Shown in pieces: positions 1 to 64,000 of a stretch of 64,000 nt of DNA. The stretch lies in contig JAPDFW010000101.1 in NCBI GenBank assembly GCA_028826165.1, positions 1 to 64,000 on the forward strand, in the 5' to 3' direction. Made by a program: the position numbers and the translations under genes. Position 1 is the stretch's first letter. The number at the start of each line of letters is the position of its first letter. The notes under the pieces were generated by a model. The model saw only the letters and a program-made list of their open reading frames with translations. It was not told the DNA's origin and did not search any database. The stretch is from Anaeramoeba ignava BMAN. Taxonomy: Eukaryota; Protista; Anaeramoebae.

Positions 1-2854
1 GAGGTTCCTACTTGCCGTTGACTGACTTGTTTCTACCAAATCAATTAATGTTTTTAAAAATTGTAAAAATTATGTTTGTTTGTTTTTTTCTTCAAAAGAT
101 ATAATTTCTATAATCAATTAGGTTTCAAAATGATGGGTTTTATGTACAAAATCTAATGTTTTCCACATCTTTTCAGGACATTTTGTTTCTCAAATATCAT
201 CTGCAATTGAAAATACATGTTTTGTTTCTTCAAGTGACGAAATTATTCAAGATATTATTTTGAAAAAGAAAATTGATCTAAAAAATCAAACTTCAGGAAT
301 CAAGAAAATTCAATCAACAGGAAGAGGAACGTTTTATTGAATACAATTTCAAGTGTTTATTGTTGGGAATTCAATGAGGAGATTTGGGGATAAATTTGGG
401 GTTTCATTGAATTTAAACACTCCTCAAAAAGTGCTTGTTTTTCGAAGACATGTTTATCAAGGACATTGCTTGCGGGAAAAAACCAGATGTATTTCTATCT
501 CAAAATGGGATCTTTTTTTGCGGAAATTGGGGGACAAAAATATTTTGGGGATACTTCTTCATTTCTTTATTCTCCAAACGGAGAAAACTTCTTATTTCTT
601 CTTTTAAAAAATGGATAAGATCTACAGTGATGCTTGCTGTTCAGAAGCCTTTTTATCACAAAAGATTTCCGGATTTATTGCATTGATTGAATGTTTGGGG
701 ACAACTTGGATTGGGTCATTTTAAGGAAGTTTGCCTTTTTGAACACACAAAAATTCTTTGCAGAGCAAATCATGGATATCAGGATGACAAACAGTTCAAC
801 AATTTTCTTGTCAAAGAAAGGATGGTCAAATTTATTCATGTGGAAAATCAGAATTTAATGGGCTCAATTCTCACAATGCAATAAATAGGCCTCAAAAATT
901 AAATGCCCGATCATGATATTATTGCAATGCAACAGGATCTTCTCACTCAATTGTCTTAACATCCAAAAATGAAATTTTTGATTTGGGGAGCAAGTAATTC
1001 TTATGGTCAACTTGGCAAACCTTCCCTTAAAGAAAATGCAAAAACCCCTTTTTTCATTCTATATCTCAAATTCTTCAATCAACACCCTTTCATATCGCAA
1101 TATCTTCAGGACCTATTACTTCCTTTATTTTTCTATCCTTTAGATTCTTATTTGATTCAAGATTTTCTTGCTTTTTTTTTCCAACGAGAAGAAAAATTGT
1201 GATTCAAAATTGTGTTTTTGATGGTGAAAAAAATGTTCATTCAAATGTTTTGAATATGAGAATTGGCAAAGAAAAGTGTTCAAAACTATTTTCAATTCTA
1301 AAGAAAGAGTATAAATTTGAAGTAATGAATATACTTGAATGGATTTATTTTGGATCCAAAAATTTGAATGAGAAATCTTTTAGAATTTTAAGAGATATTG
1401 GATTTTCAAATGAAGAAATTGATTTTAAATCAGGATATACAGGATTTTGTTCTGATTTAAAGAGATTATATGAAAAATCAAATCAAAATCAAAATCAAAA
1501 TCAAAATCAAAATGAAAATGAAAATCAAAATCAAAATCAAAATCAAAATTCATATAAAAATTTATATAAAAATAAAAATAAAAATAAAAATCAAAATCAA
1601 AATGAAAATGAAAATCAAAATCAAATTGAAAATGAAAATTTATATAAAAATGAAAATCAAAATAAAAATCAAAATCAAAATTCAAATCAAAATGAAAATT
1701 CAAATAAAAATCAAAATTTAAATCAAAATCAAAATGAAAATCAAAATCAAAATCAAAATCAAAATCAAAATCAAAATCAAAATGAAAATCAAAATGAAAT
1801 TGAAAATGAAAATCAAAATCAAAATCAAAATCAAAATAAAAATCAAAATGAAAATCAAAATGAAAATTTATATAAAAATAAAAATGAAAATCAAAATTTA
1901 AATCAAAATGAAAATGAAAATCAAATTGAAAATGAAAATCAAAATCAAAATGAAAATGAAAATGAAAATGAAAATGAAAATCAAAATCAAAATCAAAATC
2001 AAAATCAAAATCAAAATCAAAATCAAAATCAAAATCAAAATGAAAATGAAAATCAAAATCAAAATCAAAATGAAAATTTATATAAAAATGAAAATGAAAA
2101 TGAAAATGAAAATGAAAATGAAAATCAAAATGAAAATCAAAATGAAAATCAAAATGAAAATCAAAATCAAAATCAAAATGAAAATTTATATAAAAATCAA
2201 AATCAAAATCAAATTGAAAATCAAAATCAAAATGAAAATGAAAATCAAAATCAAAATGAAAATCAAAGTGAAAATCAAAATCAAAATCAAAATCAAAATC
2301 AAAATCAAAATCAAAATCAAAATCAAAATCAAATTGAAAATCAAAATAAAAATCAAAATGAAAATCAAAATCAAAATCAAAATCAAAATCAAAATCAAAA
2401 TCAAAATCAAAATCAAAATCAAAATTCATATAAAAATCAAAATCAAAATCAAAATCAAAATTCATATAAAAATTTATATGAAAATTTATATGAAAATGAT
2501 CCAAAAGATTTTATCATAATTTCATATGATGAACAAAAAATATATGTTCATAAATTCGTTTTAATGGCAAGAACTGAATTATTCAGAGGAATGTTTATTA
2601 GTGTAAATGATTCCTCAAATCAAGTTCATGATTATTCTCAAAGATCAGGTGAATCAATAAGAGCTTTAATTGAATTTCTTTATACAGATAAACTTCCTGA
2701 ATCAATAAAAGTTGAAAATTTAAAAGAAATATCTGAACTTGGAGATTTTTATCAACTTCTTTCAAAACCAAAATTAATAACTGAAATTAATCAAAAAGAA
2801 ATTTTATTTGAAAAACAAGAAGAAGAAAAATCACAAAAATTTAAATTAGATTAA
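1..2854 (+). CDS. RCC1-like repeat + NQ/NE low-complexity + BTB/POZ protein; 5' part heavily frameshifted (pseudogene or assembly error), start may lie outside the window
   Basis: RCC1-type fragments in several frames (WGQLGLG ~696, WGASNSYGQLG ~985). ORF 1199-2854 ends in BTB motif KDFIIISYDEQKIYVHKFVLMARTELFRGMF...QVHDYS. Same layout as intact gene 33833-35662. Confidence 0.65.
1478..2497 (+). repeat. Coding hexamer microsatellite (AATCAA/AATGAA) encoding ~340 aa of NQ/NE dipeptides
   Basis: Directly visible; open in the N-x frame throughout. Confidence 0.95.
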
Positions 2855-2916
2855 AAATGATGATAAAAAAAAACTTTTTTTTTCATTTTACTTTTTTCAT
2901 TTTTTTTTCTTTTAAA

Positions 2917-5900
2917 ATGAATATTTGGAAAGCTATTGAAGAAAACAATATTAAGTACTTAAAACAAATCAAAAAAATTCCAGAAGATCAAATGCAAAAA
3001 GAAAGCAAAACCAATTCTTAATTTTGCAATGGAAAAAGTTTCAAAAGAAATAATTCAAATTTTGATTGAAAAAGGAGCAAATCCAAATTTAATTGATAGT
3101 TCATCAAACCAGAATTCACTTCATACTGCAATCATAAATAATTTGGGAATTGAAATCATCAAGTATTTAATTGAAAAAGGAGTTGATATCAACGCATTAA
3201 CAAATAGAAAGGAAACGGCTTTACATTTTGCTTGCCAAAACAATTCATCATTGGAAATTATCAAATTGCTAATTGAAGAAGGAGTTGATATTGATGCAAA
3301 AACATATGAATCACGAAATGCTTTGCATTCTGCTTGCGCAAATAGCAATCTATCTTTTGAAATCATCAAGTATTTGATTGAAGAGGAAATTGATATTCAT
3401 GCTAAAACATATACAAATGAAACAGCTTTGCATCTTGTTTGCCAAAATGAAAACCTATCTTTTGGAATTATCGAATATTTAGTTGAAAAAGGAATTGATG
3501 TTAATGAAACAACAAGCGAAAATGAAACTGCTTTGCATCTTGTTTGTCGAAACAAAAATTCATCATTGGAAGTTGTAAAGTATCTAATTGAAAAGGGAAT
3601 TAATCTCAACATCAAGACAAAATTCCAGAATCAAACAGCTTTACATTTTGCTTGCATGAATCAAAATCCAAATTCATTCGAAATTATCAAATTACTACTC
3701 GAGAAAGGAATTGATACCAATGCAAAAACGCATTCCTATCAAACAGCTTTGCATTTTTATTGTCAAAATGAAAATATATCGTTTGAGATTATTAAGTTGA
3801 TAGTTGAAAAAGGAATTGATATCAATGCAAAACTAAATGACAACCAATCAGCTTTGCATATTGCTTGCAGAAATGAAAAATCAACAGTTGATATTATCAA
3901 ATATCTTATTGAAAAAGGAGGATTTATTAATGAAAAAACAGAGAAAAACCAGAATGCTTTACATTTTGCTTGTGAAAATAAAATGTTAATTTCTGTTGAA
4001 CTTGTCAAATATCTGATTGAAAAGGGAATTAATATCAATGCAAAAACAATTTATGGTCAAACAGCTCTACATTTTGCTTGCATAAATAAAAATCCAAATT
4101 CATTTGAAATTATCAAATTATTAGTCGAGAAAGGAATTGATATCAATGCAAAAACGCATTCCTACCAAACAGCTTTGCATATTGTTTGCAAAAATGAAAA
4201 TCCATCACTTGAAACTATCAAATATTTAATCGAAAAAGGGATTGATATCAATGCAACAACAAACTTCAACCAAACAGCTTTACATATTGCTTGTGAAAAC
4301 ACTTCAAATTCAAAATACTTTGAACTCATCAAGTATCTAATTGAAAAAGGAGCTAATATCAATATAATAACAAATAAAAGGAAAACGCATTGCATGCTGT
4401 TTTGTAGAAACAAAACTCCGCAGTTTGAACTTATCAAATATTTGATTGAAAAAGGTGTGAATATCAATGCAAAAACAGATCAAAAGTAAAAACACCTCTA
4501 CTTTTGTTTGCGAAAACAAGAATCCATCGTTTGAAATTACCAAATATTTGATTGAAAAAGGAACTGACATCAATGCAACCACAAGTTATGGAAATCAAAC
4601 AGCATTACATTTTGCTTGTAAAAACCCAAATATTTCGTTTGAGATTATCAAATACTTGGTTGAAAATGGGATCAATCTCAATGCAATCGCAAAACATGGG
4701 AAACAAACAGCACTCCATTTTGCTTGTAAAAACGAAAAAATATCGGTTGAAGTGATCGAATACTTGATTCAAAAGGGAATTGATATCAATGCGAAAACAA
4801 ATTACAATGAAACAGCTTTGCATATTGTTTGCTTAAATCAAAATCCATCATTTGAAATCATCAAGTTATTAGTTGAAAAGGGTGTTGATCTTAACACAAA
4901 AACAAAAGATGAGAAATCCGCTTTGCATATCATTTGTGAAAAACAGAATCTAGCCTCATCATTTGAGATTGTCAAGTATCTTGTTGAAAAAGGTGCAAAA
5001 ATTAATGAGAAATCAAATGCTAACCAAACAGCTTTGCATATTGCTTGTGGAAACCCAAAATCATCGTTTGAAACTATCAAGTATTTAATTGAAAATGGGA
5101 TTGAAATTGATGCAGTCACGCATCAAACAGAAACAGCTTTGCATTATGCTTGTCGAAATGAAAATTCATCAGTTGAAGTGATAAAATTATTGGCTGAAAA
5201 TGGAAGTAATACAAATGCAAGAGCAAATCACAGTAAAACAGCTTTGCATTATGCTTGTGAAAATGAGAATCCATCTTTCGAAGTTATCCAGTATTTGATT
5301 GAAAGGGGAATTGATGTCAATGCACAAACAAGCCAAAGACAAACAGCTTTGAAAATTTTTTGTGATAATTCTAGCCAGAATTCATTATTTCAAATTGCAA
5401 ACTTATTGATTAAAAGTGGGACTGATTTGGATGCAAAAGAATATTATGGAGGTGAAACAGCTCTTTCAATATCTATTTTTCGAAAAAAAAAAATTTTAAT
5501 AGCAGTATTATTGATGAATGGTGCGAATATTTTTAATTTATCAGATCAAAGTATAACAGAAGAATTTATTGAAATTTATCACAATGTTCATTCAATAAAT
5601 GATGATATGAACAAGTTATTGAACTCAAATGATAATTTTCCAGATTACCAAATTAAATCAAGTGATTCTTCAACATTTAATGCTCACAAATTAATTCTTT
5701 TATTAAGATTTAACAATGATAATTCGATTCTAGAAAAATTCGTCAAGATTTGCTCTGAAAAGCCGAAAGAAGATGTTGAAATTGCTTTGAGTTTTCTTTA
5801 TAATGGGTTTATTGACTTTCAACTAATAAATCAACTCGTGAATATAGAAAACAAGTCTAATGTGTATGATTACTTCTATGAAAGAAGAGAAAGCGAAATA

Positions 5901-6347
5901 TTCAAAGCTCAACAAAAACAAGAAGAGAAACAAGAAATAATATGTGAGTTTTTCAATGAAATGGGATTAAATTCAGAATGGGTTGAATCTAAAAAAGGAA
6001 GAAAAGGAATAATAAAAGATTTTGAAAAATTATATCAAGAAAATGAAACAAAAGATTTCACAATTATTTGCGAAGAAAAAGAAATCAAAGTTCATAAATT
6101 AATATTAATATTAAGAAGTGATTTGTTTAAAGGAATGTTTTTAAATGTTTCAGATTCTTCTAATCAAGTTCATGATTATTCTGGGAAATCATTTGAAGCA
6201 ATTCAACAATTAGTTTATTTTCTTTATCATGATGAATTTGATGAAACAAAAACAATTAATCAAGACATAAAACAAGAATTTAAAGATTTCAAGGATTATT
6301 ATCAATTAAATCCCAATTCTATAATCGATTTACTTTTAGATTTCTAA
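2917..6347 (+). CDS. Ankyrin-repeat protein with C-terminal tandem BTB-like module (frameshifts near 3010 and 4400-4500)
   Basis: ATG 2917 (MNIWKAIEEN). ORFs 3029-4489 and 4467-6347 carry >20 TALHxAC...IIKYLIEKGIDIN repeats, then HKLILLLRF and KDFTIICEEKEIKVHKLILILRSDLFKGMF. Confidence 0.85.
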
Positions 6348-6349
6348 TA

Positions 6350-6582
6350 CAATTTTATATCAATTTTATATCAATTTTATATCAATTTTAAATCAATTTT
6401 AAATCAATTCTATATCAATTTTAAATCAATTTTATATTAATTTTAAATCAATTTTAAATCAATTTTAAATCAATTTTAAATCAATTTTATATCAATTTTA
6501 TATCAATTTTAAATCAATTTTAAATCAATTTTAAATCAATTTTATATCAATTTTATATTAATTTTATATCAATTTTAAATTA
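6350..6582. repeat. 11-bp tandem repeat (ATCAATTTTAW)n, intergenic
   Basis: Directly visible, about 20 copies. Confidence 0.9.
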
Positions 6583-6665
6583 ATTCCAAAAATAAATTGA
6601 AAACAAAATTTTTCATTTTTTATTTTTTATTTTATTATTTTTTAATTTTATTTTATTGTTTTTAA

Positions 6666-9600
6666 ATGAGTCGTTGGTTTAAAAATTTAATCAAAAAGAA
6701 AAATAAAGATAAAGATAAAGATAAAGATAAAGAAGAAAAAGAAAAAAATTTAAAAAAAAATAATGAGGATCAAAACACACAAAATATTGCTTCTAAATTA
6801 TTAAATCTTCAAAAAATTCAAGAAATTCGTCAATTATGGAATGAATTTTCTCAATTAAATGATGAAGATTCTAAACAAAATCTTTTAAATCAAATTGTGC
6901 CAACATTTTATGAATATTTTTATACAGAAGAAAATAAAAATTCAATCAAAGAGTAAAAGGAATTAATTATAAAATTAATTATAAAATTATTTATTAAATT
7001 ATTTATAAAATTATTTATTAAATTATTAATAAAATTATTTATAAAATTAAATATAAAATTATATATAAAATTATTTATAAAATTATTTATTAAATTATTT
7101 ATAAAATTATTTATAAAATTATTTATTAAATTATTTATAAAATTATTTATAAAATTATTTATTAAATTATTTATAAAATTATTTATTAAATTATTTATTA
7201 AATTATTTATAAAATTATATATAAAATTATTTATAAAATTATTTATAAAATTATTTATAAAATTATTAATAAAATTATTTATAAAATTATTTAATAAAAT
7301 TTATATTAAAAAAAGATTTGGTGATACTAGAAATTTCTCTTTCGTTATTGCAAAATATTTCATCAATTTATTAATTAAATTAACAAAAGAAATCAATTCT
7401 TCTGATCCTAATTTACTTTCTAAAATTATTAATTTCCCAATAAATCATCAAAATAATCTCTATTACTTTCAATTATCTGCAACACTCCTTTTATTATCAC
7501 AACAAGAAATTAATATTGAATCTCTTCTAAATTCAAAGTTAACTTTAAATTTATTAAATTTTTTAAAATTATTCTCTCAATTCAATTTAAATCAAATTTC
7601 TTATGAAGAAAATAATAATCAAGAAAGTTTGTGTTATTTATATTTAATTTATTTAAAAAACAAATTGAAGTTTTTATTTTTATTATTATTATTATTTTTA
7701 TATAGAAAATGAAAATAGAAATGAAACAGAAAATGATTTTATTCTTTTATTTGTTGATATTCTTCAAGAAAATTCTAAAAATCAAAAATCTATTGATCAA
7801 CTTATTCAATCTGATACATTAATAATCCTTTTCGAAATTATAAACTCTAATTCTAACAAAAATTATCTAATTAAAAAACTTCAAAATGTTTCTCAATTAA
7901 TTTTATCACAATTTATGAATGAAAATTTGATTTTTTATATCCAAACAAAAACATAATTAAAATTCAACTTGAAACACTTTCAGAAACATCAAAATTAAGT
8001 TCATTCAGAATTTCAAACTCAATTTCATTTATTATTAATTTACTCATTTCTTCTTTTCCAAAAACTCATAAATTTTTTGATGAATTTATAAAACTATCAG
8101 GATATAAATTATTTGGAAAAATTGTAGCTGATATGCTTCATAACAAATCAACTTCAATATCAGATTTGGAATCAATTATCAAAAACATTTCATCTCTTGT
8201 TTTTTGTGGATATTTTAATATTAAATCCATTTTTGATCAAGAAAAAGAAATCAATACAAATTTTTCAATTCAAAATACTGATGCTTTGCAAATTTTATCT
8301 AATATTTTCTTACTTTCAGCAAATTCTTCATTTAAAAAATTATCATTATTTACTCTTCAACAATTATTCTTAATTCTTCAAAAAAATCCACATAATTATT
8401 ATGTGATGAGTCAATCCAAAGTTATTGAATTGGTTCTTGCAAAATTTCCTTTATATGAAAATGAAATTCAAGTAAAATTATAAATTTAAATAAATTTAAA
8501 ATTAAAATAAATTTAAAATTTAAAAAAAAATAGGTTGATTTGCTTAAAATTATCAAATTTGTTGCTTCTTCCCTCCAAATTACACCTAAATTAGAATTAG
8601 AAATTTTAATACAATTATTTAAAAACAAACCCAAAATTGAGGTTGTTCAATTAATCACAAATCTTTTTAAGGACTTGATATCATCCAAAAATGAATTCAA
8701 AACAATACTATTCCAATTTGGTTTACTTAATTCAATTTATACTTATATTCAAAAAGAAATTTCTCAACACAAAAAACACAAATCGAAAAAAAAATCTCAA
8801 TCAACAAATTTAATCATCTTTTATATTCAAACTATTGAATTTTTTGTGAATGATAATTTGGAAAATATGAACTTACTTTATGAAAAGAAAGGAATTAATT
8901 TATTATTTGAATTGATCAAATTGAAAGATTATCAACAATTAACATTATCATTGATTGAAAGTCTCGCAATACAAGATAAAGCACAAAAACTAGATATTAT
9001 TAAGTTAATTCTTGATGAAATATCTTCAATGAAAATAACCCAATTATCATTATATAAAGCATTTTTAATTTGTTTAACTTCAATATTTAAACAAAACCAA
9101 ACTTCACAAGTTCATTTCCAAAAAATTCAAGGTTATGAAATCATTTTCAACAAAATACTTCCAGAAAGCTTAGTGAAAATTCAAAATATTGAAGCACAAA
9201 ACCAATTTCTTCAAAATTTATTCCAAATGATCATTTGTTCACTATCAGATTCAAAAATCAATCAAATACATTTCCATCACATTTACACACATGAAAAATT
9301 GGTTAATTCAATTACTTGCTCAGGAAATTTCCATAGTTTACTCAAAAATTCCCAAAAATATCATCTATTTTGTTTGTTACTTGATTTATCAATACTATCA
9401 AATGAATTACTTCATACAAACAACACACTTATTCCTGATTCATCAAAACTGAAAATTGTTTTGCCTCATCCAATTATGGTTGTTGTAGATTTGATGAAAG
9501 ATTTCGCAGTGAATTACCAAATTCAGATATTTCTAAAATTGAAAATCATCACAATCGGGAATTGGTTTAACCAACAGCAAATTAATTCTGTGGAAATTTC

Positions 9601-12600
9601 GACTTTATTGATGAAAAAATATCAAGAATTTCTTTTTGATGAAGAAAGTTTATTACATCCAGTTCTAACAAACTTTTTTCAGATCATTCAAGCAAGCAAT
9701 TCCTCAATCAAAGAATTTCGCAAGTTTTTCCGGTTATTTAAGAAAAACAAAAACATTCCAAATTCAATTTTATCAATATTTAAATCAATGATTCATGATG
9801 GAAATCAGCCTTCTTTTATTGAATTTGATCTTCAAGAATCATCAAATGCCAAATTGTCTCTGGAATATTCAAATGATAAATCATGGCCTCCTTCTTCTTC
9901 ATATTCTTTATCATTTTGGATATATTTTGATTCTTTGAGCGAGTTTTCTATCAATTTATTCAGAGTTTTTTCTTCCAAAAATCAACTAGAAATTATATTC
10001 TCAATTTCTAATGGAAAATTATCGATCACTTCATCTTCAAATTCTTCCATTTCATTTGACAAATTTCAATTCAAAGAAAATCATTGGTATCATGCTGTTA
10101 TTGTTCATTCTAAACATAAATTTTATCAATCCTCAATTACATTATTTGTTGATGGTTCTTCTAAACAAATTTGCAAAATCAACTATCCAAATTCAATCCA
10201 ATCTCCTTTTAAATTTGTTATTGGTAATTAATTTCAATTTTAATTTTAAATTTTAAATTTTTTAAATTTTAATAAATAATTTTTCTTTTAAGGAAATGAA
10301 AATATTTCAGAAAATCCACCCCATATAAAATGGAAATTAGGATCATGCTTTCTTTATGAATCTGCTTTAAGTTTGCAAGATATTCAAAAAATATTTTTAC
10401 TTGGACCTAATTATTCAGGATCTTTTATCAATCCATTTTCACAATTTACAAATTTTCAAATTGTTAATAATTATATTGTTGATAATCTTTTCAAAAATGG
10501 AGAAAATTTTGAAGATATTATGAAACAATTGGATCTTTCAATAGCTTCTATTCCAATAGTAAATGAAAAATTGATTTTTTGTTTGAGTCCAATTCACACA
10601 AAAAAAGTATTGGAAAATATTTTAAATGAAAATGAAAATGAAAAAATTGAAGAAATAAATTCTCAAAATAAAGAATCCAATTACAAAAATGAGAATTTTT
10701 TGAAACAATCATTATCAATACAAAATCTTGCAGTTTTGAATGGGAAACCATATGGAATTCTTTCAGGAAATGTTAATGTTTTTCTCTCTAAAGGAGCTAT
10801 TATGCAAATATCTAAAATTAGAGGACCGATTATTTGCTTTTTATTATTTGAAAAAATTACAACAGAAATTCATTTCCAACAACTATTCGCAATTTTAGTT
10901 AATTTAATTAATTTAAATTACACAAACTTAAAAGAATTTGAAAGAATGAATGGATATAAAATCATGTCTCATTTTTTAAAAGAAAATTCACATTTCATAA
11001 ATGTAAATATCATCAATTTACTTTTTGAATTGATTGGAACTCAAGAAAGTACAAACATTTCATCTTTAATTAAAAATCTTGGTATTATTGAAATTGTTTG
11101 TTTTGATCAAGAAATATGGAGCAAAACATCAAATTTAGTTCAAGAATATTTTTTCGCAAAATTCCAAACTTTCATTCCTATTGATAACAAAAACCAAGAT
11201 TTTAATATTAATCAATTAAGAAAGCTCAGATTTGTCAAGTATTTATTCAAATTACTTCGAGAAGAGATATTTGATGATTCTGTTATCAATAAAATAGTTT
11301 CTCTGTTAGATTTAATATTTGATCATTCCTTACTTTCTGATGAATTTTCTCTTTTTCAAACATTTATAACATCCACTTTAAATTACAAACAAGAAAAAAG
11401 TGATCCAGAAAACACAAAATTTCAAAATATATTTGCAAAAATTCATGGATTGTTATTAGATATGATTTTTGGATTAATAGTCAGAAATAAAAACAAGGAA
11501 AATAACCATGAGTTAATTGTGAAAATTCTAAGCCCAAGTTTTGTACTTTCTATAATTGAACATTCCAAGGCATTATCAACAAAAATAAAGGCACTAAAAT
11601 TAACAACAGCATTATTGTTAATGTATCCTTTATTTTTCCAGAAATTCAAACAGAATTATGGATTCCCAATTCTTACACTAATATTATCCAAAATTGAGCA
11701 AAAATCGATCATTTATTATTATTTATTTTGTTTACTTTTTGGAGTATCTGAAGTTTTAGACAAAGAAAATTTCGAAGTCAAAGAAACAAATTTCAAAGAA
11801 GTTTTATTAAATAATTCATCAATTTTCAAGAAGACTTCTCAAATTTATTGTTCTGAAGCATTTTTCCTAATTTTAACTTTATTAAGGGAAAGTCAAAGGA
11901 AATGTATTAATGAAGAATTAAAATTTCATGAGGAATATCAAAAAAAAAGGAAATTAAGAAGGGAATCAAAACATCGGAAATCAAAAAGACGATCAAAAAA
12001 GAAAAAGGAACAAAGAAAAAAAGAAAATTTAAATCAAAAAGAAAATGAAAAAGAAAATAAAAATCAAAATCAAAATCAAAAAGAAAATGAAAAAGAAAAT
12101 GAAAATTTCATTCCTATTGAAATACAAAATCAAATTCAAAATGAAATTCAAAACGAAAAAGAAAATGAAAATGAAACAAAATCTTCAAAATTCAAAATAT
12201 CAAAAACACTTCCTTCTTTCTTTAGAAAAGTTCGTAGAAAAACAATTACAAAAAATACTGAGAATGAAATACCAAAAGTAAAAAATGAAGAAGTTTATGT
12301 TTTTCCTAAAATAAAGAAGAGAAGAAATAAAAAAAGACAAAGTGAAACAAAATCAATTACACAAAGAAGTCATATTTCTTCCTATTCCAAAAAATTACCA
12401 AAAATTTTACAATTACAAATTCAACAACAAAACGAAATTATTAAATTTTTAATCAGTTTCTTTAATAATTATCCGAACTTCAGAGATACTTTCAAAAAAC
12501 TAGAATTTATTGAAGCATTAGTTGAAATTATATTTATTAATTACTCTGAAATTCAAATGGAAGTTGATGAATCATTGAATAATAATAATAACAACCAATC

Positions 12601-15600
12601 AAAAGAAGATTCACCTCAAACTGAGAGAGATATGAGAGAAAAAAGAAAGACAATGGGAATTTTCTTTTCTTTTACAGGAATAATTCCATTCCAAAAAATA
12701 AGTGAAAAAATGAAACAAAATAAATCAAGAAAACAAGAAAATGAACAGAAACCAAAATTGGATGAAGAAAATGAATCAAAATCATCAAAAGAATCTTTTA
12801 ACCAAAAAGAGAATAAAAGTGAAAGTGAAAATGTTCAAGATGAACAAAAATCTCAAATAACGAAGAAGAGATTACAAAAAATCATTTTAAATCATCCAAC
12901 AACATTGTTAATTTTTGATTTTCTCACAAGATTAGCAACTCAAAGTATTTCTAATGATCAAAAATTCCAACAAATAATTGAATCCATTCTTGATTCTCCA
13001 TTGATTTATGTTCCCAAAAAAGTAATTTCAAGTTTTGAACTGGATCTATTCATTTCTATTATGGAACATCTTGAGATGAATACAAGAAGAGAAAGATTTT
13101 CAAGCTCCAAATTTTCAAATAACATTTCTAAGTTTTCTCAACTTGTAGTGGATAAAATGAACAATGAAATTTTCCAAAGAAAAGAATCGTTTATATTTCA
13201 ATTTTTTGTTACAATGATCAAATTGATAATTGGAGACACATTAGCCAAAATTGAGAATTTAATCAATTTCAAATCAAGTAAACATCAAAATACTGGCTTG
13301 CAATCCTTATATAAAGGATTGAATAAAGCTATTTTATTTATTTTGAGTTTCAAGACTTTCCATAAAGATGAATTGATGAAATTATTACTTTTAATTTTGA
13401 AAGAGAAGAACATTGTTATGAATCCGTACAATTCAGATGTTGAGTTCATTTCATGCTTTTGTTTGAGTTTATATCGGTTATTACGTTCAGGAGAAGATGA
13501 AATTATTGCTAAAACTTTTGAAATTTGGAAATATTTTGCAAAATCACAAAATGAAAATATAAAACCATTGTTTGTTTATAAAAACGATAATAAGGAAACA
13601 AAAAACCTATTTTCAACAATGCTTGAATACATGTCAAATGAGAAGGAGTTTATTGATTATTTAATTCAAAATGAACAAGAAATTCATCAGGCATTTAATT
13701 ATCATATTGTAAAAGCGTGGAATTTTTACAAAGAAATTAAAAATAAAAACAACTTGGAACAAGTTAATTCTTGGATTAGTCGAAGAAAAACTCGGCTTAA
13801 AAATCGCAGAAAAAAGGATCGAGGAGATCAAGAAATATACAAAAGATTTCAAGAATATGGGAAATTTCAGATTGAAAATTTAGCCAATTTTGAAACAAAT
13901 CGAAATCAAAACGAGAGATTAAAACTAAATGATATGCATCAATATATAGTATTTGAATGGGAAAAATTCAAAAAAGAATTTACTCGAGAACGAGGAATTT
14001 GGGGATCTAAAAAACAAGATCAAGATGCAAAATGGAAATTGGATACAAATGAAGGGCCTGAACGAATGAGAATGAGGCTTGAAAAAAATTTCAATTTCAG
14101 AGATTATAAAGGATGTGCAAGATATGATGAAGAATTGGATGATAATCCAGAACAAGATGAGAAAGAGAATGAAGAAAAGAAAGATTTAATTTCTAAGAAA
14201 CTCAGTTCTATGCAGAGCGGTTCATTTGTGAATAAAAAGAAATTAGATGGAGATAGTGATGATGAAAGTGATACTAATATTACAAATATTTCAAGTGAAT
14301 TTGAAGGAGGGGATATTTTTATAGATTTAGATGCACAAGAAGAGCAAGAAATGGAACCAAAAACACCACGTCAAACCAATAATAATTTATCTGAAATTTT
14401 TGATGGAATTTTAGATTTCCAAAAAGAAAAAGAAAATATAAATGAAAATATAAATGAAAATGAAAATGAAAATGAAAATGAAAATATAAACGAAGAGAAT
14501 CAAGAACAAGAGGAAGATCAAAGAATCTTGCGTATGCTTGAAGAAGGAGATCATCGAATATTGCGCAAATATAATTGTTCAAGAGTTATTGGTCTTGAAT
14601 CACAACCAGCTTTGTTACTCATCTGCTCAAATAATCTTTATATAATTGATAATTATGCAGTATCTTCTAATCAAGAAATTATTGAAATTGATGAAAAATT
14701 AAGTGGATTATTATCAAATAAATTGATTGCTTTTGAAATTGAGGAATATAGTAATAAAGAACCATTTACAAATTCATGGACTGCCAAAGAAAAATCAAAT
14801 GTTCCTGAAATGTATGATAATTATGATAAACAGAAAAGCTCAATTATTGGGCATAAATGCATAAAATTGCCAATTTCGAATTTGATAGATGTTGTGAAAA
14901 GAAGATATTTATTACAACCTATTGCATTAGAAATTTTTTCTGGTGATGGACGCAATTATCTGTTTTATTTCAATGTGAAACAAAGAAATGAAATTTTTTC
15001 ACAAATATTATCATTAATATCAACCAAAAAGAACGAAAATCGAGGATATAAATCCGAAAGTGAAATGATTTATGGGATTCGGGAATTATCGAAATCTTCA
15101 TCAACACAAAAATGGGTTAATGGAGAAATATCTAATTTTGAATATTTGATGATATTAAATTCAATGGCTGGAAGAACATACAACGATTTAACTCAATATC
15201 CTGTTTTCCCATGGGTTATAGCAGATTATGAAAGTGAAACAATAAATCTCAAAGATAGCAAAATATATCGTGATTTATCCAAACCAATGGGAGCACTTGG
15301 AGAGAATCGAGCCAATGAATTTCGAACAAGATATGAAATGTGGGAAGATCCAATTATCCCCAAATTTCATTATGGAGCACATTATTCTTCTGCTGCTATT
15401 GTTCTTTATTATTTAGTTCGTTTGGAACCTTTTACAACTCAATTTGTTCATCTTCAAGGAGGAAAATTTGATCATGCAGAAAGACTTTTCCATTCAATTC
15501 AGAAAACATTTTTATCAGCAAGTAAAGTGACAATGTCTGATGTGAAGGAGCTTATACCAGAATTTTTCTATCTTCCTGAATTTTTAATGAACCAGAACAA

Positions 15601-17146
15601 ATTTTATTTTGGGAAAAAACAATCAAATGAAATAGTTGATGATGTTACTCTTCCGCCTTGGTCACATAAAGATGCTTATGAATTTGTGAGAATTAATAGA
15701 CAAGCATTGGAATCTGATTATGTTTCTGAGCATTTGAATGAATGGATTGATTTGATATTTGGATATAAACAAAGAGGCAAGCGAGCTGTTCAAGCTCTGA
15801 ATGTTTTTTATTATTTAACTTATACAGGAGCTGTTAATATCAATAAGATTAAAGATCGAGCTGAATTGGAATCAATATTATCACAAATCAATAATTTTGG
15901 ACAAACACCACAGCAGCTTTTTAAGAAGGCTCATCCCAAGAAACAGAAGAAATTTTTCACATTATCAACTGAATATTCTGATGATTTTAATCTTGGAATT
16001 TTTTCTTATCCAAATTATTTGAAATTTAGTGTTGTTAAAGAATTAAATGAGCCTATTGGAGATATTTTCTCATTTGGAGATAAAACCTTTTCTGTTGGGA
16101 ATTATAAGAATATATTGCTTGCTCCAAATGGTGTTGTGAGCAAGTATTTATCATGGAAAAATATTGATTTTTCGATAAGAATTTATTCTCTTGATGGAGA
16201 TAAAATATTATCATCGCAAGAAGGACTTCATTTTGAATCAGAAATTACATGTTTGTTTGTTTCATCTTGTGGAGAATATATGGCAACAGGAGGCAAGGAT
16301 TATGTTGTGAATTTGTGGAGAATTGAAAGCAAGAAATCTGAGAAAAAAACACAAGATTTTAATTTATTAGAAAGATTTTATGGACATTTAAACAAAATCA
16401 CTTGTTTATTTATTTCGAGAAATTTTGGGATTATTATTTCAGGATCAAAAGATCAAACTTGTATTATTTGGGATTTAAACAAACTTCGTTTTATTCGGCA
16501 ATTTGTAGGATTTCAAGATGAAATATCAGGATTGAGTATGAATAATTTAAGTGGAGAAATTATAGTTTGTTCAGGAAATGAAATTCGAATTTTGACAATT
16601 AATGGATATGAATTAGTTTCTAAAATATTTACAAATGAACCAGTATTAGAAAAGATTAGTTCTGTTACAATGACACGATTTTCTGAATGGAATAATAATC
16701 ATTTATATATAACAGGGCATGAAAATGGGAAAATATGTTTTTGGCAGATTGAGCATTTAAGAACAAAAGAAGATATAAAAGAAAATATAAAAATTAGAGA
16801 ATTAAAATTGATTTGGCAAACAACTCAATCTCTAAGTTCTGTTACTAAATTATTTGTTTCTAATGATAATTCAAAGTTTTTTTCAGGTCATTTTGATGGA
16901 AAAGTTTTATGTTGGTCTTTACCTGAAGAAGGAATTAGAACTCATTGGATTAAAGATAAAGAAGTTAATTCTTGTCAAGTTTGCAATAAGATATTTAGTG
17001 TGAAAATGAGAAAACATCATTGTAGAAAATGTGGAAGAGTTGTTTGTAAAGAATGTACTCAAAATAAGATCCAAATAATAGATTTACATTTTTTTAAACC
17101 AACAAGAGTTTGCAATGATTGTTATAATCAATTAAAAAATAACTAA
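6666..17146 (+). CDS. BEACH-domain protein, WDFY3/ALFY/LvsA-like (ConA-like, PH-BEACH, WD40, FYVE); multi-exon
   Basis: WPPSSSYSLSFWI ConA-like segment; BEACH motifs [58 protein letters not shown]; WD40 repeats; FYVE WIKD...RKHHCRKCG...RVC. Introns ~6953-7315, ~7630-7705, ~8472-8533, ~10224-10292. Confidence 0.92.
6966..7310. repeat. Intronic 12-bp repeat (AAAATTATTTAT)n
   Basis: Fills BEACH intron 1. Confidence 0.9.
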
Positions 17147-17199
17147 TAATTGATCAATTAAATTAAATTAATTTAAATTATTATTTTCAATTTTATTAT

Positions 17200-19050
17200 T
17201 TTATTATATTTTTCTATTTAATTAATAAATAAATTAATATTTTATTCCACATTTTTATTTATTAAATTATTAAATATTTTATTCCATTTTTATTTATTTG
17301 ATTATTAAATATTTTATTCTATTTTTTTATTTATTTAATTATTAAATATTTTATTCCACTTTTTTATTTATTTAATTATTAAATTTATTTTATTCTATTT
17401 TTTTTTTTTTAATTTTTAAATATTTTTTATTTTTTATTCTATTTTTATTTATTTGATTATTAAATAATTATTTTTATTTATTTGATTATTAAATATTTTA
17501 TTCATTTTTTTTTTTTTATTTATTTATTAATTAAATATTTTATTCTATTTTTATTTATTTATTATTTTTTTTTATTTTTATTTATTTATATTAAATTATT
17601 TAAATATTTTTATTTCCATTTTTATTTATTTGATTTTTATTTTATTTAATTTTTTTAAATATTTTTATTATTTTTATTTTTAAATTATTAAATTTTATTT
17701 TTATTATTTATTTTTATTTATTAAATTATTAAATATTTTATTCCATTTTTATTTTTATTTAATTATTAAAATATTTTATTCCATTTTTTATTTATTTGAA
17801 TTATTAAATATTTTATTTATTTAATTATTAAATATTTTTATTCCATTTTTTTATTTATTTTTTAATTTACTTTTTTTTATTTTTATTTTTTTTATTCTAT
17901 TTTTATTTAATTATTAAATATTTTATTCCACATTTTTTATTTATTTAAATTATTAAATATTTTATTCTTTATTTTTTTTATTTATTTAATTAAATATTTT
18001 ATTCCTTATTTTTTTTTATTTATTAAATTATTAAATATTTTATTCTATTTTTATTTATTTAAATTATTAAATTTTTACATTTTTATTTATTTGATTATTA
18101 AATATTTTATTCCATTTTTTATTTATTTTATTAAATTAAATATTTTAATTTTTATTTATTAAATTATTAAAATATTTTATTCTTATTTTTTATTTATTAA
18201 ATTTTTATTAAATATTTTTATTCATTTTTTATTTATTTTGATTATTAAAATTTATTTTTATTTTATTTTTTATTTTTTGATTATTAAATATATTTTTATT
18301 TTTTATTCTATTTTTATTTTTAAATTATTAAATATTTTATTCATTTTTATTTATTTGATTATTAAATATTTTATTCCATTTTTTTTTATTAAATTATTAA
18401 ATATTTTATTTTTTGATTATTAAATTTTGTTTTATTATTTATTTTATTTAATTATTATTTATTTTATTTTTTTTATTTATTTGATTATTAAATATTTTAT
18501 TCCATTTTTATTTTTATTTGATTATTAAATATTTTTTATTTATTATTAAATATTTTTTCTTCTTTTTTTTATTTATTAAATTATTAAATATTTTATTCTT
18601 GTTTTATTTATTTAATTATTAAATATTTTATTCCTATTTTTATTTATTTTATTTTTGATTATTAAATATTTTATTCTATTTTTATTTATTTGATTATTAA
18701 ATATTTTAATTTTTTTATTTTATTCTATTTTTATTTATTTGATTATTAAATATTTTAATTTTTTTATTTTATTATTTTTTTTTATTTATTTTTATTTATT
18801 TGATTATTAAATATTTTATTCCATTTTTATTTATTTAATTATTAAATATTTTAAATATTTTTATTCTATTTTTTATTTTATTTTATTAAATTATTAAATA
18901 TTTTATTCTATTTTTATTTTTTATTCTATTTTTATTTATTTGATTATTAAATATTTTATTCCATTTTTATTTATTTAATTATTAAATATTTTATTCCATT
19001 TTTTATTTATTTGATTATTAAATATTTTATTCTTGTTTTATTTATTAAAT
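17200..19050. repeat. Degenerate ~30-bp AT-rich satellite (core ATTATTAAATATTTTATTCYATTTTTATTTATT)
   Basis: The unit recurs throughout and is noisier in the middle. Confidence 0.8.
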
Positions 19051-19298
19051 TAAAAAGAAAGGAGAAAAAAAATTAATAAAGAAGAAGAAAAGAAAATCGA
19101 TTTTTTTAATTTAAAATTTTGTTTTTGATCTATTCAAAAAAAGCCAAAAAAAAAACAACAAAACAAATGACTCATCAAAAAAAATAGAAAATAAACAAAA
19201 GAAAATTTAAAAAAAAATTTTTTTTTTCATTTTTCATTTTCCATTTTTTTTTATTAATTTAATAAATTTAATTTAATTTAATTAAAAAAAAAATAAAA

Positions 19299-25767
<6,469 letters not shown>

Positions 25768-25980
25768 TTCTTTCTTTCTTTTCAAATTCTTTTTTAATTC
25801 ATTTTAATTCATTCATTTATCTTTCTTTCTTTCTTTTTTCTTTTTTTTTTCTTTCAAGGAAATCGATTCTAAATAACTCCATCACAAAAGGATAAAGTAA
25901 TCAACAAAAACAAAAACAACAAATTAATTTTTGATTTTCATTTTTAGTTAAAAAAATCAATTTAAGAAAATTCAATTATT

Positions 25981-28794
25981 TTAATTTGAATTTTGATTTG
26001 AATTTGAATTTTGATTTGAATTTTGATTTGAATTTTCATTTAAATTTTCATTTGAATTTTCATTTGAATTTTGATTTGTATTTTGATTTGTATTTTCATT
26101 TAAATTTTGATTTGAATTTTGATTTGAATTTTGATTTGAATTTTCATTTGAATTTTCATTTGAATTTTGATTTGTATTTTCATTTGAATTTTCATTTGAA
26201 TTTTGATTTAAATTTTGATTTGAATTTTGATTTGAATTTTGATTTAAATTTTGATTTGAATTTTCATTTGAATTTTCATTTGAATTTTGATTTGTATTTT
26301 CATTTGAATTTTCATTTGAATTTTGATTTGTATTTTCATTTGAATTTTCATTTGAATTTTCATTTGAATTTGCTTCAGATGTTTTCTTTTTTTTTTCTGC
26401 TTCCATTTGTTGTCTTTTCTTTCTATATTCAATTCTTGATTGTTTCAAATTTTCAAGTTCCTTTTCAACAATAGGTTTAAAATAAACTCTCAATTTATTA
26501 ACTTCTCTTCTTGAGAACATTTTAATTTGAAAAGCAGTTGTTAACAATTTATCAGGATCAAAAGCCAATTCTGGAAATTTTTTAATAGCCATAAATAATT
26601 TTCCATGATCTTTAAGAGAAAAAAGTGTATCTTTATTAATCTTGAATAAAGCTAAAGCAATTCTAAAAAGCATTTTATTTCCTTCAAAAAGAAAAGCATC
26701 CCAAATTCTTAAAGTAGTTTCAGTTGGAGTGCAAGTTAAATAAATACAAAGAAACCATTGTTGAGTAATTAATTCCAAAGAGATTGATTTTGAAATTATA
26801 TATTTCCCTATTTTATTTAATCTTTTGAGTAGCAATTTTTGAAGCACTCGCAAATCAATATGTGATGCTACCATATCTTGTGAATAATAATCTCTTGGCA
26901 TTTTATCTTCTATAATTGCCACTAACATCCAAAATGTATCTTCTTCATTCATATATAATAATAATAATCCTGCAATAAAATTCATTGATTGACAATATCC
27001 GATTTTGTCATTTCGCCAACTGTAAGCTACAAGAACATTCCGTAATTTTTCAAGATTTTCTGGTTTTTGGAAAAAGACATGATCTGGAAATGTTCGATGT
27101 AAATCCTTATTTAAATATAAATATTTAAAATATAAATATTTAAATAAATATAAATATTTAAAATATAAATATTTAAATAAATATAAATATTTAAAATATA
27201 AATATAAATAAATATAAATATTTAAAATATAAATATTATAAATATTTAAAATATAAATATAAATATAAATATAAATATAAATATAAATATTTAAAATATA
27301 AATATAAATATTTAAATAAATATAAATATTTAAAATATAAATATAAATATTTAAAATATAAATATAAATATTTAAAATATAAATATTTAAAATATAAATA
27401 TAATAAATATAAATATAATTATACATTTTCAATTTGTTTAGTTGAACGAGAAGTTTGGCCTTGATATCTATTTGATAATTCTTGATAATAATTAGGATTA
27501 GCCTCTTTCATTTCTTTTGAACCTGAAAGAATTTGCCAAACACTTCCTCTTAAATCATTAGGAATACCTTTTCGAGCAAGTTTTTTTAATTGTGGACTTT
27601 TTCTTACAATAGCAGGAACTCCTCCTTGCTTTTCTATAAAAGCTTTCCATTTCATAATTGCTATTTTCTTGTTTTTCATAGTTGATGCTCGTAGAATTTC
27701 TTCTTGTTCTTTTGTATAATGTACTGGAAATCCATATTCATCTTTATGAATTGGTATCTCTTCGATTGGATCATTTCTTTTAATAAATTTAATTGTAAAT
27801 ATAAATGTAAATATAAATATAAATATAAATATAAATATAAATATAAATATAAATATAAATATAAATATAAATATAAATATAAATATAAATATAAATATAA
27901 ATATAAATATAAATATAAATATAAATATAAATATAAATATAAATATAATTATAAATATAAATATAATTATAAATATAAATATAAATATAAATATAAATAT
28001 AAATATAAATATAAATATAAATATAAATATAAATATAAATATAAATATAAATATAAATATAAATATAAATATAAAATATAAATATAAAATAAAAAAATAA
28101 ATATAAATATAAATATATAAATAAATATAAACATAAAAACATAAATATAAATATAAATATAAATATAAATATAAATAAACATAAAATATAAATATAAAAT
28201 ATAAAATAAATATAAAATATAAATATAAATATAAACATAAATATAAAATATAAATATAAATATAAATATAAATATAAATATAAAATAAACATAAACATAA
28301 ACATAAAAATATAAACATAAAACATAAAAATATAACATAAACAAAAACATAAATAAAAAAAAAATAAACATAAATATATAAAAAAAAATATAAACATAAA
28401 TATAAAATATAAATATAAATATAAATATAAATATAAATATAAATATAAATATAAATATAAAAATATAAATATAAATATAAATATAAATATAAATATAAAT
28501 ATAAATATAAATATAAATATAAATATAATAATAAATATAAATATAAATATAAATACAAATATAAATATAAATATAATTATAAATATAAATATAAATATAA
28601 ATATAAATATAAATATAAATATAAATATAAATATAAATATAATTATAAATATAATTATAATAATAAATATAAATATAATTTTCATCTGGAATAACATTTT
28701 TAAGTTTTGAAACTCCAGTTAAATTGATTAATTTTCAAATAAATTTTGCTTTTTTAAAAAAATTTTTTTTTTACGATCGTATTTTTTTCATCAT
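25981..28794 (-). CDS. TBC-domain Rab GTPase-activating protein with NSNE/NSNQ tail; first exon uncertain
   Basis: [29 protein letters not shown]|[32 protein letters not shown]. Introns filled with TTTATA repeats. A possible short first exon MMKKIRS at 28794 followed by GT is tentative. Confidence 0.85.
27795..28680. repeat. (AAATAT)n microsatellite, probably within TBC intron 1
   Basis: Directly visible. Confidence 0.9.
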
Positions 28795-28955
28795 CTAAGT
28801 TAAAATTGTAAATTAAAATTGTAAATTAAAATTTAAATATAAAAAAATTAAAGTGCAAAACAAAAGGAAAGAAAAAAGAAAAAAATGAAAAAAATGAAAA
28901 ATTATTTTTTCCATTTTTGTTTTTGTTTTTTTGTTTTGCTTTTTCAAATAAAAAG

Positions 28956-29495
28956 ATGGATTTAAATCAAAATATTAAACAATTAAAAAAAATCAAAAAG
29001 AATTTTATCCAAAATAATCTTTCAAATCAAAATAATTTACTTGATACTTCAGAAAAATTATTATTTACAGAAAATTTGGCAGAAATGAATTTACAAATTT
29101 TATTAACAATTGAAAAATTACTTCAAAAACTCTCAAAAAATAAAAAAAAATCACTTTTAATTAAAGAAACTAAGCTTAATTTTTTGAATCAGGGAAATAA
29201 TTCCAAACAAGTTCAATTAGCCAATAATGGTTTATGGAAAAAAATTCAACAAATAAATCAAATAATTCTTTCTCAATTTGATGATAAAAAAAATGATCAA
29301 TTTCTTCTCAATAAAACACTTGGATTCGAAAATAAACTTCTAAAACACGAGATTGTTCAAAATCAAGAAGATTCTATTGAAAATCCAATTCATTTTCATT
29401 ACCAAGAATTGTTATCTGGTGAAAATATTTTTGACAATCAAAAATCAATTCAAATTCAAATTAAAAATTTTCAATTAAAAAAAAATAACAATTAA
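28956..29495 (+). CDS. Hypothetical ~179-aa helical protein
   Basis: Non-repetitive ORF from ATG 28956 (MDLNQNIKQL), preceded by a CCATTTT tract; no recognised domain. Confidence 0.5.
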   Translation: MDLNQNIKQLKKIKKNFIQNNLSNQNNLLDTSEKLLFTENLAEMNLQILLTIEKLLQKLSKNKKKSLLIKETKLNFLNQGNNSKQVQLANNGLWKKIQQINQIILSQFDDKKNDQFLLNKTLGFENKLLKHEIVQNQEDSIENPIHFHYQELLSGENIFDNQKSIQIQIKNFQLKKNNN

Positions 29496-29960
29496 AAAAC
29501 AATTATTATTGCTTTTATATTTAGATTTATATTTAGATTTAGATTTAGAAAAAAATTTAAATTAAAATTTTAACGATTATTGATTAATTTTTAAATAAAT
29601 TATTTTGAAAGATTTTTTTTTTAATTAAAAAATAAATAAAAGGAGAAAAATTAAAAAAAAATTTTTTTTCTCTTTTTTTTATTATTTTTTTATTTTTTTT
29701 TTCATTTTTTTTTTTCATTTTTTTTTATTGATCTTTTTTAATTTTTATATTAAAAAGAGAACAATTTTTCCAAATACAAAATCAAAAGGGAAAATTATTT
29801 AAACTTTAACTTTTTAAACAAATAAATTAAACAAATTAAACCCAAACCAAACCGAAAAAAAAAGCAAATTAAAAACCCATTTATATTCAAACCAAAAAAA
29901 AAATAATTGTGAATAAAAATACAAACAAAATAAAAATAAAAAAAACAAAATTATTTTTAA

Positions 29961-32900
29961 ATGGAAGATATTAAAGATCGAATAACTGAAGCAAAAGCAA
30001 GAATTAAAGAATTAAAAGAATCAATTCGACAAAAAAGTCAAGAATTAAACGATACAACTTGTAATTGAATTTAAAATTAAAATCAAAATTAAAATTAAAA
30101 TCAAAATTAAAATCAAAATTAAAATCAAAATTAAAATCAAAATCAAAATTAAAATTAAAATCAAAATCAAAATTAAAATTAAAATTAAAAATTAAAATTA
30201 AAATCAAAATTAAAATCAAAATTTAAAATTAAAATAAATCAAAATCAAAAATTAAAAAATTCAAAATCAAAATTAAAATTAATAAAATCAAAATCAAAAT
30301 CAAAATCAAAATTAAAATTAAAATTAAAATCAAAATCAAAATCAAAATTAAAATCAAAATTAAAATTAAAATAAAAATTAAAATCAAAATCAAAATTAAA
30401 ATCAAAATTAAAATCAAAATCAATTTCAAAATCAAAATTAAAATTAAAATCAAAATTAAAATTAAAATTTAAAATTAAAATTAAAAATCAAAATCAAAAT
30501 TAAAAATCAAAATCAAAATTAAAATTAAAATCAATTTCAAAAATCAAAATCAAAATCAAAATCAAAATCAAAATCAAAATTAAAATCAAAATTTCAAAAT
30601 CAAAATCAAAATCAAAATTAAAATCAAAATTAAAATCAAAATCAAAATCAAAATCAAAATTAAAATTAAAATTAAAATTTAAATTAAAATCTAAATCAAA
30701 AATCAAAATCAAAATCAAAATTAATATTAAAATCAAAATCAAAATTAAAATTAAAATTAAAATTAAAATTAAAATCAAAATCAAAATTAAAATTAAAATT
30801 TAAATTTAAAATTAAAATTAAAATTAAAATTTAAAATTAAAATCTAAATCAAAAATCAAAATCAAAATTAAAATTAAAATTAAAATTTAAAATTAAAATC
30901 TAAATCAAAAATCAAAATCAAAATCAAAATTAAAATTAAAATCAAAATCAAAATCAAAATTAAAATCGAATTTTCTCTTTTTTTTTTCTCTTAATGACAT
31001 TGATATAAATTGATTTAAACAGTAATTCATGCAGCTGCTAATGTCAAAGAATTTGACCCATCAATACTTGGAGTTCGTAGAGAATTAAAAGGTCATTTAG
31101 CAAAAATTTATGCAATGCATTGGTCAGAAGATAATACTCATCTTGTTTCTGCAGGCCAAGATGGAAGATTATTTGTTTGGAATGCATATACAAATAATAA
31201 AGTAAAAAATTCGTTAAAATTCAATTTAATTTTATTTTTCCTTTTTTTTAATTTTAATTTTAATTTAATTTATTATTTTTATTTTAGATTCATGTAATCG
31301 CTTTAAGATCTCATTGGGTAATGGGATGTGGTTATTCTCCTTCTGGAAATTTGATTGCCTCAGGTGGTTTAGATAATTTATGTACTATTTATAATGTTCG
31401 TTCAGAAGATCCCCAATTAAAGTATAAAATATTTTTTTTTTCTTCTTTTTTTATTTTATAAAATAAAAAAAATTTTTTTTTGTGGAATTTTTTTATTATA
31501 AAATCAAAATCAAAATTAAAATTCCATTCAAAAATCGATTTAAAATTAAAATTAAAATTAAAATTAAAATCAAAATTAAAATTCAAATTAAAATTAAAAT
31601 TAAAATTAAAATTAAAATTAAAATTAAAATTAAAATTAAAATTAAAATTAAAATTAAAATTAAAATTAAAATTAAAATTAAAATTAAAATTCATTTATAA
31701 AATTAAAATTAAAATTAAAATTAAAATTAAAATTAAAATTAAAATTTGAAATTAAAATCAAAATTATAGACCTTTATGCGAACTTTCAGCTCATACAGGA
31801 TATGTTTCTTCTTGTAGATTTTTAAATGATAATCAAATTTTAACCTCTTCAGGAGATATGAGTTGTATTCTTTGGGATATTGAAACATCAACAAAAATTA
31901 CAGAATTTGCAGATCATAATGGGGATGTTATGAGGTTAATTATTAAAATTAAAATTAAAATTTAAATTTAATATTAAAATTAAAATTCATTTATAATTAA
32001 AAATAAAATTAAAAATTAAATAGTATTTCTCTTCAAAAAGACAACAATATGTTTGTTTCTGGAGGAGCAGAAGGAGTTGCTAAATTATGGGATATTAAAT
32101 CAGGAAATTCAGTGGCAACTTTTGAAGGTCATCAAGCAGATATTAATTCAGTGAAGTAAACAAATTTATTTCAAAATTATTTCAAAATTTATTTCAAAAA
32201 TTATTTAAAAATTTATTTCAAAAATTATTTCAAAATTTATTTCAAAATTTATTTATAAAATTTATTTCAAAATTATTTATAAAATTTATTTATAAAATTA
32301 TTTATAAAATTTATTTATAAAATTATTTAAAAAATTTATTTAAAAATTTATTTAAAATTTATTTATAAAATTTATTTCAAAATTATTTATAAATTTATTT
32401 ATAAAATTCATTTCAAAATTTATTTCAAAATTTATTTAAAAATTGGTTTCAAAAATTTATTTCAAAATTTATTTCAAAAATTATTTCAAAATTTATTTCA
32501 AAATTTATTTAAAAATTATTTATAAATTTATTTCAAAATTGATTTATAAAATTGATTTCAAAATTATTTAAAATTTATTTAAAAATTTATTTATAAAATT
32601 TATTTATAAATTTATTTATAAAATTATTTATAAAATTATTTAAAAATTTATTTATAAAATTATTTATAAAATTATTTATAAAATTATTTATAAAATTATT
32701 TAAAAATTTATTTCAAAATTTATTTATAAAATTTATTTATAAAATTTATTTAAAAATTTATTTATAAAATTATTTATAAAATTATTTATAAATTATTTCA
32801 AAAATTATTTCAAATTTATTTAAAAATTATTTATAAAATTTATTTAAAAATTTATTTATAAAATTATTTCAAAATTTATTTCAAAATTTATTTCAAAATT

Positions 32901-33552
32901 TATTTAAAATTATTTATAAATTGATTTCAAAATTATTTATAAAATTATTTATAAAATTATTTATAAAATTATTTATAAAATTATTTATAAAATTATTTAT
33001 AAAATTATTTATAAAATTATTTAAAAATTTATTTATAAATTGATTTCAAAATTATTTAAAAATTTATTTATAAAATTATTTAAAAATTTATTTATAAAAT
33101 TATTTATAAAATTTATTTAAAAAATTTATTTATAAATTTATTTATAAATTTATTCAGGTTTTTCCCTGATGGTCAAGCTTTTGCAACAGGAAGTGATGAT
33201 GCAACTTGCAGAATATTTGATATAAGATCAGGAAGAGAATTAATTCAATTAACTAATGATGATATTCTTTGTGGAATTGGAGCAGTTGATTTTTCTTTAT
33301 CAGGAAGAATACTTTTTGGTGGTTATGATAATAATCATTGTTATGGATGGGATACACTTAAAGGTCATCAAGTTTTTGATTTGAAAAGTCATACAGAAAA
33401 GGTTTCTTGTCTTGGTGTTTCGAAAGATGGTTTTGCTTTATGCACAGGTTCTTGGGATAGAGAATTAAAAGTAATTTTTTTAAATTTTTTAAATTAATTT
33501 CTTAATTTTTAATTTCTTAATTTTTGCTTGTTCAATTTAGATTTGGGCTTGA
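29961..33552 (+). CDS. GNB: Heterotrimeric G-protein beta subunit (6 introns)
   Basis: Coiled-coil exon 29961-30060, then [87 protein letters not shown], final IWA*. Confidence 0.93.
30070..30968. repeat. Intronic (AAAATC/AAAATT)n microsatellite
   Basis: Fills G-beta intron 1. Confidence 0.92.
32162..33152. repeat. Intronic 12-13-bp repeat (AAAATT(T)ATTTAT / ATTTC variants)
   Basis: Fills a G-beta intron; same core as BEACH intron 1. Confidence 0.9.
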
Positions 33553-33832
33553 AAAAAAGTTCTCATTTTTGTTTTCTCTTTTCTTAAAAATTTTGAATTT
33601 AATTCTTTTCCAAAACAAAATTTTTTTTAATTAATTAATCAATTCATTTTTCATTTTTTTCATTTTTCATTTTTCATTTTTCATTTTTCATTTTTTCAAA
33701 GATTCGGTCCAAACATAAAGTGTAGTTTTTTTTTTATAATATTTTTTTCCTTTTGCTTCAAAAAAAAAAACTAAATCTTGCTTTTTTTATTAAAAAAAAA
33801 GTTTCCAAAAAAAAAATAAAAAATAAAACAAA

Positions 33833-35662
33833 ATGAATGAAATTTTATTTTTTGGTTATAATCAAAATCCAAAACTTATCAAAAATAAACCAAATGAAAT
33901 AACAAAACCAGTTCAATTTAAATTTGAAAATGAAAATGAAAATGAAAATGAAAATGAAAATGAAAAACAAATTAAACAAATTTCAACAGGTTTCTTTTCA
34001 ACAATTTTCCTTTTTAAAAATGGAAAAGCAATAGAATATTTAAATAAAAATGATTCAAATCAAAATCCTCAAAAAATTCAAATTGAAAATATTCAAAAAG
34101 TAACTGTTGGTTTTCAAAATGAAGCTATTTTAACAAAAGAAGGAAATGGATTTGCCAAAGGAAAATATATTAATCCAAAAAATCCAAATAAATTTATCAA
34201 TATTTCATCATTAATTGAAGATATAAATGATAGAATAATTCAAGATATTGTTTCTGGTGCTAATTCAATTTACTTATTAACTTCAAATCAAAATGCTTAT
34301 GGTATTGGTTCAAATCAATATTGTCAACTTGGTTTTGATTCTATAACATTCAGAAAAACAGAAAAACTAATTTTAATGATGAAAAATGTTTCTAAAATAT
34401 TTTCAGGAATTTCTTCTCAATCATTTTTTCTTTTAAATTCAAATCAAGAATTATTTGGATCAGGAAATAATTTCTATGGTCAACTTGGATTAGGAAAATC
34501 AAGAAAAGAAACAAAAATCCAAAAATTAACTAAAATCCAAAATATTCCAAAAGGCAAAATAATTGATATTCAATGTGAAAATTCTTTTTCAATAATGTTG
34601 ATTGAAAATGAAAATGAAAATGAAAATCCAAAAAGAAAACTTTATTCATGTGGATATTGGGAATATAATGGACTCGACAAATATCAAGATACAAATGAAT
34701 TTACTGAAATCAAATCATCTTTATTTGAAAATGATGATAATATTATTGATTTTTCTTGTGGATTTAATCATACTTTGATTTTAACTTCCAATTCAAAATT
34801 AATAGGTTTTGGTCGTAACTTATTTGGTAAATTAGGAATTGAAGATACAAATAATCAATATATTCCAATTCAAATTGAACTTCCTAAATTAAGATTTAAT
34901 GAAGATGTTTCTAATTATCATATTTTTTGTGGTTATGATAATTCATTTCTTTATTATTCTCCTTCTTTTTCCAATCTTGAAGAAGATTTGATAAAATTAT
35001 TTGAAAGAAAAGAATTTTGTGATATTTCATTTAAAACCAAAAACGGAGAAATAATTGAATCTCATAAATTAATATTGAAATATAGATTAAATCAAAATGA
35101 AAATCAAAATCAAATTGAAAAACTTAAAGAAATTATTTCAAATAAATCAATTAAAGAATCAAATCAAATATTTGAAATGATTTATTCAAACAGAATAATA
35201 AATCCAATATTATATTCCGAAATTAAAGAAATTATAAATTCAAATGAAAAAATTGAAGAAACAATGAAAAGAATTTATTTAAATGAAAATGAAAAAGAAA
35301 ATGATAAAGATTTTATTATTGAAAAAAAAGAAAAACAATATAAATTCCCTAAATTAATATTAATAATGAGAAGTGAATTATATCGAGGAATGTTTTTATC
35401 TGTTACAGAAGATAAATCTAATAAAGTTACAGATTATAGTGAATTAAGTAATAAATCATTTCAAATATTTGAATATTGGATTTATTCAAATCAAATTAAA
35501 GAAGGAATTGAAATTACAAAAGAAATTATTGATGAAATTCAAATTGGAATTGATTATTTTCAATTAAATCAAACAAATCCAAATTTATTTGATTTATTAA
35601 TTAAAAAATTTAATAATCAAAATCAAAATCAAAATCTAAAATTAAAATTAAAATTAATTTGA
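33833..35662 (+). CDS. RCC1-like repeat + BTB protein, intronless
   Basis: GSNQYCQLG, GNNFYGQLGLG, SCGFNHTLIL, GRNLFGKLG; FCDISF...HKLILKYR; KDFII...KLILIMRSELYRGMF. Confidence 0.9.
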   Translation: MNEILFFGYNQNPKLIKNKPNEITKPVQFKFENENENENENENEKQIKQISTGFFSTIFLFKNGKAIEYLNKNDSNQNPQKIQIENIQKVTVGFQNEAILTKEGNGFAKGKYINPKNPNKFINISSLIEDINDRIIQDIVSGANSIYLLTSNQNAYGIGSNQYCQLGFDSITFRKTEKLILMMKNVSKIFSGISSQSFFLLNSNQELFGSGNNFYGQLGLGKSRKETKIQKLTKIQNIPKGKIIDIQCENSFSIMLIENENENENPKRKLYSCGYWEYNGLDKYQDTNEFTEIKSSLFENDDNIIDFSCGFNHTLILTSNSKLIGFGRNLFGKLGIEDTNNQYIPIQIELPKLRFNEDVSNYHIFCGYDNSFLYYSPSFSNLEEDLIKLFERKEFCDISFKTKNGEIIESHKLILKYRLNQNENQNQIEKLKEIISNKSIKESNQIFEMIYSNRIINPILYSEIKEIINSNEKIEETMKRIYLNENEKENDKDFIIEKKEKQYKFPKLILIMRSELYRGMFLSVTEDKSNKVTDYSELSNKSFQIFEYWIYSNQIKEGIEITKEIIDEIQIGIDYFQLNQTNPNLFDLLIKKFNNQNQNQNLKLKLKLI

Positions 35663-35734
35663 TTTGATTTTGGTTTTCATTTTTTGAATTTGGAAAAGAA
35701 AAGAAAGAAGAAAAATAAAGAAAAATTTCTTTTC

Positions 35735-38390
35735 TCAAAGAACAATTGCTTTTGCTTTTCGTTTGTTTTTTGATTTTTTGATTCTTTGCTTAATTAAAAT
35801 AATTGAAATAATAATTCCTGAAATAACAATAACAGGAATAATTATTCCAATAACTATTACTGTTGTATTAGTTGAATTTTCAGTTGGTGATGTTATATAA
35901 TTTATTATTATTGAAGTTGATGAGTTAATTCCTGAATATTCATTAAATGAACAATTTAAATCAGCAGATGAATAAATTGAAATTTCATAATAATCTCCAG
36001 AGTTTAATCCTTCTGAAATTGAATAATTTGTTGTTAAATTTGATAAACAAATTGTTGATGAATTATAAGTAAATGAATATGCTTCTAATCCTGTTGATAA
36101 AATAAGTGGATCCCATTCACATTCAAATCCACATATTAATGATAAACAATTTAATGAAGTAATATTTCCTAATTTAGCTTTGGTTGATATAATTGAACTT
36201 GGCTCTCCTAAATATTCTATTTCACAATTCAAATCTGCACATCCTCTAATTGAAATATTATATTCAACATTTCCTGATATTCCATTTATTGTTCCAATTA
36301 CTTCATTTCCACTTAAATTTAGTGTTGTAAAATTTTGCCAACTTTCTTGATTATCAAGTGAAATTGAATAATTTTGAGCATGTGTTAATTTTGTAAAATT
36401 TAATTCAATTTCTTCAATTTTAGGAATCCATTCATAAATTGTTGGAGCTGTTGGTAAACTGTCTGTTGTTATTGGAAATGTTGAAATATCTCCACATCTT
36501 CCATTTGAGTCACATGCGGATACATTGATTTGATATTCTTGATTTGGTAATTGAGCTGTGAATGCTTGATTTGTTTGTGTTGGTTGATAATTTCCTGAAT
36601 CATCTTGTGAAATTGCTTGATAACTAAAATTATAATAAGATGGAATTGAACAATTAATTGGTTGATCCCAAGTACAATTAATATCTATTGAATATGAAAT
36701 TGAGCATATTAAATTTGAAACTTCTTCAAATAATAATGAAATTGTAGATTCAGAAATTTCTCCTTGATCTTCTCCTTCGCATTCATTTGTTCTACATCCA
36801 CAAATTGAAATATTATAATCATTCCCACATTCAATATCATTTAAAAGATAGGAAATTGATGAATTATCAACTGAAATGAAAGATATTAATTCAGGTTCAT
36901 ATTGATTGAAATAAGAAAGATTATAATGATCAAGATGAGGAATTTCTTCAATTATCTGGACATTTGGATAACTCCAAGTAGCATTAATTGAATAATTTGA
37001 TGGATTTGATAATTCGAAATTTTGAACAGAATCAATTCTTGTAATTAAATTAATAGAAGAAGAAGGTTCACCACATTTCATTGATGATTTATCACAAGCT
37101 TGAATTTGAATTGAATAATATTCATTTCCAGTAATATTATCATAAATTGAAGAATTAAATTCTTGATAATAAACATTCCCATCTTCAAGAATTGGAGTAT
37201 CAATATCAATCCAATCAACTCCATAATTAATTTGATATTTCAAATTTGAAATTTGAATTTCATCCCAATAACAATCAAATGATGAAAACAAAGAAGAACA
37301 ATTAATAGCATTAACTTGGGGAATCAAAATTAGTTCATAAACCAATGCTTGATCATCATCAGTTCCAACAACAACAAAATTTTCATAACTTGAAACACTC
37401 CTCCCAAAACCAGAAATTGAAGGTTCACTTAAAATTTGTTCAAGATTCCAAATTGGTTCATTATATCTGTAAATAAATGCTTGATTTGCATCATCAGTAC
37501 CAACAACAAGAAGATCTTGATAAATTGAAACAGAATATCCAAAATTTGAAATTGAAGGTTCACTGAAAATTTGTTCTTGATTAAAATATGATCCATTATA
37601 TCTGTAAGTAAATACTTTGCTTTCACCATAAGTACCAACAGCAATAGCATCTTCATAAATTGAAACAGTATATCCAAAATCTGAAATTGATTCACTCAAA
37701 ATTTGTTCTTGATTAAAATGTGATCCATTATATCTGTAAACAAATACTTCACTTGCACCATCAGTACTACCAACAACAATAACATCTTCATAAATTGAAA
37801 CAGAAGATCCAGAATCTGGGGGCCATCTGATCAAATTTTGTTCTTGATTAAAATGTGTTCCATTATATCTGTAAACAAATACTTCACTTGCACCATCAGT
37901 ACCAACAACAATAACATTTTGATAAATTAAAACAGTAGATCCAAAACCAGGAATTGAAGGTTCATCAAAAATTTGTTCTTGATTAAAATGTGTTCCATTA
38001 TATCTGTAAACAAATACTTCACTTGCACCATCAGTACCAACAACAATAACATCTTCATAAATTGAAACAGAATATCCAAAACCAGAAATTGAAGGTTCAT
38101 CAAAAATTTGTTCTTGATTAAAATGTGTTCCATTATATCTGTAAATAAATGCTTGTTTTGCACCAAAAGCTCCAATAGCAAGAATATCTTCATAAATTGA
38201 AATAGAAGATCCAAAATCTCCTGAACTTGTATAATTATTGATTAATTTCCAAGAATAATCAATTGAAGAATAAGAATTATATCTTTTTGTTGTTATTTGT
38301 TTTGTTGAAATTTCTTGAGTTTGAATTGATTGAATTTAAAATGATATTAATTATTATTATTATTGAAAGAATAATTTTTATTGATTTCAT
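35735..38390 (-). CDS. Type I membrane protein: signal peptide, FG-GAP-like propeller repeats, FN3 domains, C-terminal TM (5' frameshifts)
   Basis: ATG 38390 MKSIKIILSIIII; ~41-aa repeats FGYSVSIYEDVIVVG...YRYNG; FN3-like W...Y.ISI.AC motifs; TM IVIGIIIPVIVISGIIISIILI followed by a basic tail. Confidence 0.8.
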
Positions 38391-38404
38391 TCTTTTTTTT
38401 TTAA

Positions 38405-38815
38405 ATAAAAAGAGGAAAAATAAAAAGAAGAATAAATAAATTAATTAAAATTTGTTTTTTAAATAGAAAATGAATTTACTTTTGTTTCTGTTATTATTAT
38501 TATTAAAATAAGAATAAAAGAAGAACAAATAAATAATTTTGTTTTTGAAAAGTGGATAAAAAAAATAAAAAAAAGAAGAAGAAGAATAAATTAATTAAAA
38601 TTGTTTTTTGAATAGAAAATGAATTTACTTTTGTTTCTGTTATTATTATTATTATTAAAATAAGAATAAAAGAAGAACAAATAAATAATTTTGTTTTTGA
38701 AAAGTGGATAAAAAAAATAAATAAAAGAAGAAGAAGAATAAATTAAAATTTGTTTTTTAAATAGAAAATGAATTTACTTTTGTTTCTGTTATTATTATTA
38801 TTATTAAAATAAGAA
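38405..38815. repeat. ~150-bp tandem repeat (~2.7 copies) in the divergent intergenic region
   Basis: AATAGAAAATGAATTTACTTTTGTTTCTGTTATTATT recurs at ~38462, ~38611 and ~38760. Confidence 0.9.
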
Positions 38816-38870
38816 AGAAAAAATGATTTATTTTTTTTTCATTTTTTTCTTTTCATTTTTTTTAAAAGAA

Positions 38871-41800
38871 ATGTCAAAAAAAAATCAATCAAATTTTTAT
38901 ACAGGAATAAGTACTTGTACAAGAGATTCAGATGTAACAAATCAACCAAAAATAAAAAAGACAAGAAAAGCCAAGAAAAATATTAAAGAAAATATTAAAG
39001 AAAATATTAAAGAAAATAATAAAGAAAATAATAAAGAAAATAATAAAGAAAATAATAATGAAAATAATAAAGAAAATAACAAAGAAATTATTAATGAAAA
39101 ATTAAAAGAAAAATTTCAATATGGATTCCATAATTTAAAACTTAAACAAAATCATGAAACAAGACCAATTTGGTTAACAAATGATAGACATATTTTTCTT
39201 GAAGCATTTTCACCAGTTTATAAAGAAGCAAATGATTTTTTAATAACAATTTCTGATCCAATATCAAGACCTTATTTAATTCATGAATTCCATATCACTG
39301 CATATTCATTATATGCAGCAGTTTCTGTTGGATTGGAAACAGAAAATATTCTTGAAGTATTGGAAAAATTATCAAAAAATTATATTCCTTCTGAAGTTGC
39401 TGATTTTATTGTCAAATCAACTGAAAATTATGGAAAATTGAAATTAGTTTTGAAAAATCAAAAGTTTTTTCTTGAAACTGAATTTGAAGGTGTTTTGGAA
39501 AATTTAATGCAAGATGATGAATTGAGACAAACAGTTGTTTATCCAAAAGATGAAAATGAAAATACTGAAAATGAGCAAAATAAAAATTCTGTTGGATTTA
39601 ATCACCAAAATTTAATCAAAACATCAAGAATGAGAATTGCCAAAAAGGATATTTTTGGAAACAATTTCCAAGATGCTTTTAATCCAAAATATACTGAAAA
39701 AAACATTAATACTATTGATATAGATGAAGATGATGAGGATGATGATGATTCAATCATTAAAAATATTCGAAGTTTAGAAATCGAAACCAAAAAAGTTGAG
39801 AAAGTAAAAGAAAAATGTATTAATTTGGATTTTCCAGCTTTAGAAGAATATGATTTTCGAATTGATAATGCACCAAGTTTGAATATAAATTTGAGAGAAA
39901 CAACCCAAATTAGAAATTATCAAGAAAAATGTTTAAGTAAAATGTTTGGAAGAGGAAGAGCACGTTCAGGTAAAAAATACAATTGAATTAAGAATACCCA
40001 AAAAAATTTATATTATTCTTTTTTGATAAATAAGGAATTATTGTTCTTCCTTGTGGAGCTGGGAAATGCTTTGGATATAATACTCCAATTTTAATGTTTA
40101 ATGGGGAAATCAAAATGGTTCAAGATATTGAAATTAATGATCTTTTAATGGGAGATGATTCAAAACCAAGAAGAGTTCTTCAAACAGTTTCTGGTGAAGA
40201 ACAACTTTATAGAATTAATCAAGAAAATGGTGATTCTTATGTTGTTAATGAATCTCATATTTTATGTTTGAATTATAATGGAGTTAATGTTGATATTTCA
40301 ATGAAAGATTATTTTAGAAATTTACAAAAAGAAAAATTTAGAGGATATAAAGTTCCTGTTGATTTTGCTTTCCAAAATATTGAAGGTGTTGATCCTTATC
40401 TTTTTGGATATTTTTTCATGTTAATAAAACCTGGAATGATACAAAATGAAAAAATCAAAATCAAAATTGAAAATGAAAATTTTAGAAATCATTTCATTTC
40501 CAAATTAAAATATTCAAAAATAACTTTTATTGAAACAAATGAAGGAGATTTAATTTTGGAAATTGGGAATTTATTGTTTATTAAAGAAATTATTGAAAAT
40601 GATGGGAAAATGATAAATAAATATAAATGTAATTCAAGAAATATTCAAAAAGAAATTCTTGCAGGTATTTTAGATTGTGTTGGGAATTTAGATTCAAAAA
40701 ATCATGAATACTCAATATTTTTCAATAAAGAAAATTTAAATGAAAAAGAAAAAATGAATGATGTAATTTATATTTCTCGTTCACAAGGATATTATGTTTC
40801 AATTTTTAAGAATAAAATTACAATATCTGGGAAATTTATTGAAGATATTCCTGTTCAAAAATTAGAAATGAAAATGAAAATGAATTATAATGAAAATTTT
40901 GAAGGAAATGAAGAGAAATTAAATTTATTAACAAAAATAGAAGTTGAAAAATTAAAAGTGGATAAATATTATGGATTTTTAATTGATAGAAACCATAGAT
41001 TTTTATTAGGAGATTTTACAGTTACACATAATTCATTAGTTGGAATAGCAGCATCATGTACAATTAATAAAAGCACACTTGTTTGTTGTACATCTGGGTA
41101 AAATATTCAAATTCAAATTTCAAATTTCAATTCAAAATTTTAATATAAAATAATTTAATAAAAAAAAGAGTTGCTGTTGAACAATGGAAAAATCAATACA
41201 AACAATGGACAAATATATCAGATGATTCAATCGCTAGATTTACAGCAACAACAAAAGAATTATTCAAAACAGAAGCAGGAGTAATGATAACAACATATTC
41301 AATGATATCATTTCAAGGAAATCGCTCAGAAGATTCAAAAGAAATCATGCAAGAAATCCAAAACAAAGATTGGGGATTATTAGTATTGGATGAAGTGCAT
41401 GTTGTTCCAGCAGAAACATTTAGAAAAACAATATCAATTGCAAAATCACATGTTAAATTAGGATTAACAGCAACATTAGTAAGAGAAGATGAAAGAATAG
41501 CAGATTTGAATTTCTTGATTGGCCCAAAATTATATGAAGCAAATTGGCAAGATCTGCAAAGAAACGGATATATCGCTAAGGTTCAATGCGCAGAAGTTTG
41601 GTGTCCAATGACAACTAATTTTTTTAATGAATACTTAAAATCAGACAGTGTTCATCGTAAAATATTATTGTTTGTTATGAATCCCTCTAAGATTCAGGCT
41701 TGTGAATATTTGATAAGATATCATGAAAGTTGTGGTGATAAAATACTCATTTTTTCAGACAGTGTTTATGCTCTTCTGTTTTATTCGAAAAAACTAAATA

Positions 41801-42351
41801 AACCCAAAATTTATGGAAAAACAACTCAAAATGAAAGAATGGAAATTTTGACAAGTTTCCAAAATAACGTTAATAAATGCATTTTCATCTCAAGAGTTGG
41901 TGATAACTCAATTGATTTACCCGATGCAAATGTGATTATCCAGATATCAAGTCATTATGGTTCAAGGAGACAAGAAGCACAAAGATTGGGAAGAATTTTA
42001 AGACCAAAACCAAGTCATGATAATCCAAATGAATTTAGTGCTTTTTTTTACACTTTAGTTTCTCAAGATACTCAAGAAATGTATTATTCAACTAAAAGAC
42101 AACAATTCTTAATTGATCAAGGTTATTCTTTTAAAGTTATTTCTAATTTAATTCCTGAAGATAATTTAAAAGATTTATGTTTTTCTAAAAAAGAAGATCA
42201 AGAATATCTTCTTGAAAAAGTTTTGAAAAAAGCTGATGATAAAGAAGAAGATGAAGAAGATTTTGATGCAAAAGGTCTTCGTGAAATTAAAAAAAGAGAA
42301 AAAGCAAAAACAATTAAAAAAAGGAAAATAAATTTTAAATTTAGATTTTAA
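38871..42351 (+). CDS. XPB: TFIIH helicase/translocase XPB (ERCC3/Rad25), intein-containing
   Basis: RPIW...IFLEAFSP, TAYSLYAAVSVGL, LEEYDF, RNYQEKCLSKMFG, SGIIVLPCGAGK|SLVG, LDEVH, LGLTATLVRED, SRRQEAQRLGRILR. Introns 39970-40034 and 41098-41168. Confidence 0.96.
40067..41032 (+). mobile_element. Intein (322 aa, in frame) with LAGLIDADG-like endonuclease region, in the XPB Walker A motif
   Basis: Starts CFGYNTPILMFNGEIKMVQDI...LMGDD; block B NESH; DPYLFGYFF and ILAGILDCVG; ends YYGFLIDRNHRFLLGDFTVTHN, then Ser+1. Removal restores LPCGAGKSLVG. Confidence 0.96.
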
Positions 42352-42439
42352 AAGAAAAAAATTATTTTTTTTTTTAGAATTTTTTTTTTTTGAATTAGTA
42401 AAAAAAAAAAGAAAACAAAAAGAAAACAAATTTTTGAAA

Positions 42440-45400
42440 TTATTTTTGTTTTTTATCATCATTTGAAGATAAAGAAATTTCTTGAACATCTTTTCTTTTT
42501 TGATTCTTCTTATTTCTTTTATCTTTATTTTGATTCTCAATATCTTCCAAATGTAAATTATTTTTTCTTTCTTCTTCTTCTTTCAAAAAAGTAGCTCTTT
42601 GTTTTAACATTTTTCGATTATTACTCATTGAAATTAACATCAAAAAAGTAGAACGAGCTTTTCTATTTTTAAACTCTTTTTTTTCATCTTTAATTATTTG
42701 AGCTGATTCTTTTGTTTTTTGTAAAAGTAACTGATTAGCAAAAGAAATAACAATAGGATTATTATGAATAGCATCACTTTCAAACATTGAAAAATAACTG
42801 AGGAAACCTGAATCAGATATTCTAGTTAATTTTTCCATTCCCATATCGATTCTCATAAAGAAAAAAGAAGCACCAAAAAGAACAATAATCAATCTTATAA
42901 ATGAAATGACTAAACTTGGAACAACATTCAAGAAGATCCATAAAAATTCAAACAAAGAAAACCAACGTCCATGAACAACTACAAGTTTTCCCGAAATGAA
43001 AAAACGTCTGAAAACTTTCTTGAGAATTTGTCTTGCAATCCAACTTCCAACAACTAATCCAAGTAGCCAAACAACAAGTTTCTTAAATAACCAAACGCGA
43101 ACAGGACGATATACAATTAGCCATAGAATCAATGTGCAGAACACCCAATTAAAAATAAATCCAACAAGAGTGTGACCTGTTTGAAATCCTATGTATCGAA
43201 TTGATTGGACAACAGATTTTGTCATATTAGGATTGAAATTTGGATTATCTGAAAACTTGAAAAACCAGTTTCCAAATCTTGCTCTCATTATACGAGAACG
43301 GAACAATCTCATAACAAACCACCACATTAGAATTACCACAAAAAGATTAAAAGCTGATGAAATTGAAGCTGCAACTGTGATTGAATTTTGGAGTTCTGTA
43401 ACGGCACTTTTTGGAACACCTAAAGCTTCTCCTGGTAAAGTTATAGTATCAAGATAAGTATTAAGTTCGTTCACACTCGGATTTGAATCATTAAGTGCTC
43501 CGTTTATATCTGTCAATGTGGACTCCAGTGTGATTGTTGATGTGACAATTTGTTCTCTCACATCAGAAATTATGTAATTGAACCATTCAATCGCAAGTGT
43601 TAAAAGCATAACAAGAAAAGTAACAAATATAATTGACATGAATGCTCCAATTAGTAATCTTTGTGGGAAGTAGAAATCCTTTGTTGTTTCAAATGCTCGA
43701 TGTTCTGATTTCGGTCTATACACAAACAATCCCAAAAATCCTTTTTTGGCAGCTTTATATTTTGAGTCGAAATATTTCTTTATTGAATTCCTTATTTTTT
43801 TGCCATTAGATTCAGATTGGTTATTATATTTCTTTTTCTCATACTCATTTTCAGAGTCTGTAATTGATGTTTCACTTTCACTTGTTTTTTCACTTTCATC
43901 TTCAAAATGATGAGTTTTTCTTGGAGGTAAAGGAGGTTTAATTATAGGAGGAGGAAGATTATCGATATCCTTTGGTAATCTTGGGGGTAAAGGAGGAGGG
44001 AAATTAACATTATCTTTTTGTGATCTTGGAGGTAAAGGAGGAGGGAAATTAATATTATCGTTATTTGGCAATCTTGGAGGTAAAGGAGGAGGTTCAATTA
44101 TTGGTGGAGGAATATCTTCAAGTTCTAATTCATCGATTTGAATATTATCCTTCATAATATTTTGTTTTTTATTTCGTGTTCTTCTTCTTTTTTTCTTTTT
44201 TTCCTTAACAATTTTTTTGCTGTTTTTTGTTCCTAAAGGAAGTAATCTTTTAACAAGTAAATTGTAATTTGTAATTTTTGTTCTATAAAATTCCCATCCT
44301 TTTTTTTTGCTAAAAATGAGGATCATTCCATATAAAAGAATGAACATTAAAATTGCTTGGAAAACACAAAGGAGAACAAATAAAATTATTGTGTAAGCAT
44401 TTATCGGATTTGTTGGTTTATATGCTGTCATTTTGTCTTTTGCAGCAACAATAAAAAATAATGGGATAATTGTGATAACAAAGTTAATGAATATGAATAT
44501 TTTATGGAAATAGAAGTGATTGAACCACATTATTACTACTAATGAGATTATTGTAAATATTGTTAAAGTTTTCCAATTATCTAATAAAAATATTTAAAAT
44601 ATAAATATAAATATAAAAGAAAAGTTGTTTTTTTTTTTTAAATTATTACCTTCATATTTAAAATCAATCTCTCCAACTTCTACATGTATTAAATTTGATG
44701 TAACATTAACACCATCAACTTCAAAACAAAGTCTACAATCACCTGATCTATATCCATAAAAAATCAAATTCTCACAACTAAATTCACCATCAGAATCAGT
44801 TAAAAGACTTTGTTGATGATTAAAAGTATCATATTCATTTTGAAGAGAATCATTCAAAGATAAACGGAAACCATAAGTTTCTTGATAAGATAAGTCATAA
44901 TCAGCCTTGAAAATAATACGATGATTTGGAACAGGATTTCCAATAGAATCAACAACTTTGATATAAGGATATTGAACAAGAGGTTTATCAAGATAAACAG
45001 TACTTTGAGGTTGTTGAAGAATATAAATTTGAGAAACAGTTGTTGAAACTTCGAATAAACGCTGATCTTCTTGAGAAACATCATCACAATAATAAGTAAT
45101 TGTATAATTTGCAGGTGTACAATAAGTGAAAATAAGAGTATCAAAAATAGCTGTTCCATTTGTACTTGTTTGTTGAACTGAAAGTGGATCCAATTCGCAG
45201 GGAAAATCACTTAGATTTTGTTCTTCAAGTGAATTTGTAGTTTCATTCCATAAATAAACATTTGTGATTTTAGCTGAAACTTTCTTATCAACAATATAAG
45301 CTCCATCCAAAGTTAAAACAGAAACTAATCTTGGAACTGGTGTGATTTGTTGAACTTGGATTTTTATTGTTTCGTAATTTTCTTGATAGTAATTTGTTAA

Positions 45401-48400
45401 ATCATTTAGTTTTAATTGTGATGGTGTTGTTGATAATGTTATGTTCACACTATCTGAACGTACTCCATATGATGTAAATACTAATTCATAATTTCCTGCT
45501 GTTCCTGATTCAAATATTAAATCTTCTAATATTGTCCATCCATTTGTTTTAGATACTCCAGGTTTATATGAAAAATCATAAGTGTAATTATTTGGTGATG
45601 ATAAAAATCTTATATCAATATCATAATATGCAAGTGGATCACGACTTATATCCTAATTTTTAAATAAATTTTTAAAATAATTTTTAAATAAATTTTAAAT
45701 AAATTTATAAATAAATTTTCAAATAAATTTTTAAATAAATTTTCAAATAAATTTTTTAATAAATAAAAATTTTTTAATTTTAAATAATTTTTTAAATAAA
45801 TTTTTAAATAAATTTATAAATAAATTTTTAAATAAATTTTTAAATAAATTTTTAAATAAATTTTTAAATAATTTTTAAATAAATTTTTAAATAAATTTAC
45901 CATAATTTGAACTATTCCAATTTGTGGAAAATATGAATTTAAAGAAACATAACTTGATGGATACGATTGAATATCTATATAAGCAACTTCATTTTCAAAC
46001 CAAACATTTTGTGAAACAACAGTTTTTTCAAATTCTTCTCCTTCAGCAAAAATAAAAGTAAATAAAACATTTGCTGTTGTAATTGTTGTTCCAGAATCTG
46101 AATAAATTTCAAATATTCTTAATTCTTTTTTTTTTTTTTTTTGAAAATTTAAAATTAAAAATTTAAATAATTTAAATTAAAAAAAATTTATTTACCATCA
46201 AATGAAACATAACCAGATGAATTAGAAGGTAAACTATAAGCACAAGGTGATATACGACCACCTCTACATAAACCATCATCATCTGCACTTGAATACATTG
46301 CAATATAAAATTGTTCAGCTGTTGGTGGATTTAATAATGTTGCATTCACTTTAATTCTATAATTTTCAAGTGGAGATGCTCCAGAATCTTGAATTTTAAT
46401 ACTAAAAAGTGGATCTAAATTTGTATTAATAATAATTGCATTAGATTCTAAATGATGATCTTCTTGAAATGTAATAACAATTTCATCAACTAAAAAAAAA
46501 GAAAGAAAAGAAAAAAAAAATTTTTAATTATTTTTCCAAATACATGAAATTTTTAAAAATTTTTTTTAAAAAACCTTCTGAATTTGAAATGTTAATTGTA
46601 TGATTTTCAAATGAAGTTAATTCTCCATTAGTCATTATAAAATATTCATAAATTCCTGGGAATCTAAATAAGAAATCATTTTCAAGAGAAGCAATTCCAC
46701 TTGAATTAGTTAAGTTCAAAGATTTAACACCATAAAATTGAGATTGAATATCATAATTTTCCAAAAATGAAGGTGGAATCATTGTTTCATAATTATCAAC
46801 ATTAAGATAATTGATAGATAAATTAGTAGCAATTATAACTTCTTCACTATCAATAACATAATCTGGTGCATGTGATATAAAAATTAAAGATTGGATTCCA
46901 TCAACACCAACATCATTACTATCTTTTACTGAAATTAAGAAAGGGTCTGATGAAAATTGTCTTACTGGTATTTCATTTGGTTGAGAAATTATTGAGGCAT
47001 TTGAAACTTTTTTTTAAAAAAATAAAGATAAATAAAAATAAATATAAATAAAAATTTTCTATTTGAAATTTCATACTTTTTTCATCAACAATTAAAACCA
47101 TAGTTTGTGAACTACATTCTTTTGCTCCAGGAGAAGAACCAGCATAAATAATTAATTGAGTTAACATTGATGAACCTGTTAATACTAAATTTGTAATTGA
47201 AGCTTCTCCTGTACTATCTGTAGTAATATTATTTGGTACTTCAAAAGTTATCAAATGTTTTTCTACTTCAAATGAAATGTAAAAATTTTCAACTGGTTGA
47301 TTTAAATAATCAATAACCTATTTATTTTATTTTTTTTAATTAATTAATTAAAAATTTTTTATTAAATTTTTTGAAACCGAACATGAATGTAAAATGATGA
47401 TAAAGGTTCTCCTGAAATTGTTGAATTGGGAAATATTGAAGAAGGAACTTCAATAAAAGCACATGTTGTACCATTAGGATTTGTTGTATCTGTATTAATT
47501 GTAAGTAAACTTGTATCTACAAAAAATTCATTATCTACTTGAAATCTTAGTTTAAAATTAAAATCTCCAGATTGAGATGATACAATAATTTTTAAAGGTG
47601 TTTGCACAATTCCATTAATTCTATAAAATTATAAAATTATAAACATGAACATGAAAATAAACAAAATTTTTTCTTTTGTGATAAATTTTACCCTGTTATA
47701 AAATTGGTTTGATTTAAAATTATTGGAGGATTAGAAATTATAAGACCATCTTGATTAACAATTAAAATTTCAACATTTTTCTTCCAAATTCCTTGAGAAT
47801 TTTCATTTACAACTGAGATTTGAGGAATTGGATCAATTTCACTTGAAAGATCCGAATTATTAATTGGAGTAAATTTGAAACTTTGATTTATATTCATAAT
47901 ACTAATTTTTTGAACACTTGATTGAAGATGAATATCATTTGATTCATTACTAAAAACTCCATCACAAATGAAAGATATTCTAAAACTTTTTGACGAATCT
48001 GTTTCTCCTGCTTGAGTAAATCCCAAACGAGAAAATGATGCATATCCTTGTGAATCTGTTGTTTCTGAAACAACATTGAAAATATCTTTTGCTGATTCAT
48101 TGATTTTTGTTGGTAAATATAGATTGGGTGCATTTTGATCTAAATATGTTGTTATTTGTGCAAAAACGATTTTGTTTGCTATTCCTTCTCCTAATGAATT
48201 CAAAACTTGTACTCTTGGTTGTGGATTCATAAATGTACTTTCAACAAGATTTGAAGGAGGTTGAGTAACAATTTGAACAGAATCAACACCTATTTTAAAT
48301 TTAATTTTTATTTTTATTTTATTTTATTATTATTATTATTAAAATATTTTTTTTTTATAAAAATTTTTTTTTTACTTGAAATTATTTTAATTGGACTTGA

Positions 48401-51400
48401 TGTCAGATTTTCTTGAAGACTATCATACCAAGTTTTTGATAAACCATCCCAATTAAATGATAAAAAAAGATGATCTGAAATTGTACCAAGAATTTTGGTT
48501 TGAACAACAATTACTCCACTTTCATTAGATGGACCAAAAATATCATTTTCAAAAATAGCTTTTATAATATTTATTAATAAATTTAATAAAAAATTTTTAA
48601 ATATAAATAAAAAATATTATATACCAAATTTCTTGTCTGGATATTGAGCTGTTGAAATATCATCAACTAATAAAGATACATATCTTCCTTCTGAAAATTC
48701 TCCATTTTCATTAAATAAAGTAAGTGTAGCATTAATTTGAGGAGAAATATCCATATCATATTCTTCAGGTTGAAATGATTCAAGATTAATTTTTCCAGCT
48801 TTTTTTTTATAAAAACAAGACAACTTTTTTAAAAAAAGTTTTTTTTTTTTTTCAAAATTAATTAATATACTTTCTCCATATAAAAAAGTTGTAAAATCTG
48901 AAGTAATGCTAAGATCACGAGCAGAAAAAACATAACGATAATTTCCATGATAACCTTTTGCAAAACTAATATTTTCAAAAGAAACAAGACCATCTTCATC
49001 TCCATAAGCAGTTAAAATTCCTGTTAAAATTGGTTGATATTGTGGTAATATTCTTAACCATTCAATTGTATGTAAATTTTCAGAATGATTTTGTATCTGA
49101 ATCATAGGATCATCAAATTCTGCAAAAATAGTTACTTCTTGATTTGATAATCCTTGTTTTCTATCAATATCCATAATTCTTATCTTTTTACATTTTTATA
49201 TTAATTTTATTTATATTTATATTTATATTTATATTTATATTTATATTTATATTTATATTTATATTTATATTTATATTTATATTTATATTTATATTTATAT
49301 TTATATTTATATTTATATTTATATTTATATTTATAATTTATATTTATATTTTTATTTATATTTATATTTATATTTATATTTATATTTATATTTATATTTA
49401 TATTTATATTTATATTTATATTTATATTTATATTTATATTTATATTTATATTTATATTTATATTTATATTTATATTTATATTTATATTTATATTTTTATA
49501 TTTTATATTTATATTTTTATATTTATATTTATATTTATATTTATTTATATTTATATTTATATTTATATTTATATTTATATTTATATTTATATTTATATTT
49601 TATGTTTATATTTTTATATTTATATTTATATTTATTTTTATTTGTTTATATTTTGTTTATTTTTATTTTATATATTTATATTTATTTTTATTTTATGTTT
49701 ATATTTATATTTATGTTTATATTTATATTTATATGTTTTTATATTTATATTTTATATTTATATTTATATTTATATTTTATGTTTATATTTTATATTTTAT
49801 ATTTTTATTTATATATTTATATTTATATTTTATATTTATATTTTTAAATTTATGTTTATGTTTATGTTTATATTTTATTTTTATGTTTATGTTTATATTT
49901 TATATTTTATATTTATATTTTATTTTATTTTATTTATTTATATTTTTATATATTTATCAATTTATTTATTTTTATATTTATATTTTAATTTTATATTTAT
50001 ATTTTTATTTTTATATTTATATTTATATTTTATTATTTTTATTTTTGTTTATTTTTATAATTTATTTTTATATTTTTATATTTTTATTTTTATTTTTATT
50101 TATTTATTTATTTATAATTTTATGTTTATATTTGTTTATTTTTATAATTTATTTTTATATTTTTATATTTTTATTTTTATTTTTATTTATTTATTTATTT
50201 ATAATTTTATGTTTATATTTATTTATATTTATTTTTTGTTTATATTTTATATTTTTTTTATGTTTTATTTATATTTTATTTATATTTATATTTATATATT
50301 TATGTTTATGTTATATTTTATATTTATTTTATATTTTTATTTTTATATTTTTTTATATTTTGGTTATATTTAGTTTTATATTTATTTATATTTATATTTA
50401 TATTTTATATATTTATTTTATTATTTATATTTTAATTTATATTTTTATTTTTATTTTTATATTTATTATTTTTTATTTATATTTATTTATATTTATATTT
50501 ATATATTTATATTTATATTTTTATTTTATATTTTTATATTTATATTTATATTTTATATTTATATTTATTTTTATATTTATATTTTTTTATAATTTATTTA
50601 TATTTTTTATTTTATTTTTTATTTATTTTATGTTTATATTTATTTATATTTATTTATTTTATATTTTTTATTTTATATTTATATATATTTTGTTTTTTAT
50701 ATTTATATTTATATTTATAATTTATATTTATATTTATATTTTATATTTATATTTATATTTATATTTATATTTTATATTTATATTTTATATTTATATTTAT
50801 ATTTATATTTATATTTATATTTAGATTTATATTTATATTTATATTTATATTTATATTTATATTTATATTTTTATTTATTTTATATTTATATTTATATTTA
50901 TATTTATATTTATATTTATATTTATATTTATATTTATATTTATATTTATATTTATATTTATATTTATATTTATATTTATATTTATATTTATATTTATATT
51001 TATATTTATATTTATATTTATATTTAGATTTATATTTATATTTATATTTAGATTTTGTGTGTAAATTATAAAATACCTTTGGTTGTTGAGGTAAATCTTG
51101 ATTATAAGTTGCTTGAGTTGAAGGAATAATAACCATATCAATTGCACCTCCATATTCATTTGTTGTATCATCTGGTCTTTTAAATACCCAAAATGAAAAG
51201 TAAAATAATAAAGAACTTGCTATTAAAAGGAATCCAATAATTGTTATTGATCGAAAATAAACTTTATCAAGAACAAAATCAAGAAACTTTTTTGATTATT
51301 TAATTTTTATTTTTTTGATTATATGAAAAAAAAAAATTTTAATTATTTTATAATAAATAAAAATTAAAACAAACTGGTGGTAATAATTTTTGTTTTCGGG

Positions 51401-51407
51401 AAAGCAT
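42440..51407 (-). CDS. Large multi-exon membrane protein: N-terminal anchor, repeated Ig-like ectodomain, C-terminal STRA6/RBP-receptor-like multi-TM domain
   Basis: ATG 51407 with a TM segment in exon 2. Repeats of the form [18 protein letters not shown]...[14 protein letters not shown]-terminal motifs [40 protein letters not shown] resemble STRA6-family motifs. Joining all exons into one gene is inferred. Confidence 0.65.
49205..51052. repeat. Intronic (TTTATA)n microsatellite, ~1.85 kb, noisy middle
   Basis: Lies between minus-strand exons ending ...PQQPK and resuming ...IRIMDIDRK. Confidence 0.9.
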
Positions 51408-51569
51408 TTTTATTTTTGTTTTTATTTAATTTATTTATTTAAAACTTCAATTAAGAAAAAAGCAAAAAGGAAAAAGAAAAAATGAATTTTAAATTTTTCA
51501 AGTTTAATTTATTTTGATCATTTAAAAATAAAAATAAAAATATAAAAATAATTTAAAAAACGCCTATTT

Positions 51570-51642
51570 TATTGAGGCCGGGCTCGAACCGACGACATTT
51601 TGGTCCAAAAAGCCAAACGCTTACCGACTGAGCTATTTTTAT
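51570..51642 (-). pseudogene. Degenerate tRNA-like sequence (Lys/Gln identity ambiguous)
   Basis: Minus strand: TAGCTCAGTCGGTAAGC (A-box/D arm), TTTGG-ctttttgga-CCAAA (anticodon arm, 9-nt loop), GTCGG-TTCGAGC-CCGGC (B-box/T arm). The acceptor stem does not pair. Confidence 0.7.
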
Positions 51643-52517
51643 TTATTTTATTTTTAAATTAAATTTTTATTTTTAATTTTTATTTTTTATTTTATTTTTT
51701 TCAATTCAAAAAAATTTTATTATTTATATTATAATTAATTTTTATTTATTTTTATTAATTTTTATTTATATTTTTAATTATAATTAATTTATTTATTTAT
51801 TTATAAATCTATTTTTTTAAATATTTTTTTATTTTATATTTATATTATTATTTATTTTTATCCGATTTTTTTTTTATTTTTATTTTTATATTTATATTTT
51901 TAAAATTATAATTAATTTATAATTTATTTATAAATCTATTTTAAATATATTTTTAATTTTATTATTTTTATTATTATTATTTTTAAAAATTTTAAATATA
52001 TTTTTATTTATATTTTAAATTAAATTTTTTTTATTTTTAATTTTATTTTATTTTTCAATTCAAAAATTTTTTATTTATTTATATTTTTATAATTAATTTT
52101 TATTTTTATTTTAATTTTTTTATTTTTTATTTATATTTATATTTTTTATTATTTTTTAATTTATTATTTATTTTTTAAATCAATTTTAAATTTTATTTTT
52201 AATTATATTTTATATTATTATTTATTTTTATTTTATTTTATATTTATTTATTTTATATTTATATTTTTAATTATAATTAATTTATTATTTATTTATAAAT
52301 CTATTTTTAAATATATTTTTATTTTATATTTTTATTATTATTTATTTTTTATCCGATTTTATATTTATTAATTTTATATTTATATTTTTAATTATAATTA
52401 ATTTATTATTTATTTATAAATCTATTTTAAATTTATTTTTAATTTCAAATTGGTTTAATTTCTTTTTTATTTATTTTTGGTTTTTAATTTTTTTAATTTT
52501 TTTTAATTTAATTTAAT

Positions 52518-55500
52518 TTAAATTTTTAATTCTTTTAAAATTAAATCAATTATTGAATTTGGATTTAATTGATAATAATCTTTTAAATCAAAATATTCTT
52601 CTAAAATATCTTTATCTTCAATTTCTTTTGAAAAATTATCATGATAAAGGAAATAAATTAATTCTTTAATTGTTTCAAATGATTTTTGTGAATAATCATG
52701 AACTTGATTTGATGTATCTTGAATATTTAATTGAAACATTCCTTTAAATAATTCACTTCTTATTATTAATATTAATTTATGAATTTTAATTTCTTTTTCT
52801 TCACAAATTATTGTAAAATCTTTGGTTTCATTTTGTTCATATAATTTTGATAAATCTTTTATTATTCCTTTTCTTCCTTTTTTGGTTTCAATCCAATTTG
52901 TTTCAATTTCAATTTCTTTAAAAAATTCTGTTATTTTTTTATATTCTTCATTTTCATTTTCATTTTCATTTTTTAATTGAATAATTTTATCAAAATTAGA
53001 AAATCCTGTATAAAGGAAATTTAAAATAATTTCAATTTCTTTTTTTGGTTTTTGATAACAATTATTGATAAATTTTTGTAAAATCAATTCATTATTATCA
53101 AATCTTGATAATAAAATTAATTTATGAACTTTAAATTTAAATGAATCATTTGATTGAATTATTAAATCTGAAAAATTATCATTTGATTTTAATAAATTAT
53201 TCATATCTTCATTAAGAGAATAAATTTGTGAAAATAATTCAATAAATTGTTTTGTAATATGTTTTTGTTTCAAATCATCAATATTCACATCATTCATTAA
53301 TAAAAATTTGATTACATTTTCATTTTCATTTTTAATTGATATTGAAAGAGCTGTTTCATTTTCATTTGTTTTTGCATTAATATCAATTCCTTTGGAAACT
53401 AAATATTTAATAATTTGAATTGAATTAAATTTGCAAATTAAATGTAAAGCAGTTTGATTTTGATTTGTTTTGGCATTAATATCAATTCCTTTGGAAATAA
53501 GATATTCAATAACTTTTAATGATGGATTATTTTGGCAAGCTAAATGTAAAGCAGTTTCATTTCGATTTGTTTTGGCATTAATATCAATTCCTTTGGAAAT
53601 TAAATATTCAATAATTTGGAAAAAATTATATTGACAAGCTAAATGTAAAACTGTTTCATTTCGATTTGTTTTTGCATTAATATCAATTCCTTTGGAAATC
53701 AAATATTCAATAGTTTGGAAAAAATTATATCTGCAAGCTAAATGTAAAACTGTTTCATTTGTAGTTTGTTTTTGCATTAATATCAATTCCTTTGGAAATC
53801 AAATATTCAATAACTTCTATTGATGAATTGTATTGGCAAGCATAATGTAAAGCAGTTTCATTATAGTTTGTTTTTTCATTAATATCAATTCCTTTGGAAA
53901 TCAAATATTCAATAATCTCTATTGATGGATTATTTTGGCAAATTATATGTAAAGCAGTTTGATTTTGATTTGTTTTTCATTAATATCAATTCCTTTGGAA
54001 ATCAAATATTCAATAACTTCTATTGATGGATTATTTTGGCAAACAAAATGTAAAGCATTTTTATTAAGATTTGTTTTTTCATTAATATCAATTCCTTTGG
54101 AAATAAGATATTCAATAACTTCTATTGATGAATTAGATTGACAAGCTAAATGTAAAACAGTTTGATTTTGATTTGTTTTGGCATTAATATCAATTCCTTT
54201 GAAATCAGATATTCAATAACTTCTATTGATGGATTATATTCACAAGCATAATGTAAAGCAGTTTCATTATCATTTGTTTTTTCATTAATATCAATTTCTT
54301 TGGAAATTAAATATTCAATAATTTCTATTGATGAATTATATTGACAAGCTAAGTGTAAAGCAGTTTGATTTTGATTTGTTTTGGCATTAATATCAATTCC
54401 TTTGGAAATTAAATACTTAACAACTTCAAGTGATGGATTAAACCCACAAGATAAATGTAAAACTGTTTCATTATAATTTGTTTTTGCATTAATATCAATT
54501 CCTTTGGAAATTAAATATTCAATAATTTCTATTGATGGATTGTATTGACAAGCAAAATGTAAAGCAGTTTTATTTTCGTCTGTTTTTGCATTAATATCAA
54601 TTCCTTTGGAAATCAAATATTCTATAACTTCAAGTGATGCATCTGATTCACAAGCAAAATGTAGAGCAGTTTCATTTTGATTTGTTTTTTCATTAATATC
54701 AATTCCTTTGGAAATCAAATATTCAATAATTTCTATTGATGGATCTGATTGGCAAGCAAAATGTAGAGCAGTTTCATTTTGATTTGTTTTTTCATTAATA
54801 TCAAGTCCTTTGGAAATCAAATATTCAATAATTTCTATTGATGAATCTGATTGACAAGCTAAATGAAGAATTGTTTCATCCCATTTTGTTTTTATATTAA
54901 TATTAATCCCTTTGGAAATTAAATATTCAATAATTTCGATTGATGGTTCATTTCGACAAACTAAATGTAATATTGTTTCATTGTAATTTGTTTTTTCATA
55001 TAAATCAATTCCTTGTAATATCAAATATTCAATAATTTCAAGTGATAGATTATTTTGGCAAACTAATTGTAAACATGTTTTATTCCATCTTGATTTTAAA
55101 TGAATATCAATTCCTTGTGTTATTAAGTATTCAATAACTTTAAGTGAATTATATCGACAAGCTAAATGTAATATTGTTTCATTCCATTTGGTTGTTGAAT
55201 GAATATCAATTCCTTTTGATATTAAATATTTAATAATTTCAAGTGAATTATATCGACATGCATAATGTAAAACTGTTTGGTTTTCTCTTGTTTTTGAATT
55301 AATATCAATTCCTTGTGATATTAAATATTTAATAATTTCAAGTGAATTCTTTTTACATGCATAATGTAATATTGTTTCATTTTCATTTGTTTTAGAATTA
55401 ATATTAATTCCTTTGGATATTAAATATTCAATAATTTCAAGTGAATTCTTTTTACATGCATAATGTAATATTGTTTTATTTTCATTTGTTTTTGAATTAA

Positions 55501-56294
55501 TATTAATTCCTTTGTGATATTAAATATTTAATAACTTTAAGTGAATTCTTTTTGCATGCATAATGTAATATTGTTTCATTTTCTCTTGTTTTTGAATTAA
55601 TATTAATTCCTTGTGTTATTAAATATTTAATAACTTCAAGTGAATTCTTTTTACATGCATAATGTAAAACTGTTTCATTTTCATTTGTTTTTGAATTAAT
55701 ATTAATTCCTTTGGATATTAAATATTTAATAACTTCAAGTGAATTCTTTTTGCATGCAAAATGTAATATTGTTTCATTTCGATTTGTTTTTGAATTAATA
55801 TTAATTCCTTTGGATATTAAATATTCAATAATTTGAAGTGAATTGTATTTGGATGCAAAATGTAATATTGTTTCATTTTCATTTGTTTTTGAATTAATAT
55901 TAATTCTTTTAGATATTAAATATTCAATAATTTCAATTAAATTTTGATTTTGTAAATATTTTATTGAATAATATAATATTGTTTTTCCTTTTTTATCTTT
56001 TGAATTAATGTTTATTCTTTTGGAAATTAATAATTTAATAATTTCAATTTTATTTTGTTTTTTAATTGAAATGTGTAATAAATTTCTTCCTTTTCTATCT
56101 TTAAAATTAATATCTTTGATTTCTTTTGTTATTAAATATTCAATTATTTCTTTATTAACTTTTTGTTTTATTGAATATTTTATTATTTTCTTTTTTTCTT
56201 TTTCTTTAATTTCTTTTGAATTTTCTTTTAAAATTTCTTTTAATTTTTCAATTTCATTTTCTTTTATAATTTCATAAATTTTATTCATATTCAT
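52518..56294 (-). CDS. Ankyrin-BTB paralogue A (several frameshifts)
   Basis: ORFs 55503-56294, 54146-55024 and 52518-53786 join into MNMNKIYEII, ankyrin array, tandem BTB. Confidence 0.85.
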
Positions 56295-56348
56295 TTGGAA
56301 AGAAAAAATGAAAAAAATGAAAAAATGAAAAATGATTTTTAATTTAAT

Positions 56349-59300
56349 TTAATTTTTTAATTCTTTTAAAATTAAATCAATTATTGAATTTGGATTTAAT
56401 TGATAATAATCTTTTAAATCAAAATATTCTTCTAAAATATTTTTATCTTTAATTTCTTTTGAAAAATTATCATGATAAAGAAAATAAATTAATTCTTGAA
56501 TTGTTTTAAATGATTTTTGTGAATAATCATGAACTTGATTTGATGAATCTTGAATATTTAATTGAAACATTCCTTTAAATAATTCACTTCTTATTATTAA
56601 TATTAATTTATGAATTTTAATTTCTTTTTCTTCACAAATTATTGTAAAATCTTTGGTTTCATTTTGTTGATATAATTTTGATAAATCTTTTATTATTCCT
56701 TTTCTTCCTTTTTTAGTTTCAATCCAATTTGTTTCAATTTCAATTTCTTTAAAAAATTCTGTTATTTTTTTATATTCTTCATTTCATTTTCATTTTCATT
56801 TTTTAATTGAATAATTTTATCAAAATTAGAAAATCCTGTATAAAGGAAATTTAAAATAATTTCAACTTCTTCTTTTGGCTTTTGATAACAATTATTAATA
56901 AATTTTTGTAAAATTAATTCATTATTATCAAATCTTGATAATAAAATTAATTTATGAACTTTAAATTTAAATGAATCATTTGATTGAATTATTAAATCTG
57001 AAAAATTATCATTTGATTTTAATAAATTATTCATATCTTCATTAAGGGAATAAATTTGTGAAAATAATTCAATAAATTGTTTTGTAATATGTTTTTGTTT
57101 CAAATTATCAATATTCACATCATTCATTAATAAAAATTTGATTACATTTTCATTTTGTTTTTTAATTGATATTGAAAGAGCTGTTTCATTTTCATTTGTT
57201 TTTGCATTAATATCAATTCCTTTGGAAACTAAATATTTAATAATTAGGATTGAATTAAATTTGCAAATTAAATGTAAAGCAGTTTGATTTTGATTTGTTT
57301 TTGGCATTAATATCAATTCCTTTGGAAATAAGATATTCAATAACTTTTAATGATGGATTATTTTGGCAAGCTAAATGTAAAACAGTTTCATTTTCGATTT
57401 GTTTTTGCATTAATATCAATTCCTTTGGAAATCAAATATTCAATAATTTGGAAAAAATTATATCTGCAAGCATAATGTAAAACTGTTTCATTTCGGGTTG
57501 TTTTTGCATTAATATCAATTCCTTTGGAAATCAAATATTCAATAACTTCTAATGATGGATTATATTCACAAGCTAAATGTAAAGCAGTTTTATTAATATT
57601 TGTTTTTTCATTAATATCAATTCCTTTGGAAATCAAATATTCAATAATTTCTATTGATGGAGTGTATCGGCAAGCTAAATGTAAAGCAGTTTCATTATAA
57701 TTTGTTTTTGCATTAATATCAATTCCTTTGGAAATAAGATATTCAATAACTTCTAATGATGGATTATATTCACAAGCAAAATGTAAAGCAGTTTGATTTT
57801 GATTTGTTTTTGCATTAATATCAATTCCTTTGGAAATCAAATATTCAATAACTTCAAATGATGAATTATATTCGCAAGCTAAATGTAAAGCAGTTTCATT
57901 TCGATTTGTTTTTTCGTTGATATCAATTCCTTTGGAAACCAAAAATTCAATAACTTCTAATAATGTAGTATTTTTGCAAGCTATATGTAAAGCAGTTTCA
58001 TTTCGATTTGTTTTTTCGTTGATATCAATTCCTTTGGAAATCAAATATTCAATAATTTCTAATTTTGGATTATATCGGCAAGCTAAATGTAAAGTAGTTT
58101 CATTATAAATTGTTTTTGCATTAATATCAATTCCTTTGGAAATCAAATATTCAATAACTTCAATTGATGGATTGTTTTCGCAAGCAAAATGTAAAGCTGT
58201 TTGATTCTCTCGTGTTTTTGCATGAATATCAATTCCTTTGGAAATCAAATATTCTAGAATTTCTATTGATGGATTAAATTGACAAGCATAATGCAAAACT
58301 GTTTCGTCTTCGTTTGTTTTTGCATTAATATCAATTCCTTTGGAAATTAAATATTCAATAATTTCAAGTGAATTATATTGACAAACAAAATGTAAAGCAG
58401 TTTCATTTTGGTTTGTTTTTGCATTAATATCAATTCCTTTGGAAATCAAATATTCAATAATTTCGATTGAAGTATTCCAAGAAGCTAAATGTAAACATGT
58501 TTCATCTTCTTTTGTTTTTGCATTAGTATCAAGTCCTTTGGAAATCAAATATTCAATAATTTCAATCGATAAATTAAATTGGCAAGCTAAATGAAGAATT
58601 GTTTCATCCCATTTTGTTTTTGAATTAATATCAAGTCCTTTTGATATTAAATATTCAATAATTTGAATTGATGGTTCATTTCGACAAGCTAAATGTAATA
58701 TTGTTTCATTGTAATTCGTTTTTTCATATAAATCAATTCCTTGTAATATTAAATATTCAATAATTTCTAATTTTGGATTGTATTTACAAACTGAATGTAA
58801 ACATGTTTCATTTTCTCTTGATTTTGAATGAATATCAATTCCTTTGGATATTAAATATTCAATAACTTCAAGTGATGAATTATATCGGCAAGCTAAATGT
58901 AATATTGTTTCATTCCATTTGGTTGTTGAATGGATATCAATTCCTTTGGATATTAAATATTCAATAATTTCAAGTGAATTATTCTTGCATGCATAGTGTA
59001 ATATTGTTTCATTTTCTCTTGTTTTTGAATGTAATATCAATTCCTTTGGATATTAAATATTCAATAATTTGAAGTGAATTATATCGACAAGCATAATGTA
59101 ATATTGTTTCATTCCATTTGGTTATTGAATGAATATCAATTCCTTGTGATATTAAATATTCAATAATTTGAAGTGAATTATATCCACAAGCATAATGTAA
59201 TATTGTTTCATTTTCGTTTGTTTTTGAATTAATATTAATTCCTTTAGATATTAAGTATTCAATAATTTCAATTGAATTGTATTTACATGCAAAATGTAAT

Positions 59301-60293
59301 ATTGTTTCATTTGCTCTTGTTTTTGAATTAATATTAATTCCTTTAGATATTAAGTATTCAATAATTTGAAGTGAATTTTTTTTACATGCAAAATGTAAAA
59401 CTGTTTCATTTCGATTTGTTTTAGAATTAATATTAATTCCTTTAGAAATTAAATATTCAATAACTTCAAGTGAATTTTTTTTACATGCATAATGTAATAT
59501 TGTTTCATTTGCTCTTGTTTTTGAATTAATATTAATTCCTTTAGATATTAAATATTTAATAACTTCAAGTGAATTTTTTTTACATGCAAAATGTAATATT
59601 GTTTCATTCCATTTAGTTTTAGAATTAATATTAATTCCTTTAGATATTAAATATTTAATAACTTCAAGTGAATTTTTTTTGGATGCATAATGTAAAACTG
59701 TTTCATTTGCTCTTGTTTTTGAATTAATATTAATTCCTTTAGATATTAAATATTCAATAACTTGAATTGAATTCTTTTTACATTGATTTAGAATTAATAT
59801 TAATTCCTTTAGATATTAAATATTCAATAACTTGAAGTGAATTGTATTTGGATGCATAATGTAATATTGTTTCATTTTCATTTGTTTTAGAATTAATATT
59901 AATTCCTTTAGATATTAAATATTCAATAATTTCAATTAAATTTTGATTTTGTAAATATTTTATTGAATAATATAATATTGTTTTTCCTTTTTTATCTTTT
60001 GAATTAATGTTTATTCTTTTGGAAATTAATAATTTAATAATTTCAATTTTATTTTGTTTTTTAATTGAAATGTGTAATAAATTTCTTCCTTTTCTATCTT
60101 TAAAATTAATATCTTTGATTTCTTTTGTTATTAAATATTCAATTATTTCTTTATTAACTTTTTGTTTTATTGAATATTTTATTATTTTCTTTTTTTCTTT
60201 TTCTTTAATTTCTTTTGAATTTTCTTTTAAAATTTCTTTTAATTTTTCAATTTCATTTTCTTTTATAATTTCATAAATTTTATTCATATTCAT
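56349..60293 (-). CDS. Ankyrin-BTB paralogue B, tandem duplicate of A (frameshifts)
   Basis: Near-identical N-terminus (59778-60293) and C-terminal BTB module to A; different repeat array. Confidence 0.85.
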
Positions 60294-60348
60294 TTGGGAA
60301 AGAAAAAATGAAAAAAATGAAAAAATGAAAAAAATAATTTTTTTTAAT

Positions 60349-62575
60349 TTAATTTAATTTAATTTTTAATTCTTTTAAAATTAAATCAATTATTGAATTT
60401 GGATTTAATTGATAATAATCTTTTAAATCAAAATATTCTTCTAAAATATTTTTATCTTTAATTTCTTTTGAAAAATTATCATGATAAAGAAAATAAATTA
60501 ATTCTTTAATTGTTTCAAATGATTTTTGTGAATAATCATGAACTTGATTTGATGAATCTTGAATATTTAATTGAAACATTCCTTTAAATAATTCACTTCT
60601 TAATATTAATATTAATTTATGAATTTTAATTTCTTTTTCTTCACAAATTATTGTAAAATCTTTGGTTTCATTTTGTTGATATAATTTTGATAAATCTTTT
60701 ATTATTCCTTTTCTTCCTTTTTTATTTTCAATCCAATTTGTTTCAATTTAAAAATTCTGTTTTTTTAAAAATTCTTTTCAAAATTTTTATATTCTTCATT
60801 TCATAAATTTTTTCATCTTTTTCATTTTTTAATTGAATAAAATTATCAAAATTAGAAAATCCTGTATAAAGGAAATTTAAAATAATTTCAATTTCTTCTT
60901 TTGACTTCTGTTTACAATTATTGATAAATTTTTGTAAAATTAATTCATTATTATCAAATCTTGTTAATAAAATTAATTTATGAACTTTAAATTTAAATGA
61001 ATCATTTGATTGAATTTCAAAATCTGAAAAATTATTATTTGATTTTAATAAATTATTTAAATCTTGATTAATTGAATAAATTTGTGAAATTAAATCAATT
61101 AATTCTTTTTTGATTGATTCTTTTGATGGAGTAAAAATAGTTACATCATTCATTAATAAAATTTGAATAATTTTTGGATTTCCATTTTCAATTGCTAATA
61201 TAAAAGGTGTTTCTTTATAGTAACTTTTAGCATTTACATCTGCTCCTTTTTCAATTAAATATTTAACAATTTCAAATGCATTTTTACTTTGACTTTGACA
61301 TGCAAAATGTAATGGCGTTTCTTGATAACAATTTTTATGAGTTATTTTTGCTCCATTTGAAACAAGAAATTTGACAATTTCAAATGAACTTTGATTTTGA
61401 TTATGATTTTGAGTTTGACAAGCAAAATGTAAAGGAGTTTCTTCTTTTTGGTTTTTGGCATTGATATCTGCTCCATTTGAAACAAGAATTTTAACAATTT
61501 CAAATGAATTTGGATTTTGATATTTACAAGCAGAATGCAAAGGAGTGAATTCGCTATTGTTTTTGATATTGATATCTGCTCCATTTGAAACAAGAATTTT
61601 AACAATTTCAATTGATTTTCTATTACTATATTGACAAGAAGAATGCAAAGGAGTTGATTGGTTAATATTTTTGGCATTGATATCTGCTCCATTTAAAACA
61701 AGAGTTTTAATAATTTCAAAAGAGTTTTTTTGTTGATTTTGACAAGCTAAGTGTAATGGTGTTTCTCCAAATTTATTTTTGGCATTGATATCTGTATTTT
61801 TTGAAATGAGAAAATTTGCAACTTCAAATAAATTTGGATTTTGATTTTGACAAGCAAAATGTAAAGGAGTTTGTTTATAATAATTTGTGGCATTGATATC
61901 TGCTCCATTTAAAACGAGAATTTTAACAATTTCAATTGATTTTTCATTTTCATTTTCATTTTCGTCTCTATTTCCATTTTGGCTATGATATTGACAAGCT
62001 ATAATTAGTGGTGTTTCTTGATTTTTATTTTTGGCATTGATATCTGCACCTTTTGAAATTAGATTTTCAATAATTTCAATTGAAATATTTCTATTTTGAC
62101 AAGCAAAATGTAAAGGAGTTTCTTCATCTTTATTTTTGACATTGATATCTGCACCTTTTGAAATTAGATTTTCAATAATTTCAATTGAAATATTTCTATT
62201 TTGACAAACAAAATGTAAAGGAGTTTCTTGATTATGTTTATTTATGGCATTGATATCTGCTCCATTTGAAATTAGAATTTTAATAATTTCAACTGAATTT
62301 TGGTTTATATTTTGATTTTGACAATTTAAATGTAAAGGTGTTTCTTCAAATTTATTTTTGATATTTACATCTGCACCTTTTGAAATTAGAATTTTAATAA
62401 TTTTAATTGAATTTTGGTTGTGATTTTGATTTCTGCAAGATAAATGTAAAGGAGTTTCTTCAAATTTATTTTTTGCATTAACATTTACCCCTTTTTCAAT
62501 TAATTTTTTAACAGATTTTAATAAATCTCTTTCACAAGCAGAAAATATATCTATTTTAGAATTTGATTTACCCAT
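60349..62575 (-). CDS. Ankyrin-BTB paralogue C with N-terminal MGKSNS (myristoylation-like); frameshift near 60760
   Basis: ETPLHxxCQNQ...GADINAKN repeats followed by the same BTB module as A and B. Confidence 0.85.
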
Positions 62576-62620
62576 CTTTTTTAAAATAATTTACAAAAAA
62601 AAAATAAAAATCAAAATAAC

Positions 62621-62650
62621 CATTTTTCATTTTTCATTTTTTTCATTTTT
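62621..62650 (+). promoter_or_regulatory. Putative initiator-like TTTTCATTTT repeats upstream of ATG
   Basis: The same motif precedes most start codons in the window on the coding strand. Confidence 0.5.
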
Positions 62651-62661
62651 TTCTTTTCCAA

Positions 62662-64000
62662 ATGAATATGAATAAAATTTATGAAATTATAAAAGAAAAT
62701 GAAATTGAAAAATTAAAAGAAATTTTAAAAGAAAATTCAAAAGAAATTAAAGAAAAAGAAAAAAAGAAAATAATAAAATATTCAATAAAACAAAAAGTTA
62801 ATAAAGAAATAATTGAATATTTAATAACAAAAGAAATCAAAGATATTAATTTTAAAGATAGAAAAGGAAGAAATTTATTACACATTTCAATTAAAAAACA
62901 AAATAAAATTGAAATTATTAAATTATTAGTTTCCAAAAGAATAAACATTAATTCAAAAGATAAAAAAGGAAAAACAATATTATATTATTCAATAAAATAT
63001 TTACAAAATCAAAATTTAATTGAATTTATTGAATATTTAATTTCTAAAGGAATTAATATTAATTCAAAAACAAGAGAAAATGAAACAATATTACATTTTG
63101 CATGTAAATACAATTCAATTAAAATTATTGAATATTTAATTTCCAAAGGAATTAATATTAATTCAAAAACAAATCGAAATGAAACAATATTACATTTTGC
63201 ATGTAAAAAGAATACACTTGAAATTATTAAATATTTAATATCCAAAGGAATTAATATTAATTCAATAACCAAATGGAATGAAACAATATTACATTATGCA
63301 TGTAAAAAAAATTCACTTGAAGTTATTAAATATTTAATATCTAAAGGAATTAATATTAATTCAAAAACAAATCGAAATGAAACAATATTACATTTTGCAT
63401 GTAAAAAAAATTCACTTGAAGTTATTAAATATTTAATTTCCAAAGGAATTGGTATTCATTCAATAACCAAATGGAATGAAACAATATTACATTATGCATG
63501 TAAAAAAAATTCACTTGAAGTTATTGAATATTTAATATCACAAGGAATTGATATTCATTCAAAATCAATATGGAATAAAACATGTTTACATTCAGTTTGT
63601 CAATACAATCCAAAATTAGAAATTATTGAATATTTGATATCACAAGGAATTGATTTATATGAAAAAACGAATTACAATGAAACAATATTACATTTAGCTT
63701 GCCGAAATGAACCATCAATTCAAATTATTGAATATTTAATATCAAAAGGACTTGATATTAATTCAAAAACAAATCGAAATGAAACTGCTTTACATTTTGC
63801 TTGCCAATCAGATCCATCAATAGAAATTATTGAATATTTAATTTCCAAAGGAATTGATATTAATGCAAAAACAAATCGAAATGAAACTGTTTTACATTTA
63901 GCTTGCCAATCAGATGCATCAATCGAAGTTATTGAATATTTGATTTCCAAAGGAATTGATATTAATGCAAAAACAAACGATAATGAAACTGCTTTACATT
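62662..64000 (+). CDS. Ankyrin-repeat paralogue D, inverted copy of A/B, runs off the window
   Basis: ATG 62662 MNMNKIYEIIKENEIEKLKEIL, near-identical to the reverse complement of the A/B 5' ends; open to the window end. Confidence 0.88.
   Translation, partial: MNMNKIYEIIKENEIEKLKEILKENSKEIKEKEKKKIIKYSIKQKVNKEIIEYLITKEIKDINFKDRKGRNLLHISIKKQNKIEIIKLLVSKRININSKDKKGKTILYYSIKYLQNQNLIEFIEYLISKGININSKTRENETILHFACKYNSIKIIEYLISKGININSKTNRNETILHFACKKNTLEIIKYLISKGININSITKWNETILHYACKKNSLEVIKYLISKGININSKTNRNETILHFACKKNSLEVIKYLISKGIGIHSITKWNETILHYACKKNSLEVIEYLISQGIDIHSKSIWNKTCLHSVCQYNPKLEIIEYLISQGIDLYEKTNYNETILHLACRNEPSIQIIEYLISKGLDINSKTNRNETALHFACQSDPSIEIIEYLISKGIDINAKTNRNETVLHLACQSDASIEVIEYLISKGIDINAKTNDNETALH

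What the first reader, a model, noticed from the sequence alone, without database searches (positions are those of the whole stretch)
40067..41032. Intact intein in the Walker A motif of nuclear TFIIH helicase XPB
Seen: a 966-nt in-frame insert splits LPCGAGK|SLVG and has all splicing residues (C1, NxxH block B, HN, S+1). Known: P-loop insertion is a classic intein site in prokaryotic and viral helicases, but inteins in nuclear transcription/NER genes are rare. Inference: an essential TFIIH subunit here matures by protein splicing.
Basis: partly seen in the sequence, partly recalled or inferred. Interest (0 to 1): 0.82.

Follow-up and report, generated by a model that had tools for sequence, protein, structure and literature searches.

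The report
Known-type intein in Anaeramoeba XPB P-loop
A self-splicing protein element (intein) interrupts the ATP-binding loop of the only XPB/TFIIH helicase gene in what is almost certainly Anaeramoeba ignava, but a 2023 paper already described about 100 inteins in this organism, so it is ordinary for this genome.

Summary
Window 40067-41032 is an uninterrupted 322-codon insert, in frame, between Lys and Ser of the Walker A motif GAGK|S of a three-exon XPB/Ssl2/Rad25 gene. Removing it restores exact collinearity with human and yeast XPB: 33 extein residues fill a 33-residue gap.

The insert is a class 1, PI-SceI/Prp8-type intein. It has Cys1, N61-x-x-H64, H321-N322 and Ser+1. It matches Pfam Hom_end_hint at E 8e-20, and its predicted fold matches PI-SceI (TM 0.72-0.77). 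Its LAGLIDADG endonuclease domain keeps the fold but has lost both catalytic acids. XPB is single-copy in the genome, so an intein-free paralogue is excluded.

The intein has at least 40 relatives in the same genome and thousands in metagenomes. Two sampled contigs look like giant viruses. Nearly all copies sit after the Walker A lysine of unrelated NTPases.

Genome features (about 80% A+T, five Hint matches clustered where Prp8 lies, at least 41 PF05203 loci) fit Anaeramoeba ignava BMAN, whose 103 inteins were published in PMC10710043. The main text does not name XPB, and Dataset S1 could not be read. No RNA evidence could be obtained. This scan already holds 72 intein notes on this genome, and one follow-up reached the same identification.

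The parts
38823..39969 (+). XPB exon 1 (N-terminal domain and damage-recognition domain). The real start codon is probably the second ATG at 38871.
   Evidence: Pfam Helicase_C_3 at E 3e-30. TIGR00603 profile positions 5-277. Aligns to human XPB 64-335.
39970..40034 (+). Spliceosomal intron 1, 65 nt, GT..AG, phase 1.
   Evidence: Read from the sequence. GC is 15%. The split codon G|GA gives the Gly that precedes IIVLPCGAGK.
40035..40066 (+). N-extein part of exon 2: (G)IIVLPCGAGK, the Walker A motif up to its lysine.
   Evidence: The lysine is the equivalent of human Lys346 by collinearity.
40067..41032 (+). Intein, 322 aa, class 1, PI-SceI/Prp8 type (Hint domain plus a degenerate LAGLIDADG domain).
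   Evidence: PF05203 at E 8e-20. PDB sequence hits to PI-SceI and Prp8 inteins. AlphaFold model with pLDDT 92.6. Foldseek to PI-SceI at E 1e-18, TM 0.72-0.77.
40067..40105 (+). Block A: C1-FGYNTPILMFNG, with Cys1 as the first nucleophile.
   Evidence: C1 and G13 are invariant in the 42-intein alignment.
40247..40258 (+). Block B: N61-E-S-H64.
   Evidence: H64 is invariant and N61 is at least 90% conserved.
40397..40426 (+). Remnant of LAGLIDADG motif 1 (YLFGYFFMLI). No acidic residue stands where relatives have G-D.
   Evidence: most giant-virus-type relatives read ...WLGD, and no own-genome copy does.
40658..40684 (+). Remnant of LAGLIDADG motif 2 (LAGILDCVG). The catalytic Asp position is Val205.
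   Evidence: Aligned to PI-SceI LAGLIDSDG, where D326 falls opposite V205. Family comparison.
40961..41032 (+). Blocks F and G: [23 protein letters not shown]321N322.
   Evidence: G303, F304, N309, R311, V319, H321 and N322 are invariant.
41033..41097 (+). C-extein part of exon 2: S+1-LVGIAASCTINKSTLVCCTS(G). Ser+1 is both the Walker A serine and the second splicing nucleophile.
   Evidence: Collinearity with XPB.
41098..41168 (+). Spliceosomal intron 2, 71 nt, GT..AG, phase 2.
   Evidence: GC 10%.
41169..42351 (+). XPB exon 3: the rest of helicase lobe 1 (motif II, DEVH), lobe 2 and the C-terminal tail, ending in stop codon TAA.
   Evidence: PF16203 ERCC3_RAD25_C at E 3e-111. TIGR00603 at 619 bits. 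Yeast Rad25 415-774 at E 2e-140.

Best explanation
Window 38823-42351 (+) is the single XPB/Ssl2/Rad25 gene of a very AT-rich protist, almost certainly Anaeramoeba ignava BMAN. Its second exon carries a 322-aa class 1 intein between the Walker A lysine and serine (GAGK|S). The gene is transcribed, and its two short GT-AG introns are removed from the RNA. The translated precursor has a split P-loop, so it cannot bind ATP. The intein then excises itself in four steps: an N-S acyl shift at Cys1 assisted by block B His64, transesterification onto Ser+1, succinimide formation at Asn322 assisted by His321, and an O-N shift. This rejoins GAGK-S to give active XPB for TFIIH. These steps are inferred from conserved residues and the predicted fold, and were not observed. 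The LAGLIDADG endonuclease domain is still folded but has lost both catalytic acids, so this copy is a fixed relic that no longer homes. It belongs to a very large PI-SceI/Prp8-like intein family that sits after the Walker A lysine of many unrelated NTPases. The family occurs both in this genome and on metagenomic contigs, and the two contigs sampled look like giant viruses. This is the situation published for Anaeramoeba in 2023 (probably that paper's 'cluster 15').
For: The coordinates and residues were read directly. PF05203 matches at E 8e-20. PI-SceI and Prp8 inteins are the best PDB sequence hits. C1, H64, H321 and N322 are invariant across 42 family members. The model has pLDDT 92.6 and pTM 0.90, and Foldseek ranks PI-SceI first at E 1e-18 and TM 0.72-0.77. 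The exteins match rad25/XPB, and removing the insert leaves a 33-residue gap filled by exactly 33 extein residues. The open frame is far beyond chance at 6e-17. XPB is single-copy in the 42.8-Mb assembly. There are at least 40 related inteins in the genome, and most of those whose flanks were read follow GxxGxGK. There are 7543 relatives in the 1.84-billion-protein library, and nearly all of the best 150 have the same P-loop site. Two of their contigs look like Nucleocytoviricota. The endonuclease acids are lost in 0/12 own-genome copies but kept in 19/30 external copies. For genome identity, window GC is 20.3% against 80.65% A+T reported for BMAN (PMC11550330). Five Hom_end_hint matches lie within C98:194552-204331, where one intein has Prp8 flanks, against 'BMAN Prp8 has five inteins' (PMC10710043).
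Against: Neither transcript nor protein was seen. Block B begins with Asn, not the commoner Thr, but this is the family norm. The 2023 paper's main text never names XPB, and its Dataset S1 is not held, so whether this particular intein is listed is not verified. The organism name is inferred, because the tools hide it.
Confidence: 0.9

Rival explanations
1. The insert is removed at the RNA level as an unusual intron, so no protein splicing takes place.
For: No RNA data could be obtained to exclude this directly.
Against: The insert starts TG and ends AT, not GT..AG. It is 966 nt with 21.7% GC, whereas the gene's two real introns are 65 and 71 nt with 10-15% GC. It keeps a 322-codon open frame in phase with both exteins (P about 6e-17). 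It also encodes a confidently folding Hint plus LAGLIDADG protein with every splicing residue.
Confidence: 0.02
2. The gene or the intein is dead: either a pseudogenised XPB copy or a non-splicing intein, with XPB function supplied from elsewhere.
For: The endonuclease domain is degenerate. Some sister inteins in this genome carry frameshifts.
Against: No other XPB locus exists in the assembly. All three exons are open and score far above the family cut-offs. The invariant splicing residues are all kept. XPB is an essential TFIIH subunit in the eukaryotes studied (general knowledge).
Confidence: 0.03
3. The intein reached XPB by quasi-allelic homing from a giant-virus SF2 (ResIII, 'SSL2-like') helicase that carries the same intein at the homologous xPCGxGK|T site, and not by a jump from another gene within the genome.
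For: 38 of 126 full-length external relatives sit in xCGxGK|T ResIII+Helicase_C helicases. They are 38-50% identical to the XPB intein, at least as close as the best own-genome copy at 35-40%. In the tree the XPB intein lies inside a mostly external group, not in an own-genome clade. Green et al. 2018 list viral helicase inteins under KOG1123, the SSL2/XPB group. External copies keep the endonuclease acids.
Against: The tree has no well-supported branch around the XPB intein; its sister branch has SH-aLRT 84 and is not in such a helicase. The viral helicases are only remote relatives of XPB, at 58 bits or less. The P-loop microhomology GGnnnnGGnAAA| is shared by many hosts, so any P-loop copy could have been the donor.
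Confidence: 0.3
4. The intein has been co-opted as a conditional switch, for example redox-sensitive splicing that gates TFIIH activity in this anaerobe.
For: Only circumstantial. The precursor cannot bind ATP, and a conserved extein Cys lies 5 residues before Cys1.
Against: There is no evidence of conditional splicing. The same family sits in dozens of unrelated P-loops, which fits a selfish element that is hard to delete better than a regulator. The extein Cys belongs to the conserved xPCGxGK motif also seen in the viral helicase relatives.
Confidence: 0.05

Closest known systems
Anaeramoeba ignava BMAN nuclear inteins (Gallot-Lavallee et al. 2023, PNAS, PMC10710043), probably 'cluster 15'
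   Same: The genome features match: about 80% A+T, five Hint matches clustered where Prp8 lies (the paper reports five Prp8 inteins), and dozens of Hint loci. The intein type matches (Prp8/VMA-like, with viral relatives). So does the promiscuous, non-allelic distribution over many unrelated host proteins.
   Different: XPB/TFIIH is not named in the main text, and Dataset S1 could not be read. The paper stresses P-loop homing for its class 3 'cluster 1'. Here a class 1 (Cys1) family also sits almost exclusively after the Walker A lysine.
PI-SceI (S. cerevisiae VMA1 intein) and fungal Prp8 inteins
   Same: These are the best sequence and fold matches. They share block A (CF..T.VLM.DG), blocks F and G (YYG...FLL....V.HN) and the two-domain Hint plus LAGLIDADG architecture.
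   Different: The host and site differ. The two LAGLIDADG catalytic aspartates of PI-SceI (D218 and D326, from my knowledge of the literature) correspond here to no acidic residue and to Val205. The intein is 322 aa against 454.
Giant-virus (Nucleocytoviricota) helicase inteins, listed under KOG1123/KOG2548/KOG0947 in Green et al. 2018 (PMC5784728)
   Same: The intein family is the same at 38-50% identity. The insertion point is the same, after the Walker A lysine of a ResIII-type SF2 helicase with the motif xPCGxGK|. The two contigs sampled have giant-virus-like gene content.
   Different: The hosts are small viral helicases with the P-loop at about residue 120, only remotely related to XPB. 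They have Thr at +1, not Ser. Most keep the endonuclease catalytic acids.
Prokaryotic and phage P-loop inteins (for example in DnaB, RecA/RadA, terminase)
   Same: An intein inserted in the ATP-binding P-loop of an essential NTPase, so that ATPase activity depends on splicing.
   Different: They belong to different intein sequence families. This comparison rests on general knowledge and was not tested here.

Membership tests
Class 1 intein (Hint domain) | Cys, Ser or Thr as first residue | tested here: met
   Cys1 is TGC at 40067-40069. It is invariant in 42 relatives.
Class 1 intein (Hint domain) | Block B (T/N)xxH | tested here: met
   N61-E-S-H64. H64 is invariant and N61 is at least 90% conserved.
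Class 1 intein (Hint domain) | C-terminal His-Asn followed by a Ser, Thr or Cys +1 nucleophile | tested here: met
   H321-N322|S at 41027-41035.
Class 1 intein (Hint domain) | Hint fold | tested here: met
   PF05203 at 72 bits against a cut-off of 32. Model pLDDT 92.6. PI-SceI is the top fold match at TM 0.72-0.77, and Prp8 mini-inteins match at TMt 0.81-0.86.
Class 1 intein (Hint domain) | In-frame insertion whose removal restores a contiguous conserved host protein | tested here: met
   Human XPB residues 336-368 (33 aa) and yeast Rad25 residues 382-414 (33 aa) correspond to the 33 extein residues of exon 2. TIGR00603 profile positions 278-310 lie between the exon matches.
Class 1 intein (Hint domain) | Protein splicing demonstrated | not testable with these tools
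   This needs an expression and splicing assay, or proteomics.
Mobile intein with active LAGLIDADG homing endonuclease | Two LAGLIDADG motifs, each with a catalytic Asp or Glu | tested here: not met
   The fold is retained (I-DmoI and PI-SceI matches). Motif 2 reads LAGILDCVG, with Val at the PI-SceI D326 position. Motif 1 has no acidic residue. Pfam Hom_end and LAGLIDADG models do not match.
XPB/Ssl2/Rad25 TFIIH helicase (TIGR00603, PF16203) | Family profile above the curated cut-off, with the N-terminal and C-terminal XPB-specific domains | tested here: met
   Exon 3 scores 619 bits against a cut-off of 328.7, and PF16203 matches at E 3e-111. Exon 1 matches PF13625 at E 3e-30 and rad25 profile positions 5-277. 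PDB XPB and Rad25 chains match at E 1e-137 to 1e-140.
XPB/Ssl2/Rad25 TFIIH helicase (TIGR00603, PF16203) | Only copy in the genome (not a spare paralogue) | tested here: met
   A six-frame search of the whole 42.8-Mb assembly found one locus.
Published Anaeramoeba ignava BMAN intein set (PMC10710043) | The genome is A. ignava BMAN | tested here: inconclusive
   Window GC of 20.3% compares with the published 80.65% A+T (PMC11550330). Five Hint matches lie within C98:194552-204331, where one intein has Prp8 flanks, and there are at least 41 PF05203 loci. Names are hidden by the tools, so identity is inferred.
Published Anaeramoeba ignava BMAN intein set (PMC10710043) | This XPB intein is listed in Dataset S1 | not testable with these tools
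   No supplementary files are held. The main text has no XPB, ERCC3, TFIIH, RAD25 or SSL2.
Spliceosomal intron (rival) | GT..AG borders, short length and about 90% A+T as in this genome's introns | tested here: not met
   The borders are TG..AT, the length is 966 nt and GC is 21.7%, against 65 and 71 nt with GC 10-15% for the flanking introns.

The most novel reading that the evidence does not exclude
The XPB intein is absent from the published catalogue. It reached the host's TFIIH helicase from a giant-virus SSL2-like SF2 helicase that carries the same intein at the homologous xPCGxGK site. That would be a virus-to-host 'quasi-allelic' homing event driven by a virus-borne endonuclease, after which all nuclear copies lost endonuclease activity.
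Probability: 0.15. Interest if true: 0.4.

Novelty: already known. Interest (0 to 1): 0.15.

Why it matters
It matters little as a discovery. The abundance of inteins in Anaeramoeba, their presence in essential nuclear genes and P-loops, their viral relatives and their non-allelic spread were all published in 2023. This locus is a clean, well-delimited example in which an essential transcription and repair ATPase cannot bind ATP until its intein is removed.

First, the class 1 PI-SceI-like family, not only the class 3 family the paper stresses, sits almost exclusively after the Walker A lysine, both in this genome and in thousands of metagenomic proteins. Second, all 12 nuclear copies compared lack the endonuclease catalytic acids, while about two thirds of the external relatives keep them. 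This fits spread driven by a virus-borne endonuclease. Third, some proteins among the external relatives carry two such inteins three residues apart in one P-loop.

Tried and rejected
RNA evidence. The look-up of sequencing runs found a single run of unknown kind and no RNA run. No read or transcript evidence was therefore obtained. Those places were sent to no search tool afterwards, and exon 1 was searched from 39030 onwards.

Joined coding sequence.

The search for homologous proteins was not run. Its length filter would exclude both the roughly 1130-aa precursor and roughly 800-aa XPB orthologues when queried with single exons, and it is costly.

A. flamelloides orthologue (empty site or not). 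It could not be fetched with the available collections. The paper's list of eight insertion sites shared between the two species does not include XPB.

Dataset S1 of PMC10710043 is not held, so the listing could not be verified.

Phylogeny. A quick IQ-TREE run on 145 inteins gave no supported placement for the XPB intein, so the donor remains open.

XPB-hosted allelic inteins elsewhere. None of the best 150 of 7543 relatives is a true XPB (58 bits or less to exon 3). Lower-ranked hits could not be inspected.

The intron reading of the insert was rejected.
Full report
OBSERVATION. The region 38.8-42.4 kb of the window, on the + strand, holds a three-exon gene. Exon 1 runs from 38823 (more likely from the second ATG at 38871) to 39969. 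Intron 1 is 39970-40034 (65 nt, GT..AG). Exon 2 is 40035-41097. Intron 2 is 41098-41168 (71 nt, GT..AG). Exon 3 is 41169-42351 and ends in TAA. Exon 2 reads (G)IIVLPCGAGK | C-FGYNTPILMFNG ... FTVTHN | SLVGIAASCTINKSTLVCCTS(G).

The other five frames hold 17-50 stops. At the local base composition the chance of an open frame this long is about 6e-17.

THE HOST IS XPB AND THE INSERTION IS PRECISE. The exons were searched one by one by reference.

- Exon 1 matches Pfam Helicase_C_3 (E 3e-30), and exon 3 matches ERCC3_RAD25_C (E 3e-111).
- On NCBIfam TIGR00603 (rad25), exon 1 from 39030 covers profile positions 5-277. Exon 3 covers positions 311-690 and scores 619 bits against a cut-off of 328.7.
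- Against solved structures, the part of exon 1 searched ends opposite human XPB residue 335 and yeast Rad25 residue 381. Exon 3 starts opposite human 369 and yeast 415.
- In both species the gap is 33 residues. The extein residues of exon 2 number 11 + 22 = 33.
- Removing the 322 residues therefore restores an uninterrupted XPB. The insertion lies after the equivalent of human Lys346, the Walker A lysine.

A six-frame search of the whole 42.8-Mb assembly finds only this XPB locus.

THE INSERT IS AN INTEIN.

- Pfam Hom_end_hint (PF05203) matches at E 8e-20, 72 bits against a cut-off of 32.
- The best solved-structure sequence matches are PI-SceI (the yeast VMA1 intein) and the Cryptococcus Prp8 inteins. 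They align over block A and over blocks F and G.
- In an alignment with 11 relatives from the same genome and 30 from metagenomes, C1, H64, H321 and N322 are invariant and N61 is nearly so.
- An AlphaFold model built from that alignment is confident, with mean pLDDT 92.6 and pTM 0.90.
- Foldseek ranks PI-SceI chains first (E 1e-18, TM 0.72-0.77). Archaeal VMA inteins, PI-PfuI, Prp8 mini-inteins (TMt 0.81-0.86) and the free LAGLIDADG enzyme I-DmoI follow.

The protein is therefore a two-domain intein: a Hint splicing domain with an inserted LAGLIDADG-fold domain.

THE ENDONUCLEASE IS DEGENERATE. HMMER aligns LAGILDCVG of the XPB intein to LAGLIDSDG of PI-SceI. Val205 falls opposite Asp326. The first motif (YLFGYFFMLI...) has no acidic residue where relatives read ...WLGD. 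Pfam's Hom_end and LAGLIDADG models do not reach significance on it, although they do on the metagenomic relatives. That D218 and D326 are the catalytic residues of PI-SceI comes from my knowledge of the literature and is not a tool result.

By this criterion none of the 12 own-genome family members compared keeps the motif 2 acid. Among 30 external relatives, 19 do, and most of those also keep G-D in motif 1. A cruder pattern count gives about 62 of 126 external copies and 0 of 19 own-genome copies. The XPB intein therefore looks like a fixed relic that can splice but no longer homes.

WHY NOT AN INTRON. The insert begins TG and ends AT. It is 966 nt long with 21.7% GC. The two real introns of the gene are 65 and 71 nt, run GT..AG, and have 10-15% GC. 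This matches what is published for this organism, whose introns are 91.9% A+T (PMC11550330).

Direct RNA evidence could not be obtained. Only one public run, of unknown kind, holds the stretch, and none is on record as RNA.

THE FAMILY AND ITS SITES. The intein has 70 matching segments at more than 40 places in its own genome. I read the flanks of 30 fetched loci, which hold 21 distinct insertion sites.

- Seventeen of the 21 sites lie directly after the lysine of a Walker A motif in unrelated NTPases.
- Hosts include a TRIP13/PCH2-like AAA ATPase (GPSGTGK|T; the closest relative, 35-40% identity), dynein (GSSGAGK|T), RecQ-like helicases (MPTGGGK|S) and MCM proteins (GDPSxxK|S).
- They also include SMC- and ABC-type ATPases (GPNGSGK|S), Lon (GPSSVGK|S), translational GTPases (GHVDSGK|S) and an RFC-like protein (GKPGIGK|S).
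- These host names are my reading of the flanking motifs, not database hits.
- The exceptions are two P-type ATPases (DK|TGT), CDC14 (H|CKAGLGRTG) and Prp8.
- At the DNA level the P-loop sites share GGnnnnGGnAAA | (T/A)Cn.

An exhaustive HMMER search of 1.84 billion representative proteins gave 7543 hits at E 1e-3 or better and 961 at 1e-30 or better. Among the best 150, nearly all carry the same intein type after GK of a P-loop.

Of 126 full-length intein copies extracted from those 150 proteins, 38 sit in small ResIII+Helicase_C SF2 helicases with the motif xCGxGK|T at about residue 120. These helicases are only remote relatives of XPB, at 58 bits or less to exon 3, and none of the 150 is a true XPB.

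Two contigs carrying such helicases look like giant viruses. Their genes are densely packed and intron-less. They encode Rpb5 and Rpb6, TFIIS, an mRNA capping enzyme, the ribonucleotide reductase small subunit, and a D5-type primase-helicase that carries its own intein. Green et al. 2018 already list 20 helicase inteins of Phycodnaviridae and Marseilleviridae, some of them assigned to KOG1123, the SSL2/XPB orthologous group.

ORIGIN. A quick maximum-likelihood tree of 145 inteins places the XPB intein inside a large, mostly external group and not within an own-genome clade. No branch around it is well supported: its sister, a metagenomic protein with two tandem inteins, has SH-aLRT 84. Own-genome copies fall in at least 2 and up to 7 places on the tree. 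A viral-helicase donor is therefore plausible (I put it near 0.3) but not shown. Any P-loop copy could have served as donor.

WHAT GENOME THIS IS, AND WHAT IS KNOWN. The tools hide names, but several features agree.

- Window GC is 20.3%.
- The genome holds at least 41 PF05203 loci. Five of them lie within C98:194552-204331, where one intein has Prp8 flanks (...FPTWEGLFWERC|...|SGFEESMKYKKL).
- Earlier notes of this scan mention a dynein with three inteins.
- These match A. ignava BMAN as published: 80.65% A+T (PMC11550330); 103 inteins; Prp8 with five; a dynein with three; and 'cluster 15' inteins in 24 BMAN proteins and nine viral proteins (PMC10710043).
- The paper also proposes viral mediation and non-allelic spread, including to P-loops.

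Gallot-Lavallee et al. surveyed the predicted proteome systematically with BLAST and HMMs, so this strong Hint match is very likely in their Dataset S1. I could not check that, because no supplement is held and the main text names neither XPB nor TFIIH. XPB is not among the eight sites the paper lists as shared with A. flamelloides. If the intein is catalogued, it is therefore specific to BMAN.

An earlier follow-up in this scan identified the same genome from a SMARCAL1 intein. The scan holds 72 intein notes on this genome.

MECHANISM (inferred). Transcription and removal of the two spliceosomal introns yield an mRNA that still contains the intein. Translation gives a precursor of roughly 1130 aa whose P-loop is split between Lys and Ser, so it cannot bind ATP. 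Class 1 protein splicing then rejoins GAGK-S through Cys1, His64, Ser+1, and His321 with Asn322. Ser+1 is both the second nucleophile and the Walker A serine. The released intein, about 37 kDa, has no predicted nuclease activity. The residues, the fold and the collinearity are shown here. The chemistry itself was not observed.

VERDICT. I rate it 'already known', with about 20% doubt that this particular host is absent from the catalogue. In that case it would be a new member of a known kind. Interest is low.

Noticed in passing
window 21399-22516 (+), shift near 21757-21763: The related intein in the DK|TGT motif of a P-type ATPase in this window is 1118 nt, one base short of a multiple of 3. 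The frame shifts by one base in an A-run, from frame 0 (...KFVNFIKN) to frame 2 ([14 protein letters not shown]...). The paralogous copy on C55 (L012) is intact at 365 aa. This is either a homopolymer error of the long-read assembly or a real pseudogenisation.
   Followed up: partly
L002-L030 (own genome) versus P0005-P0142 (metagenomes); alignment A1: None of 12 own-genome members of this intein family keeps the LAGLIDADG motif 2 catalytic acid, while 19 of 30 external relatives do, most of them also with G-D in motif 1. The nuclear copies look like post-homing relics, and the active endonucleases appear to sit in the external, giant-virus-type copies.
   Followed up: partly
P0001, P0006, P0009, P0019, P0025, P0043 (metagenomic proteins): Several metagenomic proteins among the external relatives carry two inteins of this family three residues apart in one Walker A motif (for example ...GKPG|intein|TGK|intein|T...). 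Others carry two inteins back to back with no extein residue between them (P0002, P0003, P0008, P0041, P0126).
   Followed up: no
L003 (G000:C75:282441) and L008 (G000:C71:952559): At two own-genome sites the reading frame upstream of the intein's Cys1 closes within 0-1 codons (stop codon, AT-rich sequence ending in AG). A spliceosomal intron therefore appears to abut the intein's N-terminus inside the P-loop codons.
   Followed up: no
L005/L026 (G000:C92:283245-284248) versus L006/L015 (C35) and L007/L010 (C113): Three dynein-like loci carry the same intein at GSSGAGK|TVLS. The C35 and C113 copies are nearly identical (336 and 334 aa). The C92 copy is 1004 nt, not a multiple of 3, so it has a frameshift or an internal intron.
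   Followed up: no
L033:12988-16695 (metagenomic contig of P0005): On this giant-virus-like contig the D5-type primase-helicase, a few kb from the intein-bearing SF2 helicase, also carries a Hom_end_hint intein. The SF2 helicase itself holds a second intein of another type (Intein_splicing plus LAGLIDADG_2).
   Followed up: no
I worked beside it and sent none of its letters to any search afterwards.
   Followed up: no
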